IMG/VR virus record: IMGVR_UViG_3300050821_003463
Span: 30,544-94,543 of that record
Length of the DNA: 64,000 nucleotides
DNA from: a virus
Reading direction: 5' to 3' (one strand)
A program made the position numbers and the translations under genes. Below the pieces are notes generated by a model that did no database searches, had not been told where the DNA came from, and was given only the letters and a program-made list of their open reading frames with translations. This document shows positions 1 through 64,000 of this stretch, one piece after another (position 1 is the first letter of the stretch; every line of letters begins with the position of its first letter).

Positions 1-85
1 TTTCGCCGCCCGGGTCTGACGGATCGTTCACGTAGCCGCCCTCGTGCCGCAGGACGGTCGGAATTGCCAACTCAAACATTGCCAT
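1..85 (-). CDS. Glycoside hydrolase family 108 endolysin, N-terminus only (runs off the window)
   Basis: Hand translation from ATG at 85 after GGAGG RBS: MAMFELAIPTVLRHEGGYVNDPSDPGGE, the EGGYVNDPxDPGGE signature of GH108; absent from the ORF track. Confidence 0.9.
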   Translation of the reverse strand, partial: MAMFELAIPTVLRHEGGYVNDPSDPGGE

Positions 86-232
86 AGTAAAACCTCCAGG
101 TCTTCGCTCTCCAACCCCACCCTTCGCGCATACCGCTGCTTCGACGCCATTTCCAGGGGATGACCACTGTCAGTGCCCACGAAGGAACAGGGTCCTGCAA
201 ACGCGAGCAGTGCTCGATCTCTATACCGATTC

Positions 233-445
233 TCATACGCCCTCATTCGTGAAACCGACGGCGCTCCCGCGCACGGTGACGAGGTAAGTGTGCCATTGGA
301 TTCGCTCGTCGTACGCATAGGGTTTGACTTCAATATCCTCGACAGGCTCTTTGAGATGAACAGCCAATGCGTGCTTCGTATCGTCGAGCCTGACCGCTTT
401 ACCCATCGCTTCAACTAACCCACCGCATGCCGGTCTGTATTTCAT
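233..445 (-). CDS. Hypothetical protein
   Basis: ATGA coupling with neighbouring genes. Confidence 0.5.
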   Translation of the reverse strand: MKYRPACGGLVEAMGKAVRLDDTKHALAVHLKEPVEDIEVKPYAYDERIQWHTYLVTVRGSAVGFTNEGV

Positions 446-864
446 CGCATTCGCTCTTTCTTAAGGACTACTGTGTCCACCCGCACGAGATTGTGGCATC
501 CGACACCCTGCACGTTGTGGTGCGAGACTCGCTCGTAAGTCAAGAGAAACGGCTCCTTGACTCCCTCGAACTTGTCGGTCGGATACCCACAGAACAGGAT
601 GGACTCATCATACAGCATGTAGGTCCCAACGGGTTTCAGTCTGAGGTTCAGATTGCCGTCGATCTCATCCACCGCGTTTCCGTTGGTCGAGAGACTGGCT
701 GCGAGGTACATCAGCGGGTTCGACTTGTAGGAGATGGTGCCCAGGGAGTTCTCACGGCTGGACGTGGTTGAGCAGTGCCCGAACTGAGATAGAAGAAGGA
801 CTCCTGTGATCAGAGTGCCCCACACCAAAGCCTCAACCAGCGCGTTCAGAGTTTTATTTGTCAT
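442..864 (-). CDS. Membrane-anchored or exported hypothetical protein
   Basis: Likely start MTNKTL at 864; N-terminal hydrophobic helix. Confidence 0.55.
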   Translation of the reverse strand: MTNKTLNALVEALVWGTLITGVLLLSQFGHCSTTSSRENSLGTISYKSNPLMYLAASLSTNGNAVDEIDGNLNLRLKPVGTYMLYDESILFCGYPTDKFEGVKEPFLLTYERVSHHNVQGVGCHNLVRVDTVVLKKERMR

Positions 865-997
865 GCCGCTTTGCCTCTTTCTGAGTGAGATCGAGCACTT
901 CGTCCTCAATGCGATCTTCGCGCCAGAGGATGTAGAGGGAGAGGAAGAGTCCGAGGATCGACGCCACGGACCCAACCGTACTAAGAACCGCTGTCAT
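854..997 (-). CDS. Small single-TM protein (possibly holin-like)
   Basis: MTAVLSTVGSVASILGLFLSLYILW plus charged tail; upstream of the endolysin. Confidence 0.4.
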   Translation of the reverse strand: MTAVLSTVGSVASILGLFLSLYILWREDRIEDEVLDLTQKEAKRHDK

Positions 998-1250
998 CGC
1001 CAGAAACCACGAGATGCTCGACGCATCCCTTTCCGCAAGAGCGATCCCACGACGTCTGGATTTGCACCCCGCAGTGCGTGTAGTAGATGTTCTCGTCCGC
1101 ATCTACGAATCGGTAGACGCGGCACCCTTCGTTCTCGAAGAGAAAGTCGACTTTGAAGTTCGAGTTGCTGGTTGGCACGGTCTTTAGCGGAGCGGAGTCA
1201 CAACCCAGCAAGCCGGTCAGCAGAACTGGGATTAAAAATAGAGTTTTCAT
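981..1250 (-). CDS. Lipoprotein (DUF4884-like)
   Basis: Lipobox LLGC; FKVDFLFENEGCRVYRF motif. Confidence 0.65.
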   Translation of the reverse strand: MKTLFLIPVLLTGLLGCDSAPLKTVPTSNSNFKVDFLFENEGCRVYRFVDADENIYYTHCGVQIQTSWDRSCGKGCVEHLVVSGDDSGS

Positions 1251-1525
1251 CGCCCCTCCAGACTGGTTTCAAGGATGCGCAATTCTTCGCTGTTGCTGAG
1301 CACGGGTTCGAATTCACTGGTTGCTTCCAGCAGAGTCTCCCCGAACATCGGACCCATGAGGTCATCAACAGCCCGTGCTGAGTCACGGTAGTAATTTCCC
1401 TTGATCTTCGGGTTGACATACTTCGCCTCGTACCTCTCGCGCAGCGCGCGGAGCGACTTCAACCCATCGCTTTCTTCATCAACCTCGATCAGCCGTTCGA
1501 GCGGGAAATTACGAAGCTGGTTCAT
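1247..1525 (-). CDS. Hypothetical protein
   Basis: GGAGG RBS, coupled to neighbours. Confidence 0.55.
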   Translation of the reverse strand: MNQLRNFPLERLIEVDEESDGLKSLRALRERYEAKYVNPKIKGNYYRDSARAVDDLMGPMFGETLLEATSEFEPVLSNSEELRILETSLEGR

Positions 1526-1772
1526 TGGTGACCTCCACGTTGCGGACGTTGCGCGTGCATTTGCACGACTTGGAACATCCAGAGCAGCGCCACGAGCCGA
1601 GTGAGCCCTCAGCCTCTGGATGCGCTCCCAGGTGAGCCTGGGTCAGTTTGTTCGCTGCGACGCAAGGCGTCTTCTTCGCTACCGTGTTGCAGCAAACCGA
1701 GAAGTACGCAAACTTGGCATCTGCCAAGGGATCGCGCACAGGAACAGGCTTCGACTTGAACGGCTTTTTCAT
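1509..1772 (-). CDS. Cys-rich putative zinc-binding protein
   Basis: SVCC...CSGCSKSCKC; AGGAG RBS. Confidence 0.55.
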   Translation of the reverse strand: MKKPFKSKPVPVRDPLADAKFAYFSVCCNTVAKKTPCVAANKLTQAHLGAHPEAEGSLGSWRCSGCSKSCKCTRNVRNVEVTNEPAS

Positions 1773-1783
1773 AGTGTCTCCTC

Positions 1784-2450
1784 AAAAAATCTGGGTGTTA
1801 GAAACTGCTCTCTACCGCCCCTCCGCGACGAGGATTGGTGAAGGTGTTCGCGTTACCTCCGACCCTGCGTGAGAGCCGAGAGCAGTCACTAACGACCAGA
1901 AATTACATGCGTGTTATGTGGTTTCAACGCATGGAACAGGGTAAGTCAGAACTCGAACCGCGTTTTTATTACGCGATTGCCTGCTTCTCAAACCCACCCC
2001 TGCTTCGAATTCTATTTACCCTTGGGCTCTTGATCCTTCTCAAAACCCCATAAAGTCGGTCATAGGTTCCTCCAAAGATTTAGTGGGCGAGTGAGCCGTC
2101 CTCGCCCCAGGGCACAGCAGCATTATGACCGTGTTCGGCGGGGGCTACCCGCTTCTCCGTGTTCTGCGGTATCTGCCTATCAATTAGGTGCCCAAAATCA
2201 AACTTAACACCGGGAGATTCGAACTCCGGTTCGGAGGGATGACTGGGAGTGACGTCCCACTTTTGCATCTCCGAACTACGCTCACCTACGTTTAAGCCTC
2301 TCACGCACAGTGCCAAGATCAAGAAAGTACCGGGAGAGGTACGGCGAAAAGGTCGGGGGATCGTGCCCAAGTCGACCTTGGCTAATCCTCTCCCTTCAAG
2401 TGGCTGACGTAGGGTCTAGAATGCGCTTCGTCTCCACCGGATGTTAAGAG
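1784..2450 (-). ncRNA. Candidate large structured ncRNA (about 660 nt), unassigned family
   Basis: Intergenic; many perfect helices, long-range pairings, T-arm GGAG-TTCGAAT-CTCC, 3' U-tract. Confidence 0.6.
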
Positions 2451-2470
2451 CAGAAACTTCCTGCATTTCG

Positions 2471-3643
2471 CTAAATGGCTTCCAGGGCAGCGGCAACTTG
2501 TTCATCGTTCAACCTCTCCGTCGTTATCTTCTCGGCTTCTGATTTAATAGTATCGAAGAGAGGTTCCTGTGTCAAGTCCAATCTTCGATAATTTTCGTTC
2601 TTGAAACCGTACCAGCCTTTCGGAACTCCGTTGCCCGTTCCTGCCTTGACGTCTTCCTTCGTCTGGTCGCCTTCGATCACCGCGCCGATTTTGATCGCGT
2701 ACGCAACGACATCGCTCTTGAGATCGAACCCAGTCTCGTACAGCAGGTTGACTATCGTCTCGCGGAACGGAGGACCCACTTTGTTCTTCACGTTTTTGAT
2801 CCGCATCTTATGCCCGATGTGGACTGCCTGATCATCTCTGATCTCGCCCCCATCTGTCTTCGACAACCGACGCACTTCCAGTCGTACAGATGACCAGAAC
2901 TTCAGCGCGCGCCCACCAGTAGTGACTTCCGGATTTCCGAACGTCACGCCGATCTTCTCGCGCACCTGATTGATGAAGATCACCAGGACTCCTGCCCTGT
3001 GCGCCTTCGCTACGATCTTACGCATCGCCTGGGACATTAGCCGCGCGTGCAGACCCATGTGACTATCGCCCATGTCGCCTTCGAGTTCGGCTTTAGGAAC
3101 GAGAGCCGAGACAGAGTCAACGACGATGATGCGAAACGCTCGCGTGTCGATCAAGCCATCGAGAACTTCCAATGCCTGCTCGCCGTAATCCGGCTGGCTG
3201 ATCAGCAAGTTGTCGACGTCAACACCCAGCTTCTTCGCATAGTTCGGATCGAGTGCGTGCTCTGCGTCAATGAATGCTGCGAAGCCGCCCGCGCGCTGCG
3301 CCATCGCGATGAAGTGCAGGCTGAGCGTGGTCTTACCGGATGATTCCGGTCCATAGATTTCAACTACGCGACCATCCGGTAGACCGCCGCAAGACATTAA
3401 AATCTCGTCAAACGTTGGCATGCCTGAAGCAAGGCAAGGTAGACGGACTCCCGTCTTCTTGCCCAGCTTCTGGATGAGTTGCGTCTCGTACTCGGCGTTG
3501 AACGAGCGGATGACACCGTCAATCGCCTTTAGCTTATCAGCCTTCGAGAGTTCCGGCAGCTTGACTAACTTCTCCGCTTTCTTCGACGGGGGTGCCGTCA
3601 CCGAGGACTCCTGGTTGGGACTGACCTTGACCTGTAGAGACAT
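2471..3643 (-). CDS. recA: RecA recombinase
   Basis: GPESSGKTT Walker A, DAEHALD, VDSVSALVPKAE, GGRALKF. Confidence 0.97.
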   Translation of the reverse strand: MSLQVKVSPNQESSVTAPPSKKAEKLVKLPELSKADKLKAIDGVIRSFNAEYETQLIQKLGKKTGVRLPCLASGMPTFDEILMSCGGLPDGRVVEIYGPESSGKTTLSLHFIAMAQRAGGFAAFIDAEHALDPNYAKKLGVDVDNLLISQPDYGEQALEVLDGLIDTRAFRIIVVDSVSALVPKAELEGDMGDSHMGLHARLMSQAMRKIVAKAHRAGVLVIFINQVREKIGVTFGNPEVTTGGRALKFWSSVRLEVRRLSKTDGGEIRDDQAVHIGHKMRIKNVKNKVGPPFRETIVNLLYETGFDLKSDVVAYAIKIGAVIEGDQTKEDVKAGTGNGVPKGWYGFKNENYRRLDLTQEPLFDTIKSEAEKITTERLNDEQVAAALEAI

Positions 3644-4052
3644 TTGCCTGCTCCTGTGCTTTCAGTGCCGCCTCTTCCTTCGCCAGTCGAATGTAGGTCG
3701 ACATGAAACGAAAGAACATAGTAGCGTACTTCTTCCCGCGCATCGCGATGAGCGGCTGCTTGCCCTGCGTGCGATAGAACTGGTCGGTCGTCTCGACCAA
3801 CTGTGGGTGATGCAAGAACCACTGCCACCAGCAGTTCTCACAATTGGTTCGCGGCTCTGTGATCATATCGAGCCTATGCCCGCACTGTTCGAGCAGGACG
3901 TGCTTGACCGTGAAGTAGTGACCGCGCATCTGGCGCAGTAACTTCTCCGTCATTACGGGCGGTTTGCCGTCCGGTCCTGGACGAAGCTCGGGCGGGAGCC
4001 GCTGTAGTTCTTCGGCTGTGAGCCCCGGTTGTTCAGTTATTGGTTCTGACAT
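3537..4052 (-). CDS. Hypothetical protein, possible Zn-binding
   Basis: CGH...CENC; GGAGG RBS. Confidence 0.55.
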   Translation of the reverse strand: MSEPITEQPGLTAEELQRLPPELRPGPDGKPPVMTEKLLRQMRGHYFTVKHVLLEQCGHRLDMITEPRTNCENCWWQWFLHHPQLVETTDQFYRTQGKQPLIAMRGKKYATMFFRFMSTYIRLAKEEAALKAQEQANVSTGQGQSQPGVLGDGTPVEESGEVSQAAGTLEG

Positions 4053-4579
4053 TTAATCCTCCTGAACCACGAAGTCATGTTATACCACTCGTCGTACGTG
4101 AAGTCCTCCCGCTTGCTTAGATTACACCTAGGACAGCAGGCAACACAGTTTTCGTAGGAATACCCGAGCGCTGAATTTTTGCGATCTAAGTTATACCGCT
4201 GTTTTGAACGAGTGCTTCCGCCATGTTGGTGCGGTTCCCACACAAGCTGTGCTAAGCAGTAGTGACATTGAGGGTGACGCGTGAAACGTAGAAACTCTTC
4301 GTAGGTCAAAGTATTCTCTCGTTTCAACCGTGTAGCCCAATAGCACAATGCCTTGTATAGCCATTCATAAGGGCGAAGGGTACGTCGAGTGTGACAGGCG
4401 TCGCAGCCTTGATGCGCGTTGTCATTTGCAAGGCTGCGCTTGAGGTTTTCTCCTGTTCGCAAAAAGATATTTCCACAAGCGCATTTGCAATCCCACAAGC
4501 TGCGTCCTGCTTTGTTAGTACCGTTTCGTTGAAGGACGATGACTTGTCCTATCTGACGTCCGATTAGATCGAGGGTCAT
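4037..4579 (-). CDS. HNH-family homing endonuclease-like protein
   Basis: WDCKCACG N-terminus; CHYC...LDRKNSALGYSYENCVACCPRCN. Confidence 0.8.
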   Translation of the reverse strand: MTLDLIGRQIGQVIVLQRNGTNKAGRSLWDCKCACGNIFLRTGENLKRSLANDNAHQGCDACHTRRTLRPYEWLYKALCYWATRLKRENTLTYEEFLRFTRHPQCHYCLAQLVWEPHQHGGSTRSKQRYNLDRKNSALGYSYENCVACCPRCNLSKREDFTYDEWYNMTSWFRRIKCQNQ

Positions 4580-4767
4580 GTTGAGTCTTTCGTCGAAACT
4601 GATCTTTCGCGACCAGATTTTTTGTCGCTTGGTAGAATTCCGCTTTCAATGTCCGCCATCTTCCCTCGGACATCCATCCCGGCTTCGTTACCGCGCGATC
4701 AATGCGAGCCGCCGCGACCCCGTACTTCTGGAGCACCTGGAACTTCTGCTCGCTCGTGGGCTCGCCG

Positions 4768-5340
4768 TTAGGTCCGAGTTCGTACGCGACCTGTCGTCGT
4801 ACGGCTAGGTCTACCGTCGCCGCTGTTACTCTCTTGCGTTTGAACGTAGGACGCTCTCGCTTCTCCCGTTTCTGCGCCAGCTCCTCCGGACTGTGTGGAC
4901 AGACCTTGCAGTCCAGCCAGCTTCCGTTGTGAATCCGTGTTCCCATCTGTTGCCTCATTCTTGCTGCTTTGATTTGACTCCAAAAACTCTATGTGACTCC
5001 TGAACGATGCGATGCGGTCTACCAGATAAGAGAGGTGATATGCAACCATCTCGTTATCCAGCTCCGCGCCCGCCCACTCGAACATGCGGAACACCGCGTG
5101 CCACGCCTCGTGCGCTATGATGCCCTCGCTATTGTCCAGCTTGAAGAAGAGGTGACCGTGCCCGCCTACTGCTACAGAAGACAGCGCCGCCGCGCCCTCT
5201 GCCGCCCCCTCCGTTCCGTATCGCGCCTTACGCGAGCGGGCGATGCTGTCAGTAAATATGACGTGGACAAAGTAATTTGAGAGGACGGGGAACTTCACGA
5301 TGTGCTCGTAATCTCCCCACTTCGTCAGTTTGATCTTCAT
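4768..5340 (-). CDS. HExxH zincin-like phage protein
   Basis: IIAHEAWHAV followed by NEMVAY. Confidence 0.55.
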   Translation of the reverse strand: MKIKLTKWGDYEHIVKFPVLSNYFVHVIFTDSIARSRKARYGTEGAAEGAAALSSVAVGGHGHLFFKLDNSEGIIAHEAWHAVFRMFEWAGAELDNEMVAYHLSYLVDRIASFRSHIEFLESNQSSKNEATDGNTDSQRKLAGLQGLSTQSGGAGAETGEARASYVQTQESNSGDGRPSRTTTGRVRTRT

Positions 5341-5741
5341 CAGACCCTCTTGTGCGAAAAGTATGCCGCTGGGGTGAACAGACCGACCTCTATGAACTTC
5401 CCGCCGAGTCGCTGCTCCCAGGAGTGCCGCCGATCTCCAACTAGTCGTTGGGCAAACAGCTCGCGCTCAATTGCGTCGTCACTGTCGAACCAACTGTACG
5501 CTGCCCAGAACCACGGATGATATTTCTTGGCGACCAACTTCTCGACCGTGTTCTCAACGTCAGCTCGGAATTCCGACATGTTAGGTTTCGCGGGGTCCTG
5601 CGCCGTCGCTCCCTTTGAGGCACTCCAGCTTGCTGCGCCGAGTCCGTTGCTGCTTCTCGACCTTCGGTACGCTGCGAGCACTTGATCGAACGCGCTTTTT
5701 TGTTTTGCGTAGTTTGGAGCCTTCTTCTTTTTTTGGTTCAT
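5340..5741 (-). CDS. Hypothetical protein
   Basis: Coupled ORF in minus-strand operon. Confidence 0.55.
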   Translation of the reverse strand: MNQKKKKAPNYAKQKSAFDQVLAAYRRSRSSNGLGAASWSASKGATAQDPAKPNMSEFRADVENTVEKLVAKKYHPWFWAAYSWFDSDDAIERELFAQRLVGDRRHSWEQRLGGKFIEVGLFTPAAYFSHKRV

Positions 5742-6096
5742 AGCCCCCTCGTGCTGCGATCTTCTCGTGCCACTCCTTCAGATAGATGAATGCCTTCTCT
5801 GCAGGGATGTTAACTTTTGCCATGAACTCCAGGGCACCTATCGCCCACTTGTTGCATAAGTAGCAAAGCCAGCCTCGGTTGCACTTGCCGCAGAACACTG
5901 CGTTGTTGCCCTTCTTGCCTCGGGGTCGCTTGCAGCATGCGTGGTCGTGATCTTGGTTGAGAATGTACTGTGGGTACGGTCGCCCGCAGATCGCACAGCC
6001 GCCACCCTGGTCCGCGATCTCCTGCAGCTTATCCGCGAGGGTCTTCTTATAGACGCGCCGTAGGCGGGCATCCTGCGCCTTCTCCTTCGTAGTCAT
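5581..6096 (-). CDS. Endonuclease VII-like (His-Me finger) protein
   Basis: QGGGCAICG...DHDH...RGWLCYLCN. Confidence 0.8.
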   Translation of the reverse strand: MTTKEKAQDARLRRVYKKTLADKLQEIADQGGGCAICGRPYPQYILNQDHDHACCKRPRGKKGNNAVFCGKCNRGWLCYLCNKWAIGALEFMAKVNIPAEKAFIYLKEWHEKIAARGGYEPKKEEGSKLRKTKKRVRSSARSVPKVEKQQRTRRSKLECLKGSDGAGPRET

Positions 6097-6500
6097 TAGA
6101 TGCAGCCGCCACTTGGACTGTCACCTTCAAACTCTGCCTTGCGATGTTTATTATAGACCGCACAGGCTATCGAATGTCTGAAGTCGTTCGGCTTCGGGAT
6201 ACACAGGCATTCATACTGGTAACCGACGCGCTGTGTCTCGACGTCGGTGTCTATAGTGTACATGATCGCTTTCACGCACATCGCCGCGAGATGGATCAGC
6301 TCCTTACGCATGTGCGGGCGCGTATCCTTCCCCTTGCGGAGATTGAAGGCGAACACGTCATCCTCATACTCGATGTACTCCTCGCGTATGACACCTAGCG
6401 CCTCATGCACGCTGTGCATCGGGACCGGGAAGAGTTCCATCGTTCGGGCGACCTCAGCCGAAATTTCACTTGTGATCTTTGCTACGCGTGAATCGATCAT
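6096..6500 (-). CDS. MazG-like all-alpha NTP pyrophosphohydrolase
   Basis: HEALGVIREEYIE...KELIHLAAMC. Confidence 0.55.
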   Translation of the reverse strand: MIDSRVAKITSEISAEVARTMELFPVPMHSVHEALGVIREEYIEYEDDVFAFNLRKGKDTRPHMRKELIHLAAMCVKAIMYTIDTDVETQRVGYQYECLCIPKPNDFRHSIACAVYNKHRKAEFEGDSPSGGCI

Positions 6501-6684
6501 CGGTCCCCCATTGCTTTCGAGATTGCCTTATCAGTGTGCGCCTTTAGCGCATGACGAAACATCTTCGCTACGAATCTTGCGTCTTCCTGATCTCTCTCAA
6601 CTCCGAGATAGAAGGTCTGGTTATTCTGGGTGAGTCGCACTCGATAACTTCCGCGCTGTAACAGAGAAGGTTCGACAATGACTT

Positions 6685-8349
6685 TCATGCTTTCCTCGCT
6701 AGCCTTTCGCTTATGACTTTGCTCGCTTGTCCGCTGGTCATCAGATCAAACGCAAATGCCTTGTGCGGGAATAACCGCTTGAGCATCGCCTTCTGTCCAC
6801 CGGTGACCGGCTTGCCGTGCCAAGTCGCCTCGCGCAGTATCTTCGTGAGCGTCATCTTCGTTACGCGCTTGCGGACCTGCTCATCGCTCACCTTGAAGAT
6901 TTCTTCTATGCTCGGGCGAGTGCCGTGGAACTCATCCTCGTTGATGCGCCCGACCAACTCCCACTTACCGAGTGCGTTTTCGAAGACGCGCACAAAGCCA
7001 GCGCGCGAGTCTTCCTTCGGGATAAGCATCTTGTAGCCGCCGTCAACAGCGCGGAACCACATCAACTCGCTATTTGATTCTACCTCAGCCGGGAAGCGTA
7101 CCTGGAACAAGTCAACCTGCTCAATAAGCCACTTCGCTTTATCGAGCGATTCTAGTTTAGAGAAGTCAACGCTCGGATGTTCTTCCTTCAGCGCTTCCAA
7201 CTCTTCGACGGCTTCCAGAAGACCGCGCCCCTGGAGATCGAGCGACGCCTGCATGCCCATCAGCGTTGGTAGCGTGAGCAGACTATGCTTGCTCGTGCCG
7301 TCAACGACGTCTATGACGATCAAGTCCTGCTTGCCCGCGAATAGTCGCGTGCCGCGTCCTACCATCTGGGTAAATAGGACACCAGACGTGGTAGGACGAG
7401 CAAGTACCACGCACGCAATACCCGGATCATCGTATCCTTCAGTGAGCACATTGCAATTAGTAAGAACGTTAAGACTACCCGTACGGAAAGCATCGAGTTT
7501 CTCCTGTCTGAGAGGATCATCGCCCCACACCGCTTCGGCGGCAATACCGCGATCCTTAAACGCCTGCGCCTGATCCTTCGCGTGCTGGATGTCCACCGTG
7601 AAGACCAGCGTCCGCCGATCTTCGCCTAGCTTCTTCCAGACGTCTACGATCTGTCGGTTGCGCTTCTCCTGGTTAACAGCAGCGGAGAGTTCGCTCTTGA
7701 CGAAGTCCCCATCGCTCTTGCTGACTTCGTCTAGCTTCGTGTCTGTGACGGTGCGAAACCCACGGACGGGCACGAGCCACTGCTCTTTGATCGCCTGTCG
7801 GATGCTGTAGACGTATGCGACCTTCTCGAAGAGATCACTGAGTGGTGTCCCGTCGGGTCTGTTGGGAGTAGCGGTAACACCCAGTAGCAACTTGCGAGTA
7901 TCATCGCGAAGAGAGCCAGCAGCATCAAGGATGCGACGGTAGCCGTCAGTAACGCCATGATGAGCTTCATCGATAACGATCTTGTCGATCTTGTCCCAGT
8001 TGAATTTGTCAACACGTTTAGTATCCTTCCGACCGAGAGTCTGTACGCTGGTGCTGACGACGTCATCAAAAAGAGGGTCGCACTGCGTTCCCGCCATCTC
8101 AATCCCGACGCTGAGCGCAGGGTTGACCGCTTGCATCTTATCCGCGTTCTGTTTGACCAACTCTTCAGTATGCGCGATCACGAGCATCTGCCCGGGTAGG
8201 CGCGACTTCATAGCATCGTACAGCTTCGAGAACACGATAGTCTTGCCCGTGCCGGTCGCCATCACATGCATCATGCGACGTATGCCCTTATCGTACTCAG
8301 AGAGCGTCGCAGCGATAGCTTCAGTTTGATACGGTCGATCTTGCATCAT
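6685..8349 (-). CDS. Superfamily 2 DEAH helicase
   Basis: RPYQ, ATGTGKT, DEAHH, TATP, QMVGRGTR. Confidence 0.95.
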   Translation of the reverse strand: MMQDRPYQTEAIAATLSEYDKGIRRMMHVMATGTGKTIVFSKLYDAMKSRLPGQMLVIAHTEELVKQNADKMQAVNPALSVGIEMAGTQCDPLFDDVVSTSVQTLGRKDTKRVDKFNWDKIDKIVIDEAHHGVTDGYRRILDAAGSLRDDTRKLLLGVTATPNRPDGTPLSDLFEKVAYVYSIRQAIKEQWLVPVRGFRTVTDTKLDEVSKSDGDFVKSELSAAVNQEKRNRQIVDVWKKLGEDRRTLVFTVDIQHAKDQAQAFKDRGIAAEAVWGDDPLRQEKLDAFRTGSLNVLTNCNVLTEGYDDPGIACVVLARPTTSGVLFTQMVGRGTRLFAGKQDLIVIDVVDGTSKHSLLTLPTLMGMQASLDLQGRGLLEAVEELEALKEEHPSVDFSKLESLDKAKWLIEQVDLFQVRFPAEVESNSELMWFRAVDGGYKMLIPKEDSRAGFVRVFENALGKWELVGRINEDEFHGTRPSIEEIFKVSDEQVRKRVTKMTLTKILREATWHGKPVTGGQKAMLKRLFPHKAFAFDLMTSGQASKVISERLARKA

Positions 8350-8503
8350 TCGTCTCCTCGTACACCCACCACATCAGAACGGAATCTACACATTGCTCCA
8401 GATAAACGCGCCCTGCAGGAGTAGTCTTAAAGCGCATGGGAAAGTCTACGAGGGGGTCGTCATCAATTGCCGCCGACCAACGAAACTTCTGGATGCGAAG
8501 CAT

Positions 8504-8881
8504 TTACGCTTTCTCAAAGAACAGCGTTGGCTCACGATCACCGTCCTGTAACCGAATGATGGAGTGCCCTTCGCGCCGCCGATCACTGCCAAGGATAGCC
8601 TGCAGCGCGATGCGCTCCAAGGGAGTGATTTTGTTGTAGAGAATTACGACGATATGTTTCCCTTCAGGCTTCGAGCGAGAGGGCGTTGTAAAGACGTTCT
8701 GGATGCCTGCGAACCGGTCTACGATGTCGTAGTTTCGCACGAACTGGTCAAACTCCAGGCTGTTGTCGATGTCAATAAACAATTCGTTGTCGGCTGGGGT
8801 CCTGACGGTGAGCCCTTCCTTCGTCGCCCACTCGCGCGCTTCTGCTGAGGTGTTGCCGCCCGCTGTGATAAATTCGCTCAT
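8504..8881 (-). CDS. Small AEP/primase-like fold protein
   Basis: LFIDID and SRS..GKH motifs; start MSEFIT at 8881. Confidence 0.4.
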   Translation of the reverse strand: MSEFITAGGNTSAEAREWATKEGLTVRTPADNELFIDIDNSLEFDQFVRNYDIVDRFAGIQNVFTTPSRSKPEGKHIVVILYNKITPLERIALQAILGSDRRREGHSIIRLQDGDREPTLFFEKA

Positions 8882-9147
8882 GGTTTCCATCCCTCCAGGT
8901 GCCAGAATTTTACTTCCAGATCGCGAGCCGTGGTCCGGAGAACCTCGATTCGCAACTTCCCGCCGTGAACTCCATCGATATGACAGTGCCTGCAAAGCGT
9001 CAGGAGATTTGACATCTCATCAGAGCCGCCCGCGCTCCGGTAGATCACATGGTGCGGATCGAGCGTCTGTCGGTTCCCGCAGTGTCGGCACTTCCAGCTA
9101 TCCCGCTGATACACCGCGTTGCTGATCGCTCTTGGCAGGCTCGGCAT
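8878..9147 (-). CDS. HNH endonuclease
   Basis: RDSWKCRHCG...HHVIYRSAGGSDEMSNLLTLCRHCH; start MPSLPR. Confidence 0.85.
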   Translation of the reverse strand: MPSLPRAISNAVYQRDSWKCRHCGNRQTLDPHHVIYRSAGGSDEMSNLLTLCRHCHIDGVHGGKLRIEVLRTTARDLEVKFWHLEGWKP

Positions 9148-10150
9148 AATACTCCCATATCCCGTTTGCGTAGTCAACGATAATCGTATCGCTCGGCAAG
9201 ACTTGCCCAGTCGCAACGAGTCTGCCCAGGGGTGTTGCGACGTGCTGGTCAATCGTCCGTTTCAGGTTACGGGCGTTATATCTCCGGTCGTACCCTTCCT
9301 TCAAGATTTGCCGCAAGCCCGAAGGGGAGACTTGAAACTCAAACTGTACGGGTGAGTGCGATGCGATCCGGTCCCACAGTTTCTCCAGCTCCAGGCTAAG
9401 GATCGAGTCGAGGTCGCTCGGCGTCAAAGTCTTGAACATGATGACCTTGTCGAGCCGGTTCAAGAACTCAGGCTTGAACTTGCTGCGTGCCGCAGCCATA
9501 GCGATCTCTTTCATCTGTGATTCGCTACGTTCCTTGGTGCTGCCAGTAAAACCAATTGCACTTTCATCGGCTAACTCAGCGGAGCCGACGTTGCTGGTCA
9601 TGATGATGACGGTAGAGGTCAAGTCGACGACCTCGTTCGCGCCCGTAGTCAGGGTACCCTTATCGAGAATGCCCAGCAAGAGATTCCACAGAGAGTCGCT
9701 CGCCTTCTCGATCTCATCGAACATGATAATCGTGAAGGGCATTAGCTCGCTGTGGGCAGTCCCTGAGCGTGCCGCGAGGACGCTTGCGTTCGTGAAGAAC
9801 GGGTGCGTCTCACGGTGTCCCAGGTAGCCTGGGGGAGAGCCGACCAACTTTGCGATCTCGTGGCTGTGTTGGAACTCCGCACAGTCCACCTTCAACATCT
9901 TCTTCGGGTCGCCAAATAGACCTTCAGCAAAAGCTTCCCCGACACCGGTCTTGCCGACTCCGGTAGGTCCGAGAAACAGCAGACTCGCTATCGGCTTCGT
10001 CCGGTCGTAAAATCCGCTCTGGAACTTCTCCAGAACGGAGGAGAGGGCTGTGGTCGCTTCAGTCTGTCCCACTATACGGAGAGAGAACCGCGACGCGAGT
10101 GCCTGTGCCTTGTAGCTCTGTCGATTCAGGTCTAGCTGTCGAACTGTCAT
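9098..10150 (-). CDS. ClpA/ClpB-type AAA+ ATPase, second (D2) module only
   Basis: IVGQ, GPTGVGKT, LVGSPPGYLG, FDEIEKA, MTSN, FKPEFLNRLD, YNARNLKR; start MTVRQ at 10150. Confidence 0.9.
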   Translation of the reverse strand: MTVRQLDLNRQSYKAQALASRFSLRIVGQTEATTALSSVLEKFQSGFYDRTKPIASLLFLGPTGVGKTGVGEAFAEGLFGDPKKMLKVDCAEFQHSHEIAKLVGSPPGYLGHRETHPFFTNASVLAARSGTAHSELMPFTIIMFDEIEKASDSLWNLLLGILDKGTLTTGANEVVDLTSTVIIMTSNVGSAELADESAIGFTGSTKERSESQMKEIAMAAARSKFKPEFLNRLDKVIMFKTLTPSDLDSILSLELEKLWDRIASHSPVQFEFQVSPSGLRQILKEGYDRRYNARNLKRTIDQHVATPLGRLVATGQVLPSDTIIVDYANGIWEYYAEPAKSDQQRGVSAG

Positions 10151-10160
10151 GCAACGCACC

Positions 10161-10916
10161 TCACTGGTCTTGAAGTTTTTGTTCGAGTTCTGCGATCTGT
10201 TGGTTGATGTCTTCAATCGGGTCGTCGTCGACGTCCGAAAGGTCAGGAGCGCCCATCTCTGCGGGTTCCGTGGGGTTGAAGTTCTCATCCGCCAGGAAGT
10301 TCGCACAGATCATCTCCAGCGCTGCGCCGTCGCTCGGATCGACGAAGTTTCCGTCATCATCCTTCGTCTGGGACTCAGGCATGTGCTTCTTCGCCAGAGC
10401 CAGAGCGGGCTTAACGCAGTTCTCACGCGCGAGTTTCTTCAGGTGGATGTTGAGCCACACCATTGATTCGTCTTCAGTAAGCCCAAGGATCGTTTCGACC
10501 TCAAACGTTACCTCTTCCAGGGACATACCGCTAGCTTTCTCGGTGAGTTCCTTGATGATGAGCGGCATTGGAACGCCTTTAAACTCACCCTCTAAATTCA
10601 GCCGAGAGATCACACGCAGCTTGCCCATCCCAACGGGCTCATACACATCGCGCCCCAGACCGACGCCCTTCATAAGTTCGATGACCTTGACGTAGTAGTA
10701 GGCACGGCTGTACTTAATGCTCAAACTCTTTGCGAACTTTGAGAAAGACTCGAAGTCAGGTGAGTAGTAGTGATTCGACTTCGCCTCGTGCAGCAAGTCA
10801 GCGATGTCAAATTCACTGCTGTTAAGACCTTTGATCAGCTTGTTGATATCCCTGCGCACCTTCGCGGCGCGCCCAGCTTCGATCTCTCCAACTACAGCAG
10901 GAATGTTTGGTTCCAT
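10161..10916 (-). CDS. Hypothetical protein
   Basis: 251 aa, GGAGG RBS. Confidence 0.65.
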   Translation of the reverse strand: MEPNIPAVVGEIEAGRAAKVRRDINKLIKGLNSSEFDIADLLHEAKSNHYYSPDFESFSKFAKSLSIKYSRAYYYVKVIELMKGVGLGRDVYEPVGMGKLRVISRLNLEGEFKGVPMPLIIKELTEKASGMSLEEVTFEVETILGLTEDESMVWLNIHLKKLARENCVKPALALAKKHMPESQTKDDDGNFVDPSDGAALEMICANFLADENFNPTEPAEMGAPDLSDVDDDPIEDINQQIAELEQKLQDQ

Positions 10917-11235
10917 TTACTTCCTCCCAAAGATGCGATTCAGATGACTCTCCTATTTCTTTGCTGGTTTTAGTCCGACATTCTCCATGCTGCATTCGAG
11001 AAACAAGTCAATGATCTTGACGTATGCAGCCGTAACATCACCCAACGCTTTGCGTAGCCGTCGATTTTCCTTAGCTAGGTCTTTCATTTTCACCCTTTCA
11101 GATGCACTATCATGAATGCGATGACGTTGATGATCGAGAACAAGAACACGCCAGCGGCAACGCTGTGCAACGCGAACCCCAGAGAGATCGACGCAGCAAG
11201 CAGCCACGCCAGAGCCGATACCTGTGTGTTCGACA

Positions 11236-11721
11236 TTACGCCCGCCCAACGTAGCTAACGAACCGGCTGGGGTCTGATAGCGGGTCATCTGCAGGACGTT
11301 CGTTCTCGACCGTGCCCTTGATATCTTCTTCGATAATGAGAAGAAGGATTTCACCGTTCAGCTTGAACTCGGTCCCGCTGTACTTTCCAAATACTACACG
11401 GTCGCCCGGGTTCACGTCAACAACTTTCGGTCCAATGGCGATCACGGTTCCTTCGGCGGGCTTCTCTTTCTCCATGTTCTCGGTGATCACGATGTTGGAC
11501 AACTCTTCAAGGGTGACGCGACGCACGAGGATTGTCGTTCCACGCGGACGGAAGGTTTGTTTAACGACGGGGGCGTGCTCAACGACGATGTCCGTCTCGT
11601 CGCGGGTCCCTTCGGGTGCGACGTTGCGGAAGATATCAGTATTTGCGTCGGGCACTTCGGTACCGCCCACTGCGAACTTAGCGCTGCGCGCGCCTGCTGC
11701 GAGATAATCTTTACGTGACAT
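11236..11721 (-). CDS. groES: Co-chaperonin GroES-like protein with N-terminal extension
   Basis: FRPRGTTILVRR...GTVIAIGP...PGDRVVFGKYSGTEFKLNGEILLLIIEEDIKG. Confidence 0.88.
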   Translation of the reverse strand: MSRKDYLAAGARSAKFAVGGTEVPDANTDIFRNVAPEGTRDETDIVVEHAPVVKQTFRPRGTTILVRRVTLEELSNIVITENMEKEKPAEGTVIAIGPKVVDVNPGDRVVFGKYSGTEFKLNGEILLLIIEEDIKGTVENERPADDPLSDPSRFVSYVGRA

Positions 11722-11921
11722 GATCCCTCCCTAAATTCCTAACCAGTCTTTTCGAAACTCAATCCCGGCTCGATTCGCCACCTCTACGATGCGGTCCCCC
11801 AGCTTCGGATCGATGCACGTCTCGGATGACATGCCCAGGGGCTCTTGACCAGAAGCAGCCAAGAAGTGCTCCATGAACACTCGCCCGTAATACGCCTTTG
11901 CGGAATCAAACATGCGCCCTC

Positions 11922-12245
11922 CTAAAAAATGAGATTCTGCGGGATGTCGGCTGGTTCGTCCACGAAGATGAAGTCGAGCCGCCCACCGTTATCCGCACCA
12001 AACGTGTTGATCTGGATATTCTTACCCAGGCGCTTCGCAGTGCCGACGATAGCCAACAGTTCGGGCGCTGAGATGGTGCTCGGTTTCAACTTGCCGTCGA
12101 CCTTCTCATACCCAACGACTGAGAAAAACGACTGGGTTGCGGGGTTGCGCAGGGTGCGAATATACTGCAGCGCTGCGGTCTTATACGCCTCGAACTTCTG
12201 CTTCGCGCTGATGCGCGTGACTGTCTCTTTGACTTGCTTCGCCAT
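11922..12245 (-). CDS. Hypothetical protein
   Basis: AGGAGG RBS. Confidence 0.6.
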   Translation of the reverse strand: MAKQVKETVTRISAKQKFEAYKTAALQYIRTLRNPATQSFFSVVGYEKVDGKLKPSTISAPELLAIVGTAKRLGKNIQINTFGADNGGRLDFIFVDEPADIPQNLIF

Positions 12246-12254
12246 GACTTCCTC

Positions 12255-13421
12255 CTATGTGTGCGCGTCGACCATCGGGTTCTTTCCCGAGGTCATCTGC
12301 TTGACCATCTTCCAGATGATAGCACGTTCGTCCTTGCCGTCCAACCTCGCGAACAGAATACCTGAATACTTTACAAACTCTGGTCGCTTTATGATCAGCG
12401 CCCAGTCCTTGCGAACCGGAATGTTGCCCGATTCTTTCCACTGCTGATTGAGCACTCCTTGGATTACGCTGTAAGAGGCAGCGGCTCCGTGCTCGATCTC
12501 TTTGTACTCGGCGGTCAGCGCACGCATCCACTTCTGTACGAATGCGCTGAACCACGGAGTGCTTTGCTTGAGATATTCGTCCAACTCTGATGACTGATTG
12601 GTCGCCAGAACTTCCCAGATTCGTTTGGGTGACACGCCTGTGACCATGCGGTGCAGTCTCAGGTATTCGATGAACTTCAGTTTCAAGCGGAAGGGCGGTT
12701 TGCCCTTCTGATACCATGTGGTGACATATCCCTCTTCGTCGAGCCCGCAGTAGATCATCGTCTCGTCGTGAACTGTCTTCAGAGTGGCGTTCTTCAGCTT
12801 TGGAGTCGCCAGCCCCCGCGAGTCTGCGAACGCGATCAGAGCCCCCGGTGAATACTCTTCGCCCGTCTCGTTATTGATCAGAGCTAGCAGGACCAGTTCC
12901 TTGCGCTCTTTGTAGTCTACGACGATACGTAGGTCGGGGTGTAGCCCTTCGAACACTGCAGTATAGCCAGGGAGCACTCCCAGAGATTCACCAAAACTCT
13001 TACGCAGCCATGCGGTCGCCCACTTCGCGTGAACGGAGTGAAACGAACCCTTGGACGCGAGGTAGTCAACTCCGTCCCAGGTGTATAACGTACACATGAA
13101 CCCATCCATCTTCTCCCACACAACGGGAGCCTGGAACGCCTCAGTACCGAGAACCCCCAGAACGTCTGTCGCCATCGGGTTCCCGTAGTTGTGGAACTTC
13201 TCGAACGGGCGCGAGACGATGTCGCCGGTCAACCAGTTAATAACAATGCCACGGCACTTGCTCGTGACCCCGTCCCACCTCTGCTCTTGCACAGTCTTGC
13301 GCGAGTAGGCGAAGATCGAAAGCGGGAACTCGCTATGGTTCTGCTGCGATACGTACCCCGTCTCGATATACTTCTCGCTGAACTCTGCGGGAGACATGCC
13401 GATATAGGTGAAGAAGTTCAT
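12255..13421 (-). CDS. T4 Rnl1-like RNA ligase
   Basis: KCRGIV, SRPFEKFHN, motif I EKMDG, FE, EGYV, LKLK. Confidence 0.9.
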   Translation of the reverse strand: MNFFTYIGMSPAEFSEKYIETGYVSQQNHSEFPLSIFAYSRKTVQEQRWDGVTSKCRGIVINWLTGDIVSRPFEKFHNYGNPMATDVLGVLGTEAFQAPVVWEKMDGFMCTLYTWDGVDYLASKGSFHSVHAKWATAWLRKSFGESLGVLPGYTAVFEGLHPDLRIVVDYKERKELVLLALINNETGEEYSPGALIAFADSRGLATPKLKNATLKTVHDETMIYCGLDEEGYVTTWYQKGKPPFRLKLKFIEYLRLHRMVTGVSPKRIWEVLATNQSSELDEYLKQSTPWFSAFVQKWMRALTAEYKEIEHGAAASYSVIQGVLNQQWKESGNIPVRKDWALIIKRPEFVKYSGILFARLDGKDERAIIWKMVKQMTSGKNPMVDAHT

Positions 13422-13644
13422 TTTCCATCCGTGAGCAGCACTGGCGTAGGCTGGGACTCGATGTGCGCGAGTACGTTAGCCGCCAGCAGAAAGTTGATCT
13501 TGTTCGCAGCCGCATGCTCCATCGCGTTGCCGGGGCGGTTGCGCCGACTGAGTCCTTGCTGTGGGTAAGTCTTGCCACCAAGCCACGAAAGCCTGGGGAC
13601 GTCGTGCCCAAATGGTTGCGCCATGTGTGATCTCCTCTATGTAC

Positions 13645-13674
13645 AGAATAGACGATTCAGTTGATGCTTGTCAA
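13645..13674 (-). promoter_or_regulatory. Sigma70-like promoter
   Basis: TTGACA-18 nt-TATTCT. Confidence 0.65.
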
Positions 13675-14744
13675 GGTTTTTCCGGATGAACCTCGAAATA
13701 TTTTTTCAGGCACGACAGACAGCCCGTGCCCGTGGGTCCGCACTTCGGAACCCTTATCCCCTTGTACTTTTTCGAGCCCTCACACGCTAGCGCCAAGCGC
13801 TCGGCGCGCGCCGCCTCTGCCGCTGCCTTGCGCACCTCCCGCCGCGCGTCCCGTATGACCCCGATGCGCCCGTCTATCGCCTTGAGCGACCGTGTCAACG
13901 CTAGCGCCTGCAGAAAGGCGTCGAAGTCCTGGGTGAACGCCTCGCGCCCCTCCGCGTGCCAGGGGTCGAAGTCGCCCGTCTCTTTGTCCAGTCGGAGGAC
14001 CCAGCGATCCTCAACCTGCTCGCCCGTCTCGCACTCGTACGCTGCCTGATACGCAGCCACCTGCATGAGATAAGTCACGTACAGGTAGTTGCTCGTCTTC
14101 CAGTCGGAGATGGTCAGCCGATCCTTAAACTCACTGGGACAGCAGAGTCGATCACTGCATGAGTCGACGATACATAGACCGTCCATCGTGCCCGCATAAA
14201 GGTGCTCCCGGTGAAAGACCTTCCGCTCGGTACTGCGCCACCGGACGTTGTGCGCGACCATCCACTCCACGGCTCCAATACAGCAGGAAGCGGCGCGCTC
14301 GTCCGTAGGTAGCTTCGCAAGTACTTCCAGTTCTCGATTGCGATTGTCCGAGAGGTTGCTCTTGATGAGTTCTTCGATCCACGAGTGCGCGTCATGCCCC
14401 GTCTCCCCCGCAGATTCGAGTTCCTCCCGATCTGCCTTCTTTGCCTCTGCGATGATTGCGTCTAGCTCAGCCTCGAACACCTGGATGCAGTCATCCGGTC
14501 CCAGGTGCCCCTCGACCAGCAGACGGCGCAACTTCTCCATTGCCTTTCGAACTGCCCACGGCATCAGCGCTGCTGACTTGTCGATGATCTTGACAACGCC
14601 AGTGACGCCCGCGAGTTCCTGAAGCTTGCCTTCGACTTCGCGCACCCACAGCCACTTGCTCGGACTAAAGCGCAGCCGTTCCGTGTCGCCGTAGAAGAAG
14701 TGAATCGCGCTTAGGTCATTGTACTTCTTGATGATCAGACTCAC
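13671..14744 (-). CDS. PD-(D/E)xK exonuclease (Cas4/RecB-like phage nuclease)
   Basis: GHDAHSWIE, TE, YAGTMD, DWKTS, QVAAY. Confidence 0.85.
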   Translation of the reverse strand: MSLIIKKYNDLSAIHFFYGDTERLRFSPSKWLWVREVEGKLQELAGVTGVVKIIDKSAALMPWAVRKAMEKLRRLLVEGHLGPDDCIQVFEAELDAIIAEAKKADREELESAGETGHDAHSWIEELIKSNLSDNRNRELEVLAKLPTDERAASCCIGAVEWMVAHNVRWRSTERKVFHREHLYAGTMDGLCIVDSCSDRLCCPSEFKDRLTISDWKTSNYLYVTYLMQVAAYQAAYECETGEQVEDRWVLRLDKETGDFDPWHAEGREAFTQDFDAFLQALALTRSLKAIDGRIGVIRDARREVRKAAAEAARAERLALACEGSKKYKGIRVPKCGPTGTGCLSCLKKYFEVHPEKP

Positions 14745-15019
14745 GCGATCCTCCGGATGTTTCGTGCTGCGACCCAGAGCCTGCCTGTCAGAGCGTGGAG
14801 GATTCGCACCTCGCCGTATCTAGGCTCGTCCGCTGCTGGCAGCGTTTCAATCTTGCCGTACCGCCAGCCGTCGTGAAAGTACTGAACGGCTTCCCCCTCA
14901 GTGAGCAGGTCCGCTGCCGCCTCATTCTGCTTCTGGTACCCGTCGATGATATCTCGCCCGACCACCGCGTCAGTCTGTGCTACAGGTTCCGCCTTCGTGC
15001 GCCGAGTCATTCGACCCAT
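14741..15019 (-). CDS. Hypothetical protein
   Basis: Coupled ORF. Confidence 0.5.
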   Translation of the reverse strand: MGRMTRRTKAEPVAQTDAVVGRDIIDGYQKQNEAAADLLTEGEAVQYFHDGWRYGKIETLPAADEPRYGEVRILHALTGRLWVAARNIRRIA

Positions 15020-15706
15020 GATTCACCTGATCTCTCTATACGTCGGTTTTGCGATTGCCTTGTGACACGCTATGCGCCCTTCATTCTCGTAGCAGAGCCA
15101 CCCATCAGCGAAGGCACCGATGACTACGACGTGATCCCTCACAATGAGCGTCATGCCCTGGTCACCTTTGACGTGCGTGTGGACGTGAAACGCTAACAGC
15201 ATATTCAAAACTGCGAGCGCTGCTCTGCATGTCATCTGTTTTTCCCCTAGTTGGTGAACTCGATGTTGCGCTGGATATCAGCGAAGATGCGCGCCCGGGC
15301 AGAGGCTTCGTCCACGGTGATGTAGAAGACGCCGCGCAGACCGTTAGACTCTTCGCGCGTGGCGATATCATCACTGTGAACGTGGTCGAGTAGAGATTTC
15401 ACGGGCGGGCTAACTCGCGGAACGTACACGAACGGCTCCGTCACCGGCATGCGAAATCCTGTATCTTCCGCAGGTGTGTTGTCTTGCGCGAGGAGTCTCA
15501 TCGAAGGTCCCCGTTATTGCGGCGCAACAGGTCCGCGAAGGATTTACTGGCTTGGTCGTACCCGATGTCCCACAGCTTGCGCTCGCCTTCAGTCTTGCGC
15601 GGGTTATTGCGCTTCTCGATTCCCATCTTGTATCCGAGTGCGCCCAGTGCGATGATTTCCTCGCGATTGGTGAACTTGATTCCAGCGACAGCTTCTTTCA
15701 GACCCT

Positions 15707-16045
15707 TCATTGTGCGACCTCCGGTAAATTCTTGTAGCCGATCAACTTTGCAACCGCGAGTATGACCGCAGCGTCAGCCGTGCCCTGAAGGAACGAACCG
15801 ATGTTGTAGCGATTCTTACTCGCCCACTGTGCTAGGGCTTGATCCGCCTGGGTGCCGAAGATATATCCCTTCCCTGACTTTGGCAACTTCCTAGCGTAGC
15901 GGTCAAGAGCTGTCTTTTGCCAGCCAGCCGCTCCGACAGGGAGAACTAGCCAGCTACGCGACGTCTCTCCCACAACTTCGTATCCTGCGTAGGTCACTTG
16001 GTACTCGTTTCGGACGTAGATGACCTCGCCCACTTTTGGTTTCAT
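15707..16045 (-). CDS. Hypothetical protein
   Basis: AGGAGG RBS. Confidence 0.55.
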   Translation of the reverse strand: MKPKVGEVIYVRNEYQVTYAGYEVVGETSRSWLVLPVGAAGWQKTALDRYARKLPKSGKGYIFGTQADQALAQWASKNRYNIGSFLQGTADAAVILAVAKLIGYKNLPEVAQ

Positions 16046-16054
16046 TCAATCCTC

Positions 16055-16879
16055 CTAGTTGTCGTTACACACTGCGTAATAGTGTTCTTCGTACATCTCC
16101 ACCAGCAACTTGTCGACCTTAGCATAGTCGGGCTTCGACTGCAAGGGAGAACTTTTATGCGCCTCTTCGAGCACCTTCAGACGCGCGCTCACGACGGAGC
16201 AAACCGTATCGAGTGACCACTTGCCCTGTCGAACTTCAAGCAACAGAGGCTTGTCGGGTCGAGGGTAGGTGATAGTGCCGGTCTGCAGTAGCTCAAAGCC
16301 TTCACTGCACAATCGGATCGCGTGCATCGCCGCCTTGGTGTCATACCCGTGCGTCTCCGTGAGTTCAGGGCGCTGTCCGTGCCTGCCCAGCCCCTTCTCT
16401 CCCAGGAGCCGCTTCATCTGCCCAGTTACGAAACCAGTGAAGTGCCCCGCCGCCGACTTCGCGACGATAGCGCCGCGCAGCTCACTCGCGTACGAGCCCC
16501 AGAGGGAGATATCCTGCATATCCCAGTTAAGCGCTAGCGCGTTCTCTGCGAAGAGAAAACTTAACGCAGTCGGGTTCCCCTGACACGCAAGCCGCGCCCA
16601 CCGACGCAGAGTGTACAATGTAATATCTGTATCCTCCGCGTTGTTGCGCCTGCTCATGTCACTAGTGCTCGTGACGCAGTGCTCGAACGGATGGAGCCCG
16701 AAGACGTGTTCCTTCGGCTCGATGAAGATGCCGTAGATATCTAGATCAGACTTCTCGGTCAGCCGCGCGCCGTGCAACGCAGAGCCGCCCTCGAAGAGAT
16801 GGAGCACATCTCTCGCCTCGCACGTTTGGCTAAACGCTGACTCGGTCACTGCATGCAGTAGCTGTTCTTTAGTTGCCAT
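16055..16879 (-). CDS. Pol-beta superfamily nucleotidyltransferase (YcgL/RlaP-like)
   Basis: GGSALHG...SDLDIYGIF, GNP, YDTKAAMHAIRL. Confidence 0.85.
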   Translation of the reverse strand: MATKEQLLHAVTESAFSQTCEARDVLHLFEGGSALHGARLTEKSDLDIYGIFIEPKEHVFGLHPFEHCVTSTSDMSRRNNAEDTDITLYTLRRWARLACQGNPTALSFLFAENALALNWDMQDISLWGSYASELRGAIVAKSAAGHFTGFVTGQMKRLLGEKGLGRHGQRPELTETHGYDTKAAMHAIRLCSEGFELLQTGTITYPRPDKPLLLEVRQGKWSLDTVCSVVSARLKVLEEAHKSSPLQSKPDYAKVDKLLVEMYEEHYYAVCNDN

Positions 16880-17337
16880 GCGATCCTCACTTTCGGTGCG
16901 AGTTCAAAGTACTCTTCCAGCGTTGTGCTCGGCGTGACGCCCAGATTGCGCGCGACGTTCTTCGCCCAGCGCTGCCAGTTGCCCGCATACCATTTTGCTA
17001 CCTGATTCAGCGTCATGTCCTGGCGATAATAGCGAGACTCCCCTATTAGCGCCTTCGCAATTTGGTGATCGAGCGCAGCCCAGCCCGCCGCGTCACTCTT
17101 GAAGATCACATGGTTCGCCTTGCCGATTCCGATCTGTCCTGGGTAGCGCTCACCGCGTCGCACCTTCAGGTCGCCCGGGTTGTGGTAGCGGTTAGGGATC
17201 GATCTGTATGTGTAAAAGCCCTCCGCGCGAGCAATCGCGTGTGCGAATAGATCAACTCTGTCCTGCGCCCAGCACGTACCCACCATACAGAAGCCGACCA
17301 ACTTCAGGATGACCAGCCGTAAGAGTGTGCGCGTCAT
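16846..17337 (-). CDS. Exported lysozyme-fold cell-wall hydrolase-like protein
   Basis: Signal peptide MTRTLLRLVILKLVGFCMVGTCWA; AIARAEG...RYHNPGDL...YA. Confidence 0.6.
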   Translation of the reverse strand: MTRTLLRLVILKLVGFCMVGTCWAQDRVDLFAHAIARAEGFYTYRSIPNRYHNPGDLKVRRGERYPGQIGIGKANHVIFKSDAAGWAALDHQIAKALIGESRYYRQDMTLNQVAKWYAGNWQRWAKNVARNLGVTPSTTLEEYFELAPKVRIAWQLKNSYCMQ

Positions 17338-17729
17338 TCGCACCCCGCATTCTCCGGATTCCCCCTGCTGAAGTCCCACATGGTTAGTTCTTTCGTTACC
17401 TGCTCGAACCTGTCGCACAAAAGATTCCCGGCGCTGCGTCGTGTCTTGAAGTCAATCGCACCTTCCAGGTATAGCTTCTCGATGAACCGAAACGCGTTGC
17501 CGAGATGCAGCAAGCCCTGCGCGCCTTGCGCGCCAGTTGTCGGTGGATTCTGAGCGCGCCGCGCCGCGTACGCGACTTCTAGATCGTACTCGCGCATCGC
17601 TTCGGAAAAGATCATCCTCGTGCCTGATGCCGTGCGCTCCGCAGTGAACCGGGGGATCGGGCGCAACGTCTCGATGTCCAGAGTGATATTCTCAGGTTCA
17701 GTGATACCAGATGGTTCAGGGTTATGCAT
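17334..17729 (-). CDS. Hypothetical protein
   Basis: AGGAGG RBS. Confidence 0.55.
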   Translation of the reverse strand: MHNPEPSGITEPENITLDIETLRPIPRFTAERTASGTRMIFSEAMREYDLEVAYAARRAQNPPTTGAQGAQGLLHLGNAFRFIEKLYLEGAIDFKTRRSAGNLLCDRFEQVTKELTMWDFSRGNPENAGCE

Positions 17730-17738
17730 TGTATCCTC

Positions 17739-18221
17739 CTATTTGCCGACCGCTGCTGCGAATGCACTGCATGCTTCTGATTCGTCCGCTTCCATGTAGA
17801 TCAGTGAGTTGCCCGGGTTCTTGTGTCCCAGGTACGCGACCAATTCCGCTACTCCCATGCCGCCTTTGTAGCCCAGCCGCCCGCAGGTGTGTTTCAGAGA
17901 GTGCGGATGGAGCAGGTGCTTCGGGATTCCGACCTTCGCGCCGTAAGCCTGCATCCTGCGCCATACTGTCATGCGACACAGGGGGAAGAACTGTCCTTTC
18001 ATCCCGACCAGCGCCAGCTCATCTGGCAGCAACTTCTGGGTCGTCTTCTTGCTACCCTTCAGCCGCTGCACTACGAGGTGCCCGTCTATCACGTTCGCAT
18101 CCGTCAACGCAATTACTTCGCTGACGCGCAGACCGTGATTAAACATCACCGTGAACATCAGCCGGTCACTGCCCGTGACATCGAGAAACCGTCCCAGTTC
18201 GTCCTTCGTGAGTGATTTCAT
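17739..18221 (-). CDS. Small tyrosine recombinase (FimB/FimE-like, catalytic domain only)
   Basis: HGLRVSE, RLKGS, HPHSLKH, LGH, catalytic Y in SLIY. Confidence 0.85.
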   Translation of the reverse strand: MKSLTKDELGRFLDVTGSDRLMFTVMFNHGLRVSEVIALTDANVIDGHLVVQRLKGSKKTTQKLLPDELALVGMKGQFFPLCRMTVWRRMQAYGAKVGIPKHLLHPHSLKHTCGRLGYKGGMGVAELVAYLGHKNPGNSLIYMEADESEACSAFAAAVGK

Positions 18222-18227
18222 GTTTCG

Positions 18228-18256
18228 ATACTACACGGTCGGGTCGACCTTGTCAA
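18228..18256 (-). promoter_or_regulatory. Sigma70-like promoter giving a leaderless recombinase mRNA
   Basis: TTGACA-17 nt-TAGTAT, 6 nt before the ATG, no RBS. Confidence 0.7.
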
Positions 18257-19128
18257 CCCCCTTGAAGAGAATCGCTAGCCGCAGTACGTTCGCCTTTTGT
18301 TCGACCTCTGCTTTTGGCTTACGTTCGAGGACCACCTCGCCCTCAAGTAGCAGCGTCTGCGTGCCGTCCCACTCGTCTCGGATTGTGATTTCATTCGCCA
18401 TCGCGCGTAGCCCTCTCCTGGCACTGTTTGCACAGATGCGTCTCAGTGACCTTGGGCGTGCCCTTGCCCACGCCGTACGTTAGCTTCGTACCGCAGGGCA
18501 GTGCGCCGCCGCTCACGACCTTGCCGTTATTGTCCAGCTTTCCGCATCCTGTCATGATGTCCTCTGATTCGGATATGTCATCCGAGGAAAACGCATCTTC
18601 CCATATTGTCCCGGGCTTGTGCGGTTGTCGCTATCCTCATCTACCACTACCGCGCCACAGTCGATGCACCAGCGCACGACGGCATCGCTCGCGGCACCGT
18701 GCCGTCGATAGATTTCAATGAGCATGTGATCATGCCCATCGCACTTATCTTTGACGGAGTCCATCCCCCTCATCGCTTGCCAGCCTTGCCCGACTCTGGG
18801 TCCATGACACTACTTGCGTACGCAGTCTTCACGGTCCAGACGCGCCGGTCGCCCTTGAACGCGATGACCATACCCGCCTTCGGCTTGAGCGATTCATCCA
18901 CCCAGTCGACCTTGTTGATCTCGCCCTGAGACGCGGGCGTTGTGAGGTGGCACTGCATCTGTAGACTCATCGCGCACCGCCACGTTGCGTGAACAGCCCG
19001 CTCTGGTGTCGGGGACCGATCTGCTGGATCGCCGCGCGCATACGCACGATAGTCCAGTCCTGCGACGGGTCCGACTTCTGAAGCAGCTTCTCGATTAGCT
19101 TTCGCATGATGTTCTCCTATCCTCGAAA

Positions 19129-19157
19129 ATACTATCAGCACCCCAGGTCGCTGTCAA
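19129..19157 (-). promoter_or_regulatory. Sigma70-like promoter with extended -10
   Basis: TTGACA-17 nt-TAGTAT with TGn. Confidence 0.7.
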
Positions 19158-19168
19158 GAGATAAAATC

Positions 19169-19381
19169 TCACCGGAAGTGCCTTCCTGTCTTCGGCGCGG
19201 AGGGGATTGGCTTCTTCGCCGTCAGACGATACGTAAGATAGTTAGACGGCTGAGGCACGACGATTGAGAAAACTTCCCAACCATCCTGTGCCCACTCGTT
19301 GCACGCTTGCTGTATCTTGTCGGGTTGCGTCCAACTGTCGACATTGTTTACGACTATGCGCGAACGGAATTCATATGTCAT
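19169..19381 (-). CDS. DUF4177-like small protein with C-terminal GRHFR
   Basis: YEFR...NEWAQDGWEVFSI. Confidence 0.6.
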   Translation of the reverse strand: MTYEFRSRIVVNNVDSWTQPDKIQQACNEWAQDGWEVFSIVVPQPSNYLTYRLTAKKPIPSAPKTGRHFR

Positions 19382-20409
19382 CGAAATTTTCTCCCAGTGG
19401 TAAAAAGGGGCTTGCTCGCACCAGCCGGTAACGCTGGCGTGCCCGCCGCTGCCTGCTGTCGAAGGAACTTCTGGAACGCTTCCTGCTGATCTTCCGGCAT
19501 CAGCGCGACCGGCGCAGCGCTCGGCTTGACGCCTTCTGATAGCATGACCTTCAGGATGTGCTTACACTCTGTACGTGGGGAGTGCTGCGTAAAGTTAGGG
19601 CACGAGCAAGCCCAGCCCTCAGCCGTTGTCGAGCCCTTCGGATTCACAGTGCGACTGACCACGTAGGGTGCCTTCGCCGTGCCTTGCACAGTCCACTGCG
19701 TTGTCCACATCGGGGAGTTCGACTTCGGCAGTTTTCGCACCTCACCGTTCTTCATCGGAGGTGTGACCTTCTTTACCTTCACGAAAGACGGCTTTACGTG
19801 ATCTTCGATATTCACAGTTCCCTTTCCGCTGCAGGCAGGGCAATGCGTGCCCGACCAGTCTGCCTGATTGTGATACAGATTGCAACCGAGACAGCGCACG
19901 ACAGCGTACTCTATCTTCGGTCCAAAGACTTGCGCCCAGCTTTTAATTTTCTGAGAAACCTGCTCCACCGTAGTCGGCGCAGTGATCGTGTCGCCCCACT
20001 TCTCGTACTTCCACATCGGCTTGCCGTCTTCGAGCACTCCACCTGAAGTGTCATTGAGCGCGCGCCGATAGTAGCCCTTCAGGTTGCTGTGGATGGGAAC
20101 TGTAGGTTTTTCTTCCATCGCGTCCGCGTTATCCCAGATACCGGTTATGTCTTTCTGGAACGGAGACGCATAGTGGATGGGGTGTTTCGACAGCGGTATC
20201 CTGGGCGTCTCGTTCGTTATGGTCTTGACCTTCTTGCCGCACTTCGTGCAAGTGAAAACTATCTTGGTGCCCGCCCAGTCTGCTGCGCCCACCGTGTTGA
20301 AGTGCGCGCACTTTGCCTGCTCAACGCGACAGGATGAGCATAGCCCGTCCCCGTGGGGAAAGTCTTCCGTATGGGTCGCGCACTTCGAGCAGTTGACTTT
20401 TGCCATCAC
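19378..20409 (-). CDS. SWIM zinc-finger protein with several CxxC motifs and C-terminal GRKFR
   Basis: WACSCPNF...CKHI. Confidence 0.75.
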   Translation of the reverse strand: MMAKVNCSKCATHTEDFPHGDGLCSSCRVEQAKCAHFNTVGAADWAGTKIVFTCTKCGKKVKTITNETPRIPLSKHPIHYASPFQKDITGIWDNADAMEEKPTVPIHSNLKGYYRRALNDTSGGVLEDGKPMWKYEKWGDTITAPTTVEQVSQKIKSWAQVFGPKIEYAVVRCLGCNLYHNQADWSGTHCPACSGKGTVNIEDHVKPSFVKVKKVTPPMKNGEVRKLPKSNSPMWTTQWTVQGTAKAPYVVSRTVNPKGSTTAEGWACSCPNFTQHSPRTECKHILKVMLSEGVKPSAAPVALMPEDQQEAFQKFLRQQAAAGTPALPAGASKPLFTTGRKFR

Positions 20410-20476
20410 ATCCTCCGGTTAAAAATGAGGCTGGCTACCCGACGGATCGGACCAGCCCCTGCCAACAACAAAAACT

Positions 20477-20569
20477 TTACGCCCGTACCCAGGCTTCCAG
20501 CTTCGCGACGATCCACATCACTTCAAGCAGGATAAACATGCCCAGCCCTTCGGTCACCCATGCGCGCAT
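20477..20569 (-). CDS. 30-aa hydrophobic peptide
   Basis: MRAWVTEGLGMFILLEVMWIVAKLEAWVRA after GGGAGG RBS. Confidence 0.5.
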   Translation of the reverse strand: MRAWVTEGLGMFILLEVMWIVAKLEAWVRA

Positions 20570-21019
20570 AGAACCCTCCCGTGTACTTTGTATACTGATG
20601 CTCCAATCCCGTTAGACTGGAGCACCAATTTGGCGTCATGCCCGTTCTTTGCGTTTACAGCCCGTTTAAGCGCCCCAGGTTTCGTGGGGTGCCTGAGACT
20701 CACCTTTGCCCTCCGACCCCCTGTTTTCGGGCGGGAAAGTGGGTACGTTTGCGGGTACAGTGAGCCCGCAGCACCCACATCGCCAGGACACCCCGTACTT
20801 TTGGGGTCGGGGGAGTCCGCAGCGAGGACAGCTCATCGAGTCCTCCGCGCCTGCTCGCCCTCATCCTCCCACCCCGTGTACGGCTCAGGGGTAGGCTGCT
20901 GGCGACAGTCGGCGCATAGGAGTTCCGTCTCGCTCACGGTCACGCCACACGCACCGCACAGGTTAACCCGTGGCTTGCGCTGTTGGTTGATGCGGGCTTC
21001 CTTCGCTCCGTACGACATG

Positions 21020-21439
21020 TCAATTTCCTCCTGCGGCTGCTGCCGCTGCTAGATTCAAGCTGATGATATGCGGAAAGCAGGCATCAGTATGGTACTGCTT
21101 CGCTGTGAAGTCAACATAAAAATACGATGTCTTGACGATGGCGTGCCAGGATGACTTGTTATAGGCAGCGCTGTCGTGCTTGCCGAGGGAGTAGAGCGTT
21201 GGATCGGGGTTATGCTGTCCAAAGGCGTAGTCGACTCCATGCGGATAGATGCTGAAGTCGTAGCGAGATAGTTCTCCCTGGTAGCCCTCTGTGCGTGCAA
21301 AGCGGATGAAGGCGTCGCTCGTGCTATCGCACATGCAGTACGCACCGTCGGGAGTGTCGAGCCCGTACAGCCCGGGCTCGCAGTTCTTGCTATGCCGAGA
21401 CTCCGCGAACTTCTCGATGAGTTTCATGAGTTCATCCAT
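21020..21439 (-). CDS. Papain/transglutaminase-like small protein
   Basis: CMCDSTS...WHAIV...VDFTAKQY (Cys-His-Asp order). Confidence 0.5.
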   Translation of the reverse strand: MDELMKLIEKFAESRHSKNCEPGLYGLDTPDGAYCMCDSTSDAFIRFARTEGYQGELSRYDFSIYPHGVDYAFGQHNPDPTLYSLGKHDSAAYNKSSWHAIVKTSYFYVDFTAKQYHTDACFPHIISLNLAAAAAAGGN

Positions 21440-22786
21440 CGCTAGTTGCCCTCGAAGAACAGATTGTTGTGTTCGTGTTCACGCTCCAATGCCACAATGA
21501 GCACACGTATCGCAGCCTTCCCTCGTTCCGTCAGAGGGTCGTTGATCATCCAGAACTTCAGGCGTCGTGCCACTTCGTCGAAGTTAAGCCTGTGGTCCCT
21601 GGTGTACAAGCGACCGTCACCGCTGTAGTAGATATCTTCCTGTGGCATAGTTTCCTCCGAGTGAAATGATCGAGCGGGTTGGTGGTCCCCGCCCGATTTT
21701 ACTGAGACGACTTAGCGCGCCTCGTTGCTCCACGCCTCAGCGGGAATCGTTGCATTAGCTTCCGGTGCATTTTATATGAGTGCCATCGTGCAACGTCCAG
21801 AGAGTCCGACAAAGCGACCCCCTGGGAAGAGGTTTGCCACATGAGGAGCAGCGATCCTCGCGTGCGATCTTGCCGATGGCGGACTGTATGACATCAGTGA
21901 GCGGGATTGACTTGCTGACCGGCGCGCGTAGCCCTTTGATGATCGATAGCGCGCCGCGTCTATCGCTCACATGCATGCCGCCCAGCTTCGAGCGTTTCAG
22001 CATGAGTTGTGCGAGCAGTATAACGGGGGAGTCCGGTACGCCGACGCCCCAGTTATCCATTCTTAGCTCCTAACTGCTGCTGCTTGTGAGCGTCGAGCCG
22101 TTTTCCAACTGCGTCGCCCAGGTCATTTACATTTGATTTCACAGCCAGCGTACTGTTTGACGGTGCGTTGAAGAGGACGAGATCGTACACACAACCCTCG
22201 CACTCTTGGATGCCGACGTACTTCGCGCCAGCCTTCTCGACTTGCTGCTTGAGATACTGCTCGTAGACATCATCCAGCATTCGCTTCATTGATTCCTTCC
22301 GTAGATACAGCCTATGCCGTACATCGCAGCGTCGATTACCTTCTTCGCCGCCCGCAGCGTCATGCTACGGGGGCGAAGCACAAGGCGAGCGACGCGTCGC
22401 CAGTAGACGTCACGCTCCGCTGCTGTGTAGAGTAGCGCGTCCCTCATCGTTTGCCTCGATTCAGTTCCGCGTTCAACCTCTGGAACGGAGTCTCGGCGCG
22501 GGGAGGTGGAGTCGCGAGGACGCAGAGTACAGGGAAGCCACAGATGGTCTGTTCAACCAGCCGTGTCTTGAACCCGACAGAGCGCAGGCTGAGCGCTCTC
22601 GCGATAGCTTGATTCAACCCTGCGACTGTTAAAGGAAGCGTACAACTGATCTCTTCCATAAGATTCTCCTCAAGAGTTTGGTTGCGACGTGGACAGCGAC
22701 AGCGATAAAGTTGATGGTTGACAGAAGAATAGCATACCACATCAGCCATAGATCGGGGTGCGTGAAGTGCCCGTGATAGAACATGC

Positions 22787-23288
22787 TCACCTCGTGCAGT
22801 AAAAACCCTGTTCGATGAGCAGCCACACGAACCCGATTCGATTGATAAATCCAGGTCGCTGCACCATCAGTGACTTGATTGGCGTAGGGAGTTCAAAAGG
22901 CGGCATCACGAAGGTCACACAGCCCTCGCAGCCTGTCTTGTTGGAGCGCGACGGTGCGACGTGGTAGCCCTCGCCCTCTTTGAGTTCTGCCCCACAGGTC
23001 AGCTTGCGGTACTGCTGGCGCACTGCGAAGTCCATCTCAGGGCACTGCGCTTCTAGGTGCAGGCTGGTCTGCGCTTCAGGAGTGCGCAGGTAGTCTATGA
23101 ACCGGTCGAACTCTGCGACCTCTGAGTCGTGGGGAGAGAGCACAGTGAGGGAACGCGGGACGCGTGAAGCGGGGACAGGTTTCAGCGAGTTGGTCTTGAC
23201 GGTGAACTCGTTGTCGTTATCATCCCGTATCTTTGAGAGGGTGCCGGATTGCTCCAGCACCTCCACAGTTGACTTGCGATAGATCATG
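22787..23288 (-). CDS. Hypothetical protein
   Basis: Long ORF in minus-strand early block; start approximate. Confidence 0.5.
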
Positions 23289-23474
23289 AGTGACATTATC
23301 GGCTCCCTACAGGCAGAACGCGAGCCGCGCCTGTGGCGGTATCAAATTCTACGGATATGTATTCATCATATTCGATGAACTTATCTTTCAGCGCAACAGT
23401 AGCGCTCGCGGCATTCATATACTCGCCTTCTGTTGCGTAGTCGGGGTCCTTGAACGTGCAGATGAATTTTGCCA

Positions 23475-23906
23475 TCACCGCACCTCCTGATCGAGCAGAT
23501 GGTTGACGATGATTGCCTTGCCCTTCGCGATGCAGCCAGGGCACGTCACAACCCAGGTATCCAAGTAGCAGCGGGTCACTGCGCCAGCCTTAGCACAGAG
23601 CGTGCTGCCTTCCTGGATAACGTGGCTGTTGGTTTCGACATCGTACGCGCTGGTGTTCAGGATGTGAAAGTGATGCTCCCCTGCGACCAGCACCGTATTG
23701 AACGGCAGAAGCTTCTGCACGTCTCCGTCTGCGATGCTGCGTTTGAGTACCTCGCGCTCCAGCCGATCAAAGTCAAGTATGATTAGCGTTGCCGTGGGTG
23801 TGAGTAAGTCGACGCTTGGGTCGACAACGTCAAACGTGGTGGATGCCTTGGCGAGCGCTGCTCGAAGTTCAGACTGGCGCAAAGCTTGATATTGAAATTC
23901 GTTCAT
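23475..23906 (-). CDS. Hypothetical protein
   Basis: Coupled ORF with VTCPGC. Confidence 0.5.
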   Translation of the reverse strand: MNEFQYQALRQSELRAALAKASTTFDVVDPSVDLLTPTATLIILDFDRLEREVLKRSIADGDVQKLLPFNTVLVAGEHHFHILNTSAYDVETNSHVIQEGSTLCAKAGAVTRCYLDTWVVTCPGCIAKGKAIIVNHLLDQEVR

Positions 23907-24247
23907 AGGGTTACCTTTCGCTTGGCGAGTTCCGCCAAAAGTTCGAACGTTGAAAAATTTTTCAGAGTCTTTCGTCCCTTCGGATGCCTCTGGTTTTTAA
24001 TGCTCTGCCTGCGGGTTGCCCACCGTACGTTGCCTACAGCATAATGCCCATCGTTTTCAATTCGGTCAAGCATGCGACGTGAGGGGCGTTTGCCGAGTTC
24101 TGCGAAGAACTCCTCGAATGAGGTGAACAGGAATTTTATTCCCCGTCCACCATAATTCGGGAAGTCTGTGCAATTCGGATTCGTGCAACGATTACGAGCA
24201 TCGTAGTAAGCCCGCCATTCGACGGGGTGTGTCTTGTAGGGTTTCAT
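23903..24247 (-). CDS. HNH-type homing endonuclease-like protein
   Basis: RCTNPN...YGGRGI...LDRIENDGHYAVGNVRWAT. Confidence 0.8.
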   Translation of the reverse strand: MKPYKTHPVEWRAYYDARNRCTNPNCTDFPNYGGRGIKFLFTSFEEFFAELGKRPSRRMLDRIENDGHYAVGNVRWATRRQSIKNQRHPKGRKTLKNFSTFELLAELAKRKVTL

Positions 24248-24249
24248 GT

Positions 24250-24465
24250 TTACTGCTTCAGCGTGTTCTTGTGCTGAGCAGGCTTGTTGAATTCACCCTT
24301 GTGTGTGACCTTCACGGTTTGCCCGATTGCATTCCCGAAAGCCTGTGCGACTGCGTCGCAGCCTTTGCCCTGGTACCCATTCAGGTCTACCGTTTGGTCG
24401 CCGGTGGCGATGTCAATGTTGATGGTGATTATCTTAGCCAAAGTGCCCTCACTTTCGGTTGTCAA
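24250..24465 (-). CDS. DUF2997-like protein
   Basis: ITINID..G...LNGYQGKGC...KGEF; adjacent to DUF1257-like gene. Confidence 0.7.
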   Translation of the reverse strand: MTTESEGTLAKIITINIDIATGDQTVDLNGYQGKGCDAVAQAFGNAIGQTVKVTHKGEFNKPAQHKNTLKQ

Positions 24466-24856
24466 TGAATTGGAGTTGAACTTTCCCGTTGACGATCTTC
24501 TTGCCGAGGAACTGCAGACCGTTCTTGCGCGCGGTCTTCATGTCCACCTTCTCGGTATACGCGACCTTCAGTTTCGTCATCCAGGTAGCGTCGTGCTTGT
24601 TGCTATCGTAGTCGCTGACGATTGCGCTGTAGGTCCCGTCCGCTGCTTTGACAAAGCCGAGATCGTTCGCTGCGCTACCTATGTGCTGGCGGCGCACGAT
24701 GACGTTGGCTGTCTGTGCTCGCTTGTCGCCGTGATAGCCGAACAAGTTCTGTGCGACTTCGTTCACTTCCACGTTCTTGTAGCCCATCTCACCAAGGGCT
24801 TCGACAAGACAGTCGCGATCTTTGTACTGTGTCTTCTGTGTGTGGTATGCGCTCAT
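24449..24856 (-). CDS. DUF1257 (Ycf35-like) protein
   Basis: LVEALGEMGY, GYHG, NDLGF...YSAIVSDYD. Confidence 0.75.
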   Translation of the reverse strand: MSAYHTQKTQYKDRDCLVEALGEMGYKNVEVNEVAQNLFGYHGDKRAQTANVIVRRQHIGSAANDLGFVKAADGTYSAIVSDYDSNKHDATWMTKLKVAYTEKVDMKTARKNGLQFLGKKIVNGKVQLQFIDNRK

Positions 24857-25131
24857 GCTATTCGTTCTCCCTTCGAATTTGTTTGCCCGCGTTGACGAGA
24901 ATGTCGATTACGTTAACGGCGTCTTGCTGTGAAAGTTTGCCCGCGTTCATCGACCAGCCGACATACAATAGCGCGTGGGATATCTTGAGATACCCGGGTG
25001 TGTGCCACGGTTGCTTCATCGTGTTCCCCTCTCATAATAGTTGGCGCGCGCTTCGAGTGCTGCGCGCTTTGCCTGTGATCCGCGCCGCCACATGTAGACC
25101 AGCGCGACGATTGCGAGACTGAAGATAACTT

Positions 25132-25590
25132 TCATAGTGTCCTCTCAGCAAAGAATTTATTGAGGAAGGCGATCTCCGCACTGATAGCTGCTTGTCTGTC
25201 GTGCGTCGTGAACGTCCGGTGATCCATCCACGCAGCGACGGGCGACGGTGCGACATGCTCCCAGGTTAGAACAGGTCCGCCGACAGGGGACGTATCGACT
25301 CGCCACTCGCATGCCCACGTTCGTGTCCACGCTGCGACCTTGCTCGTGTCGCTGGAGAGTATACGAAGTAGATTGAAGGCGAGACGCAGTAGCCAGCCTG
25401 CGGGTTCTACGTGCGACGCGCGCTTCGTGATCACCTCTCCGAGTTCGAGGAAGCAATCTGCGCTGTCGGTCTTCAGGAAGACTTGGTCACCATTCTCATC
25501 TATCGTGACGGTGATAATCTTGTGCGCTGGAATCGGGAACGTCTTGGGATATCGCGCGTCGTACCCTTCAGGTTTTGAGATGTGCTTCAC
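25132..25590 (-). CDS. Hypothetical protein, part of AAA module
   Basis: RASHVEP...WRVDTSPVGGPVL...DRQAAISAEIAFL. Confidence 0.6.
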   Translation of the reverse strand: MKHISKPEGYDARYPKTFPIPAHKIITVTIDENGDQVFLKTDSADCFLELGEVITKRASHVEPAGWLLRLAFNLLRILSSDTSKVAAWTRTWACEWRVDTSPVGGPVLTWEHVAPSPVAAWMDHRTFTTHDRQAAISAEIAFLNKFFAERTL

Positions 25591-25649
25591 AGATGTTCTC
25601 CAGTGTTATAGAGGTGAGGGGCGGCTGTGTGAGCCCGCCCCTGTTGAGT

Positions 25650-26560
25650 CTAGCGAAACTTTCTGCCAGAGGTGATAACCATCGTCTTCAGTTCAGCGCG
25701 TACGCCTTCGAGTTGAGAGATGACGTACTGTTGAAGGTTGCCCGACTCTTTCAGGCGTTCGACCGTGACACCCTGCATCGCGTTCTTCACGACTTGCATG
25801 TTCTTCATGAAGTCCACGTCGTTCGCGAGATCACGATCAGGCAGCGTGTCGAGGAACTCTTGCAGGTGCTCGACGTGACAGCCGTACATCTTCTTCGTCT
25901 TGCCCGCTTCAGGCTTGAGCATCGCGAAGAGTGCGTCGACCATCTCAGCACCAGCCAAGCGCATCGCATCGCGCCACTCGATAACAGCCTGCATGCGGAT
26001 GCTGCGTTCCTTCTCCTGCTCACGGGCGATAATGATATCGCTCATGCCGGTGAGGTTCACGCTGCCGACGTTGCGGTAGTTGAACTCCAGAACGAAGCCA
26101 GCCTCTACTGTGTCGCTCGCTGGATAGTCGCTCCGGTCAAAGTTCTCAGCAAGAACCTCGCGCAGCGGTTGAAAGTCTACCGCTTCGAGTTCCCTGTACT
26201 TCGTCATGAACGCCTCGACTAACTTGGGGCGTCGAATCGTCTGGTATGCGACGATGGCGCGGTCCACTTCGTTCAGCCACTTGCGCGGAAGGAAGCGCGT
26301 TGCCTCGCGATACCAGCATGACTTGGACTCGACGTAGCGCTTCAGGAAGCCGTCCTGTGAGCGAATCTCTTCGAGTTCGGGTGAGTCCATCAGGCGTTTC
26401 TGGTGACGCAGTTCACTCGCCTGTGTAGCGGTTTCGACTTTCAGATTCTTGATCTGGCGCATGCGACCGATGCCCATGCGGAAGTTGATGGTGATTGAGA
26501 CGCAGCTTTCAGTCTTGCTCAGGTCAACGTTCGCGACGGGTGCCACTGCGGGTGATGCCA
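25650..26560 (-). CDS. DUF3150-like helical protein with C-terminal GRKFR
   Basis: FDRSDYP motif; position next to Ycf46-like ATPase; start may be 26576. Confidence 0.5.
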
Positions 26561-26703
26561 TTTTATTTTCTCCCATAAGAAGTTTGTGGCGCGATTTATT
26601 TTGTGACTACGTCGCGCCGTCGGTCAGCCTGAGCCGCCGTGCTTACTGCGACTTCAGTTCACTACAGTTTAACGTCATGGAGTGAGCGTATGGACGGTTG
26701 CTA

Positions 26704-28254
26704 CTACCGCATCTTGCGTCCTTCCGTTATCTTCACGGTCGGCGCGTGCTTGGTTGCGGGTGGAGTGTACTTGTAGACGCCCTGGTTAGATGCCGACAGG
26801 AAGCGGTCGGTAGCTCCAGCGCGTAGCACCTCCATCTCTTCTTTATGACTGGTCATCAGAGGGATGATGTATTGACCAGCATCTTCCAGCGTGACGCGCA
26901 TCTTCCGCGCCTTGTTAGCGCAGTTCTTGATGTCGCGCCCAGTCCAGCCCGTCATGTCGGGGTAGGTCTGTGCGGGGAGTTTGTTCGCTGTAACTTTCAG
27001 GTCCATGATGCCCTTCTTCTCTTCGTCGTTCGGCGCATCAAAGAAGAAGATGTCAGCGAAGCGGGAGAGCAGTTCGGGCGGTAGACCGTCCAGTTTGTTT
27101 GCGGTTGCGATGAGCCACACGCGACCGTCGCTAATGGATTGCACGGTGTGATTCGCGCTCACCATGTTTTTGTTCGAGTTGCCAACCAGTGAGTCTTGCA
27201 TTTTTGAGATGCTGTAGTCGATGACTGGCTTGTCGAACTCACCAGCGATGCAGTCGATGCTGTGCGACTTAGACGAGCCCGGTACACCCAGGAACAACGA
27301 GCAGTAGATGTCGTTATCGTTCACCCAGGTCAGCCACTCGCCAAGTAGGTCACCCTTGACGCCGCTGCTGTCGGTGTCGTTCCCTGAGAACTGGCGTTGT
27401 ATCTCATCCATCCTCAGAATCACGGTGGGTGATTGCTCACCAGTCATCAGCTTGCGACCGTATGCCTTGATCGATTCAACCCCGTACAGGTCCTTCAACT
27501 TCAGACCACCTGCGCGGTAGGTCAAACCTTTCTGCTGGGAGACGATAGTCTTCTTGCGAAGCCACAGCGTCTCGATATCCAAAATGCCCTTCGCTTTGTC
27601 CAAGCACATCGCAGTCGCCTGCTCTGCTGGGAAGAGAGGGATTCCGATGAGTGCGTCAACAGCGTTCAAGACTACCGCTTCACTCGGTCCAGCCTTGCAC
27701 GCTGCGTACTTCACTTTGTCACTCGCGTATGCGTACGCGTATGTCTCGCGGACGATTGCTGCGAGTTCAGCGCGCGTCGGCAGTGGATGCTCTAGCACCA
27801 GCGTGTCTTGCTGCAACACGACTGGGATGCTGTCACCGATTCCGAGGAGTAGCACGCACATGTTACCGCGCGCCTTGTAATCGTTGCGCAGATTGGCAAC
27901 ACCCTGGATGACTTTCTTGTCATCGTCCCAGGTGAGCTGCGGATTGAGGATGAATGCGAGGACATCTTCCTGCGCTGCTTCGAGGATGCCAAGCGCGATG
28001 GGCAGGTCAACCGATGCGCCGACTTCCATGCCGCTCTCGCTCGCCATCTTCTGTAGAGCGCTCGTGCCAGCGTCTGTAAGCCCGCGTAGCCCGTGGATGC
28101 TGTCCCAGGCTATGAAGGGGGTGACCTCTGCGAGTTCAGCGCCCAGCGAAGCCTGTATCGTCGTAATGGTCGACGTAGGATCGAAGGTGCGGATAGCGAC
28201 GGTCGGGGTCGATACCGCGCGTGCGTCAGTGAACATCTCAATGAATGACTTCAT
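26704..28254 (-). CDS. Ycf46-like AAA+ ATPase with rearranged Walker motifs, C-terminal GRKMR
   Basis: MDEIQ, GVPGSSKS, IATAN, LPPELLSRF, FFFDAP, WTGRDI. Confidence 0.85.
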   Translation of the reverse strand: MKSFIEMFTDARAVSTPTVAIRTFDPTSTITTIQASLGAELAEVTPFIAWDSIHGLRGLTDAGTSALQKMASESGMEVGASVDLPIALGILEAAQEDVLAFILNPQLTWDDDKKVIQGVANLRNDYKARGNMCVLLLGIGDSIPVVLQQDTLVLEHPLPTRAELAAIVRETYAYAYASDKVKYAACKAGPSEAVVLNAVDALIGIPLFPAEQATAMCLDKAKGILDIETLWLRKKTIVSQQKGLTYRAGGLKLKDLYGVESIKAYGRKLMTGEQSPTVILRMDEIQRQFSGNDTDSSGVKGDLLGEWLTWVNDNDIYCSLFLGVPGSSKSHSIDCIAGEFDKPVIDYSISKMQDSLVGNSNKNMVSANHTVQSISDGRVWLIATANKLDGLPPELLSRFADIFFFDAPNDEEKKGIMDLKVTANKLPAQTYPDMTGWTGRDIKNCANKARKMRVTLEDAGQYIIPLMTSHKEEMEVLRAGATDRFLSASNQGVYKYTPPATKHAPTVKITEGRKMR

Positions 28255-28456
28255 GTTATTTTCTCCTCCGAGTAGGCCAGTAGTGATCCGCGAGTCCGTT
28301 CAAGGAACTCACCGTGAGATACAGTACCGCCAGAAATCCTATCGTGTGCATGGTGTGCTCCTGTTGACGTAGTCGCTTCGCGCAACACTCGGCTCAGGAT
28401 TTTCGCAGGAGCAATAATTGCACGAGTGCTGCGCGAGGCAACTGCCTCGCTGTCGG

Positions 28457-28705
28457 TTAGAGTTCTTCGAGTCGAGGTGCGGTGCGATACACCAGACCGG
28501 GGGTGAGCCGTTCTTTGAACGCGGCATCATCCAGCGCACTCTGCCAGCGCGACCAGTCATCAGGCCACGCGCCCCACAGTGTCCAGCGCGTGACTGCGTT
28601 CTTGCAAGCGGTGAGCACTGCGCCGTAGCCTTTTTTCTCGGCGCGGGTGAGTGCTGCCTTTAATTTCGGTCCCTCTTGTTTCGCGAGTGCGTAGTCGATT
28701 GGCAT
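28457..28705 (-). CDS. Hypothetical early protein
   Basis: AGGAG RBS; GAWPDDWSRWQ. Confidence 0.55.
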   Translation of the reverse strand: MPIDYALAKQEGPKLKAALTRAEKKGYGAVLTACKNAVTRWTLWGAWPDDWSRWQSALDDAAFKERLTPGLVYRTAPRLEEL

Positions 28706-28988
28706 GTTGTCTCCTAGATGAAGCGGGTTCTAATCTTAGCGCCCAACGTCCAGCATGGACGCGGCGCGCCAAGGTTCTGTGAGCTGAAGGGGTAGTTCAC
28801 GAAGGGGTCGTGTATATTCAGTGCCTGCTCGAAGCTTATCGAGCGCTCACGAGTAGTGCGGAACGCGCGTCCACTCTCGTGTACCGTGATTGATATTTTC
28901 ATGATGCCCTCTCTACGTTGCTGCTCACAGTGCCGCAGCGCATTCAGAAGCCGCTTGGTGCGGCGCGTACTTCGTTGCATAGACCCTC

Positions 28989-29525
28989 CTACTGATGGCA
29001 CAAGCCTGATTGGATGAGCGATACTGCAGTGCGCCCGTAGCTGCCCTGCAGCGACCACGCCATGCCGTTGTCGATGAGGTGCTGGAAGAGGATCACCAAG
29101 TCATCCTGTTCGAGTTCACCGTTTTCAAACGCGATGATGTTGCCAGTGATATCATACTGCGCTCGCACGTTCTTCTGTGCGAAGTTCGTAATGATATACG
29201 CGATGCCCTGCTCGAAGGTGCCGTCACTGTTCTTGCTACCCAACCCGCCGAATGACTTCGAGCCGGTGGGCAGTGAGACGTGGATGCTAGCAGAGCCAAA
29301 GCACTCGCCGTTCGATGCGTGTGAGACGCCGTACTTGATATTGAAACCACCAGGGAGAGTCGGTTTAGCGAACGCCTGCTCCCTGTAGCAGAGCGAAGCG
29401 TATGAGTAAGCGGTGCCTTTCACGTAAGCGACCGATACGCCAGCGCGTTCAAGCTGTGCTTGGATTGACTTCAAGCGACTGTAGATGCGTGAGGTGATCT
29501 GCTTACTGCTCAGTCCTGCGCCCAT
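28989..29525 (-). CDS. Hypothetical early protein
   Basis: C-terminal LFQHLIDNGMAWSLQGSYGRTA, typical of phage early genes. Confidence 0.6.
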   Translation of the reverse strand: MGAGLSSKQITSRIYSRLKSIQAQLERAGVSVAYVKGTAYSYASLCYREQAFAKPTLPGGFNIKYGVSHASNGECFGSASIHVSLPTGSKSFGGLGSKNSDGTFEQGIAYIITNFAQKNVRAQYDITGNIIAFENGELEQDDLVILFQHLIDNGMAWSLQGSYGRTAVSLIQSGLCHQ

Positions 29526-30041
29526 GATGTGCTCCTAAAAGAGAGATTGAATAGCCTGCACAGCACCTCGCTCGCCCTTCTGTCATCTAGCGGACAGTCC
29601 AAGGCAACCACGGGGCACTGTGCAGAGCACTCAGCCCTGTTCGCGCGGCCTATATACTCTTGTGCGCGATTGTGAAGTCGAGCAGGTTGAAGTCATGCTT
29701 GACGCGTTTGAATGCTTGGTGAAGGATGTCCGCTGTATCGAGCAGCGCCTGTCCCTCTGCAGTCTTCCACGTCGTAGTGCTGTAGGCTTCGCGCAAATAC
29801 AAGTACGCGTTGCCCAGGGTATCGAGCGCCAGGACAGTCTGAAGGCCCTTGTTGTTTCGCTTGTAGCTCACTGTTTGATCTCCTTTGCCGTGTGCTTAGG
29901 ACACGGTGTGTAATCGCCCTTCGTACGCCAGAGGCAATTCGGAACCGGACAGAACTGCTCAGGATGTTTTTCTTTCGAGAGACGAACTGCTTTTGCAACG
30001 CTACCGTGTGTCATGGTGCTCCTAGTGATAAAGTCGAGGTG

Positions 30042-30078
30042 AAAAAGGTGGGGACCGAGTTCACTAGGCTCAGTCCCC
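30042..30078 (-). terminator. Intrinsic terminator-like hairpin
   Basis: GGGGAC...GTCCCC stem followed by U-run on the minus strand. Confidence 0.55.
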
Positions 30079-30592
30079 GATGCGTAAAGTGGGGGAGTAT
30101 CTTGTGTTCGATTCAACGAACTCGCACAGCATGCCGGTCGACCCTGCGAGCGCACTCTCAGATTGTGAAGGCCCGCATGCTGTACACGTTTTTGAATCGG
30201 CTGTCGTTCTTTGCGCCGTGCCCGTCAGGAGCACCGCTTGGTAGTCAGGATATTTACCAGCGAGGCGATTGTGTCTCAATCGTATAGGGAGTCTTTACCG
30301 TGCATCGTCGCCTGTCCGCTTGTGTGGACTCAGGTCTGATTACCTTCGCTGTCGCATCCTCGTTTGCGTCGGCTGTATTACTCTGCTGTGGCGATTAGTG
30401 CGGCATCACAGCGCGACTGGATTAGTGCGACGGGCTAGGCAACGATGGTTTGGAACCCTTACTCGTCTTCTATTCGGCTACTACCCGCTAGTCTCAGGGG
30501 CTTTTGCTTTGCCTCTCCCCTGTGGGCGGTTGCTCTAACTTTTCACGCCTGCTTTGTTTCGGTTCGGGTGAGTGTCTTGCACTTCCGAACTG
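30042..30592 (-). ncRNA. Candidate structured ncRNA of about 550 nt between its own promoter and terminator
   Basis: No credible ORF; dense helices and a pseudoknot. Confidence 0.55.
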
Positions 30593-30597
30593 AAACA

Positions 30598-30650
30598 ATC
30601 TTAGCTGGTGGTCTAGAACCTGTCAACAACAAAATAAAATTATTTTCAAG
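30598..30650 (-). promoter_or_regulatory. Strong sigma70-like promoter with AT-rich UP element
   Basis: TTGACA (30621-30626)-17 nt-TAAGAT (30598-30603). Confidence 0.75.
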
Positions 30651-30667
30651 CCTTTGTTATCAAACGT

Positions 30668-31081
30668 TTACGGGCGATAGTCTGCAAGCACTGCCGGATC
30701 ATAGCCCACGCGTCGCATGATCTCCTGCGCAGCGTTAGAAGGCGTTTCGCCTGTTAGGAACCCGCAACCCTTCGCGAGTCTATAAGGTATACGGACGCGC
30801 CCGAACTGTGCCGCTGTGATATCGAGCACCTCACCCTGGTATTGCCCCAGCCAATCACGCCGCAGAAACCAGTGGCTATAGCGCACGCCATTGCCGGTAT
30901 GCACGTACATCTGCGCAGGCTTGAAACCTCGCACGCTCGCCCACAGGTGATACAGCGCTTCAGACGCGACATAACAATAGCCGTTCAAAGGTTTTTCTCG
31001 CGCCTGATCCTGCCAGGATCGATCAATTAGATCGGGCGATAGTGAGTCTTGAATGCGCTGGATTAGTTTGTCGCGATTCAT
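30668..31081 (-). CDS. Papain/transglutaminase-like small protein
   Basis: GYCYVASEA...HWFL...LDITAAQF. Confidence 0.55.
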   Translation of the reverse strand: MNRDKLIQRIQDSLSPDLIDRSWQDQAREKPLNGYCYVASEALYHLWASVRGFKPAQMYVHTGNGVRYSHWFLRRDWLGQYQGEVLDITAAQFGRVRIPYRLAKGCGFLTGETPSNAAQEIMRRVGYDPAVLADYRP

Positions 31082-31755
31082 AGGTCAGCCGTGCCTCTCT
31101 TGAGCCATTGATACGTGACATACGCCAGGGGCACGAGATCAGCCGGTTGCCACGCGTACCAGATGACATAGCGCAGCGCGTGCATCATCGCCCCTCCCTG
31201 TGCCCCATTGGTTCGTTCGCAGGACCGACCACAATGCACGATGCGCCTGTGTACCGGTTGCGCCCGCAGTGCGCGCAGACAGAGACGCGTTCACACGCAC
31301 GCTCAAGTACGGGAATGATACGAGACAAGATCATCTCAGCGAATTGCATCAGTTGAATTCTCACTGCATCCTCCTCACGCGATGCAACAGCTCTGCGTCG
31401 CGACATGCCCTGCTAACGTGGTCGTAAGCCGCCTCTGCCTGCTCGCGCGTTGTCGTGATACCCTCGCGCGCCTGCGATGCGATGATGCAGCGCACGAGCA
31501 GCGCGCGCCGTTTGATTGGATCACGCAGTATCGCGCGGATGTCGACTCGCTTAGTCAAGTTCCCCTCCCTTGGCATTATCCCACGCCATCTGAATCACCT
31601 GCTCTGTCTCTGCGATGCGCCGCTTGATGATGACGCGAGCCGCAGCGCGCGCCTTATAGCAGCCATCGTGAACTCGATACCGTGGCTGCTTGCCTTGTTC
31701 TTCTTCGCTGAGATGATGCAACACGCGTCCCAGCGCGTAGATCGTGACTGCAAGG

Positions 31756-32037
31756 TTAGTTGACATATGCCACCACCTCATAGCGACCAGAGTCATACTT
31801 ATGCCACGACAGGGAGAGATAGGTATACGTGCCGACGCGCATGGGAGAGCAGTTGCCATCGCGCCCGCAGTAGATCGCGGGCTCAGTCTCCTCGAAGCCA
31901 TTCGCTGCAAGTGCAGCATCTATCTCAGCGATAGGCAGCGAGTCATGCCGCAATAGCCCCAGCGCATGCAGCGCATTGTTGACGCGTCTGCGTGCGACGC
32001 GTTCCTGCTGTGCTGTCATCTGCGTTAGCTTATCCAT
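31756..32037 (-). CDS. Hypothetical early protein
   Basis: LSWHKYDSGRYEVVAYVN C-terminus. Confidence 0.55.
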   Translation of the reverse strand: MDKLTQMTAQQERVARRRVNNALHALGLLRHDSLPIAEIDAALAANGFEETEPAIYCGRDGNCSPMRVGTYTYLSLSWHKYDSGRYEVVAYVN

Positions 32038-32636
32038 TAGAAACCCCTTTGATTGACTGTGAGGTGCGCCACTGCCGCCGACGCCTTCTCCTGTGCCTCG
32101 ACTTCACTGGAAGCGATGATCCGATTGACGCCAGTCACCTGCGTGCGCGCGCCAGCCGCACCGTTATCATACACAACACCGTCAACCATAGCAAACGCGT
32201 GATTGTTCGACCAGAGCAGCCAACGGCCCGTGCGATGTGTCCTGACGAATTCTGCGAGCGTCGCATAGCGTGCGCGAGTGTAGCGCGTGCGCTGTCCGTA
32301 TGAGTTCACAGAGACGCGCGACGTTGTGCCCACCTGCGACGCGGGCTGAACGAAGGCGCGGAAGCCGAAGATGCACTCGCCTGTCGTGGCGATATCGCGC
32401 ATGATTAAATTGACACTCATCGTCGCCTTTTTCGGCTTGCGACCGAAGCGCTTGGCAACGTAGGTATGCGCGTCCCTGTATGGCACGCCTGTCACTGCCT
32501 GCACTGCCTTGACAAAGCAGTCGTTCGTCTCATACTCGAAGCCCTCGTCTCTGGTCTTCATCGCGACGGCCTTGACGCCCGACCTGCTCAGCTTCGTGTG
32601 CTCTGTCTTGATCCGTTCGTACTCTGCGTTTGGCAT
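32037..32636 (-). CDS. Papain-fold (C39-like) protein, probably leaderless
   Basis: NDCFVKAV...HAFAMVDGVVYD; TTGCGC-17-TATCCT ends 6 nt before the ATG. Confidence 0.55.
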   Translation of the reverse strand: MPNAEYERIKTEHTKLSRSGVKAVAMKTRDEGFEYETNDCFVKAVQAVTGVPYRDAHTYVAKRFGRKPKKATMSVNLIMRDIATTGECIFGFRAFVQPASQVGTTSRVSVNSYGQRTRYTRARYATLAEFVRTHRTGRWLLWSNNHAFAMVDGVVYDNGAAGARTQVTGVNRIIASSEVEAQEKASAAVAHLTVNQRGF

Positions 32637-32684
32637 GTACCCAGGATAGGTGAGCGCGCGAGATAGCGCAAGAGCACTAAGGTG

Positions 32685-32984
32685 CTATGCCTTTCGTTCT
32701 AGTAGCGGATGGCAATTTAGGCAGACCCACAACAGGTTGTTAAGTCCATTGAAATCATCAACATCTAAGCGACGGTGATGTACGTGCCCTGGTCCTTCGA
32801 TTATCTTGAAACACGATTGACACATGCCGTCCGCGCGTCCGACCACTTTTGCATACACTAACGGCTGTGGCTTAATCAACTGTTGAGCGCGTTGACGTGA
32901 TATACCGAGTTGCTCTCCAATCTGCGTGTATGTAAAACCGGTCTTTTTCAACCTTACTGCTCGCTGCCTTTGCGTTTCGTCCAT
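32685..32984 (-). CDS. HTH-HNH protein
   Basis: TYTQIGEQLGISRQRAQQL; CQSC...HVHH...NNLLWVCLNCH; start MDETQ. Confidence 0.75.
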   Translation of the reverse strand: MDETQRQRAVRLKKTGFTYTQIGEQLGISRQRAQQLIKPQPLVYAKVVGRADGMCQSCFKIIEGPGHVHHRRLDVDDFNGLNNLLWVCLNCHPLLERKA

Positions 32985-33002
32985 GATATCCTCCCAACTA
33001 TT

Positions 33003-33085
33003 ACAATAGCACAACTGTGCCATAGAGTCAACCGATAGGCTGTGACCTATCGCGCACGGCGCGCACGATAGACTGTGACCTTTCG
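33003..33085 (-). promoter_or_regulatory. Promoter with two upstream palindromic operator-like repeats
   Basis: TTGACT-17-TATTGT; CGATAGGCTGTGACCTATCG (33033-33052) and CGATAGACTGTGACCTTTCG (33066-33085). Confidence 0.55.
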
Positions 33086-33437
33086 GTGCCATTTACATTG
33101 TACACGGGCTGTGAACCAATTCGGGCGTTCACTACCTGCGCCTCCATGATGCATGAACAAGGGGTACTCACAGTGAGCACAGGCGTACAGATTGAGCACA
33201 GCGTCGTGGCCTGGATAACTATCATGGACACGACTAGCGCAGCGAATACAAGGCGAAAGCCAGTCACCACGCGTAGCACAGTCGGTGACATGGCACAGCG
33301 AATCAAAGGCGAAAGTGTCACCGTACGCAGTACACTGCAATCCCAGGGTCGGGACGTTAAGGCGAATGCGGGGCAATTCGGGCAAACCGTGCCTGAGCCA
33401 GTGAGCATGATAGGGAGACACTCAAGAGAGAATAGGA

Positions 33438-33528
33438 AGCGAAGGACAGCGAAGGACAGCGAAGGCTGATCGCATAGCGCAGCGCCCCAGGTCACAGCAC
33501 GCTGACTGTAGCGAAGGATAAGCGAAGC
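33438..33528 (+). repeat. Short AGCGAAGG tandem repeats in a non-coding region
   Basis: Three tandem copies at 33438-33465 and more near 33510. Confidence 0.6.
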
Positions 33529-34780
33529 ACTCTTGCCGCGTAGCGACCCCAGTGATCTACAATGTAAACGCATGTCTTGGTTACTACGCCTTTTGTTCGC
33601 TATTCGCGAATACAGAATATCATAGATGAACTCTCGTTCGCTTTGTCTTCGCTGTGACGCGACACGCAGCACGCAGCACGCAGGCGGCTACGCAATCTCT
33701 TCGCCCTGTGTGGCACACAGTATACGCGTGCCCCGCGCCCGGTGTTACAATATAGCGTTTTGTAACACATGCTCGTAAACCCTTGATCCTGCGTGCCTTA
33801 TCCTACATTTGGGGCACTCGCGTCGCTCCCACCGCGTAACGTGTACTAGATACACGACTTAGCACGGGGCGAACGCATAGCGAAGGCTGCACGCTGCGTG
33901 CTGCGCAAAGTGATGATAACAAAGGGGATCATAGGGGGTCTTAACTGGGCGCGAGAGGGCACCGGCAGGGGCTCCCCGTACCCCTCTGCGCCGAGCGCAG
34001 CTTGGCTTAGCCCCGGTGCCCTTGAACACGGTAGGGGGTATAAAATTTTTTATAATTTTTATATGGGATTTCATATCAACTTGAGACAGGAGTCTCACTA
34101 TGAGATTCAGGATAGGGTGGTTACCTCCTTCTCTGGGTCCCCCTATGGGTGGTATCGGGTATAAGTGGGTGAGATTGGTACTGGACTCCTCCTGGAGCGC
34201 AGCGGGCGGGGAGGGGGTAACCTGGGGGCGGGCTAGTCTAGACGCAGGAAAGCCCCACCGGATGCCCGGGAGCGGCTGAATTAGCGTAGGATATACTTGG
34301 TACAGTTAAATCTCCCTACGAGACGTCCCCGGTACGCGTGTTGAAAGTCAACCCGCAGTCGCAGATCAAATCATTTCCCGAGCGCCGAGAGTACCAGTGG
34401 GCGTGAGGTTTCCTTCGCCATACGACGCCGTTAGCCAGCCGAGTCTCCTGCCACTGCCCGCCCCAGTAGCTAGAAGAGACGATCCTATCGGGGGACGTGT
34501 CCACATGGACCCAGGAGCCCCCGTCACAGCAGGCAGCTATAGCGACCCCGCAAGTTCTACAGTGGTCTGTACCATCCGTATCAATCCGGTGGATCATCGA
34601 GGTCCTCGTAGGTCCATCTCTTCGTCACTATCTGTGAACTTACTCGCTGTCGAATTGAGAATGCGGCAGAGCGCCCGCTCGATCCTCTTAGGCTCATCCC
34701 GGTTGAACACTCGGAGGTGCGTCTCACCGTCCGGTGAAACGATGAACCAGTTCCCGCCGATATTCTCTCTGTGCCACAGA

Positions 34781-34999
34781 CTAAAAGGGGATATCGTCAT
34801 TTGGTTGCTCCACGAGTCGAAACTTCCGGCTCTTGTGAATCTTCCTCAAATCCTTAAGCAAGCTGGCCCCGTACGCGGGGTGTAGGGCGACTCCGAAGCG
34901 GGTCATCCTGCGCCAGCTCCCGGTCGCCGCGCCCAGGTCTGGCATCCACTCCTCAATGAAGACGAGCGGTTCAATCGGATCACTCTGTTTCACAGTCAC
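34781..34999 (-). CDS. Small protein ending DDIPF
   Basis: ORF track; tail matches the SSB C-terminal peptide. Confidence 0.45.
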   Translation of the reverse strand: MTVKQSDPIEPLVFIEEWMPDLGAATGSWRRMTRFGVALHPAYGASLLKDLRKIHKSRKFRLVEQPNDDIPF

Positions 35000-35787
35000 A
35001 GATCGCCTCCAGGAAGTTCTCCATCAACTTCATCTCACTCAGCCGCATCCAGGCGACCGGAATCTTTAGCTCACCAGCGTAGAACCCCCGGGACCGATCC
35101 CGGCGCGTGGTGAATGATTCTGCAGGTTTGTACTTTCGGGTGAGCGGGGTATCAGGTACCCCGTCATCATATTCTACGGTCATCGTATGATCTCCGTCCA
35201 CGGTTTCCCGCAGGATGGACAGCCCTGGTCGAGCAGGTGAGGCAGGGACATCCCCGACCACATGCAGGTCACACACTTGGTTATACACCAGCCCGTGTCT
35301 GTACTACCTGACTCGGGGAGGACGAACTTCAGCAGATCGCCCTTGGAACTCCAACCCAACCGCGCGTACGCTTCTCTTTCAGTCATCGCAGACCTTTCAC
35401 CATCCGAAATGGCTCTCCGAAGTGAAATGCGCCGGAACCCGTGAGCCCTTCTGTAGCTTCCTGGTAACGATCCAGCGCGTCCCAGACCTCCTGCGGAACA
35501 GCGGGAGGCAGGAGATGCGGGCACGGGTCCTCCGTGCAGTCGAGCCCGTTAGAAAGGGTTGTCATTATATTCTTCGGTCTGAGCCCCTCCAGCCGGTGTC
35601 TCGCTTACCGCGCTCGGCGCATAGAACGTGGAGCTGGGGTCGGGGTTGGTTATCCAGGGGAGTGGCGCTGGATTGAACACCGGAGGGTTGTACACGTACG
35701 GCGCGGGGAAGAAGGTGAACGGCGGGACGGGTTTGAGTGTCAAACTCTCTACCTGATAGCCGTCGGGAATGTCCAGTGTGATCTTCA

Positions 35788-36144
35788 TTAGCTCCTCATT
35801 TCTAGGGAGGGTATGAACTCTCCCAATCTGTCGTTCGAAGAGACGTAGGTCCCAGACCACTTCGTCTCCGGTCGGTCGACCTTCATCTTGTTGAAGCAGG
35901 CGAGCGCTGGGATGGTGAAATGCATAAACTCAAATCTGGTCGGGAGTGACTTCCACTTCAGCGCATATCCCGTCTGCAGGAGTTCATAGTGACGGACGTG
36001 GATCACGACCCCCTCGTCGTTCTTTTGCACGGTAGAGAAAAACACGCGAGGCGAGTAGGACTCTGGATGCTCCTCGTGCGTAGTAGCGTTCTCGCTCATC
36101 ACCGTCTCTGTGGTGATGTCGCACTGGATTAAGGGTTCAGTCAT
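35788..36144 (-). CDS. Hypothetical protein
   Basis: Coupled ORF with RBS. Confidence 0.5.
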   Translation of the reverse strand: MTEPLIQCDITTETVMSENATTHEEHPESYSPRVFFSTVQKNDEGVVIHVRHYELLQTGYALKWKSLPTRFEFMHFTIPALACFNKMKVDRPETKWSGTYVSSNDRLGEFIPSLEMRS

Positions 36145-36363
36145 CGCTTCTCCTTTTCCAGCGGTTCATTTTCGTAGAAGTGCCAGCCGTCAGTCCCCTT
36201 CAACTTCTCAACAGCCTCTTCAAACCGGGACATCATGTGCTCACTGTGCATGATGAGCGCGGCTGCTGTGTTGTCAAACTTGTCCACCTGTTGCCCGAAT
36301 GCGTGGAGCGTCGTGCGCAGGTGTGTCGCGACCTTAGTCAGCCCCTCCGCGTTGATGCTTAAT

Positions 36364-36588
36364 TCAGTTTCCATCTCTCCTCGCTTTCATCTGCGTCTCG
36401 ATAAAGTCTGCGATCTCTCGCAAGCAGGAGACGTCAAATATTCCATTGCATTCGAAGCAGTATCGCCGCCACGGTGCGTACCACCTGATCACTCCGAGCA
36501 CATTATCAGGGCGCGCGTTGAGGACTCTCCAGACCTTCGTGATGTTCCCTCGGGGCGGAACGCCCTCTTCAAATGTCAAAAAACTCAT
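36364..36588 (-). CDS. Hypothetical phage protein
   Basis: LGVIRWYAPWRRYCF...CLREIADF. Confidence 0.6.
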   Translation of the reverse strand: MSFLTFEEGVPPRGNITKVWRVLNARPDNVLGVIRWYAPWRRYCFECNGIFDVSCLREIADFIETQMKARRDGN

Positions 36589-36639
36589 CTCTCCTCCAAG
36601 GTGAAAAGAACCCCCAGCCGAGCCAGGGGTCCTCAGTGT

Positions 36640-38232
36640 TTACGGATTATACGTACAGACGCCGCTTGCGAGGTTACCCGTTCCGATGGTGAGGATGGCG
36701 GTTCCTTGAACGCATAGCCACGTACTGTGCCCCGTGGGGAAGTCAACCCGTGAGCAAAATCCTACAGAGTTCCAAGCGGGGAAGTCATAATCTCGAATCC
36801 ACGCGTCTCCAAAGTTTCCGCTGGCGTACTTATAGTCGGGGTTGTTGGTGTTCGAACAGATCGGGACCACAGTGTACGTACATTCCCAAAACCCAAACAC
36901 TAGCCTGCAAGGAGGGGTAGCTCTCGTCGCTACATTCCCGTACTTAGTGAAGGCTATCTCCTTCTCAATAGTATACTTCGGGACAGAGGGTGGCGGGTTA
37001 GAAATAAATCCCATCACCGAACACTGCACCTGTGACGTGGTGGTTCCGACCCAGCATTCCCCTGGTCCGTCCCATCCACCAAAGTATGGGTCGCACACAA
37101 GAGAGAGGTCATTCGATTGCACCGCTAGGTTAGACCCCGGTGCGCCGGATACTTGCTGTTCGCCATTTCCGATACCGTGAGGAAAGGCGAGGTTGAAGTG
37201 CAGGGTGTGAACCGCCCCTGCAGGGCAGTGTCCTCCCAAGACGGTGCAGTCGTAGTACCCCGAAAGAGTCCCGCCGACAGTCATCGCTATCACTAAGTAG
37301 TGGGAGGGAACGCCAGCGCTGTTAAGGGCAAACACGCCGAGTATGTCAGTTCCGTAGAGAGAGGTGGTCCCGCCGAGGTATGTGCCACCTTGCCTCGCCC
37401 ACACCGGAGAGGTGACGTTGAGGTCCATCGTGTAGAGATAACCATCCATCCCCACGACAAGTGCGGTCCCATCACTCGCGACAGTAAAGCCGGTTCCGTT
37501 TCCGCCGCCCATAGAGGTGGCTGTTCCTGTTGAGGGGTCTACGACGTACATCACTACGCCTTTTTGAGCGTAGATCAGCCCGCCGTAATAAAAGGAATTC
37601 GTCCACCCTGTACTTGAGAAGTGAGCCCAGGTAGCGTTAGGCGTAGCAGGGTTTTTAGAGTAGAACAGTTGTCCCTTTGAGGTGCCTACCATTATACCGT
37701 CCAGAGAGATACTGAACTGGGATAAGCATCCGTTATGTACAGCCCAAGAGGATTGGCTACTCTGCCATTCGTAAATGGCGTACACTCCAGCTCCTCCGAC
37801 ACTAGTGCAAGTTGCATTCGGCACGAGCGCGTAGATTTCAGTGCTGTTGCGAACCGCGAGTTGCTTAATCGGACCTGTAGCGCCTGTCAGACCGGCAGTA
37901 GTGGTCTGGGGAGCTAATGCCCACAAGGATTGCGCGCCCGAGTCGGCTCCGGTAGGAAGGGTATAGACGCCACCCCACTGATTCAATCCAAGGACGTAAC
38001 CGCCGCCTGTGGAGATAGAAGAGAAGCTCGCGTTAGCTCCTGTGGATGTGTAGTTCTGGGGTACGAAACACTGGTAGGTCGCACAGTTCGCGCGGTTATC
38101 AACCAGATTATAGTTGCCCGATGCGCTATAGTGTGCGCCTGATGCCTGTCCGAGAGACGGTACTACTGATGCGGCAAGCAAAGCCGCAGTTGCCACGATG
38201 GTTTTCCAACAACTCTTAAACGTTTTGAACAT
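36640..38232 (-). CDS. Secreted Cys-rich protein with beta-propeller (tectonin-like) repeats
   Basis: Signal peptide; ISxG..V.G.N..G.VY-type repeats; many Cys. Confidence 0.6.
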   Translation of the reverse strand: MFKTFKSCWKTIVATAALLAASVVPSLGQASGAHYSASGNYNLVDNRANCATYQCFVPQNYTSTGANASFSSISTGGGYVLGLNQWGGVYTLPTGADSGAQSLWALAPQTTTAGLTGATGPIKQLAVRNSTEIYALVPNATCTSVGGAGVYAIYEWQSSQSSWAVHNGCLSQFSISLDGIMVGTSKGQLFYSKNPATPNATWAHFSSTGWTNSFYYGGLIYAQKGVVMYVVDPSTGTATSMGGGNGTGFTVASDGTALVVGMDGYLYTMDLNVTSPVWARQGGTYLGGTTSLYGTDILGVFALNSAGVPSHYLVIAMTVGGTLSGYYDCTVLGGHCPAGAVHTLHFNLAFPHGIGNGEQQVSGAPGSNLAVQSNDLSLVCDPYFGGWDGPGECWVGTTTSQVQCSVMGFISNPPPSVPKYTIEKEIAFTKYGNVATRATPPCRLVFGFWECTYTVVPICSNTNNPDYKYASGNFGDAWIRDYDFPAWNSVGFCSRVDFPTGHSTWLCVQGTAILTIGTGNLASGVCTYNP

Positions 38233-38282
38233 AGGGTTTTTTCTCCTGATTTGATTTGTCCTTTCCGGTCATGATGCCTTTA

Positions 38283-39044
38283 TTATTTAATGCCACTCCC
38301 GCCCAGCGCATCCCAGAGTCGCACATACCAAGACACGTTGCGTGCTTCGTCCAGCTTCTCGCGGAGGATGCGAACAGTGTCTTGCCATGCATCCCGTTTA
38401 CTGCGCGCTAGGTCGCGCTCAAAAGTCACAGTAGCCAGATCATCTTTCAGTTTACGAATGTCACCCGCCTGGGTTTCGAGTTCCTTCCCCCATCGCGTTA
38501 TGATGTTGCTCTGGGTCGTTACGCGCTCGGAGAGATGTGTATTCTCAGCCCCCAGGTAATCTCTATCATCTCTGATAGCATCCAATGCCTTCAAAGTTTT
38601 CTGAAGAGAGTCACACCAAAAGTTCAGAGATGCATTGTTGATAGTCAGTTCCTCTCGGGTCTTCTTGAGTTGATCGTGATAAAAATCTCCGAGAGAGGTC
38701 AACGCGGCGATATGCTCCTCCGCTCGCGTTAGGTCTGCGCCTAGCCCCTTGACGTGCGCGAGTAGACCGGTATGATCTCTCTGGAGACAACTGTACGCCA
38801 AGTCTGAAGTTTTGAGTTGCTTCTCTAAGTCCGCGATCAACAGAGTGGTGTTCTCAACCGTGGCGAACTCTTCCGTCGGCTCAATCGGGTCCTGTGGTTT
38901 CGCAGGTGCCATGTCTCTGTAGAACCGGTCGACCTCTTCGTCCCCCACGCTAGCGCATGCGTCGCAGACGAACGGAGCGTTAATCGTAAGCGCCCGCGAA
39001 ACATAATCCACCAACCGGTAGCATTGGCTGCAAGTAATGATCAT
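38283..39044 (-). CDS. Zn-ribbon plus coiled-coil protein
   Basis: CSQC...CDAC then heptad-rich region. Confidence 0.6.
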   Translation of the reverse strand: MIITCSQCYRLVDYVSRALTINAPFVCDACASVGDEEVDRFYRDMAPAKPQDPIEPTEEFATVENTTLLIADLEKQLKTSDLAYSCLQRDHTGLLAHVKGLGADLTRAEEHIAALTSLGDFYHDQLKKTREELTINNASLNFWCDSLQKTLKALDAIRDDRDYLGAENTHLSERVTTQSNIITRWGKELETQAGDIRKLKDDLATVTFERDLARSKRDAWQDTVRILREKLDEARNVSWYVRLWDALGGSGIK

Positions 39045-39478
39045 AGCACTCTCCTCATCAAAAGTCCATCACCCTCGTCGCCGTAGTATCGCTTCGCGAC
39101 TCGCTCGACTCGATACCCACAATCGAAGTAGAGTTTCTGAGCGGGGTTGTCCACCTTGCACGATAGTCCGATGCTGCCGTGCCCGAGACGGCGGTAGCGC
39201 CGTGTGATCTGTTCTAACAGGTCCGTGCCGATTCCGCAACCCCTATATTTCGCAGTGACTGCGATGCTCCAGATGTACCGCCCTTCGGAGGATCGCTGTT
39301 CTACTATGGCGAAGGCGACTACGACGGAGTTAATACTAGAGACGAAGACGTCATCTCTGTCGAAGTGAATTCGGAAGAGTCCGATTGGCGGACGCTCGAC
39401 CCCGGCGAACGACTCGTCACTGATGGCGTGGACCTTCTCGAACATCTCTTCTGTCTTCTCGGTCGGTAAGAGTATCAT
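39041..39478 (-). CDS. GNAT acetyltransferase (RimI-like)
   Basis: IAVTAKYRGCGIGTDLL, NPAQKLY..CGY, YYGDEGDGLLM. Confidence 0.9.
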   Translation of the reverse strand: MILLPTEKTEEMFEKVHAISDESFAGVERPPIGLFRIHFDRDDVFVSSINSVVVAFAIVEQRSSEGRYIWSIAVTAKYRGCGIGTDLLEQITRRYRRLGHGSIGLSCKVDNPAQKLYFDCGYRVERVAKRYYGDEGDGLLMRRVL

Positions 39479-39825
39479 CGAAATCTCCTGCCCTGGGTGA
39501 TCTTCGCCGTGCGTTTGAAATCCGCTGTGACCGGCACGGGGTTGACCAGAGCCTTGCGCGCGGCGATCAGGTCTAATTGAGTTTCGTCAATGTTGTGCGG
39601 ACCCCCGGGCTTGTGCCGTCGTACGTAATCTTGCAGCGTCCAATCTATCTTATCAGAGTCTATAGGTACCGGTAAGATTTCCACCGTGTGACATTGCTTA
39701 CAGCCTACTCGCATTCGGTCTGCATGCCAAGCAAATTGAATGTTGACGTCCAATCCCGCAGTCTTCATCCACTGGTGGAGATAACTCTGGATTGTCGTTT
39801 GCACATCCGCTTTGCTCACCGGCAT
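39475..39825 (-). CDS. Hypothetical protein with C-terminal GRRFR
   Basis: CKQCH; coupled ORF. Confidence 0.6.
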   Translation of the reverse strand: MPVSKADVQTTIQSYLHQWMKTAGLDVNIQFAWHADRMRVGCKQCHTVEILPVPIDSDKIDWTLQDYVRRHKPGGPHNIDETQLDLIAARKALVNPVPVTADFKRTAKITQGRRFR

Positions 39826-39991
39826 ACAGCCCCCTATAAAGTCTCAGTGATCGCTTTCACCGCCACGCCGAGCACCATCAGTATCAAGCCCCACTCGACA
39901 CAGCCCTTAGCCTGCCACGACAGTACCGCGAGCGTCATGCAGATCGCAGAACCAACCAGAGCCGAGATAAGAAAGCCCAGCGCGTAGAATT

Positions 39992-40762
39992 TCATGCGTC
40001 CTCCCGTCGAGCTAAAGTTTCAAAATACTCAGCGAGATCAAAGCGAGAGGTTCTCTGGATTTTACAGAAGCCGCAGGACTCTCCGACCGGATGAAGATGG
40101 TACGTGGAGCCAGCGGAGGGAATCGAACCCCCGACCTCGGGTTTACAAAACCCTTGCTCTGCCGTCTGAGCTACGCTGGCAGTTTTCCACACCTTATCTG
40201 GCGCGATGACATGATGCGACTCAGTCTTCGCCATCTTCGCTTCAATCTCTTCCAGTGACCAGGGCTCGAAGTCGTGACTGTCTACGCCAATATCAAAAGA
40301 GTGCCCGAGTTCTTCGATCTCCCCGTGCGAGTGTCCGTAGACGTGCCACGAACCCTTGTGCGAGTTCTGCCATACGCGCTGGGCGAAGTGAGAGATCACT
40401 ATCATATGTTTGTTGAACTTCACGCTGTGACTCGTGTTCTCTTTGTTAACTCCCCGAACCCACTCGAACTCTTTCTGCAGTGTAACGCGGCGCTCCATCA
40501 GCTCATCGTGATTGCCGTAGAGAAACGCATGTCTTCCGTTTAGACGATGAACGATGGATCGCGCTTCCATCTCACTCATTGTCTGCCAAAACATGTCCCC
40601 GGCGTGGATAGTCAGGTAGGATGGCTTATTGGGAACCTTCTTGTTGTGGCGCTCGATGATGATCTCTCTCATCTCCTCAGTCGAGGAGAACGGGCGATTG
40701 CAAAACTGAATGATGTTGTTGTGCCCGTAGTGCTCGTCACTGGTGATGAAGATTTCGCTCAT
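39992..40762 (-). CDS. Calcineurin-like metallophosphoesterase whose 3' part reads through a tRNA gene
   Basis: SDEHYGH, GD, GNHD, HF, GHSH, DIGVD. Confidence 0.9.
   Translation of the reverse strand: MSEIFITSDEHYGHNNIIQFCNRPFSSTEEMREIIIERHNKKVPNKPSYLTIHAGDMFWQTMSEMEARSIVHRLNGRHAFLYGNHDELMERRVTLQKEFEWVRGVNKENTSHSVKFNKHMIVISHFAQRVWQNSHKGSWHVYGHSHGEIEELGHSFDIGVDSHDFEPWSLEEIEAKMAKTESHHVIAPDKVWKTASVAQTAEQGFCKPEVGGSIPSAGSTYHLHPVGESCGFCKIQRTSRFDLAEYFETLARREDA
40105..40180 (-). tRNA. tRNA-Thr (anticodon TGT), CCA encoded
   Basis: GCCAGCG/CGCTGGC acceptor, GCTC/GAGC D-stem, TTTGTAA loop, TTCGATT T-loop, TCCA end; 76 nt. Confidence 0.92.
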
Positions 40763-41127
40763 TTTACTCTCGTTGCCTCCGATGAAGTGCCCTGTGTGTA
40801 CGTCAGAGGTGCCGTGTTTACCAGCACGAAAACTTTGCTTTCCAAAGTGACGACTTCGGGTATTTCCGGTACAGATGTCATCACAACCTTGACTCGCGCG
40901 AGAAACGTCTGGGAAATATGCCCGAATTTGGGTGTCTCGACCATGCGCGCGACGATGGAAAACATTTGAGATGGAACTCTCGTCTCATTCCAACGCAAAG
41001 CAGCAGGCGGGGGTGGCAGGAGAGTTCCGAGTTTTCGTTTGACTTCGCTTAGAGCGAACCTAGCCATTTCTTCAGGACTGGCGTCTTGGATGCGTGTCTT
41101 TCTCCGCGCCTTCTTCTTTATCGCCAT
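40759..41127 (-). CDS. Hypothetical protein
   Basis: AAGGAG RBS directly after the tmRNA coding piece. Confidence 0.55.
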   Translation of the reverse strand: MAIKKKARRKTRIQDASPEEMARFALSEVKRKLGTLLPPPPAALRWNETRVPSQMFSIVARMVETPKFGHISQTFLARVKVVMTSVPEIPEVVTLESKVFVLVNTAPLTYTQGTSSEATRVK

Positions 41128-41140
41128 GTCTTCTCCTTAA

Positions 41141-41340
41141 AACCAGAAATTAACGGGGACTTTCTGTTCCAAGGTCGTCCCCTGAACCCGCTGACGCGGC
41201 AGCTTTAGGCTGCGGCGGCAAATGCTTTCGGCTTTTCAGTCGTAGCAATTATTGTTTCTGTGTCCTGTTAACGGTAGCCACAGCAGCCCGACACGCAAGT
41301 TAAAACCCTGATGCGCCGCAATCGAAACCATGACGCCCCC
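41141..41340 (-). ncRNA. ssrA: tmRNA coding piece of a permuted ssrA; tag (A)ATTEKPKAFAAAA
   Basis: 5' GGGGGCG...TTCGA at 41340; ATAATT before resume codon GCT at 41246; tag ORF 41246-41205; downstream GGGGAC/GTCCCC pseudoknot. Confidence 0.9.
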
Positions 41341-41449
41341 ATCAAAGTCGCCCACTTGACGAATCGCGCTCTGCCGTATTCCGATGAGAGCAACGGGTCG
41401 TTTTCTCGTAGTGGTCAAACACACGCCCTTGCGCTTTCTTGGGCGACTT

Positions 41450-41510
41450 TGGTGGAGGCGGGGAGAGTCGAACTCCCGTCTTACAGCGTCAATGCTAACC
41501 TTCTACGTGT
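41450..41510 (-). ncRNA. ssrA: tmRNA acceptor piece of a permuted ssrA (5' extent uncertain)
   Basis: GAC-GGGAG-TTCGACT-CTCCC-CGCCTCC-A-CCA; pairs with GGGGGCG giving G3.U70; lies upstream of the 5' piece in the transcript. Confidence 0.9.
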
Positions 41511-41915
41511 GTTCTTGAAGAAGCGTTTCTCAAAGTCCCGCTTGCTCCTCAATTTCTCCTGCGTGTACCGTCCGTTTCGCGGAGTCACGCTTTTATATTC
41601 TTTGATTAGCATGCGAGCCCGTCTAACCTTTTCAGGCTCGCGCAGATATGGAAAAATCAAACCTAAAAATTTTATCGCCGCATCTCCGCTCAATGACCAA
41701 ACCCCGCTCGGAGAGTGACTCTTCTTAGAAGGTCGTTTCCCGCTTATACAGCCGCCAAAGCGGGTCCACATCCAACTCAACAAAGCTGGCGTGCAACTCG
41801 GAATTGAAACAGTCGGCGCTCGGTGTTCTCCCTTATGACGATGAGTCAGAGTCACCGTGCCCTCGCCATCGAAGAGTCCTGCTGCGTACGATAAGTCAAG
41901 AGAGTCATTTGTCAT
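41481..41915 (-). CDS. Single-motif LAGLIDADG homing endonuclease
   Basis: YAAGLFDGEGTV, FGG, IFPYLREPEK. Confidence 0.88.
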   Translation of the reverse strand: MTNDSLDLSYAAGLFDGEGTVTLTHRHKGEHRAPTVSIPSCTPALLSWMWTRFGGCISGKRPSKKSHSPSGVWSLSGDAAIKFLGLIFPYLREPEKVRRARMLIKEYKSVTPRNGRYTQEKLRSKRDFEKRFFKNTRRRLALTL

Positions 41916-42010
41916 AGTAACTTATTGGGAACTCGACCTACTTCGAAAGGCTCGGTCGAATTTTACGAGGGACAGTTTAGCCTTCTTGGGACCTCAACCA
42001 CTCAATATCA

Positions 42011-42166
42011 GGTGAGCACCTGCGGAATCGAACCGCCTCTCCTCATGGCTTACTGGCGTGGTACTTGGTATACCTTCCCACGTTTTCTCTTCTGTCGCAA
42101 AACAACCATGAGGTACTGTCAGCCCATAGACGCGCGATTGGGGCTGTTCCATAACAGCGTGTGCCC
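42011..42166 (-). ncRNA. tRNA-like RNA with expanded internal arms
   Basis: GGGCAC/GTGCTC-ACC acceptor-like stem, GCGG-TTCGATT-CCGC T-arm, CCTCATGG/CCATGAGG arm. Confidence 0.55.
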
Positions 42167-42265
42167 ATAAGAGGGTAGTCGGGTTTATCCTCCTCGTGAC
42201 TGTTGCGCCCGCGTTATAGCTGGGCGCAGTGTCCGCAAGGTGGCAACCTCGCTCCCTCTATTTAC

Positions 42266-42294
42266 AGATTACTGCTACTCCCGTCGCGTGTCAA
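42266..42294 (-). promoter_or_regulatory. Sigma70-like promoter of the RNA operon
   Basis: TTGACA-17 nt-TAATCT. Confidence 0.7.
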
Positions 42295-42459
42295 GAGAAT
42301 TCTTTGGGATACTTTCTCCGCAATAGATGCGGGGATTAAGACCCTCAATCTTCGCAAGATGCTTAGCGAATGCATCTCTGAAGTCGACGGTATACCGCTC
42401 CATGAAAGTCCCCGGTTCGCGCCCTTCATACAAACCCTCTGTGTAGTTCATCACCCCTC

Positions 42460-44538
42460 CTATTTCTTGTAGTACGGACCTTCCCATCCTTCAGCCTTGA
42501 GCACGAAGCCCATTCCCTCAGCCCACTCCGGTATGATACACATCGCCGCCAGCAGGTCCTTCTCTCCGAGAGGAGAATCAATCGGCACCTCACCTACTAT
42601 TTCATCATGGATCGTCATGATGATCGTGAACCCCAGCTTCTCGGCTTCGAGCATGCCGCTAAGCAGAAGGTCCCTGGCGATAGCCTGTACGACGTTTTCT
42701 GTTAGAAGTCCGCCGTAAAGTCGGTTGTCCTTCGCGCCCTTCGAACCATACATGATGAAGTGGATGCCCTCTCTAGGAGGACCGCCCCACGGTGGAGGTT
42801 CGCAAACGAGGCGCGGCTGATGGTAGTGGATGTATCTTCCGCTGGGCAGCTTGATCTTCAGGCAGTTCTCATCGCGCCCATCCACCACAAGACCGTTCAC
42901 ATAAACACAAATACCAGCCTTCAACGCAGTCAGTGTCGCCGCATTCAGCGCAGCCCAGAGATCGCATATCTCAGGGTACGTCTCGCGGAATCCATAGACT
43001 GCTTCCTTCGCTTCCTTCTCGTTCAAGACGATGCCGTATGTCGCGGCGTAGTCAATGAACTTCTCCCAGCCCATCCCGTATCCGCAACCGAGGATGATGA
43101 CCTTGCCTCGATCTCTGTGTGACTTCGTGACCTCGCTCAGCGGAATGCCGAGCTGTGCTGCCATGACTTCTTTGTAGAGATCGCGCCCTTCTGCGTAAGC
43201 TGACATCATTCCCGGGCACTGTGCAATCGCCGCGAGAACGCGGGACTCGATCTGCGCAAGATCGCCCGCGACCAACTTGTTTCCTGGTGCTGCGGCGAAC
43301 GCGCCGCGAATCGTCGACGCTACGACCTCCATCACCGTGAAGATATCCACTTGGAGATGCGGCTGTGGCTTCTCTGTCGGGTGCGCCGCGTTCCACTCAT
43401 CCATCACCGCGTCATACGCTGCAATAACGGTCGGGATATCGAGCGTTCCACTCCGGATAGCCGCCGTCAGAGCATCGGTGCATTTGGAAACTTCCCGGTT
43501 CGGCTTGTACAAGTTCTGCAACTGCACACCGCGCCCCGCCCAGCGCCCCGTGTGCGCGCCGTGATAGATGAACTGGTCGTGCAGACGTCCGTCCGCGCCT
43601 ACGAGGTCTTCTATCTTCTGCAGCTTCGTATACGCGGAGCCGCCGATCTTCTGTTTGAGTTCAAGAATCTTTCGCGGCAGAGGTTTCAGATAGGGGAGCT
43701 TCAGCCCTTCTTCGACGTGCTCAGCATCAAGACTGTCGAACGGATAGCCTCTCTGTTGCAACCATTCGAGCAACTGGTCACGAGAGTTAGGATTCTCCAA
43801 CCCAGTTTCTATCTTCATCTCACTGATGAACTGGTCAACTGCGCCGAGCGCGAGCGCCTTCGCATTCGCTACGTACGCTTTGTCGATCCAGACGCCCGTG
43901 CTGTTCATGCGCTGGTCAAGCAGCCACGCCTGCTTCTCCCCGGGAGTGATGGGAGAGTTGAACGCAACCGCCGCGTGCCACACGCCACGCTCCGCGATGA
44001 CGTCCATGATGCAATACTCACAGAACTGTTTCCATTCCTCCGGATGCGAGTTCCAGTCCTTGAAGTAGAGAGCCGGTGCGGTCGGGTCTTTCTTCAGAAT
44101 GCGCTTGAACTGTTTGCTCGGCTGGGAGAACAGCTTGACGCCGCGCTTATCGCCCGTCGTGTGGATTTTCTTCTCGTCGATATTGAGCGCGTTGCCCGCT
44201 CGGTCCAAGCCGATAGGAAGGGACATGTACGCGCACAGGACGTTCGGGTCATACCATTCGACGAGAGGGATCGCGATGCCGAGTTTATAATGTAGAATGT
44301 CCTTCTCGAAGTTGAAGTTCCAGGCGCACTTGATCACGGTCGGGTCTGTCAAACCGGCGAGGAGTTCCTGGGGCATCGGCTCGCCCAGGCACGGGAGCCA
44401 GAGCTTGGGATAGTCTTCGTCGAATGCCCACGCGAGCATCAGAACGCTGGTCGTCGGGTCCTTGGCGTAGCGATCCAGTCCGCATAGCTTGATGCTGGTC
44501 ATCGAGCGCGTTTCAAAGTCTAGCCAAAGTCGTCTCAT
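42460..44538 (-). CDS. Phage family A DNA polymerase with 3'-5' exonuclease
   Basis: LDFET, HTGRWAG, DLAQIESR, RDRGKVIILGCGYG, TIHDEIV. Confidence 0.95.
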   Translation of the reverse strand: MRRLWLDFETRSMTSIKLCGLDRYAKDPTTSVLMLAWAFDEDYPKLWLPCLGEPMPQELLAGLTDPTVIKCAWNFNFEKDILHYKLGIAIPLVEWYDPNVLCAYMSLPIGLDRAGNALNIDEKKIHTTGDKRGVKLFSQPSKQFKRILKKDPTAPALYFKDWNSHPEEWKQFCEYCIMDVIAERGVWHAAVAFNSPITPGEKQAWLLDQRMNSTGVWIDKAYVANAKALALGAVDQFISEMKIETGLENPNSRDQLLEWLQQRGYPFDSLDAEHVEEGLKLPYLKPLPRKILELKQKIGGSAYTKLQKIEDLVGADGRLHDQFIYHGAHTGRWAGRGVQLQNLYKPNREVSKCTDALTAAIRSGTLDIPTVIAAYDAVMDEWNAAHPTEKPQPHLQVDIFTVMEVVASTIRGAFAAAPGNKLVAGDLAQIESRVLAAIAQCPGMMSAYAEGRDLYKEVMAAQLGIPLSEVTKSHRDRGKVIILGCGYGMGWEKFIDYAATYGIVLNEKEAKEAVYGFRETYPEICDLWAALNAATLTALKAGICVYVNGLVVDGRDENCLKIKLPSGRYIHYHQPRLVCEPPPWGGPPREGIHFIMYGSKGAKDNRLYGGLLTENVVQAIARDLLLSGMLEAEKLGFTIIMTIHDEIVGEVPIDSPLGEKDLLAAMCIIPEWAEGMGFVLKAEGWEGPYYKK

Positions 44539-44809
44539 CGTCGTCTCCCAAGACTAGGAAGCCCCGCGCTGCAAGCTTGTCCACATTGTTTGCCATACAG
44601 AGCAAAATACGCTTTGTCAACCTCTCCCTTAAACATCAACCGTGCTGACTTCAAAAGAGCTGGGTGTAGTCGGGGGTCGAGGTCTGGGGTTTTTTCCAAC
44701 TGAAGCCACACAGACAGCAAACCCATCGCGGTCTGAAAGCATTCCAGCTTTGTAAAATCGACGGGCTTTTGCATGGTAGCTATCAAAGTATCGTACCGTT
44801 CTTGTAGAG

Positions 44810-45106
44810 TCATGCGCCCAACCTCCTCATCTCTTCTAAAAAGGTTTTGATCTCTGGAGTCATTCTGAACCATTCTCCCGCGAGACGTGCTTTACGAAAT
44901 CTCCGGTGCATAGCAGCTTCGTCCCATTCTCCTGATTTGCAGTCGCCCATGAACTCTATGCCTATCGGCAAGATCATGGCGATAGACAAAGGGTTGGCAC
45001 ACCCTGTCTGGAGTTGTCGAAGACGCGCGAAGACATTGAAAGACTTTCCAATCTTTACAGCGCGAGACTTTTTGTCTTCAATGAAGTATGTTGATAGATG
45101 TCCCAT
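44810..45106 (-). CDS. GIY-YIG-like (T5orf172/MUG113) nuclease
   Basis: TYFI..VKIGKS..RLRQLQTG..E..MHRRF...GEWF; start MGHLS. Confidence 0.8.
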   Translation of the reverse strand: MGHLSTYFIEDKKSRAVKIGKSFNVFARLRQLQTGCANPLSIAMILPIGIEFMGDCKSGEWDEAAMHRRFRKARLAGEWFRMTPEIKTFLEEMRRLGA

Positions 45107-45122
45107 GCTTTTCTTCCTTTCA

Positions 45123-45360
45123 ATCACTGTCAAACGTGACAGTGATCCCGTCGCGGCAAGTTCATTGATTCTAAAAGACTTTACCGTGGGGGGAGTCAAT
45201 CACTGTCTACTGTCTTCTCTTACACCCCCCACCACACATACCATCCCCCTATAGGGGTCTATCAGGAGACAGTAGACAGTGATTCTGCTTTTTCTTGGCA
45301 TTTCTGTTGATTCTAAAGTAGTTAACTTAGGAACAGTTCACTGTCACCCCTGACAGTGAT
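45123..45360. repeat. Cluster of TCACTGTC/GACAGTGA inverted repeats, candidate replication origin
   Basis: Three inverted-repeat pairs (10, 18 and 9 bp arms) plus direct repeat TTGATTCTAAA, just downstream of the primase gene. Confidence 0.65.
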
Positions 45361-47442
45361 TCATTGAATACCCTCTTCGAGCGAGAAAACCTCGGTCCCT
45401 TTGTGCGTCTTACCAACAACTCGGATGGCGTTACCCTTCAGTAGAGCCCCCCAAGCCCTATTGAAAGTATCCATACCACCGCTGCCCGCACGGAACACGT
45501 TGCATGAACTCTGAAGCGCTGACTTTGTGAGTGTTTCGTTTTTCTTCAGAGCCCGTCGCATCGACTGCTCCATTCGTTCGATAAGGTTCCCTTTGTCAAC
45601 GGGCCACAGTTCTTGACGTAGGTATAGTTCATAAGTCGCCCATGCAATGGCACGCTCTACATTGTCCGCAGTGATAACAGCGGGAGTAGTCTCGGACCCT
45701 GAGAACAGCGACCGGAGTAATATGTCTCGTTTGAAATAAGACTCTAAACGGGACAGGTAGTCGACATCTGGATTGTCTTCGTATAGCTTTTTGGTTTGTC
45801 CTGAAAGATAGGCTTGAAAGTCGCCTTGCAACTTTTTCGCAGCTTCTTCTCGAACAGGAATGACCCGCGTGTTCTTTTGGTCCGCGAATAGATTGGAGAT
45901 ACTTTGCCAACGAGCCATCATTTTTGCAGTCACAGCTTCGATTTTTTCCAGGTCTAAATCGGGCCACTCCCCCGTTTTTTTGGTTAATCCCGTATACGCG
46001 AGGACAACACGGGACATGAATCCGTCGCCGCCTTGCCCTTTGCCCGCGAGAGCACTCTCGAAGGACGAGCGAGTGAATCCGCCCGTCATAGACAGAGATA
46101 GATTGTCGAAGGCTCCGCCTTTATGCGTCAGACTTCCCGCGCTAGCATCCCCCCGGTCGAAAATGGAGATCAAATTAGACATGAGAGTAGACCCGGCAGC
46201 GGAGCCTTTATCAAATAGAAACTTCATCTCATCGAAGTTCACGAGGCAGCGTTTGTTTGTGAATTCGTCCTCGCTCAGATATCTCACCATGTGCTCTCCA
46301 GAGGAGAACATCCCCGATTTTGGGCGCATCATTCCAACTTTGGCAATGTATGTCGCCAGGGCAAATTCAGCCGTGCGGGTCCACGACATCCCCTTTCCCG
46401 CTTCGGGGTGTTGCGACACTAGAAATGTCCAGTGTTTCATGTGCAAATCGGGGTGAGACGGAAAACCTACCATACCGTCAAGTGACGCGGCAAGGATAGT
46501 TTTGATTTGGGCTCGTGCAAAACTGAGCGGGATGAACGTCCCATCCGTGACGAGGTGCGCCAATTCTGCGATCCAATCTCCCTCAAGGGCAACACATGGG
46601 ATTTCTTGAATTGCGGTATCGACCTTTTGGGTATCGCTGAAGAAGACAGCCGCTGTCGGCGCTTGGGCGTCGAATTTGCTGATAGCAGCGTGTGCGATTT
46701 CTTTTATCTTATCGTCGGGGTAGTTCTCGCCATCTTCGCAATTTTCCGCTGCAAAATCTTTCAGAGCGTTATAGATTCCCTCCTCTGACAAAAATGCGTT
46801 GCGAAGTTTTCCCGCAACACTTTCGAGGTGCATCCAACGGTTGCCCGCAGGGATCAGCCCGCCGTGATCTGCTTTTGTCTGATTTACATCTAAGGGTGCC
46901 TTGCTTTTTTCTTTAGAGAGAGTTATGAATCCTTCTGGCAACGGAACAATTTCAGTCTCAATGACAATCCGATATTCTTCACCGCTAGGGTGGATAGAAC
47001 CGGGACCGACGACGTAACCGCCGATACCTTTGAGTTCACCAGTGACACTCCCCACTTTGAAACCTGTTGTGGTCACAGCCCCTGAGTAGTATAGGTGGAA
47101 TCCCGCTTCGGTCGTTCTGCCCGACTGTACAGTGAACGTTTGAGGGAGATTATGCTCCTTCATCCACGAGCGCAGTTCTTCCAGGCTATTAACTCCGTGA
47201 TCAACGTCGACAACTGTAATGTTGCTGGGACCGCATCCGACGCCATAGTTAGCAGCTTCGCCATTGTCCCACGCAGCAAAGACTACAGACTCGGGTTTTC
47301 GAATTGCTGAGTTGATAGCATGAGGAGAGTATTTTGGGTATGGACCCTTATCCCCGGGCAAGCAGGTCAAAACAGCAAACCCCCTATTCAGGGCATCCGC
47401 TACAGCAGCGCGTAATTTTGCTACAATCTTAGGATCGTTCAC
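45361..47442 (-). CDS. Bifunctional primase-polymerase with PriCT and C-terminal helicase-like (DUF3987-type) domain
   Basis: NYGV..G...VVDVD, GFHLYY, GGYVVGPGSIHPSG; PEAGKG, FDEM; GTG start after GGAGG. Confidence 0.85.
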   Translation of the reverse strand: MNDPKIVAKLRAAVADALNRGFAVLTCLPGDKGPYPKYSPHAINSAIRKPESVVFAAWDNGEAANYGVGCGPSNITVVDVDHGVNSLEELRSWMKEHNLPQTFTVQSGRTTEAGFHLYYSGAVTTTGFKVGSVTGELKGIGGYVVGPGSIHPSGEEYRIVIETEIVPLPEGFITLSKEKSKAPLDVNQTKADHGGLIPAGNRWMHLESVAGKLRNAFLSEEGIYNALKDFAAENCEDGENYPDDKIKEIAHAAISKFDAQAPTAAVFFSDTQKVDTAIQEIPCVALEGDWIAELAHLVTDGTFIPLSFARAQIKTILAASLDGMVGFPSHPDLHMKHWTFLVSQHPEAGKGMSWTRTAEFALATYIAKVGMMRPKSGMFSSGEHMVRYLSEDEFTNKRCLVNFDEMKFLFDKGSAAGSTLMSNLISIFDRGDASAGSLTHKGGAFDNLSLSMTGGFTRSSFESALAGKGQGGDGFMSRVVLAYTGLTKKTGEWPDLDLEKIEAVTAKMMARWQSISNLFADQKNTRVIPVREEAAKKLQGDFQAYLSGQTKKLYEDNPDVDYLSRLESYFKRDILLRSLFSGSETTPAVITADNVERAIAWATYELYLRQELWPVDKGNLIERMEQSMRRALKKNETLTKSALQSSCNVFRAGSGGMDTFNRAWGALLKGNAIRVVGKTHKGTEVFSLEEGIQ

Positions 47443-47503
47443 GACACCTCCGACCAGAAACACCGCGAGGGATGCCGAAGCATCCCCCCGTGTATTTTGT
47501 AGA

Positions 47504-47902
47504 TTAAACTTCTTGCGCGGGCTTGCGGTTCTTGAGAACCGTCGCGATGCTGGCGTACGACTTGCCAGTTTCCTTGTTCGTGTTCTCTTCGATCACGACT
47601 TGGCACTTCACGCCGACCAGAGAGTTGAGGTCAAACGTCTCACTCGCCTGGATGCCGAGCGAGTTGAGCAGCTTCGCCAACTTGCTCTTGGGGTGAAGAG
47701 AGGTGGTAGTGACCGTCATCGGGACGTCAACTGCCTTGCCTTCCTTGTCTTTCTGGTCTTGCGCGGTGAAGAAGATTCGGGCTTGATCTTTCGTGCCGAA
47801 CTTCGTCTCCTGCAATCCGAGGTCTTCGACCTTGGTAATCGTGACGTTGTGCAGACCTTCGGACATCTGCTCGAATACGCGATCCTTTACGATGAGACTC
47901 AT
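47504..47902 (-). CDS. OB-fold ssDNA-binding-like protein
   Basis: EGLHNVTITKVEDLG...SLHPKSKL...LVGVKCQVVI; next to primase. Confidence 0.6.
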   Translation of the reverse strand: MSLIVKDRVFEQMSEGLHNVTITKVEDLGLQETKFGTKDQARIFFTAQDQKDKEGKAVDVPMTVTTTSLHPKSKLAKLLNSLGIQASETFDLNSLVGVKCQVVIEENTNKETGKSYASIATVLKNRKPAQEV

Positions 47903-47975
47903 GTGACTCCTGCTTTCTGCCTCAATTTGGGCTTGGGTACTACAGACGAGAGAATGTGTGCATCTCCCTACTTCC

Positions 47976-48069
47976 AGAATATCGCGCCGCGCGCCGCACT
48001 GTCAATAAGAAAAAGCAGTTAAGTTTTTCTGAATGAAAACTTGACATCGGGCGACCGAAGTGAGAATCT
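47976..48069. promoter_or_regulatory. Divergent promoters at the strand switch
   Basis: Minus TTGACA-18-TATTCT (48005-47976); plus TTGACA at 48041 with TGnGAATCT; AGAAAAA/TTTTTCT inverted repeat between them. Confidence 0.6.
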
Positions 48070-48911
48070 AAAGGTAGGAGGAGCAAATGAAAAAATTATA
48101 CAGAGTGGTGAGAGCCGTAGAGCTGCGTTTGCTCCGCTGGTTCAATGTGTGGATGTAAGGAGAAGACAATGACACCTGAGACGGAACGGGAACGCCGCGC
48201 GAATCAGATCGTACGGTACGCTGACATCTACGGCATCGACAAACATTTCCACAAGATGGTGGACAACACGGTCTACCTCACCCACGAAGAGAAAGAGAAG
48301 TCCGCGCTTGAAGTGGACAGGGTGTACGGGTCCGCGCACGGGAAACTCGACGCTGCCTACTATGAACTGAAGAGGCAATATGGCGCGTAAGCAGAAACGG
48401 GTAGAGGATTCTCCCGAGCACTGGGAGAAGGTTCTTCGCGAAGCCGGTCTTTCGATGGAGCGCGGGCGATCTAAGCGCATCTCGTACGTTGGGGGTACGG
48501 CTATACTTGACAGCTTACACGGGGCTCAAATGGCTGGCACGAGGCTCAAGGGAGGGGACCTCGACATCTCCTACCACGAAAAAGGGAATTAGGCTGAGCG
48601 ATATATTTGACTTCTTTTCAACACTTTACAGACACTGAGGGGCGAAAAGAAGGAAAAGCGGTGCATATAGTAGAGGACATAGTAGGAACAAGCGATCTTT
48701 TGGCTCGACCGCGCCATACCGAGCATCGAACCGGGACGCACAGCGATCCCACTTACCGAGCAAGTCTCAGTTCAAAGCGGTCAAACTTCATACAAGAGAC
48801 GGGCGTGACCTCCTCCTCGACGTGCTCACGCACGGCGACACGCCCGAGTTCGACAAAGCCCCGCTCCGCAGCCATGCGTTGAGCGGGGTTTTACCTTTTC
48901 CTGGAGGACCT

Positions 48912-49649
48912 ATGAAACTCTTAGTTTGTATAATGACGTGCCACAAGCTGGACTACTTCATAGACGACCTCACCATCGACTGGTGCTCCCAGCAGGGTCT
49001 TCGATCCCTGGATCAGCAGGCGCGAGTCAACACGATTCGGGCGACATGGCTCACAGAGCTGCCCGAGGGATTTGACTACAAATTCTTCTACGGCACCAAA
49101 CTTCGCGACGCCAAGCAAAACCAGCGCGTCCCCAGTAAGGTCACCCTCCGCGATCCTCTTAGCGATGAGATTTTTCTTGACTGTGGCGACGGGTACACGT
49201 CGAATCCATACAAGATGAAAGAGATATGTCGCTGGGCGCTCGACCACGGATACGATTGTATCCTGCGTTGCGATGATGATACTTTCATCTATCCCGAAAG
49301 GCTCCTTGTCAACGACTCGTCCGAATGGACAGGCAAGGACTACGTAGGTGCGAGCGATAACAACTTCCACCCGGGCGGATGCGTATTCTTGTCGCGCCGT
49401 ATGATGGAGCTGGTGATATCTGAGCGCGTAACGACTTACGCTGATGATTTGTGGATGGGACAGATCGCAAAAGACTACCGCATCCCGATGACGACTCTTC
49501 GGACGATGCGGAACCAGTGGGGGACGGGCTATAAAGTGCCCGCTAGCATCAACCCTACCGGCATCTCCTCATTCCACTCCTGCACTCCGGATGTCATGAG
49601 GGTTCTCTATGCGCAGAGCGAAGTACGCAGCCGACGGATTGACAATTGA
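48912..49649 (+). CDS. Glycosyltransferase, GT31/Fringe-like
   Basis: IRATW, LRCDDDTFI, DYVG, GGCVFLSR, ADDLWMG; start MKLLV after GGAGG. Confidence 0.8.
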   Translation: MKLLVCIMTCHKLDYFIDDLTIDWCSQQGLRSLDQQARVNTIRATWLTELPEGFDYKFFYGTKLRDAKQNQRVPSKVTLRDPLSDEIFLDCGDGYTSNPYKMKEICRWALDHGYDCILRCDDDTFIYPERLLVNDSSEWTGKDYVGASDNNFHPGGCVFLSRRMMELVISERVTTYADDLWMGQIAKDYRIPMTTLRTMRNQWGTGYKVPASINPTGISSFHSCTPDVMRVLYAQSEVRSRRIDN

Positions 49650-50514
49650 TTGGTACGACACACAGCCTAGCGTTCCTGCGAATCGCGCGGACTGGTGGGC
49701 GACCAACCCAGATAAGAGCAACCCTTTTGGGTTTTCATACTGTATCGTCAACGCGCACAATCCTGCGCACATCGCAGCGATCACCACACAGCTCAGCGAG
49801 TTGACCACAGTGCCGTACGAGATTCTCACCTTCACAGATGAGAAGCAGACGATGCCTGAACTGTACCCCTATTGCAAATATAGCTGGACGCAGCGCATCA
49901 GTGATGACAGCCCGAATATCATAAAGGGCTACAACCCTAAAGTTTCAATAGTGCTGACTACTTTCAAACGACAGCACTGTTTACTTCGCACAATCGGATG
50001 GGTCCGAGCACAGAGTTACGAGAATTGGGAGTTACTCGTTATCAATAATGAGAAGAACGGTCCACCTCTTCCTCCGATGCCCGTCGATCCCCGCATTTCT
50101 GTTTATAATCCAACAGCCGAAGCGAACGGATGCTACTCGCGCAACGAAGGCGTTAAGTTAGCCACCGGCGATCTCGTCTGCAACTTTGATGATGATGATG
50201 AGATGCTCCCTGGATATCTCGCTAAGATGGTCGCCCCGTTTAGCGACCCCGACGTGCAAGTCGTTCGATGCGGCATGTTGCTCACGAAGGGTGCATGTGA
50301 TTTTAGCTACTCCACGCAAGAGGCGTGGCTCCGCAGACAGTACGCCACCCCGACGTGGTTGAAGGGTACCGCCATACACGATCAGATTTACTACCACAAC
50401 ATCATTGAGAAGAACCAGTGGACGCGAAAGAACATCGTCCAGCTAGGCGAGGTGCTAGTCAAAGCGTACTCCGAACCGATGGGCGGACGACGCTCACAAG
50501 GCGCGGAGGATTAA
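49609..50514 (+). CDS. Glycosyltransferase family 2
   Basis: VSIVLTTFKR, AQSYENWELLVIN, RNEGVKLATGDLVCNFDDDD. Confidence 0.88.
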   Translation: MRRAKYAADGLTIDWYDTQPSVPANRADWWATNPDKSNPFGFSYCIVNAHNPAHIAAITTQLSELTTVPYEILTFTDEKQTMPELYPYCKYSWTQRISDDSPNIIKGYNPKVSIVLTTFKRQHCLLRTIGWVRAQSYENWELLVINNEKNGPPLPPMPVDPRISVYNPTAEANGCYSRNEGVKLATGDLVCNFDDDDEMLPGYLAKMVAPFSDPDVQVVRCGMLLTKGACDFSYSTQEAWLRRQYATPTWLKGTAIHDQIYYHNIIEKNQWTRKNIVQLGEVLVKAYSEPMGGRRSQGAED

Positions 50515-51399
50515 ATGGTAATATACGTTCTCGGCGGGCACGGGATGTTGGGGCAAGCCTTTTGCTCTTACGCTCGACAGTACCATACCATTTACAGACC
50601 TACTCATAGCGAGCTAGACGCGACGGATTACACAGCGCTTCTCTCTAGCGTAAAGAATTTGACGCCTGACGTCATTGTGAACTTCATCGCAGTGTGCGAC
50701 ATGGAGAAATGCGAACTCGACCCTGCATCCGCAGTTCGAGTCAACGCCATTGTCTCCGCTAATGCTGCGCTTGTAGCATCAACGCTAAAAACTGAGTATA
50801 TGTTCATCAGTTCTGCATGCGTGTTCGACGGCGAGAAATATGCGTACGACACGCAAGACAAGACGAACCCCGTCTCGGTTTACGGAAAGACGAAGCTGAT
50901 GGGCGAAGAGATCGCCCGCACAATCGAACGTCACTACATAGTTCGGTCGGAGTGGTGCTTCGGTGGCGGACCAATTCATGATACGAAGTTTCTGGGCAAG
51001 CTTTACCGCCAGATCGCTTCCGGAAGTCGAGAGGTCAGAGCAGTTACAGACAAGTTCAGTTCACTTAGCTACATCGCAGACCTGAGCAAAGGCATTGAAA
51101 AAATTCTCCTGCACAAACTGCCAGGAACATTTCACATCACCTGTAAAGGTTCGGCGTCGCGGTATGAAGTCGCATGCGAATTTATTCGGCTGCTAGGCTT
51201 GCAAGACAAGGTGCAAGTGAAACCTGTGCTCTCATCGGCATTTAAGGATTCATATTTTGCGCCCCGTCCCACGAGCGAGCGGCTGATAAACACATACATA
51301 CCGGGATTTGAAGCGCGAGAGTGGAAAGAGTGTCTTGCAGAGTACAGTCAAGAATTCGTAAAGGACCTCGCCGCCCGCTGGCGTACACAGGAGTGCTAG
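50515..51399 (+). CDS. rmlD: dTDP-4-dehydrorhamnose reductase (SDR)
   Basis: GGHGMLG, ISSACVFDG, YGKTKLMGE, APRP. Confidence 0.88.
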   Translation: MVIYVLGGHGMLGQAFCSYARQYHTIYRPTHSELDATDYTALLSSVKNLTPDVIVNFIAVCDMEKCELDPASAVRVNAIVSANAALVASTLKTEYMFISSACVFDGEKYAYDTQDKTNPVSVYGKTKLMGEEIARTIERHYIVRSEWCFGGGPIHDTKFLGKLYRQIASGSREVRAVTDKFSSLSYIADLSKGIEKILLHKLPGTFHITCKGSASRYEVACEFIRLLGLQDKVQVKPVLSSAFKDSYFAPRPTSERLINTYIPGFEAREWKECLAEYSQEFVKDLAARWRTQEC

Positions 51400-52305
51400 A
51401 TGGACGCGACGAACGATCTCCTACTCGGTGTGTTCTCCAACTACTCCTTTGAGTGGTTAGAAGCTTACATGGTTAGCATCTCACGGTGCGGGTTCCGAGG
51501 ACGGAAGATTTTGATGGTATGGAATCTCGCGGCGGATGTTCGCGCTAAGCTTATCGAGTACGGGTTTGAGTTAGTCGACGTTCCTCCCGCAAATATGTCT
51601 GTCGAATTTTGCCACAACTTCTTCGAGTACCGAGATAAGTTGGCGTATGAATTTTTGCGCGACCGCTGGCAAGAGTTTCGATTTGTTTTCTGGATGGACA
51701 TACGCGACCTTGTATTTCAGACTGACCCATCCGTCTGGATGGAGAAAAACATCGGATCGTATAAGATCGTAGTTGCGTCAGAGTGCATCCGCATTAAAGA
51801 CGAAGCGTGCAACGACAATTGGGTCAAGGCAGTATTTGATCCAGAGACGTACGCTCGCGTTCGCGAGTTCGAAGTATTGAACGGCGGCACCTTCGCAGGA
51901 ACCGCAGAAGCAATGCGAGATGTGTTCGATAGAATCTACCATATCGCAAAAGGTAAAAACGTAATTGTAGAGCAAGCCGCACTCAACTTCGTGTTGAGGG
52001 AGCCCGAATTTCGCGACATCACTCTTGTCCCCAGAATGGCTCAGGGGTTTGCGGTGGTCGGATATGGATTCGGCAACCAGCTAGAGTGGGTGTGGACTGA
52101 CCAACAGCCTGACTTCAGAAGCGGAGTTCTCTACCCCAAAGGACAGACCGAACCGTTCTCTATTGTCCATCAGTATGACAGGCATCGCGACTGGAAGTGG
52201 GGCGTGATGGAACGGTATAGATCGAATCTGATACCGCCAGCACGACGTCCCAAACGCGGGTACGCAGCCGACGGATTGACCCTCGACTGGTTCGACACAC
52301 ATTAG
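51400..52305 (+). CDS. GT-A fold glycosyltransferase-like protein
   Basis: DIRDLVFQTDP, LNGGTFAG, EQAALN, IVHQYDR. Confidence 0.7.
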   Translation: MDATNDLLLGVFSNYSFEWLEAYMVSISRCGFRGRKILMVWNLAADVRAKLIEYGFELVDVPPANMSVEFCHNFFEYRDKLAYEFLRDRWQEFRFVFWMDIRDLVFQTDPSVWMEKNIGSYKIVVASECIRIKDEACNDNWVKAVFDPETYARVREFEVLNGGTFAGTAEAMRDVFDRIYHIAKGKNVIVEQAALNFVLREPEFRDITLVPRMAQGFAVVGYGFGNQLEWVWTDQQPDFRSGVLYPKGQTEPFSIVHQYDRHRDWKWGVMERYRSNLIPPARRPKRGYAADGLTLDWFDTH

Positions 52306-52319
52306 AAATAGGAGATATC

Positions 52320-52691
52320 ATGGCAGCAGTTATCGAAGCAAATGGCGGCGGAATCTCGGGTCAACAGCCCGCAGGAATCGTAGCTCAGTATCAGATCGAC
52401 GCTACGGCGGGAGTTTCTGAACTTTCGAACACCAGTATCAACCCAGGCGGCGGACCTTCTGGCGTCACACCGTATGACAGCGGTACCATTCTGGGCACCG
52501 TGCCTCCTGGTAAGCCGGGACTGAAGTTGGTCAACGGAACTATCCAGAGAGCCTCAGCGCTTGTGTGTGATGCAACTCCCGGCGTTGTGGGGAATGCTTT
52601 GGTATGCACTTCTGGCGTTGGGCTGGTTCCAACCCCGCCCGTGGGACAAGGTAAGAGCGCAGGTCTATCTGTACTCCCCTCAGCTAGCTAA
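52320..52691 (+). CDS. Gly-rich hypothetical protein
   Basis: AGGAG RBS. Confidence 0.55.
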   Translation: MAAVIEANGGGISGQQPAGIVAQYQIDATAGVSELSNTSINPGGGPSGVTPYDSGTILGTVPPGKPGLKLVNGTIQRASALVCDATPGVVGNALVCTSGVGLVPTPPVGQGKSAGLSVLPSAS

Positions 52692-52704
52692 ACTAGGAGG
52701 AATC

Positions 52705-52890
52705 ATGCACACTATCGTCGCTGCAGCACTCGCGTACCTCGTTGGGGTCTTCACCCCCGCCGTCTCGCGCAAAGTAAAATCCTTTTTCTCCGCCGAAGGC
52801 AAGAAAGCTGAAGTCGCCGTCACTGCGGATGTCAAGGCAGAAGTTTCCAAAGTGGAAGCAGACGCCAAGGCTGAATTGAAGAAACTGTAA
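52705..52890 (+). CDS. Small single-TM protein
   Basis: MHTIVAAALAYLVGVF after AGGAGG RBS. Confidence 0.55.
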   Translation: MHTIVAAALAYLVGVFTPAVSRKVKSFFSAEGKKAEVAVTADVKAEVSKVEADAKAELKKL

Positions 52891-53082
52891 TCGCAGAGGA
52901 CGCTCTGCTATGGGGGCGCGTGATACGGCTAACGCCAGCATCCGCGCCCCACGCGTACTTCGGAGGAGAGAAGTAGGGAACTGTGCAAGGCATCTATGAT
53001 GTTTTGTTCGATCCATACCACGCCACAGACTATTGTGACGAGGCATTAGCTCCAAACGAAATCCAAAATCGAGGAGGAGCAG

Positions 53083-53385
53083 ATGCCCAGGAAACGAAGA
53101 GACGAAGAAGTAATCATATCCTTTTGGAAACAATTCGCTCGCGACGCTAGCTGCCCGTGGGCGCTGCGAGTGTACTGTGTAAACAACCTAGCGCTGGCGA
53201 CGAATTTGTTGACAGAGACTTTGCCGATACCGGGCACCGCCCAGCGCAACAAGGCGATTGAGCCCTCCCCATTAGTTTCACAGCAAGCCCCTACCCCGAT
53301 AGAAGCGGCAGCGGCAAACGCAGTAGAAGACATGAAGCGGTTTATGAAACAGTTAGGTGGAACCCCAGAGTTACCGACAGACTAA
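53083..53385 (+). CDS. Hypothetical protein (possible terminase small subunit)
   Basis: Strong RBS; position upstream of terminase only. Confidence 0.35.
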   Translation: MPRKRRDEEVIISFWKQFARDASCPWALRVYCVNNLALATNLLTETLPIPGTAQRNKAIEPSPLVSQQAPTPIEAAAANAVEDMKRFMKQLGGTPELPTD

Positions 53386-53443
53386 TTACCTGTTGGCGGG
53401 GAGTGCTTAGCACACTCCCCAATTTCTATGCTAAGGAGAAATT

Positions 53444-53863
53444 GTGAGGAAAGCAAGAGCGCCAAAAACGCACTGTAATCACGGGCATGAGTTAACCCCC
53501 GACAATCTTATCATACAATCTCAGCGAGACGGTTTTCTGCGCAGGTGTAGAATCTGTCGCGACGGATATCGGAATAGCTGGAATAAAACTCACAAGAAAT
53601 ACAAACAAGAGTACGCTCGACAACATGCGTACGGAGTGAGCCCTGAAGTTTATGACGCCTTATGGAAAGAACAACAGGGGCTTTGTGGATTAGGCTGCGG
53701 TCGTCCTATTGACGCCACTGATCATAACCATAAGACTAAAAGGTTTCGCGGTCTGCTTTGCAGGCAATGTAATACGGGTTTGGGGATGCTGAACGAAGAC
53801 CCCGACTTGATGGTTCGTGCTGCCGAATACGTGAGGAGACACAATGGCGATCCCCAAACTTAA
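53444..53863 (+). CDS. Endonuclease VII-like homing endonuclease
   Basis: KTHCNHGH; YGVS...QQGLC...DHNH...RGLLCRQCNTGLG. Confidence 0.85.
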   Translation: MRKARAPKTHCNHGHELTPDNLIIQSQRDGFLRRCRICRDGYRNSWNKTHKKYKQEYARQHAYGVSPEVYDALWKEQQGLCGLGCGRPIDATDHNHKTKRFRGLLCRQCNTGLGMLNEDPDLMVRAAEYVRRHNGDPQT

Positions 53864-54485
53864 TTTCACAGTCACCGAAGCCCAGACGAGATCATTCGCT
53901 AATGCCTGGGACAGTGGTGGGATCAAAGTCATCCTCGATACAACCTCAGTGAAGTTCGCCACCGATTGGGCCAACATCGTGCTCAAGTCCTTCGTCGCAG
54001 ATATGGCGGCACAAGTAGCCAAGGTCGCAGAGGCGAAACTCGCGGCACAGAAGACAGCGGAAGGCGCGGGACCGAAAGTCGCTACCCCGGCGAACGCTGT
54101 CGCTACGCAGACCGTCCCTGCCCCGTCCGCTCCGTCGCGCATCGTTTTGACAGATTGATGAAGCGAGAACTTCGCAAGGCATTAGATAAGATTCAAGACA
54201 TGCTGGACGGCAAGTCTTACTCTGCCGATTTATGGGATATCTTAGTCGCGCTTCGCGGACCTGATTCGCGGAATCGCAAGATTAAGAACGCGACTACTGC
54301 CTTGATTCGCACCACAGCCTTCCCCAAGCAGCCTTGCCTTGAAAGATCAGTCTTCGCAATCGCGGACTCTCCTAAGTTGGCAAAGCGGCGTAGAAAGATG
54401 CTACGCAAAGAAAAAGACTTGAACCACTTTCGCGAACACATCGTTGACGCGTTCGCCGCGTTGGGCTTACTGCTGGAGGAGTCAA

Positions 54486-55007
54486 ATGGCACAGTACAAG
54501 CCCATAGTCGAAGAGATCATAGATAGGTTGTACGTGGGGGATAAAGAGGGAGCACCTATTGCGGAACGGCGAGGGTATTCAGTTCTCGCAGCTTGCAAAG
54601 ACGGCTCTCCTGATTGTCACCGCGCAGTGCTCGGGTACACTACGCTCGGCGCGCCGAAAGATGAGAATTACTACTTCTACCGGTCTGACGCAAAGCACAT
54701 GGCGCTGAACCTCATAGACTCTGAAGACCCTGCGATGATTCCGGATTCGGTAGTTGACGCGGGATTGCAGTTCATGAAAGAAAGATACGATGCGGGAGAT
54801 AAGGTATTCTCTCACTGCATCGCGGGTCACTCCCGTGGTCCGACCATGATGCTCATGTTTCTTCGAGCTATTGGCGAGATGCCAGATAGTTTTCTTGGCT
54901 CTGAGCGAAAGTACGGCGCACTCTACTCCGAATACGATCCCGGTAAAGGGATGAGGAAGTATGCCCGCGAACGTTGGGCTAGTCTGCCGAAGTTTTTCAA
55001 AGGATAA
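54486..55007 (+). CDS. Dual-specificity/PTP-like phosphatase
   Basis: LYVG; HCIAGHSRG = HCxxGxxR; start MAQYK. Confidence 0.85.
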   Translation: MAQYKPIVEEIIDRLYVGDKEGAPIAERRGYSVLAACKDGSPDCHRAVLGYTTLGAPKDENYYFYRSDAKHMALNLIDSEDPAMIPDSVVDAGLQFMKERYDAGDKVFSHCIAGHSRGPTMMLMFLRAIGEMPDSFLGSERKYGALYSEYDPGKGMRKYARERWASLPKFFKG

Positions 55008-55010
55008 ATC

Positions 55011-55724
55011 ATGCCGCAAAAGTCAAACCCAATCTCGGACCTAGTCAAGAACCTCTCCGATAAATATAAGGCTGGGGATAAAGAAACGACGGGCTTGGGC
55101 GACGAACTACACGCCCGCGCCCAGATGAACAAAACAGCCGAGAGCGCTCTCGATCAACCTGCGCCCGAGAAGGCTGCGACTCCATCTTCTAAGCCTACGA
55201 GCACTCTGCCGTACGGCTCCAAAAAAGGGGAGAAGCGTTTGGACACTTCCTACCTTGACAAGCCCTCCGCTGTCAAAGTTTATGACAAGGGCGGTAAGGT
55301 CAACGTCAACGATGGCAAGCACGAAGTTGCTATCCTGAAGCATGGCGAGCGAGTATTGACTCAGAAGCAGAACGAGAAGTACGAGAAGAGTAACCCCGCC
55401 GAGGACGCGACTGAAATGAAGATTTACGACCAGGGAGGCAAAGTGGCAACACCTTACGATATGATCACGGGCGGCAAGAAAGCCCCCAAGACGATTCAGA
55501 AACACGAATATTCGCGCACCCACAATGGCAAGCACGTCGTGACTCACAAACATCACGCTGCGGATCACAAAGACGAGACGCACATGTTTGATAAGTTCTC
55601 CGAAGCAGCGGATCACATGAACTCGAATCCGCCCCAACCAGAGCCGGAAGCCGCTACCGCTGCCCCCGCTGCTGGTGCTGGAGCCCCGCCCGCCGCTGGC
55701 GCAATGCCGCCCACAGGCATGTAA
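55011..55724 (+). CDS. Hypothetical virion-associated protein
   Basis: Two K[VI]YDxGGKV repeats; His-rich region. Confidence 0.55.
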   Translation: MPQKSNPISDLVKNLSDKYKAGDKETTGLGDELHARAQMNKTAESALDQPAPEKAATPSSKPTSTLPYGSKKGEKRLDTSYLDKPSAVKVYDKGGKVNVNDGKHEVAILKHGERVLTQKQNEKYEKSNPAEDATEMKIYDQGGKVATPYDMITGGKKAPKTIQKHEYSRTHNGKHVVTHKHHAADHKDETHMFDKFSEAADHMNSNPPQPEPEAATAAPAAGAGAPPAAGAMPPTGM

Positions 55725-55935
55725 GAGGTTACCTATGGCAGAAGCAAAACTGGGAAGTGGCGACCGTTTCAAGAAGCTGGAGAGTAGCCTTAGTGCTCGC
55801 ATGAAGCGTCACAGCCACGGCAACAAGGAAGTTCACGACCCTGCAGCTCTCGCTGCCTATATCGGTCGCAAGAAATACGGCTCCGCGAAGATGGCTAAGA
55901 TGTCTGCCGCTGGGCGAAAATAGTTCGGAGGAGTC

Positions 55936-57933
55936 GTGAAGTTAGATCAACTGCAAGCCCTGTGCGAGCACCACAAAGACGACAAAAACTATCAACACCG
56001 AGATTTGACTTGGGAGCAGATAGACGTACTCGCAGCGCAAAGTATCAAGCGGTTGAATGACGAGCACCTCCAGAAGTTGATCCAGGTCTGTAAGACATAC
56101 GGTCTTGAAGACGCGAAGATGATTGCGCGTTACCGATTCATGGCACAGACCAATCTGTACTTCCTCTGCAAATTGCTAGAGAAGTACAGCGACACGACTG
56201 CCCAAGAATACGTTTGGTCGGACGGGAACACCCACAACACGCATGAGGAGATTTGCAACGACTTTTTTGTCCGCAAAAATCCGACATACCTGACGTTCAA
56301 AGAATTCGCAGGACAGTACATCGACAAGAAAGAGCGTCTTCTGCTCGTGCCTCGCGGCGGGTTCAAATCCTCTATCGACATGGCGGACGTTGTTCAATGG
56401 GTCATCAATTATCCAGAGATCACGATCCTCGTGCTTACCGGCGTGCTCTCCCTGGCGAATGACTTCGTCGGTGAAATTAAAGGGCACTTCACGTTGGAAG
56501 ACGGCGGCACTCCGAACCTATTCGGCAAGAAGCCGCTTCGCCCCCGTCGGATGAACGACGGCACGATGAGTTTGTTCCAGGTCATATTCCCTGAGCACTG
56601 CATTCCGCCCGATGACGGGAAAAGTTACGAGTATCAGACCCCCGCAGTCAGCATGGTCGAAAAAGAAACGACCGTGTTCGCTGCGTCCATCGAGCAGAAC
56701 CTTGCTGGATGGCACGTCTGCATTCTGAAGCTGGATGACGTGGTCACGGAAGAAAACTCCCAGACCGTCGAGCGGATGAAGAACATCAACAAGAAGGTCA
56801 GTATCGACCGCGCTATTCTCCACCCCTTCGGTTTCTACGACAAGATCGGGACGTGGTACGACAGCGAGGATACGTACGGACAGGACATCAAGAACCGGGA
56901 TAAATACGCCGCTGAAGGCGAAGAGTTCCCGATGAAGGTTTACATCCGCGCCGCATGGTGGGCCAACGCAGCAGCGAAAGCCCAGGGGAAGATTGAAGAA
57001 GAAATGCTGGAGGGGGATTATGATCTCTGGTTCAACGAACCGGGAAATCCGCACTCTCTGACCTACGAAAAACTTCGCTATCTCCGCAAGACCGATCCGT
57101 GGTTCGCGATTAAGTACCTCAACGATCCGACCCAGATGCATGTTATCAAGTTCCCTCGGGAACTTCTGATACGACGCACCGTGAACGCAGCAGAGCTGCC
57201 TGGGACGGGAATGATTGTGACCTGTATCGACACAGCCTACTCTACGAAGAGTTGGGCGGACTTTACAGTCATCGTCACCGCTTTGATCTACGGCGGCAGG
57301 TTCTACATCATTGACATGAAACGCGGTAAGTTCAACGAATACGAGCTGCCCGCGATGATCGCAGCGACGGCGCTGCAGTGGCGACCGAAACGCATCTGTA
57401 TCGAAGACACGGGCAAGGCTGAGAAGTACGTCCAGCGCGAAGTTTACCGCGAGATGGACAAGCTGAAAATCCGCGTCCCGATTGAGATGGTTCCGCTCGG
57501 GCAAGGCAGTAAGGCGAACTCGAAGAAGGTCAAGGCAGGTCCGGTACTCCGTATGCTGGGAGACGACAGACTGCGGTTCATAAACACATGCCCCAGCCTG
57601 GAAGACATGTACGACGAGCTATCGAAGTTTGGCACAGCCGCAGGCACGCACGACGACATCGTTGACGCGCTGGCGATCCTGATCCAACAGTTCGGAGCCT
57701 ACGCCGACATCGAGGGTAAGACTACCTCGGCATCTTTTGGCTACACGTTGGACAACAAGATGAAGACCTTCGCGGACCTGATGCACTGTGACGGGAAGTA
57801 TTCGAAGCACAATGTCAACGTGCAGAACGCGATGTTAGAATTCCCCGACATGGCTCCTAGCCAGTTGGCGCAACAAGCTGCAGAGGAAGCGTACGCAGCC
57901 TCACAGGACCCTCTGGGTGACCTGTTTAGTTAA
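55936..57933 (+). CDS. terL: Terminase large subunit
   Basis: PRGGFKS, LDDVV, IGTWY, IDTAYS, DFTV, HDDIVDAL. Confidence 0.9.
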   Translation: MKLDQLQALCEHHKDDKNYQHRDLTWEQIDVLAAQSIKRLNDEHLQKLIQVCKTYGLEDAKMIARYRFMAQTNLYFLCKLLEKYSDTTAQEYVWSDGNTHNTHEEICNDFFVRKNPTYLTFKEFAGQYIDKKERLLLVPRGGFKSSIDMADVVQWVINYPEITILVLTGVLSLANDFVGEIKGHFTLEDGGTPNLFGKKPLRPRRMNDGTMSLFQVIFPEHCIPPDDGKSYEYQTPAVSMVEKETTVFAASIEQNLAGWHVCILKLDDVVTEENSQTVERMKNINKKVSIDRAILHPFGFYDKIGTWYDSEDTYGQDIKNRDKYAAEGEEFPMKVYIRAAWWANAAAKAQGKIEEEMLEGDYDLWFNEPGNPHSLTYEKLRYLRKTDPWFAIKYLNDPTQMHVIKFPRELLIRRTVNAAELPGTGMIVTCIDTAYSTKSWADFTVIVTALIYGGRFYIIDMKRGKFNEYELPAMIAATALQWRPKRICIEDTGKAEKYVQREVYREMDKLKIRVPIEMVPLGQGSKANSKKVKAGPVLRMLGDDRLRFINTCPSLEDMYDELSKFGTAAGTHDDIVDALAILIQQFGAYADIEGKTTSASFGYTLDNKMKTFADLMHCDGKYSKHNVNVQNAMLEFPDMAPSQLAQQAAEEAYAASQDPLGDLFS

Positions 57934-58183
57934 GGAGAAGTTATGGCTGGATCGATGAGTGGCTCAGCATTGAGCGGTCTGTCTCTGAAAAGAGCAGGTA
58001 GTAATTGGATCGAAGCGACGGGATGCCCCGGCAAGATCGCGGGCAAGGCAGGGTTCAACTCTGCCGGTACGAAGCGCGCAGGAAACCCTTATGTGCCAGC
58101 AACCGGCTGCATGGGCTATGATGGCAAATGCCCAACGATGGGCAAGAGCAGCAAGTAACTAGCATTACTGGGAAGGGGATAAC

Positions 58184-60319
58184 ATGTCAGAACCTATCAC
58201 CGATGGCGTGGGCATAATCCCCGACGGTAACCCGAATCAGATTATCACACAGCAGAGTTTCACGACCGCAGGAGAAACGAAGACGATTGACGTCGACCTC
58301 GCACTCGTAGTTCAGAGCGCGGCTCTCGCGAAAGCTTTTATCGCAAACAAGCAGTGGACTCTTTTATGGCGCGATGCGGACTTGCTGTATCAATCGCCTC
58401 GTCCGATGACGGTCTATGAGAACACGTACGTTCTCGAACCGAACGTCCAGAGATTCACGGTCGCCAAAGTCTGCAACGCAGTTGTTCCGCAACTCTACAA
58501 GGGTCTGTTCTACGACGACCCGCCGATGCTCCTGCGTCCGCGTCCAGGTACAAGCCAGAAGGTGATCGACGCTAAGACCGCGCTTTTCTCGTTCATCATG
58601 GATCAATGCCAATTCAAGACCCAGACTAAGTGGGGTCTTGAGCAAATGGCCCACCTCGGAACCAGTATCTTCAAGTGGGGATATGACTGGAAAGAGATCG
58701 TCTCTTACAAGCGCAAGGCGACGACGTTAAACATACCTCACGGAGATGAGACGACCGTTGGCGCGGTCACGATTCTGCCTACTGACGCACCGCCCGATAT
58801 CACTCAGGACATCCGAACTATCCCGCTTCCTTTTTTCGAGTGGCGACCGGTAGATAAAGTCCTCGTCGACCCACAGTTAAGTGTGTCTGACATTCGCAAA
58901 GCGGGATGGGTGGTCGATGTCCGGTACATGGACTGGTATCAACTTAATGATCTTCGCAAAGCGATTGAGCAGGCTATCGCAGACGGTGAAGACGGCGAAG
59001 CAATCAAAGGCTGGAGGATACCGACTCTTGAGCAGTTGAATCAAATCTGGACTAACCCTCCGAAGGCGCAAACTCTGGAGACAGAGCAAGCCGCTTACAT
59101 CGAAGGCGTGGTTCATCACTCCGAGAGAAACAATATAAAAGCCAGCCCCGATCCGCATCGCACGAAGCTGGAAGTTCTTGAGTACTGGGATAAAGATCGA
59201 AAGATCATGGTCCTGAACCAAGAGATGGTCATCTTCGTTGGCAAGAACGAATTTCGCAAGATTCCGTTCCTATCCGCCAACTGGTGGAATCGCCCGCGTG
59301 CGTTCTACGGCATGGGTCTTGGACTCATCGTCGGACAGAACCAGCGCGTCGATCAGGGCACCATTAACGCCATCCTCAAAATTTTGAGCTACGGCGTCAA
59401 TCCGATCTACCTCCGCAACCGCGAAGACAACGCTCCAACGCAGACTATCCGCACCGGCATCGGCAAGATCATGTCAGTCACGGATACTGCGAAGTCATAC
59501 GCGCTGCTGGAGACTCCGAAGATGCCCGCCGATATCTGGGCGGCTCTCAAGGAATCTGAGCAAGCGACCGAATCTTCCTCGGGCGCAGACCAGACGCTCG
59601 TGCAGGGCAGTTCCGCAGGTCCTCGATCCTCTATGGGTCGCACGGCAGGTGGCGCAAACATCCTGGCAGGAGCCAGTGCAACCCGAATGGATGGTCCTCT
59701 CGATAACTTTATCGAGCAGGTGTTCAAACCGTTCCTCGGGATCATCGACATGCTTGTGTTCAACATCATGTCGGACGCTTCGATCTACCACATCCTCGGC
59801 AAAGAGCAAGGTGGAGATTTCCTGACCGACTTCAATCTTCAGGACTTCCATAACGCTCAAATCGAGTATGAGGTTCTCGCCGGATCGTCCCTCGCTGCAA
59901 AGCGAACGATGGCACAGTCGATGGTCATGCTCACGCAGATTCTCGACAACCCGCAGATTCAGCAGTCTCTCGCTGATATCAACGAAGAGTACATTGACTT
60001 CAAGCCGATTATCAACATGTGGCTCGAAGCCTCAGAGTGGAAGAACAAGAACGACATCATCAAGGCGATGACGCCTGAGATGAAGGCGAAACGAAACGCG
60101 AACTCGAAAGCCGCTCAGATGCAAGCACAGATGCAGATGAAGCAGCAGAGCGACCAACAGAAGTTTGCGCAGAAACAACAACTGGAAGACCAAGCATCGG
60201 ACAATCGAATCAAACGGGACATCACGCGTGAAGCAGCGAAAGCCAGCGGCATGAGTGAGACGGTTGAAGGTACTCCGAGCACGCAGGGTATTCAAGGGCA
60301 ACTGCCCACGGTTGCTTAG
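58184..60319 (+). CDS. Portal protein
   Basis: 711 aa after terL; VLVDP, VLEYW, FYGMGL, RTA, Gln-rich tail. Confidence 0.85.
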   Translation: MSEPITDGVGIIPDGNPNQIITQQSFTTAGETKTIDVDLALVVQSAALAKAFIANKQWTLLWRDADLLYQSPRPMTVYENTYVLEPNVQRFTVAKVCNAVVPQLYKGLFYDDPPMLLRPRPGTSQKVIDAKTALFSFIMDQCQFKTQTKWGLEQMAHLGTSIFKWGYDWKEIVSYKRKATTLNIPHGDETTVGAVTILPTDAPPDITQDIRTIPLPFFEWRPVDKVLVDPQLSVSDIRKAGWVVDVRYMDWYQLNDLRKAIEQAIADGEDGEAIKGWRIPTLEQLNQIWTNPPKAQTLETEQAAYIEGVVHHSERNNIKASPDPHRTKLEVLEYWDKDRKIMVLNQEMVIFVGKNEFRKIPFLSANWWNRPRAFYGMGLGLIVGQNQRVDQGTINAILKILSYGVNPIYLRNREDNAPTQTIRTGIGKIMSVTDTAKSYALLETPKMPADIWAALKESEQATESSSGADQTLVQGSSAGPRSSMGRTAGGANILAGASATRMDGPLDNFIEQVFKPFLGIIDMLVFNIMSDASIYHILGKEQGGDFLTDFNLQDFHNAQIEYEVLAGSSLAAKRTMAQSMVMLTQILDNPQIQQSLADINEEYIDFKPIINMWLEASEWKNKNDIIKAMTPEMKAKRNANSKAAQMQAQMQMKQQSDQQKFAQKQQLEDQASDNRIKRDITREAAKASGMSETVEGTPSTQGIQGQLPTVA

Positions 60320-60412
60320 CTGTAAAAGCATAGCTCGTCAATCAGCTAAAGGTTGACCGCGCACCGCTGGCGTCCGTGAGGAGCAGCGGAAAGATTTTTC
60401 GGAGGAGGAGCC

Positions 60413-60775
60413 GTGATTAGACCTACAGATGGGACGAACGTGTTCAAGCCGACGTTCAAGTTAGATGATCGGTCGCTCGGAATCATGTGCGCCGCTCTAA
60501 AGCAAGAGTGGTTCGATATCCTCCAGAGGTTGATGGAGGAAGAACTTCGCCTGATGAACGTCAAACTTCTAAACTCTAACGATGAGAAAGAAGTGATGGA
60601 GTCTCATCGCATGGTGAAGTACGCGTCGATGTTCTATTCAGGTGTCATGAACCGCATTGCGGAACTGACCGCGATAGACGCATACAATCAATCAGGTATC
60701 GGTAACCCTGGAACCCCAGAGACGCCGCAGTACCCTGATGAATTTTCTACACCGGTCGACGAAAGCCAAATCTAA
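60413..60775 (+). CDS. Head-module hypothetical protein
   Basis: Between portal and scaffold; GGAGG RBS. Confidence 0.6.
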   Translation: MIRPTDGTNVFKPTFKLDDRSLGIMCAALKQEWFDILQRLMEEELRLMNVKLLNSNDEKEVMESHRMVKYASMFYSGVMNRIAELTAIDAYNQSGIGNPGTPETPQYPDEFSTPVDESQI

Positions 60776-60786
60776 GGAGGATAGTC

Positions 60787-61965
60787 ATGGCGATTACACT
60801 GCAGGACCTCGATAACATGCCGAGTGCGGAATACCGCAAGAAGTTAGAAGACCCCACGTTCTGCGCGGAGGTCGACGCTCTGCTGCATAGCCCCCAAGCG
60901 GCGCTCGCAGTCACAGCCCAGCCGGGAGCCGAAGAAGTTGATCCGTCGATGCCCGATAGGACCTCGCGCCCCATCGCGCGCCGCACGGCTGACGCCGCGC
61001 CTACGGCACCGCCCGCAGCAGCACCCGTCGTACCGGCAGTTCAGCCTGAACTCATCTATGAGTATCAGCCGATGGACGAACTCAACCGCCCGCTGGGTGG
61101 CAAGCAAGTCATCAAGTATCGCACGCCCGACGAACTCACCAAGAAGCTAGTCGAGCAGAACACTTCCATCCTGCGCCAGTTGCGGAAAGTCTCCCGCGAA
61201 GCGCGACTTGGCAACTCCACGGAGAACATCCCGTCAGAAGCCCAGCGATTCACAGGCGTGGTTGAGTTCAAAGAGAAGACCCTGACCGCCGATGAGCGGT
61301 TCCAACTGACCCAAGACTTGAACGATCCCGAGAAGTTCGCTTCCGCGCGTGATCGTTTGCTTGAGTCCGCTGTCGGAGTTCCCCCCGCGCAATTGAGGGA
61401 GCAACTCAACCGGCAACAGATGGAGATTTTGCAACTGCGAGCGAAGGACAACTTCCTTGTGTTCGCAAAGAACGAATCCTTCCTGACGGGCGATCAATCG
61501 ACTGACCAGGAGAATGCAACAACTCTGACAGACTGGATGTTCAAGAACCAGCTAGCGCCAACTGTCGAAAATTTCAACTTAGCGAGTTCGCAACTTCGTT
61601 CAGCCGGATTGCTGAATGAAGCACCTGTAGTGCAACAGGTGCCCGCGCCGACCGTATCTGTCGTGCCCGTGGAGTCCGTGGTTCCGCAAACGCAGGAACC
61701 TGTGGTACCGTCCGCTCGGATTAGCGCGCCGGAACCAGTGCAATTAAAGCGACATAGTCAAGTCCCGTCAGGATTGAACGACCGAGTGTCTTCATCCAGT
61801 GGAGTATCTCCTCTCTCTGCGACGAATTCCTTGACTCTTGCTGACATTGAAGCTATGTCAGGCGACCAGTACAAGAAGGCAGCGAGAAATCCTGAGTTCT
61901 TGAAGGTAGTCAACCGTCTCTCGAAAGAGGCGGAAGACAGACGCCGACAACGCAGCAATGCCTAA
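60787..61965 (+). CDS. Capsid scaffolding protein
   Basis: Immediately upstream of MCP; related N- and C-terminal TLxDxxxM..xY.K motifs. Confidence 0.65.
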   Translation: MAITLQDLDNMPSAEYRKKLEDPTFCAEVDALLHSPQAALAVTAQPGAEEVDPSMPDRTSRPIARRTADAAPTAPPAAAPVVPAVQPELIYEYQPMDELNRPLGGKQVIKYRTPDELTKKLVEQNTSILRQLRKVSREARLGNSTENIPSEAQRFTGVVEFKEKTLTADERFQLTQDLNDPEKFASARDRLLESAVGVPPAQLREQLNRQQMEILQLRAKDNFLVFAKNESFLTGDQSTDQENATTLTDWMFKNQLAPTVENFNLASSQLRSAGLLNEAPVVQQVPAPTVSVVPVESVVPQTQEPVVPSARISAPEPVQLKRHSQVPSGLNDRVSSSSGVSPLSATNSLTLADIEAMSGDQYKKAARNPEFLKVVNRLSKEAEDRRRQRSNA

Positions 61966-61981
61966 GAAAAGGTAAAAGCTA

Positions 61982-63013
61982 ATGAGTTTCTCTCCTAGCG
62001 GTAACCAACTTTCCAACCTGCCCCAATCCACGGTAAAGTATTACGACAAACGTTTCCGTGAGAACTTGAAGGCGCAGACCCCGTTCGTCGCATGCGCAGA
62101 GCGTCTTGATCTGCCCATGAAGTCAGGTAACCAGTACGAGATGTTCATGTACGTTCCCCTGGCAGCGAACACCAACCAGACCACCGAAGGGACCGTCGGT
62201 TCCTCGTTGTCTGTGAGCGTGCTGACGACCACCGCAACTATCGGTGAGTACGCTGACTACGCGAACTTCTCTTCGCTGTCCCTGGCTACCGCCATCGACC
62301 AGACCGTTGAGAACGTCGCGAAGGAAATGTCCTATCGCTTGGGCGAATCGTTGAGCGCACTGGTGCGGGCGACCGCAGACGGCGCGTCCAGCATTGACGC
62401 CTCGGTCCTGACGCAGCTCGCTGCGACCAGCACCACTTCGTTCACGGCACTGTCTCTGAGCCAAATCCGTAACAGCGTTCAGTCGCTGGCGGGTCGCTCC
62501 GTGCGTCCGTTCGACGAAGCTTCCAAGTCTTTCGTCGGCGTCATCCACCCCTTCGCTCTTGGCGACGTGTTGGCTGACAACAGCAACGACAGCCCTATCG
62601 ACATCTTGAAGCACACCCCCGTGGGACAGGCCAAGATGGACGAGCTGGTTAGCGTTGATCTGACCGAAGTCATTGAACTGCCCTCCACCGGCGTTCATTT
62701 CTTCCAGACGAACCTCGTCACGAAAACCTCGAACTACAAGGGCGTGACTGGGTTGTCCGCACTTCGCACGTACATCTTTGGTCGCGACGGAATCTTCGCC
62801 ATTAACCTTGGCGCACAGAACGACACGACTTTCGGTGACGGCGATTGGCGCAACATCAAGTGCAACATCGTGCAGAACGCAGAGCCGACCGTTGCCGATC
62901 CCGAAGGGTTGATCCCGGGATGGACCAGCTATCGTGTTCACTTCACGACCAGCTTGGGTCCGGACACCACGATCCGCATGCGGCAGATTGACGCCGCTTC
63001 CGCGATCAGCTAA
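61982..63013 (+). CDS. Major capsid protein, N4-gp56-like
   Basis: LPMKSG, TEG, FVGVIHP, TYIFG, ADP; 343 aa. Confidence 0.85.
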   Translation: MSFSPSGNQLSNLPQSTVKYYDKRFRENLKAQTPFVACAERLDLPMKSGNQYEMFMYVPLAANTNQTTEGTVGSSLSVSVLTTTATIGEYADYANFSSLSLATAIDQTVENVAKEMSYRLGESLSALVRATADGASSIDASVLTQLAATSTTSFTALSLSQIRNSVQSLAGRSVRPFDEASKSFVGVIHPFALGDVLADNSNDSPIDILKHTPVGQAKMDELVSVDLTEVIELPSTGVHFFQTNLVTKTSNYKGVTGLSALRTYIFGRDGIFAINLGAQNDTTFGDGDWRNIKCNIVQNAEPTVADPEGLIPGWTSYRVHFTTSLGPDTTIRMRQIDAASAIS

Positions 63014-63021
63014 AGACATAC

Positions 63022-63052
63022 GGGGCGGGCAGTTCTCGCCGCCCCCTTGTTC
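63022..63052 (+). terminator. Terminator-like hairpin after MCP
   Basis: GGGGCGG...CCGCCCC followed by TTGTT. Confidence 0.5.
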
Positions 63053-63098
63053 CTTAGTCGCACGCAGGTAAGTGCTGCGTGTTAGATAGGAAGAACAT

Positions 63099-63699
63099 AA
63101 TGGCTAATCCTAATCCTCAGCACGTCCCCACAGACGGACTCGGCGTAGCAGCTTACGTCGTACTGTCAGGTGGAACAGGTCTTAGCGCCCTGTCGAATCC
63201 CGCAGGCGGAAGTCTCGGGCATCCAGGTGGAATCGGTTCCCCGATCAATGGTCAGGGAATTGGCGCGACCGAAGGCGGATCAGGTTCCGTCGCTACTGCT
63301 CCCGGCTTCCCGGTTGCCCAGTATGCAATCACCTTGTCGCTCAGCGCGGCAAGCACGTATGAGACGACCGCAGTGTTGACTGCCGCCGCAGTGGACGCGA
63401 AGAACAACGCGTACTCGCCGGTGGGCAACTTCACCGCGTTCTCGTACAACAATCCTGCAGCGGGCTCGCCCACATGGTACCGTCCGAGCAACTTCGCTGG
63501 CTACAACGCCAACGTGTGCTCTGCAGTGGCATCGAGCACCAATGACGCGACCATCACGGTCACGGCTCTGGCGCTTGGTCAAGGCATTGTGGAAGTCGCG
63601 TTCCCAGTTTTCGATAACACCATCGGAACTGACACGCAAGCGGAACTCGAACCGACGAACTTTGTGTACGTTCAGGTGATCGTCACCGTAATTCCGTGA
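63099..63699 (+). CDS. Putative capsid decoration (Ig-like) protein
   Basis: Ala/Gly/Thr-rich beta-type sequence right after MCP; start MANPNP approximate. Confidence 0.55.
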
Positions 63700-63783
63700 T
63701 CTCGTAACAAATCTGGAGAATGTGCCGTTCGATAACGAGCGGCACGCTCCGCATCAAAAGAAAAGCCAGGAGAGGAGCCTGTG

Positions 63784-64000
63784 ATGGAAAATGATTTTAC
63801 GATTGAAAGCTTAGTGGAAGCTAACGATATTCTACAAGACGAAGTCACAAAGTTGCGAAACAGTAATCGCATCCTTCGCACGGTTCATCGCGCACTGCGC
63901 GCCTCTAACGAGAGCTTGCGCCGTCAGGTCGAGCTAGGACAGTTCAACGATGAGACGTTCAAGAAGTTTTGTGCGGGCGAATTTGACGCCCCTAATCAGT
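63784..64000 (+). CDS. Hypothetical coiled-coil protein, truncated by window end
   Basis: MENDFTIESLVEANDILQDEV... after AGGAG RBS, no stop before 64000. Confidence 0.5.
   Translation, partial: MENDFTIESLVEANDILQDEVTKLRNSNRILRTVHRALRASNESLRRQVELGQFNDETFKKFCAGEFDAPNQ

What the first reader, a model, noticed from the sequence alone, without database searches (positions are those of the whole stretch)
39992..40762. Complete tRNA-Thr nested in-frame, same strand, inside the phosphoesterase ORF
Seen: the ORF has no stop before 40180 and reads through the whole tRNA (ASVAQTAEQGFCKPEVGGSIPSAGS) to a stop at 39992. Known: RNase P cuts at tRNA 5' ends, and non-stop mRNAs are tmRNA substrates. Inference: tRNA maturation would leave a non-stop phosphoesterase mRNA that the co-transcribed phage tmRNA could tag, coupling enzyme level to RNA processing.
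Basis: partly seen in the sequence, partly recalled or inferred. Interest (0 to 1): 0.7.

Follow-up and report, generated by a model that had tools for sequence, protein, structure and literature searches.

The report
tRNA gene nested inside phage ORF
A working-looking threonine tRNA gene sits in frame inside a soil phage's phosphoesterase gene, and related phages keep both the tRNA shape and the open reading frame, so the same DNA seems to serve as tRNA and as protein code.

Summary
tRNA-Thr(UGU) at 40105-40180 (-) lies wholly inside the 256-codon ORF 39992-40762 (-), in the only frame that is open through it.

It is not chance. All 10 distinct tRNA-Thr copies in related soil and peat phage contigs are read through by the upstream gene. 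They show 8 different junctions, two frame solutions and two different host genes. Only 4 of 30 other tRNAs lie in a comparable open stretch.

The tRNA is real: Rfam scores it 64.8 bits, 97.6% of cloverleaf cells pair, and 14 of 21 pairs show compensatory changes.

The frame after the tRNA is also under protein selection. A His/Cys knuckle follows the tRNA, substitutions fall mostly at third codon positions, and no start codon lies in between. So read-through translation looks real. The ORF stop overlaps the start of the next gene (ATGA).

It is not specifically supported, because the tmRNA is kept in 18 of 30 relatives without a nested tRNA. No RNA data exist.

The kind is published for selC inside selB (Mukai 2021). 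This scan has also noted nested tRNAs in other (marine) phages. I class it as a new variant of a known kind.

The parts
40181..40762 (-). Codons 1-194 of the ORF: the catalytic domain of a calcineurin-like metallophosphoesterase. Its ATG overlaps the stop of the upstream ORF (ATGA at 40759-40762).
   Evidence: phrog_547 phosphoesterase matches residues 1-187 at E 1.6e-38. 182 homologues were found, many named calcineurin-like phosphoesterase or carrying PF00149. The metal-site motifs are invariant. AF2 pLDDT is 95-99 over residues 1-180 and about 85 over 181-190. The best Foldseek match is 1xm7.
40105..40180 (-). tRNA-Thr(UGU), 76 nt with encoded CCA. It is read in frame as residues 195-219, and its last A is the first base of codon 220.
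   Evidence: ARAGORN. Rfam gives 64.8 bits. In the cloverleaf 97.6% of cells pair and 14 of 21 pairs show compensatory changes across 10 copies. AF2 pLDDT is about 50-66, so the peptide looks like a linker.
40064..40105 (-). Residues 220-233: a small His/Cys knuckle (T-Y-H-x-H-x5-C-G-F-C), a likely metal-binding module.
   Evidence: The same module ends the phosphoesterase in 21 of 120 relatives, with or without a tRNA. The second ligand swaps between H and C. Substitutions by codon position are 26:10:46 and 14:24:57. No in-frame start codon lies between the tRNA and the module.
39992..40063 (-). Residues 234-256 and the TGA stop. This tail ends on the ribosome-binding site (GGGAGGA, 39999-40005) and the ATG of the next gene. 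Stop and start overlap as ATGA (39992-39995).
   Evidence: Sequence. The same overlap is seen in most relatives. The closest tRNA-less relative, L010, ends on the same site 58 codons earlier.
39834..39995 (-). Downstream gene: a conserved small membrane protein of 53 aa. Its start overlaps the stop of the tRNA-bearing ORF.
   Evidence: Homologous small hydrophobic proteins follow the phosphoesterase in L001, L002, L010, L016, L018, L021 and L044.
41114..41542 (-). Phage-encoded permuted (two-piece) tmRNA on the same strand, about 350-900 nt upstream. Its tag ends ...AFAAAA.
   Evidence: ARAGORN. Rfam RF04321 gives 75.5 bits at 41205-41510. It is conserved upstream of the phosphoesterase in at least 21 distinct loci.
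40759..41127 (-). ORF of 122 aa with no known family, lying between the tmRNA and the phosphoesterase. It belongs to the same tightly packed gene run.
   Evidence: It has no Pfam or PHROG match.

Best explanation
A functional tRNA-Thr(UGU) gene is nested in frame in the variable C-terminal tail of a phage metallophosphoesterase gene. The stretch is used in two ways. Ribosomes read through the tRNA sequence as a floppy 25-residue linker. [quoted passage not shown] Transcripts or transcript copies that are free of ribosomes fold the cloverleaf and are cut by host RNase P and 3'-end nucleases. This releases tRNA-Thr and leaves a stop-less 5' fragment that any ribosome-rescue system, including the phage tmRNA, would clear. 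Shown here: the tRNA is under RNA-level selection, the frame is kept open through many rearrangements, and the sequence after the tRNA is under protein-level selection. Inferred: co-transcription, the cut, the competition between translation and folding, and the rescue.
For: The tRNA is real. Only one of the three frames through it is open, and the ORF uses that frame. All 10 distinct tRNA-Thr loci are read through, with 8 different upstream junctions. There are two frame solutions: the 76-nt type joins at offset 0, and the 75-nt type in L044 and L048 joins one base earlier. Twelve of 120 phosphoesterase relatives carry a tRNA-coded peptide in frame, including two that by back-reading look like tRNA-Ala. 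On a tree of the catalytic domain the nested state needs at least 9 changes, all of them frame-preserving. The near-isogenic pairs L046/L048 and L010/WIN differ by in-frame indels of 32 and 58 codons. Coding selection after the tRNA: substitutions in the knuckle fall mainly at third positions, and the L084/L087 tails differ by 7 synonymous and 2 non-synonymous codons. A second, unrelated gene family abuts the tRNA without a stop. Eleven of its 13 representatives, each under 50% identical to the others, read through tRNA-Thr, and many also read through tRNA-Trp. Conserved protein modules lie between the two tRNAs. The ORF stop overlaps the next start in most loci. The four other tRNAs of the same phage are ordinary intergenic genes.
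Against: There are no RNA or protein data: no RNA run holds the sequence. AF2 gives the knuckle only pLDDT 50-75. The loci are related, so the counts overstate independence. DNA could not be fetched for most protein-only examples, so their tRNAs are inferred from peptides. The downstream extension lengths alone (9-36 codons) are what chance would give. Only the codon-position pattern and the conserved modules argue for translation.
Confidence: 0.62

Rival explanations
1. The purpose of the nesting is to make the phosphoesterase mRNA stop-less once the tRNA is cut out, so that the co-transcribed phage tmRNA tags the enzyme. Enzyme level is thereby tied to tRNA processing or rescue capacity, in the manner of arfA.
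For: The catalytic domain ends within a few residues of the tRNA 5' end, close to where tRNA-less relatives stop. The tmRNA lies on the same strand within 1 kb, with no promoter-like or terminator-like site called between them. arfA shows that such a circuit exists. Mukai proposed the same for selB/selC. The window's tag ends in ...AAAA, which could act as a degron.
Against: The tmRNA is kept in 18 of 30 relatives without a nested tRNA. The frame and a conserved module after the tRNA are under protein selection, which this model does not need. In the closest nested relative, L001, and many others the predicted tag ends ...AAAAGR, which is not a typical C-terminal Ala-Ala degron. The phage encodes no SmpB or ArfB-type factor.
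Confidence: 0.15
2. Compaction without interplay. The tRNA is made mainly from its own or other transcripts, and the nested position is only a tolerated in-frame insertion into a floppy tail at a recombination hot spot. It is kept in frame solely because the knuckle and the coupled downstream start must still be translated.
For: The tail is a mosaic of short modules that come and go. The tRNA-coded peptide is predicted to be disordered. The nested state was gained or lost at least 9 times. No functional link between a phosphoesterase and tRNA-Thr is known.
Against: No promoter-like site was found inside the phosphoesterase gene, though this is weak evidence from a sigma-70 consensus scan. Any transcript that carries a folded cloverleaf is an RNase P substrate, so some interplay is hard to avoid. 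The arrangement recurs with two host genes and three tRNA types.
Confidence: 0.15
3. A run-on by chance, or a pseudo-tRNA. The ORF extension is meaningless, or the tRNA-like stretch is now only coding sequence.
For: A single case has a 1 in 3 chance of being in the open frame. Annotation pipelines usually treat overlaps between a CDS and a tRNA as errors.
Against: Compensatory changes in 14 of 21 stem pairs and an encoded CCA show a living tRNA. Ten of 10 loci, two frame solutions, a second gene family and coding selection downstream exclude chance.
Confidence: 0.04

Closest known systems
selC (tRNA-Sec) nested inside the selB ORF of Alphaproteobacteria (Mukai 2021, Int J Mol Sci 22:4605, PMC8124441; read)
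   Same: A whole tRNA lies on the same strand inside an ORF and is translated as a C-terminal extension. [quoted passage not shown] Relatives have remnants or no tRNA. The proposed outcome is that tRNA processing leaves a stop-less mRNA, so protein and tRNA are alternatives. That case too rests on bioinformatics only.
   Different: This case is in a phage, with ordinary elongator tRNAs (Thr, plus Trp and probably Ala in relatives). The host enzyme has no known tie to that tRNA. A conserved protein module lies after the tRNA, which gives direct comparative evidence for read-through. In relatives there are two host genes and up to two tRNAs in one ORF. A phage tmRNA lies in the same gene run.
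arfA of Escherichia coli: a stop-less mRNA made by RNase III and controlled by tmRNA (review PMC3989581)
   Same: An endonuclease cut inside an ORF yields a stop-less mRNA whose product is tagged by tmRNA. Protein level therefore reports rescue capacity.
   Different: In arfA the truncated product is the active form and the full-length form is unstable. Here the full-length form carries a conserved module. The cutter here would be RNase P acting at a tRNA, not RNase III acting at a hairpin. Nothing has been shown experimentally for this locus.
Mitochondrial tRNA punctuation, and tRNAs fully integrated in mRNAs of the isopod Armadillidium vulgare (Doublet 2015, as cited in PMC11571959)
   Same: tRNAs inside long transcripts define mRNA ends. 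A tRNA and an mRNA share the same bases, so one transcript gives one or the other.
   Different: Those are organelle systems. In punctuation the stop codons are completed by polyadenylation. Here the codon before the tRNA is ACT, and added A residues make no stop.
Ordinary phage tRNA genes (for example in Sinorhizobium phage ort11, Haloarcula tailed virus 2 and an IMG/VR tRNA cluster)
   Same: The tRNA-Thr sequence is closely similar (77-83% identity). The likely role is supply of a tRNA for codons that the host reads poorly.
   Different: Those tRNA-Thr genes are intergenic or overlap a small CDS by about 10 nt. The same is true of the four other tRNAs of this phage.

Membership tests
tRNA (Rfam RF00005), isoacceptor Thr(UGU) | Score above the curated threshold, with a cloverleaf of 7/4/5/5-bp stems | tested here: met
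   64.8 bits against a gathering score of 29. ARAGORN call. 97.6% of stem cells pair across 10 copies.
tRNA (Rfam RF00005), isoacceptor Thr(UGU) | Selection on the structure (compensatory changes) | tested here: met
   14 of 21 pairs change on both sides. 0 of 500 shuffles reach the observed score, and the slid controls pair at only 39-50%.
tRNA (Rfam RF00005), isoacceptor Thr(UGU) | Expression, 5'/3' processing and charging with Thr | not testable with these tools
   No RNA run holds the sequence.
Calcineurin-like metallophosphoesterase (PF00149 / phrog_547) | Profile match and conserved metal-binding motifs (D-x-H, G-D, G-N-H-D/E, H, G-H-x-H) | tested here: met
   phrog_547 at E 1.6e-38. D9, H11, G55, D56, G83, N84, H85, H125, G143, H144 and H146 are invariant or nearly invariant. 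The fold matches 1xm7 and the Mre11/YfcE class. One caveat: Pfam-A itself gave no hit at E 0.01 for this protein, although many relatives carry a precomputed PF00149.
Nested tRNA-in-ORF of the selB-selC kind (Mukai 2021) | An entire tRNA on the same strand inside an ORF, conserved among relatives | tested here: met
Nested tRNA-in-ORF of the selB-selC kind (Mukai 2021) | [quoted passage not shown] | tested here: met
   ATGA at 39992-39995. The same overlap is seen in most relatives.
Nested tRNA-in-ORF of the selB-selC kind (Mukai 2021) | The host protein works with the nested tRNA (SelB binds tRNA-Sec) | tested here: not met
   The host genes are a phosphoesterase and an unrelated small protein, and the tRNAs are Thr, Trp and probably Ala. 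No functional tie is evident.
arfA-type control by a cut-made stop-less mRNA and tmRNA | The truncated product is the functional form and the full-length form is dispensable or unstable | tested here: inconclusive
   The truncated product would hold the whole catalytic domain. Yet the part after the tRNA is under protein selection.
arfA-type control by a cut-made stop-less mRNA and tmRNA | Cleavage and tmRNA tagging actually occur | not testable with these tools
   No RNA or protein data exist.
Mitochondrial-type tRNA punctuation | The stop codon is completed by adding A after the tRNA is excised | tested here: not met
   The last codon before the tRNA is ACT. Relatives end in AAC, GAT, GAA, TTG or AAA. 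Only L048 would gain a stop (T plus AA).

The most novel reading that the evidence does not exclude
In this clade of soil phages, nesting tRNAs inside translated ORFs is a designed switch. Ribosome traffic over the tRNA decides whether a transcript copy yields protein and couples translation to the next gene, or folds and is harvested as tRNA. The phage carries its own tmRNA, in many relatives with a tag that does not look like a degron, to free ribosomes from the stop-less fragments that this harvesting makes. That would be a virus-encoded pairing of programmed mRNA cutting with dedicated ribosome rescue.
Probability: 0.18. Interest if true: 0.85.

Novelty: new variant of a known kind. Interest (0 to 1): 0.62.

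Why it matters
Annotation pipelines treat a coding sequence that overlaps a tRNA as an error and trim it, so arrangements like this one are systematically hidden. At this locus comparative data show selection on the same bases both as tRNA and as readable code, and selection on a protein module that can only be reached by translating through the tRNA. That is stronger evidence for real dual use than exists for the one published bacterial case, selB/selC. If the two fates compete, it is a simple way to share one transcript between protein and tRNA output, and it would produce stop-less mRNAs by design. That gives phage-borne tmRNAs, whose role is still unclear, a concrete and testable job. The locus is small enough (about 1.7 kb, from the tmRNA to the small membrane protein gene) to be tested in a laboratory host.

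Tried and rejected
DNA for the protein-only examples (P0004, P0007, P0009, P0014, P0015, P0017, P0043, P0066, P0096, P0124-P0133) could not be fetched, so their tRNAs are inferred from the coded peptides.
- **No RNA holder listed.** The run search found only two soil DNA runs. Laying them gave contigs only, which say nothing on expression, ends or strand.
- **Few relatives in IMG/VR.** Scans found only 6 relatives of the phosphoesterase, none of the second gene family, and one unrelated tRNA cluster by a DNA pattern.
- **Word-based searches gave little.** The word search for the second family returned only the query itself. The search for longer fused forms of the phosphoesterase found none, which is weak evidence.
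- **Pfam was silent.** It gave no hit for the window protein at E 0.01.
- **Ribosomal bypassing rejected.** The codons flanking the tRNA do not match (ACT/ACG in the window, AAC/ACT in L001), and removing 76 nt would shift the frame.
- **Excision and religation rejected** for the same frame reason.
- **Attachment-site remnant rejected.** The tRNA is complete and co-varies. The 'AGS' before the knuckle in tRNA-less relatives varies at synonymous sites, so it is conserved as protein and not as DNA. Only L046 keeps about 13 nt that resemble the tRNA 3' end.
- **tRNA-dependent lysogeny** (PMC10865867) is not relevant here.
- **Literature searches** for phage cases found none. The selB/selC paper came as a lead from earlier notes of this scan, and I read it myself.
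- **The promoter and terminator scan** showed nothing above shuffled expectation.

Full report
**1. The observation**

ARAGORN finds two RNA genes in the window, both on the minus strand: tRNA-Thr(tgt) at 40105-40180 and a permuted tmRNA at 41114-41542. Rfam confirms both, the tRNA with 64.8 bits and the permuted tmRNA with 75.5 bits.

The ORF 39992-40762 (-) is 256 codons long. Residues 195-219 are the tRNA read in frame. The other two frames through the tRNA hit a stop: TAG in the D stem, and TAA after the anticodon. A Logan contig of the source run is identical over 39800-41600, so this is not an assembly slip of one program.

**2. The host gene**

Residues 1-187 match PHROG 547, phosphoesterase, at E 1.6e-38. 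Relatives are named calcineurin-like phosphoesterase, and the metal-site residues are invariant. The AlphaFold model is confident for residues 1-190 (pLDDT 95-99 to residue 180, about 85 for 181-190). It is poor (about 50-66) for the tRNA-coded stretch and 50-75 for the tail. The best structural match is 1xm7, followed by Mre11/YfcE-type enzymes.

The phage genome is 94.5 kb with 54.7% G+C. The source is a soil metagenome, and relatives come from soil and peat metagenomes. The nearest cultured relative of the enzyme (38% identity) is the 97.6-kb podovirus Tunturi_3 of an acidobacterium, so an acidobacterial host is a weak guess.

**3. Relatives**

The 120 listed homologues range from 135 to 308 aa. 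The catalytic domain is constant and the tail varies.

- Twelve homologues carry a tRNA-coded peptide in frame: eight by pattern and four by eye. Two of the four back-read as tRNA-Ala(UGC).
- I fetched 88 loci and ran ARAGORN on them.
- Every locus with a tRNA-Thr downstream of the enzyme has that tRNA inside an ORF. That is 10 distinct sequences: the window, L001, L021, L022, L043, L044, L048, L020, L084 and L087.
- None has a stop before or inside the tRNA.
- The junctions differ (8 kinds).
- The 75-nt tRNA type of L044 and L048 would carry a stop in the frame used by the 76-nt type. There the upstream ORF joins one base earlier, so the frame is again the open one.
- Controls: 4 of 26 other tRNAs in these loci lie in an open stretch of 59 or more upstream codons, one of them the nested tRNA-Trp of L020. 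None of the four other tRNAs of the phage's own genome does.
- tRNA-Thr genes of unrelated phages are intergenic.

**4. The tRNA is alive**

Across the 10 copies, 97.6% of cloverleaf cells pair. Fourteen of 21 pairs change on both sides, no shuffle reaches these values, and the slid controls pair at 39-50%. All copies encode CCA.

**5. The frame after the tRNA is translated**

Directly after the tRNA, the window, L001, L048 and P0014 carry a small knuckle with four His/Cys ligands. It has the form H-x-H...C-G-F-C, or H...C-x-C-G-F/W-C in other relatives.

- The same module ends the enzyme in 21 of 120 relatives, most of them without a tRNA.
- Substitutions between copies fall mainly at third codon positions (26:10:46 and 14:24:57). 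Glycine and cysteine codons vary synonymously.
- No in-frame start codon lies between the tRNA and the module. The module can therefore only be made by reading through the tRNA.
- In L084 and L087 the ten codons after the tRNA differ by 7 synonymous and 2 non-synonymous changes.
- The pairs L046/L048 and L010/window differ by in-frame indels of 32 and 58 codons that hold the tRNA.
- On a FastTree of the catalytic domain, the nested state (16 of 127 rows) needs at least 9 changes.

**6. A second host gene**

In L020, L084 and L087 the phosphoesterase has its own stop. A different small gene, ending ...KFAEEAVEEYK, runs into the tRNA without a stop. In L020 one ORF of 232 codons reads through tRNA-Thr and tRNA-Trp.

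A profile of this small gene found 13 strong representatives, each under 50% identical to the others. Eleven carry the tRNA-Thr peptide in frame. Several are 220-295 aa long with a second, Trp-type tRNA peptide and with conserved Cys-rich protein modules between the two tRNAs. One of them (P0127) has a tRNA peptide identical to the window's. Some modules are shared with phosphoesterase tails. So in this clade tRNAs are in-frame modules of translated ORFs.

**7. Where the ORF ends**

In the window and most relatives the ORF stop overlaps the ATG of a conserved small membrane protein (ATGA), and that gene's ribosome-binding site lies inside the ORF's last codons. The closest relative without a tRNA, L010, ends on the same site. 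This is the layout expected for translational coupling, and it is the same layout Mukai described for selB/selC.

**8. The tmRNA idea**

The tmRNA lies upstream on the same strand in all 3 nested loci with enough flank. It also lies there in 18 of 30 loci without a nested tRNA, and in 9 of 10 of those at 55% identity or more. Tags fall into two classes...AAAA (the window) and ...AAAAGR (L001 and many others). The phage has no SmpB and no RF-1-domain rescue factor.

A stop-less fragment is a necessary by-product if the tRNA is cut from this transcript, and arfA shows that such fragments can be regulatory. Nothing here ties the tmRNA to the nesting, however, and the conserved downstream module argues that the long protein is wanted.

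**9. Verdict**

- The best reading is dual use of one stretch, as tRNA and as a translated linker, with a stop-less by-product.
- The kind is published for bacteria (selC in selB), and earlier notes of this scan report nested tRNAs in marine phages. This is therefore a new variant, not a new kind.
- What is new here: a soil-phage clade, two host genes, up to two tRNAs per ORF, direct comparative evidence for read-through, and a phage tmRNA in the same gene run.
- No experiment or RNA data bear on it yet.

Noticed in passing
L020:4725-5423 (also the proteins P0123-P0133): A second ORF family begins M-T-K-A-E-R-W and ends ...D-N-L-W-G-V. It reads in frame through tRNA-Thr and a tRNA-Trp, with conserved Cys-rich protein modules between the two. 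Eleven of 13 representatives carry at least one tRNA peptide.
   Followed up: partly
window 41205-41250; L001, L005, L010, L021, L033 tag regions: The phage tmRNA tags fall into two classes, ending ...AFAAAA or ...AAAAGR (a few end ...AAHA or ...AAYA). The GR-ended tags do not look like the usual C-terminal Ala-Ala degron.
   Followed up: partly
window 41481-41915 (-): A homing-endonuclease-like ORF (phrog_5046, named HNH; it carries a LAGLIDADG-like motif) runs about 30-60 nt into the 5' part of the tmRNA. This is another ORF/RNA-gene overlap in the same gene run.
   Followed up: no
phosphoesterase tails of P0004-P0117; L001:4577-4783: The enzyme's C-terminal tail is a mosaic of short portable peptide modules that come and go between relatives. 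Examples are C-P-x-C-G...C-L-D-C-L-R-V-E-R, K-P-I-x-G-x-D-G-K-T, C-D-C-F-S-M-G-x-H-N-C-P-x-H and F-D-H-L-P-E-G-S-H.
   Followed up: partly
L089:6827-7165 (Tunturiibacter phage Tunturi_3): The nearest cultured relative carries a small RF-1-domain (ArfB-like) gene about 2.7 kb from its phosphoesterase. So ribosome rescue appears in another form in a related phage.
   Followed up: no
own genome C1:20585-27727 (outside the window): The phage has four more tRNAs, Tyr(GUA), Ile(UAU), Asn(GUU) and Ala(UGC). All are ordinary intergenic genes. ACA is the rarest Thr codon of the phage (16%).
   Followed up: yes
L046:3690-3715 versus L048:2063-2137: A near-isogenic pair, one with and one without the tRNA. 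The tRNA-less one keeps about 13 nt that resemble the tRNA 3' end, which suggests loss by an in-frame deletion.
   Followed up: partly

What the first reader, a model, noticed from the sequence alone, without database searches (positions are those of the whole stretch)
41141..41510. Phage-encoded circularly permuted (two-piece) tmRNA
Seen in transcript order: acceptor piece ending T-arm-CGCCTCC-A-CCA (41450), a 109-nt intervening segment closed by a perfect 11-bp inverted repeat (41344-41354/41440-41450), then the 5' piece GGGGGCG (41340). The acceptor stem has G3.U70. P2 pairs TTGCGGCG with CGCTGTAA and TTGCGTGT with ACACGTAG. The tag is ATTEKPKAFAAAA*. Known: permuted ssrA occurs in Alphaproteobacteria, some Cyanobacteria and some Betaproteobacteria, and phage tmRNAs I know of are one-piece. 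Inference: possibly an independent permutation in a phage. No smpB in the window.
Basis: partly seen in the sequence, partly recalled or inferred. Interest (0 to 1): 0.85.

Follow-up and report, generated by a model that had tools for sequence, protein, structure and literature searches.

The report
Two-piece tmRNA in acidobacterial phage
This soil phage really does carry a circularly permuted (two-piece) ribosome-rescue RNA, conserved in its relatives including a cultured phage of Acidobacteria, but phage two-piece tmRNAs are already known and this one shares a hallmark with the alphaproteobacterial type rather than being a fresh invention.

Summary
ARAGORN and Rfam RF04321 (75.5 bits, cut-off 47) call a permuted tmRNA at 41150-41510 (-) with tag ATTEKPKAFAAAA, G3.U70, an encoded CCA and a 109-nt intervening segment closed by an 11-bp stem.

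It is a real, selected gene. Eight related uncultured phages and the cultured Tunturiibacter phage Tunturi_3 carry it at the same position between DNA polymerase and a phosphoesterase. 41 of 77 predicted pairs covary.

Phage two-piece tmRNAs are published (Melnitz and 53 others, PMC9004378). An independent permutation is unlikely: the coding piece ends in the pseudoknot with a CC..AACAGAA loop found in 39 of 40 sampled Alphaproteobacteria and in 0 of 77 one-piece tmRNAs.

What is unusual is a mosaic. The tRNA-like domain and the tag are not alpha-type. They look like ordinary bacterial ones, including those of the probable hosts, the Acidobacteriaceae, which have one-piece ssrA (major capsid 82.5% identical to Tunturi_3).

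There is no SmpB in the 94.5-kb genome. No beta-type reference could be obtained. Verdict: a new variant of a known kind, of moderate interest, with a cultured system now available for testing.

The parts
41450..41510 (-). Acceptor piece (minimum extent): P2 3' strands (41510-41478), T-arm (41477-41461, loop TTCGACT), acceptor 3' strand CGCCTCC (41460-41454), discriminator A, encoded CCA (41452-41450). The true 5' end is unknown; Rfam's alpha model extends to 41556.
   Evidence: covariation
41341..41449 (-). Intervening segment of 109 nt, removed in the mature RNA. It is closed by an 11-bp stem (41450-41440 with 41354-41344) that ends 3 nt before G1.
   Evidence: All 9 clade members have a 10-14 bp closing stem of different sequence.
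41155..41340 (-). Coding piece: acceptor 5' strand GGGGGCG (41340-41334), D-loop analogue TCATGGTTTCGA, P2 5' strands (41328-41291), PK1, tag frame, stop hairpin and tail pseudoknot. The 3' end lies somewhere between 41154 and about 41140.
41258..41289 (-). Pseudoknot PK1 region upstream of the resume codon (helix 41283-41275 with 41266-41258).
   Evidence: 8 bp, 6 positions with compensatory changes
41205..41246 (-). Tag reading frame: resume codon GCT (41246-41244) to GCC (41210-41208), then stop TAA (41207-41205). It encodes ATTEKPKAFAAAA. The stop codon lies in the loop of a hairpin (about 41220-41189).
   Evidence: The tag pattern A-[TEK]-T-x-K-P-[KR]-A-[FM]-AAAA is conserved in relatives.
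41155..41189 (-). Alpha-type tail pseudoknot: S2 GGGT (41189-41186) with ACCT (41175-41172); S1 GGGGAC (41182-41177) with GTCCCC (41160-41155); loop motif CCTTGGAACAGAA (41174-41162).
41481..41915 (-). HNH endonuclease ORF (144 aa) whose last 10 or so codons and stop codon lie inside the acceptor piece. It is present only in this phage, so it is a recent insertion and not part of the tmRNA.
   Evidence: phrog_5046, E 8.5e-21; no homologue in 8 syntenic relatives
40105..40180 (-). Neighbouring tRNA-Thr(UGU), about 1 kb downstream on the same strand (context only).

Best explanation
This is a functional, phage-encoded two-piece tmRNA gene. It belongs to a clade of roughly 75-97 kb soil phages related to Tunturiibacter phage Tunturi_3, whose hosts are Acidobacteriaceae.

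Proposed mechanism (inferred unless marked). The gene has no recognisable promoter or terminator of its own, so it is probably transcribed as part of the long minus-strand replication-gene transcript. The precursor folds so that the intervening segment forms a long stem that brings the CCA end next to G1. Host tRNA-processing enzymes would then excise the segment: RNase P at G1 and 3' trimming at the CCA. That would leave an acceptor piece of at least 61 nt and a coding piece of about 190 nt, held together by the acceptor stem and three P2 helices.

Host AlaRS would charge it, since G3.U70 is invariant. Host SmpB would deliver it to stalled ribosomes, since the phage has no SmpB. Translation would resume on GCU and add ATTEKPKAFAAAA. 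The likely benefit is to keep ribosomes free during infection, for example when messages are cut.

Evolution. The permuted order and the tail pseudoknot are shared with the alphaproteobacterial type, so the gene most likely descends from that permutation and spread through phages. Its tRNA-like domain and tag are of the general bacterial type, like those of the presumed hosts.

Shown here: the gene anatomy, its conservation, covariation, synteny, and relatedness to Tunturi_3. Inferred: processing, charging, dependence on host SmpB, tagging, and the benefit to the phage.
For: Detection: ARAGORN; RF04321 at 75.5 bits against a cut-off of 47.

Conservation: a permuted tmRNA lies at the same position (primase-PolA-[tmRNA]-phosphoesterase-orf116-orf145) in L002-L006, L039, L048 and L058. 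It is also present in cultured Tunturi_3 (RF04321 63.3 bits, record 88172-88396).

Structure: across 9 sequences 89% of cells are paired, against about 40% when the partner columns are slid. 41 of 77 pairs show double compensatory changes, against 9-17 when slid. This includes all the inter-piece P2 helices. U70.G3 is invariant. The IVS closing stem is kept in all 9 members with different sequences.

Host: the major capsid protein is 82.5% identical to Tunturi_3, the portal 61% and the terminase 47%, with about 30 shared genes. Tunturi_3 infects Tunturiibacter (PMC11924767). A Tunturiibacter chromosome has a one-piece ssrA (L090).

Alpha link: the strict tail motif occurs in 39/40 Alphaproteobacteria, 0/77 one-piece tmRNAs, and in the window, L006, L039, L048, L051 and L054. 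The pseudoknot strands covary (GGGU/ACCU, and GAGU/ACUU in L005). A profile built from alpha tails alone finds L039 (2e-7), L006 (6e-6), L004, L005 and the window (0.04), and no one-piece tmRNA. RF01849 is passed by L006, L039, L051, L036 and L031.

No SmpB in the record. No promoter or terminator near the gene.
Against: The window's own tmRNA misses the alpha_tmRNA cut-off (45.7 against 50) and scores about the same on the beta model (43.0). For Tunturi_3 the beta model is the best clan hit (45.6).

All 40 sampled alphas and phage Melnitz have a GGCRGUA T-loop, an AGGAUCGAC 5' motif and ANDN tags. This gene has none of these, so descent from the alpha type requires replacement or reversion of the whole tRNA-like domain.

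No beta-type two-piece reference could be obtained, so a beta-type or recombinant origin is not excluded.

There is no expression data: no RNA run holds the sequence. Tags of five relatives end in ...AAAAGR and one in ...SATAGM, which are not classical ...AA degron ends, so the fate of tagged proteins is uncertain. L004 has a shortened T-loop and no CCA and may be decaying.
Confidence: 0.7

Rival explanations
1. Independent permutation: a one-piece ssrA of the acidobacterial host type was captured by a phage and became circularly permuted there, for example by tandem duplication and loss of the outer parts. This would create a fourth, phage-born two-piece lineage. The alpha-like tail would then be convergent or acquired later by recombination.
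For: The tRNA-like domain is host-like rather than alpha-like. L006 matches an Acidobacteriaceae ssrA at 32/33 positions of the 3' end and 19/22 of the 5' end, against 24-25/33 and 14-16/22 for alphas. The 5' motif GGGGGCGTCANGGNNTCGA retrieves mostly Acidobacteriota one-piece genes. None of the three lineage-specific Rfam models outscores the generic RF04321, unlike typical lineage members (PMC11915505).
Against: The canonical tRNA-like domain is the general bacterial state, so it says little about ancestry. The tail pseudoknot, with its near-identical loop (ACCUGGCAACAGAA in both L006 and alpha L195) at the same distance from the stop codon, is absent from all 77 one-piece tmRNAs examined, including about 55 acidobacterial ones. 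The post-tag region of the acidobacterial ssrA shows no similarity to it. Bridging forms exist: L051 has an ANDNF...ALAA tag, an alpha tail and a canonical tRNA-like domain.
Confidence: 0.1
2. Beta-type or recombinant origin: the gene descends from, or recombined with, the betaproteobacterial two-piece lineage. That lineage may have a canonical tRNA-like domain. In a permuted gene the tRNA-like domain is one contiguous patch (T-arm, CCA, IVS, 5' strand), so it could be swapped in a single event between two permuted genes.
For: Beta-model scores equal or exceed alpha-model scores for the window (43.0 against 45.7), L002, L003, L005 and Tunturi_3. The 2025 tmRNA database types 5 genes in Acidobacteriota genomes as 'permuted (beta)' (PMC11915505 Table S2). 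These could be phage contigs of this family; I did not check this.
Against: No member reaches the beta gathering score of 84 (best 66.8). Five phage members pass the alpha cut-off and none passes the beta one. No beta reference was available to test for the tail element.
Confidence: 0.12
3. Not a working tmRNA: a decaying relic, or a decoy whose tRNA-like domain titrates host SmpB or AlaRS to block host trans-translation. This was shown for the TLD-only RNA of mycobacteriophage DS6A (PMC4131195).
For: The phage has no SmpB. Tag C-termini are variable and non-canonical in relatives. L004 looks degenerate. Rfam scores are about half those of bacterial members (75 against 118-166 bits).
Against: PK1, the resume context (AAUAAUU-GCU), the tag frame, the stop-in-hairpin and the tail pseudoknot are all conserved with compensatory changes across a clade whose PolA is only 56-78% identical. 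A decoy would need only the tRNA-like domain.
Confidence: 0.07
4. Assembly artefact that reordered the two halves of a normal ssrA.
For: None beyond the fact that the window comes from a metagenome assembly.
Against: The same order is found on 8 related contigs from at least 6 different samples and in the genomes of cultured phages Tunturi_3 and Tunturi_4. The IVS closing stem covaries.
Confidence: 0.01

Closest known systems
Unannotated permuted tmRNA of Tunturiibacter phage Tunturi_3 (PP885686, record about 88058-88427, minus strand), a cultured podovirus of Acidobacteriaceae (PMC11924767)
   Same: Homologous and syntenic, lying between the DNA polymerase and the phosphoesterase. It has the same opening ACACGUAGAAGGUU, a canonical T-loop, G3.U70, and a tail pseudoknot with an ACCUCGUAACAGAAC loop. 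The two phage genomes share about 30 genes, and the capsid protein is 82.5% identical.
   Different: Its acceptor stem is GGGCUUG/CAAGUCC and its IVS is only 25 nt. Its tag is about 30 residues and ends ...ATMLAA. ARAGORN misses it, and the paper reports only a tRNA of unknown type. It has no HNH gene next to it.
Two-piece ssrA of Methylophilales phage Melnitz and the pelagimyophages (Buchholz et al. 2022, PMC9004378)
   Same: A phage-encoded, circularly permuted tmRNA in a phage whose host is not an alphaproteobacterium. It has a long IVS, an AACAGAA tail pseudoknot, and no phage SmpB is reported.
   Different: Melnitz is alpha-type in every signature: T-loop GGGCAGUA, 5' AACUAGGUUCGAC and tag ANDNYVPVDYALAA. 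It carries a glutamine riboswitch and is marine. The window's gene has a canonical tRNA-like domain and a Lys/Pro-rich tag, and comes from soil.
Alphaproteobacterial two-piece tmRNA (Rfam RF01849; Caulobacter prototype, Keiler, Shapiro and Williams 2000, cited from PMC9004378 and not read here)
   Same: The same gene order (acceptor piece, IVS, coding piece), the same P2/PK1/tag layout, and the same tail pseudoknot with a CC-N-AACAGAA loop at the same distance from the stop codon.
   Different: Alphas have a GGCRGUA T-loop, an AAAYAGGAUCGAC 5' motif, ANDN tags and an IVS of mostly 3-58 nt. They score 118-166 bits on RF04321 and pass RF01849. The window's gene scores 75.5 bits and misses RF01849 (45.7 against 50).
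One-piece phage tmRNAs (mycobacteriophage Bxz1 group, Bacillus phage G) and the TLD-only RNA of phage DS6A (Hudson, Lau and Williams 2014, PMC4131195)
   Same: A phage-borne ssrA without a phage smpB, presumed to use the host's trans-translation factors.
   Different: Those are standard (unpermuted) or truncated forms.

Membership tests
tmRNA (ssrA), permuted / two-piece form (Rfam RF04321) | Score at or above the curated gathering threshold of the covariance model | tested here: met
   75.5 bits against 47, full model 1-213. ARAGORN also calls a permuted tmRNA.
tmRNA (ssrA), permuted / two-piece form (Rfam RF04321) | tRNA-like domain: 7-bp acceptor stem with G3.U70, T-arm, discriminator A and CCA end | tested here: met
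   Read directly. U70.G3 is invariant in 9/9 clade members, and the T-stem shows 3 compensatory positions.
tmRNA (ssrA), permuted / two-piece form (Rfam RF04321) | Circular permutation: the 3' (acceptor) part lies upstream of the 5' (coding) part, separated by an intervening segment, with the pieces joined by inter-piece helices | tested here: met
   Order confirmed. The inter-piece P2 helices covary. The IVS closing stem is conserved.
tmRNA (ssrA), permuted / two-piece form (Rfam RF04321) | mRNA-like domain: PK1, then a resume codon (GCN), a short tag frame with an Ala-rich hydrophobic end, and a stop codon in a hairpin | tested here: met
   The tag pattern is conserved among relatives, although five relatives end in ...GR.
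tmRNA (ssrA), permuted / two-piece form (Rfam RF04321) | Two separate mature RNAs, alanylation, SmpB binding and trans-translation activity | not testable with these tools
   No RNA run holds the sequence. Bench work is needed.
tmRNA (ssrA), permuted / two-piece form (Rfam RF04321) | Dedicated partner SmpB available | tested here: not met
   No PF01668 match in the 94.5-kb phage genome. Host SmpB is presumed to serve but was not tested.
Alphaproteobacterial-type two-piece tmRNA (Rfam RF01849) | Gathering score of 50 bits | tested here: not met
   The window scores 45.7 bits over the full length. Relatives L006 (72.8), L039 (51.7), L051 (65.3), L036 (57.3) and L031 (53.6) pass.
Alphaproteobacterial-type two-piece tmRNA (Rfam RF01849) | T-loop GGCRGWA and 5' motif AGGNUCGAC (empirical: 39/40 and 38/40 of the alphas sampled here) | tested here: not met
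   The window and all 17 phage-family members have UUCGAYU and GGNNUCGA instead. Part of the phage set was selected by that 5' motif; L002-L006 were not.
Alphaproteobacterial-type two-piece tmRNA (Rfam RF01849) | Tail pseudoknot after the tag with a CC-N(1-4)-AACAGAA loop (empirical: 39/40 alphas, 0/77 one-piece) | tested here: met
   The window has CCTTGGAACAGAA at 41174-41162, with S1 and S2 present. The alpha-tail profile gives E 0.04 for the window and 2e-7 to 2e-3 for four relatives.
Alphaproteobacterial-type two-piece tmRNA (Rfam RF01849) | ANDN... tag | tested here: not met
   The tag is ATTEKPKAFAAAA.
Betaproteobacterial-type two-piece tmRNA (Rfam RF01850) | Gathering score of 84 bits | tested here: not met
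   43.0 bits. The best clade member scores 66.8.
Betaproteobacterial-type two-piece tmRNA (Rfam RF01850) | Lineage-specific sequence and structure signatures | not tested
   No beta-type reference was found in 151 and 401 sampled genomes. Those samples include the unpublished genomes G113, G215 and G370.
Cyanobacterial-type two-piece tmRNA (Rfam RF01851) | Gathering score of 70 bits | tested here: not met
   33.1 bits, covering the tRNA-like domain only.

The most novel reading that the evidence does not exclude
The window's gene represents a distinct, phage-borne class of two-piece tmRNA. It would be a mosaic in which an alpha-type mRNA-like module (the permuted order and the AACAGAA pseudoknot) is joined to a host-matched, non-alpha tRNA-like domain. 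This would let phages of one-piece hosts such as Acidobacteria run their own trans-translation with a reprogrammed tag. Tags such as ...KPKAFAAAA, and ...AAAAGR in relatives, may not be ClpXP degrons. They could spare or redirect tagged proteins, conceivably towards the phage's own AAA+ machinery.
Probability: 0.2. Interest if true: 0.65.

Novelty: new variant of a known kind. Interest (0 to 1): 0.4.

Why it matters
Phage-encoded tmRNAs have been catalogued, but none has been functionally tested in its two-piece form, and they are usually read as copies of the host's gene. Here the phage's probable hosts make a one-piece tmRNA, yet a whole phage clade maintains a two-piece gene under clear structural selection. 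That gene carries a module otherwise typical of Alphaproteobacteria, fused to an ordinary tRNA-like domain. This suggests that two-piece tmRNA genes travel between phages across host phyla. It also suggests that the tRNA-like part and the messenger part evolve as separable modules. The practical gain is that two cultured Acidobacteria phages (Tunturi_3 and Tunturi_4) turn out to carry unannotated permuted tmRNAs. Processing, charging, tagging and the benefit to the phage can therefore be tested at the bench.

Tried and rejected
- **blastn of the tmRNA against 50,697 phage records:** no match at 1e-5. With L006 or L051 as query, only short T-arm hits appeared, plus Melnitz.
- **L015 as a possible precursor:** this one-piece phage tmRNA has the same 28-nt 3' end and a similar tag (...AFAAAA). 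I rejected it because its phage shares no PolA with this clade.
- **An apparent RF04321 hit in an Acidobacteriaceae genome (50.6 bits):** it is only the 5' half of that genome's normal one-piece ssrA.
- **The motif hits in Gemmobacter and Paracoccus (L079, L137):** these are not their ssrA genes.
- **Search for beta-type references:** RF01850 on 151 genomes gave none over the cut-off. A permuted-order pattern on 401 genomes gave mostly a protein-coding false positive, and the three candidates were one-piece genes.
- **Key papers:** Sharkady and Williams 2004 and Keiler et al. 2000 are not held in the library.
- **Promoter and terminator scan:** nothing convincing near the gene.
- **Sequencing runs:** no RNA holder is listed. 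There are two soil DNA runs, one of which is probably the source.
- **ArfB-like RF-1 domain:** present in Tunturi_3 and Tunturi_4 but not found in this phage.
- **My first regexes** for splitting the pieces and for the tail motif were too strict and were corrected.

Full report
**1. The observation**

- T-arm GGGAG-TTCGACT-CTCCC lies at 41477-41461.
- The acceptor 3' strand CGCCTCC lies at 41460-41454, followed by A and then CCA ending at 41450.
- A 109-nt intervening segment (IVS) spans 41449-41341. Its ends form a perfect 11-bp stem (41450-41440 with 41354-41344).
- Three bases later comes GGGGGCG (41340-41334), which pairs with the 3' strand to give G3.U70.

ARAGORN calls a permuted tmRNA at 41114-41542 (-) with tag ATTEKPKAFAAAA. 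Rfam's tmRNA_permuted model RF04321 scores 75.5 bits against a gathering score of 47. The tag frame runs from 41246 to 41208, with stop TAA at 41207-41205.

**2. Context**

The window is bases 30544-94543 of a 94,543-bp IMG/VR virus record that CheckV rates complete. The sample is soil. Everything around the gene is on the minus strand:
- primase/helicase (45361-47463)
- family-A DNA polymerase (42460-44538)
- an HNH endonuclease (41481-41915)
- the tmRNA
- a 122-aa ORF
- a phosphoesterase (39992-40762) that contains tRNA-Thr(UGU)

The whole record has one tmRNA, no SmpB and no RF-1/ArfB domain. No promoter-like or terminator-like site flanks the gene on its strand. It is therefore probably cut out of a long transcript.

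**3. It is a conserved, selected gene**

Searches with PolA and with a tmRNA 5' motif in IMG/VR found eight relatives: L002-L006, L039, L048 and L058. PolA identity is 56-78%. All keep the order primase-PolA-[permuted tmRNA]-phosphoesterase-orf116-orf145.

I aligned the nine acceptor pieces and the nine coding pieces and folded the alignment. This recovered the acceptor stem, the T-arm, three inter-piece P2 helices, PK1, the stop-codon hairpin and a tail hairpin.
- 89% of cells are standard pairs, against about 40% when the 3' partners are slid by 1-3 columns.
- 41 of 77 pairs show changes on both sides, against 9-17 when slid.
- The distal P2 helix (41510-41505 with 41296-41291) has no broken pair in nine sequences and four covarying positions.
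- U70.G3 is invariant.
- Every member has a 10-14 bp IVS closing stem that starts at the CCA end and stops 3-4 nt before G1, each with a different sequence.

Misassembly is therefore excluded, and a pure decoy function is unlikely.

The tag peptides follow one pattern: ATTEKPKAFAAAA, ATPKAKAFAAAA, AKTNVKAFAAHA, AETEKPRAFAAAAGR, ATTKPRAMAAAAGR, AETKPLAMAAAAGR, AKTNTLAMGAAAGR and ATPKRAFAAAAGR. L004 reads ATTEKPKAMSATAGM; it also has a shortened T-loop and no CCA.

The HNH gene has no counterpart in any relative. It is a recent insertion whose reading frame happens to run about 30 nt into the acceptor piece.

**4. Host**

ORFs of the whole phage genome were compared with two cultured Acidobacteria phages. 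About 30 genes match Tunturiibacter phage Tunturi_3:

| Protein | Identity to Tunturi_3 |
|---|---|
| Major head protein | 82.5% |
| Portal | 61% |
| Recombinase | 51% |
| Terminase | 47% |
| Helicase | 45% |

Tunturi_3 is a 97.6-kb podovirus isolated on Tunturiibacter psychrotolerans (PMC11924767). The probable host is therefore an acidobacterium. A Tunturiibacter chromosome (L090) and dozens of other Acidobacteriota have ordinary one-piece ssrA genes.

Rfam finds an unannotated permuted tmRNA in Tunturi_3 at the syntenic place (63.3 bits, record 88172-88396). It opens with the same ACACGUAGAAGGUU. The unrelated siphovirus Tunturi_4 also has one (79.2 bits; ARAGORN), next to an RF-1-domain gene. 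The Tunturi paper mentions no tmRNA.

**5. Is it new that a phage has this?**

No. Buchholz et al. 2022 (PMC9004378) describe the two-piece ssrA of phage Melnitz and count 53 unique two-piece tmRNAs, called by ARAGORN, among 18,146 phage genomes. The 2025 tmRNA database lists 79 phage sequences (PMC11915505). Bradyrhizobium phages with tmRNA are also reported (PMC12656738).

**6. Which lineage?**

The three lineage-specific Rfam models do not settle it.

| Sequence | alpha (cut-off 50) | beta (cut-off 84) | cyano (cut-off 70) |
|---|---|---|---|
| Window | 45.7 | 43.0 | 33.1 |
| L006 | 72.8 | 66.8 | 30.4 |

Other members are mixed. L039, L051, L036 and L031 pass the alpha cut-off, and none passes the beta one.

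I therefore compared discrete characters, using 40 alphaproteobacterial ssrA genes sampled across the class. One further gene, from an unpublished genome, was left out. Nearly all of the 40 share these features:
- T-loop GGCRGWA (39/40)
- 5' motif AAAYAGGAUCGAC (38/40)
- ANDN tags and an IVS of mostly 3-58 nt
- after the tag, a pseudoknot of the form GCG-CGGU-UC / G-rich stem / ACCG-GGCAACAGAA / stem (strict motif in 39/40)

The phage clade has none of the first four features. Its T-loop is UUCGAYU and its 5' motif is UCAYGGUUUCGA, as in bacteria generally and in Acidobacteriaceae in particular. L006 matches an Acidobacteriaceae ssrA at 32/33 and 19/22 end positions, against 24-25/33 and 14-16/22 for alphas.

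The clade does have the tail pseudoknot. In the window this is GGGU (41189-41186) with ACCU (41175-41172), GGGGAC (41182-41177) with GUCCCC (41160-41155), and the loop CCUUGGAACAGAA. L006 has the loop ACCUGGCAACAGAA, letter for letter as in alpha L195. L005 shows a compensatory GAGU/ACUU.

The strict motif is in 39/40 alphas and 0/77 one-piece tmRNAs. In the phage set it is in the window, L006, L039, L048, L051 and L054, with near-variants in L004, L005, L037 and Tunturi_3. A profile built from alpha tails alone finds L039 (E 2e-7), L006 (6e-6), L004 (3e-4), L005 (2e-3) and the window (0.04), and no one-piece gene.

Melnitz, the published phage case, is alpha-type in all signatures, including the T-loop and the tag. 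L051 bridges the two forms: it has an ANDNF...ALAA tag, an alpha tail and a canonical tRNA-like domain.

**7. Reading**

Sharing both the permuted order and a lineage-specific pseudoknot is best explained by common descent with the alpha-type gene, not by a fresh permutation. How the tRNA-like domain came to be canonical is open. Three routes are possible:
- retention of an ancestral state;
- reversion under selection in non-alpha hosts;
- replacement of one contiguous patch, since in a permuted gene the T-arm, CCA, IVS and 5' strand are adjacent.

A beta-type contribution cannot be excluded, because I could not obtain any beta-type reference. The database's five 'permuted (beta)' calls in Acidobacteriota genomes may be members of this phage family, but I did not check them.

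**8. Mechanism**

The anatomy is shown; the steps below are inferred. The precursor folds with the IVS stem stacked on the acceptor stem. Host RNase P cuts at G1 and 3' processing exposes CCA. The two pieces stay paired through the acceptor stem and P2. Host AlaRS charges the RNA through G3.U70. Host SmpB and EF-Tu bring it to stalled ribosomes. Translation resumes at GCU and ends at UAA in the hairpin loop.

The neighbouring tRNA, the phosphoesterase, and an RNA-ligase homologue shared with Tunturi_3 suggest a wider investment in keeping translation running during infection. The fate of tagged proteins is uncertain, because several relatives' tags end in GR rather than AA.

**9. Verdict**

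The gene is real and conserved, and it is a phage two-piece tmRNA. It is not the first of its kind, and it is probably not an independent permutation. The mosaic make-up, the acidobacterial host context and the two cultured phages that carry unannotated copies make it a useful, moderately interesting variant.

Limits: there is no expression evidence, no beta reference, and the window's own statistical link to the alpha tail is weak (E 0.04) although its relatives' links are strong. The negative beta searches included the unpublished genomes G113, G215 and G370. No positive claim rests on unpublished genomes.

Noticed in passing
window 41481-41915 (-): The HNH endonuclease ORF ends inside the tmRNA acceptor piece: its stop TAA at 41483-41481 lies within the P2 strand CGCTGTAA. 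It is absent from all eight syntenic relatives, so it looks like a recent homing-type insertion directly upstream of a structured RNA gene.
   Followed up: partly
L002 9174-9594; L003 9062-9495; L005 8667-9112; L048 4398-4842; L058 6804-7295: The tmRNA tags of five relatives end in ...AAAAGR instead of the usual ...AA. Earlier notes on this same phage report unrelated early proteins ending in GR[KR][FM]R. Whether the two observations are connected is unknown.
   Followed up: no
L281 38058-38427 (-) = PP885686 88058-88427; L277 5935-6469 = PP885687 43441-43975: The cultured Acidobacteria phages Tunturi_3 and Tunturi_4 each carry a permuted tmRNA that is not annotated in GenBank or mentioned in their paper. 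Both also encode an RF-1-domain (ArfB-like) protein, which in Tunturi_4 lies directly beside the tmRNA. That gives each phage two ribosome-rescue devices.
   Followed up: partly
L004 8350-8800: This relative's tmRNA looks degenerate. It has a 5-nt T-loop (GCGGG-TCGTA-CCCGC), CTG instead of CCA, a 25-nt IVS and a tag ending ...SATAGM. It scores only 49.2 bits on RF04321.
   Followed up: no
L003, L048 and L058 coding pieces (alignment): Three relatives have a structured insertion of about 50-60 nt inside the PK1 loop region that is absent from the window's gene.
   Followed up: no
L027 7297-7373 and 7508-7583 (332-kb IMG/VR contig): A jumbo-phage contig with a related permuted tmRNA (tag ANAPKAMAAHA) also carries two tRNAs with anticodon CUA (called 'Pyl' by ARAGORN) and one odd tRNA. 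These may be amber suppressors and a hint of stop-codon recoding.
   Followed up: no
L016 4372-4596 (-): An RT-2 RNA (Rfam RF03077, 176.7 bits) lies about 4 kb from a one-piece tmRNA on a viral contig.
   Followed up: no
window 41539-41532 and 41163-41156: GGGACUUU upstream of the acceptor piece, inside the HNH ORF, is perfectly complementary to AAAGUCCC in the tail pseudoknot. It occurs only in this phage and may be chance.
   Followed up: no
L002 keeps a tRNA-Thr at the corresponding place.
   Followed up: partly

Follow-up and report, generated by a model that had tools for sequence, protein, structure and literature searches.

A LAGLIDADG endonuclease gene that overlaps the acceptor piece of a permuted tmRNA gene in an uncultured soil virus

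Homing endonuclease genes that sit in essential genes normally survive there only by means of an intron or an intein. I-CreI, I-MsoI and I-CvuI are homing endonucleases that act as homodimers, each subunit with one LAGLIDADG motif, and their genes lie in group I introns of chloroplast rRNA genes. Phage T4 carries, between tRNA genes, the gene of SegB, a GIY-YIG enzyme; the Seg and Mob nucleases are free-standing among phage small-RNA genes, are present in some relatives and absent from others, and need no splicing. In the known two-piece tmRNAs, the segment that intervenes between the acceptor piece and the coding piece is thrown away during maturation. Two-piece tmRNA genes have already been described in phages (PMC9004378). 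LAGLIDADG genes have also been described at tmRNA genes, namely in the intron-form tmRNA genes, where they lie inside self-splicing T-loop group I introns (23/844; PMC11915505), while the same tmRNA catalogue lists no endonuclease gene outside introns (PMC11915505). Our literature search found no free-standing endonuclease at a tmRNA gene.

Here, we considered a window of 64,000 nucleotides from a 94.5-kb record of an uncultured virus from soil. In this window, as in the intron-form genes, a tmRNA gene and a gene for a LAGLIDADG homing endonuclease occur together. Unlike in those genes, there is no intron, the T arm of the tmRNA is intact, and the endonuclease gene lies 5' of helix P2 and overlaps it. 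The gene is free-standing at the tmRNA gene, which also sets it apart from the intron-borne genes of I-CreI, I-MsoI and I-CvuI, and it resembles the T4 nuclease genes in this respect, although SegB is a GIY-YIG rather than a LAGLIDADG enzyme and the reading frame in the window overlaps an RNA gene by 30 nt. The new features are the location 5' of the acceptor core, the 30 nt in which coding sequence and RNA helix coincide, and the endonuclease-free alleles that map the site.

The endonuclease gene and the permuted tmRNA gene

The gene order of the locus, read on the minus strand, is polA, a small ORF, a promoter-like site, a tRNA mimic, a pseudoknot, the endonuclease ORF and the permuted tmRNA. 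The features discussed below are as follows.

44538-42460, minus strand: polA.
42266-42294, minus strand: promoter-like TTGACA-17-TAATCT, read from the sequence and below the consensus threshold of our scan.
42011-42166, minus strand: tRNA mimic, 156 nt.
41933-41985, minus strand: H-type pseudoknot, kept in the related contigs L002 and L003.
41916-41932, minus strand: linker from the pseudoknot to the ATG, ending in AAGTTAC-T.
41481-41915, minus strand: intact, single-motif LAGLIDADG homing endonuclease ORF of 144 aa, assigned by ORF, fold and homologs.
41481-41510, minus strand: dual-use stretch, in which the last 10 codons and the TAA of the endonuclease are the 3' strand of P2.
41450-41510, minus strand: core of the acceptor piece, with the P2 3' strand, the T arm, the acceptor 3' strand CGCCTCC and an ACCA that ends at 41450.
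41477-41461, minus strand: T arm GGGAG/TTCGACT/CTCCC, uninterrupted.
41341-41449, minus strand: intervening segment (109 nt), with AAGTCGCCC...GGGCGACTT as its closing stem.
41137-41340, minus strand: coding piece, with the 5' acceptor strand GGGGGCG from 41340, the P2 5' strand, PK1 and 3' hairpins.
41246-41205, minus strand: tag reading frame ATTEKPKAFAAAA with its stop, within the coding piece.

The tmRNA gene is called both by Rfam, whose model RF04321 (tmRNA_permuted) matches 41510-41205 with 75.5 bits against a gathering score of 47, and by ARAGORN, which reports a permuted tmRNA (tmRNA*) at 41542-41114 with the tag ATTEKPKAFAAAA. The acceptor piece precedes the coding piece, as the permuted class requires, and the hallmarks of a tmRNA are present: the G3.U70 pair (GGGGGCG/CGCCTCC), the TTCGACT loop, an encoded ACCA and a tag that ends in alanines. 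An earlier reading of the DNA, made from the letters alone (hereafter the sequence-only reading), had proposed that the end of the endonuclease, NTRRRLALTL and its stop codon, is at the same time the 3' strand of P2. This was borne out, as paired model positions 1-32 of RF04321 cover 41510-41481, and in a ViennaRNA cofold 41510-41481 pairs with the coding piece. In the sequencing run of the source soil, short contigs match the T arm and acceptor end (41448-41480) with 2 mismatches at a word depth of 105-485, the word depth of the phage in the same run being 15-17; these contigs are probably abundant bacterial tmRNA genes with a near-identical end.

That the ORF encodes a LAGLIDADG endonuclease, as had been proposed, is upheld by its motif, an I-CreI-like fold, a protein family match and homologs annotated as LAGLIDADG proteins. 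The protein matches phrog_5046 of PHROGs with an E of 8.5e-21, and has 97 homologs in a large protein collection, several of which carry LAGLIDADG_1 or LAGLIDADG_3 or are so named. It should be noted that the window's protein itself has no match in Pfam, even at E <= 1, while among 19 aligned homologs PF14528 is matched by 9/19 and PF00961 by 6/19. The motif reads YAAGLFDGEGT, and AGLFDGEG, with residues D16, G17, E18 and G19, is invariant across these 19 homologs. The AlphaFold (AF2) model of the protein has a mean pLDDT of 89.4, with only residues 139-144 below 50, and presents an alpha-beta-beta-alpha-beta-beta-alpha fold, for which the best Foldseek matches in the PDB are I-CreI, I-MsoI and I-CvuI (TM 0.65, probability 1.0). 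The window's protein thus shares with these three enzymes a similar size, a single LAGLIDADG motif and the same fold, although the sequence identity is only 13-18% and the direct Pfam match is lacking. As part of the explanation that we prefer for the whole locus, we regard it as a probable homodimeric enzyme of the I-CreI type, encoded by a free-standing, intron-less homing gene. The gene looks imported, since its GC3 is 52%, as compared with 71% in polA and 65% in the phosphoesterase gene, both in the neighbourhood. No Shine-Dalgarno sequence or ribosome-binding site was found before the ORF.

Endonuclease-free alleles and the upstream region

The sequence-only reading had named endonuclease-free alleles in related phages as a check on its proposal, and relatives without an insertion site at this place, together with a mature acceptor piece that starts near 41510, as a reason to abandon it. 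Five such alleles were found, and they do mark an insertion site here. They come from syntenic viral contigs that were reached through polA (L002, 78% identical, and L003-L006, about 60%); a scan of viral contigs with a single protein found no relative, and a blastn search of 41100-42320 against GenBank phages gave no match. A permuted tmRNA lies downstream of polA in all five relatives, and neither the endonuclease gene nor a remnant of it was detected in any of them, all tblastn matches having E > 0.1. The gene is thus outside any intron or intein and variably present at one locus among related phages, and it is in this sense that we call it free-standing.

In the endonuclease-free alleles the junction, marked here by ^, reads A(A/T)TTAC^(G/A)CACGT directly at the start of P2, and in the endonuclease-bearing alleles it reads AAG(A/T)AC^ACACGT. 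The window itself has AAGTTAC-T-ATG on the 5' side of the ORF and AAGAAC^ACACGT on the 3' side. Based on this comparison, and on the pseudoknot of L003, which lies 15 nt upstream of P2, the insertion is placed within a few nucleotides of TTAC^ACACG. As the pseudoknot and P2 are so close in L003, the endonuclease gene in the window splits two elements that are adjacent elsewhere. Other material is also found at this spot among the relatives: in L002, an unrelated, hairpin-rich insert of 130 nt separates the tRNA mimic and the pseudoknot from P2, in L005 other hairpins occupy the place where the pseudoknot would lie, and in L006 a protein ORF ends 4 nt before the acceptor piece. In L053, which bears an endonuclease gene of the same family, the ORF ends 8 nt before P2.

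Compared with the endonuclease-free alleles, the window carries an insert of about 406 nt (41916-41511), nearly all of which is ORF, and there is therefore no room for a ribozyme core. This bears on the reading in which the ORF lies inside an unrecognised self-splicing intron, as in the intron-form tmRNA genes. Such an arrangement would have precedents, as LAGLIDADG genes are known inside T-loop group I introns of tmRNA genes (PMC11915505) and one homolog of the window's endonuclease (at locus L018) adjoins a group I intron. Nonetheless, a search of 39500-43000 for Intron_gpI gave no match at E <= 1, the insert is essentially nothing but ORF and the T arm is uninterrupted, so that we consider an intron at this locus to be extremely improbable. 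The earlier remark that no group I core is visible is in agreement with these data, and the proposal of the sequence-only reading that the endonuclease gene is lodged in the gene of the acceptor piece without an intron holds as well, given the free alleles, an insert made up of ORF and the missing group I match.

The T arm differs between the two kinds of allele. All five endonuclease-free relatives have the T stem GCGGG/CCCGC, while the four endonuclease-bearing alleles have GGGAG, GTGGC, CCGGT and GCGAG, all of which differ from it by compensated changes. Reads of the source DNA run revealed no joint of the endonuclease-free kind, and the only variant among them, a minor one, has the start of the endonuclease gene as well. 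The possibility that the whole tmRNA travels with the endonuclease gene was considered and set aside, as the identity matrices gave no clear signal; by these matrices the window's tmRNA is as close to those of the endonuclease-free L004 and L006 as to that of L012, an endonuclease-bearing locus. In L003, an ORF of 154 aa just after polA (about 8136-8600) looks HNH-like by eye from its translation, and, judged by such sequences, the neighbourhood after polA seems to attract different nuclease genes.

Upstream of the ATG, the sequence-only reading had seen three interlocking helices, two of which stood up to comparison. The first (AAGGCT 41984-41979 / AGCCTT 41952-41947) and the second (TCGACC 41959-41954 / GGTCGA 41938-41933) are both perfect and interlock as an H-type pseudoknot. 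When the region is aligned with L002 and L003, 97% of the cells pair, and in the second helix both partners are changed in 4 of 6 pairs; just 5/500 shuffles were as good, and slid controls reached 26-51%. The third helix (GAGG 41995-41992 / CCTC 41970-41967) is found in the window and in L003 but is absent from L002 and shows no covariation, so that it lacks comparative support. A scan of viral contigs for the pseudoknot pattern returned only the contigs of L002 and L003, a chance match in L009 and a further match in L011. The pseudoknot is bracketed by an 18-nt direct repeat (83% identical) at 41982-41999 and 41921-41938, which reads GGTTGAGGTCCCAAGAAG and GGTCGAGTTCCCAATAAG on the minus strand.

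The pseudoknot also figures in a reading that follows the sequence-only proposal of one RNA with two roles, in which an RNA of about 540 nt, comprising pseudoknot, ORF, P2, T arm and ACCA, stays whole and serves both as mRNA and as the alanine-charged acceptor half of the tmRNA. With the pseudoknot as its 5' domain, this RNA would pair with the coding piece and serve in trans-translation. In L003 the pseudoknot indeed lies, at 15 nt from P2, where PK4 lies in one-piece tmRNAs, and the endonuclease gene would accordingly split an ancestrally contiguous unit; furthermore, the consensus scan found no internal promoter, and we know of no processing signal for the 5' end of acceptor pieces. The pseudoknot is dispensable, however, being absent from the endonuclease-free L004, L005 and L006, and L002 has its unrelated 130-nt insert at the same spot. 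It is also absent from the upstream region of the endonuclease genes of L012, L013 and L053. Translation to the TAA would, moreover, have to unwind P2, and pairing of the coding piece with sequence upstream of the ORF does not exceed that of shuffled sequence in the window, L002 or L003. Considering all these points, we find a single RNA with both roles to be unlikely.

With regard to transcription, the only candidate start for a transcript that would include the tRNA mimic, the pseudoknot, the endonuclease gene and the tmRNA is the promoter-like site at 42266-42294, a pattern (TTGACA-17-TAnnnT) that is also found in L002 and L004. From 42294 to the tmRNA, the consensus scan found neither a minus-strand terminator nor an above-chance internal promoter, and the simplest reading is therefore one of co-transcription. 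Alternatively, the two genes could be separate transcription units, with a tmRNA promoter inside the 3' end of the endonuclease gene, which would then be a mere neighbour that runs into the tmRNA. Models of cellular two-piece tmRNAs do put a promoter about 35-45 nt upstream of P2, and in L053 the promoter-like CUAUAU segment of the Rfam model alpha_tmRNA falls on the final codons of the endonuclease ORF. In the window, however, 41511-41600 contains no sigma-70-like site, and the beta_tmRNA alignment of this stretch has low posterior support and a poor -10; separate units are, in our estimate, decidedly unlikely here.

The tRNA mimic that precedes the pseudoknot has an acceptor-like stem, a T arm and an ACC end but no anticodon arm. 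It is kept in three relatives (L002 8832-8983, L003 9696-9845 and L005 8467-8611), and its long arm covaries, with CCTCATGG/CCATGAGG in the window and CCAACGGA/TCCGTTGG in L002. As it lies downstream of the tmRNA in L003 and upstream of it in the window, we take the mimic to be a separate module.

The tmRNA-linked endonuclease family

Scans with degenerate patterns for the endonuclease family yielded 80 loci each from metagenomes and viruses, and a further 30 from bacterial genomes. If the metagenome loci are restricted to the 48 that reach 37% identity, the endonuclease gene has a tmRNA at most 181 nt away in 36 of them, counting only matches that exceed the Rfam gathering score; the 12 loci without a tmRNA call are mostly short contigs. 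A tmRNA lies beside the endonuclease gene in 12/14 of the closest viral loci as well. The endonuclease genes take up five positions relative to the tmRNA.

Position A: directly 5' of the permuted acceptor piece, on the same strand (window, L012, L013/L014, L053).
Position B: within the intervening segment (L026, L033, L039, L040, L098).
Position C: facing the 3' end of a one-piece tmRNA (convergent), the most frequent arrangement.
Position D: just downstream of the tmRNA, on the same strand.
Position E: divergent from the tmRNA.

In position A, the overlap with the tmRNA amounts to 30 nt in the window, 18 nt in L012 and 30 nt in L013/L014, while L053 has a gap of 8 nt. Homologs in positions B-E mostly end at FE.RF(F), after about 134 residues, and for this reason the tail of the window's endonuclease is best seen as a run-on into the tmRNA. 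This tail, of 9-10 residues up to the first in-frame stop inside the tmRNA, would be disordered according to the structural model.

A FastTree approximate maximum-likelihood tree, for which support values were not considered, groups the window with L012, L013, P0001-P0006 and P0011 and places L053 elsewhere, apart from this group. P0003 and P0006 share the tail NTRRRLALTL, though they are 58-69% identical overall, and the tails of P0001, P0002 and P0004 look related to it; as far as protein tails can tell, this fits ORFs of the closest homologs that run into similar P2 strands. On sequence grounds, the members of the window's own clade are found at the 5' edge of the acceptor piece in phage tmRNA genes of the permuted kind.

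Position B deserves particular comparison, as the nuclease genes of L026, L033, L039, L040 and L098 also hide in a part of the precursor that is discarded on maturation. They lie after the ACCA, however, whereas the window's gene lies before P2 and its reading frame overlaps a functional helix. In L026 (about 230-690), and also in L033, the acceptor end CGCCTCCACCA occurs as a direct repeat on either side of the endonuclease gene that the intervening segment contains. The intervening segment of L013 (2945-3065) contains a T-arm-like fragment, GGCGGTTCAATCCCGCC, and a tRNA-5'-like fragment, GGTGGGTGTAGCTCAGT. One exact 13-mer, AAGTCGCCCAAGA, occurs at only two of the fetched loci: in the window it stands at the start of the intervening segment (41437-41449, minus strand), and in L012 it lies in the flank 5' of the endonuclease gene (827-839). 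Going by its sequence, this 13-mer may record a move between the intervening-segment position and the 5' position.

A trace of another kind is present in L013, where the ~45 nt at the front of the acceptor piece recur, in decayed form, directly upstream of the ORF, with a score of 26.5 as compared with 16.3 +/- 2.9 in shuffles (4/500). No significant spare copy of this kind was found upstream of the ORF in the window, L012 or L053. In the L013 lineage, it would thus seem that the ORF came in together with the P2 strand that it overlaps, as a single unit, and that this unit took the place of the front of the target gene.

The sequence-only reading had also suggested that the invasion may be linked to the permutation of the tmRNA gene. 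This link is not supported, because all five endonuclease-free relatives are permuted too and because the family also accompanies one-piece tmRNA genes.

Several further observations were made at the family's loci. At L018 (2163-2803), the group I intron that the family member adjoins is on the opposite strand, and standard models call no tmRNA; L018 may be an intron-form tmRNA. On two viral contigs of 75 and 317 kb (L094 and L095, 974-1282), a bacterial-type RNase P RNA (RF00010, 191 bits) is found about 2 kb from the endonuclease/tmRNA pair, adjoining a long tRNA array. Rfam tmRNA matches of 82 nt in L007 (5917-5998) and L052 (535-616) are mini-tmRNAs with the tRNA-like domain only; one immediately precedes a distant homolog of polA, and the other overlaps the end of an endonuclease gene.

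Proposed precursor maturation and homing

We consider it probable that the window contains a free-standing, intronless homing endonuclease gene lodged in the 5' part of a tmRNA precursor that is cut up anyway. The functional acceptor piece appears to begin near P2, because ORFs abut the acceptor piece in L006 and L053 and because L004-L006, L012, L013 and L053 have no pseudoknot before it; these comparisons suggest that the acceptor piece is normally cut free near P2. As the gene would thus lie in an upstream part of the precursor that is dismantled in any case, no splicing would be needed.

According to this explanation, transcription would start from the promoter-like site near 42294 and would include the tRNA mimic, the pseudoknot and the tmRNA. 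The endonuclease would be translated from this precursor, its ORF simply continuing into the tmRNA until the first in-frame stop, and the acceptor core would then be cut free near 41510. In a mixed infection, the enzyme would cut tmRNA genes that lack the endonuclease gene, and repair from endonuclease-bearing genomes would copy the gene in (intronless homing). The probable cleavage target would be either the T arm or a site close to the insertion point; the former is put forward since the T stem differs in every bearing allele seen, which, with so few alleles, should be taken as a hint only.

The locus points to a way into a structured RNA gene that requires no splicing: the invader would occupy a part of the precursor that is removed on maturation, and its reading frame has bases in common with the RNA. 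A third lodging site, 5' of the acceptor piece, thereby joins the two known before, beside and inside tmRNA genes. The family as a whole points to a sizeable group of LAGLIDADG enzymes dedicated to tmRNA genes, of which we found no description in the literature searched. At such loci, annotation pipelines will miscall either the ORF or the tmRNA. The family may, moreover, provide new meganucleases with natural diversity, whose target is a conserved RNA gene.
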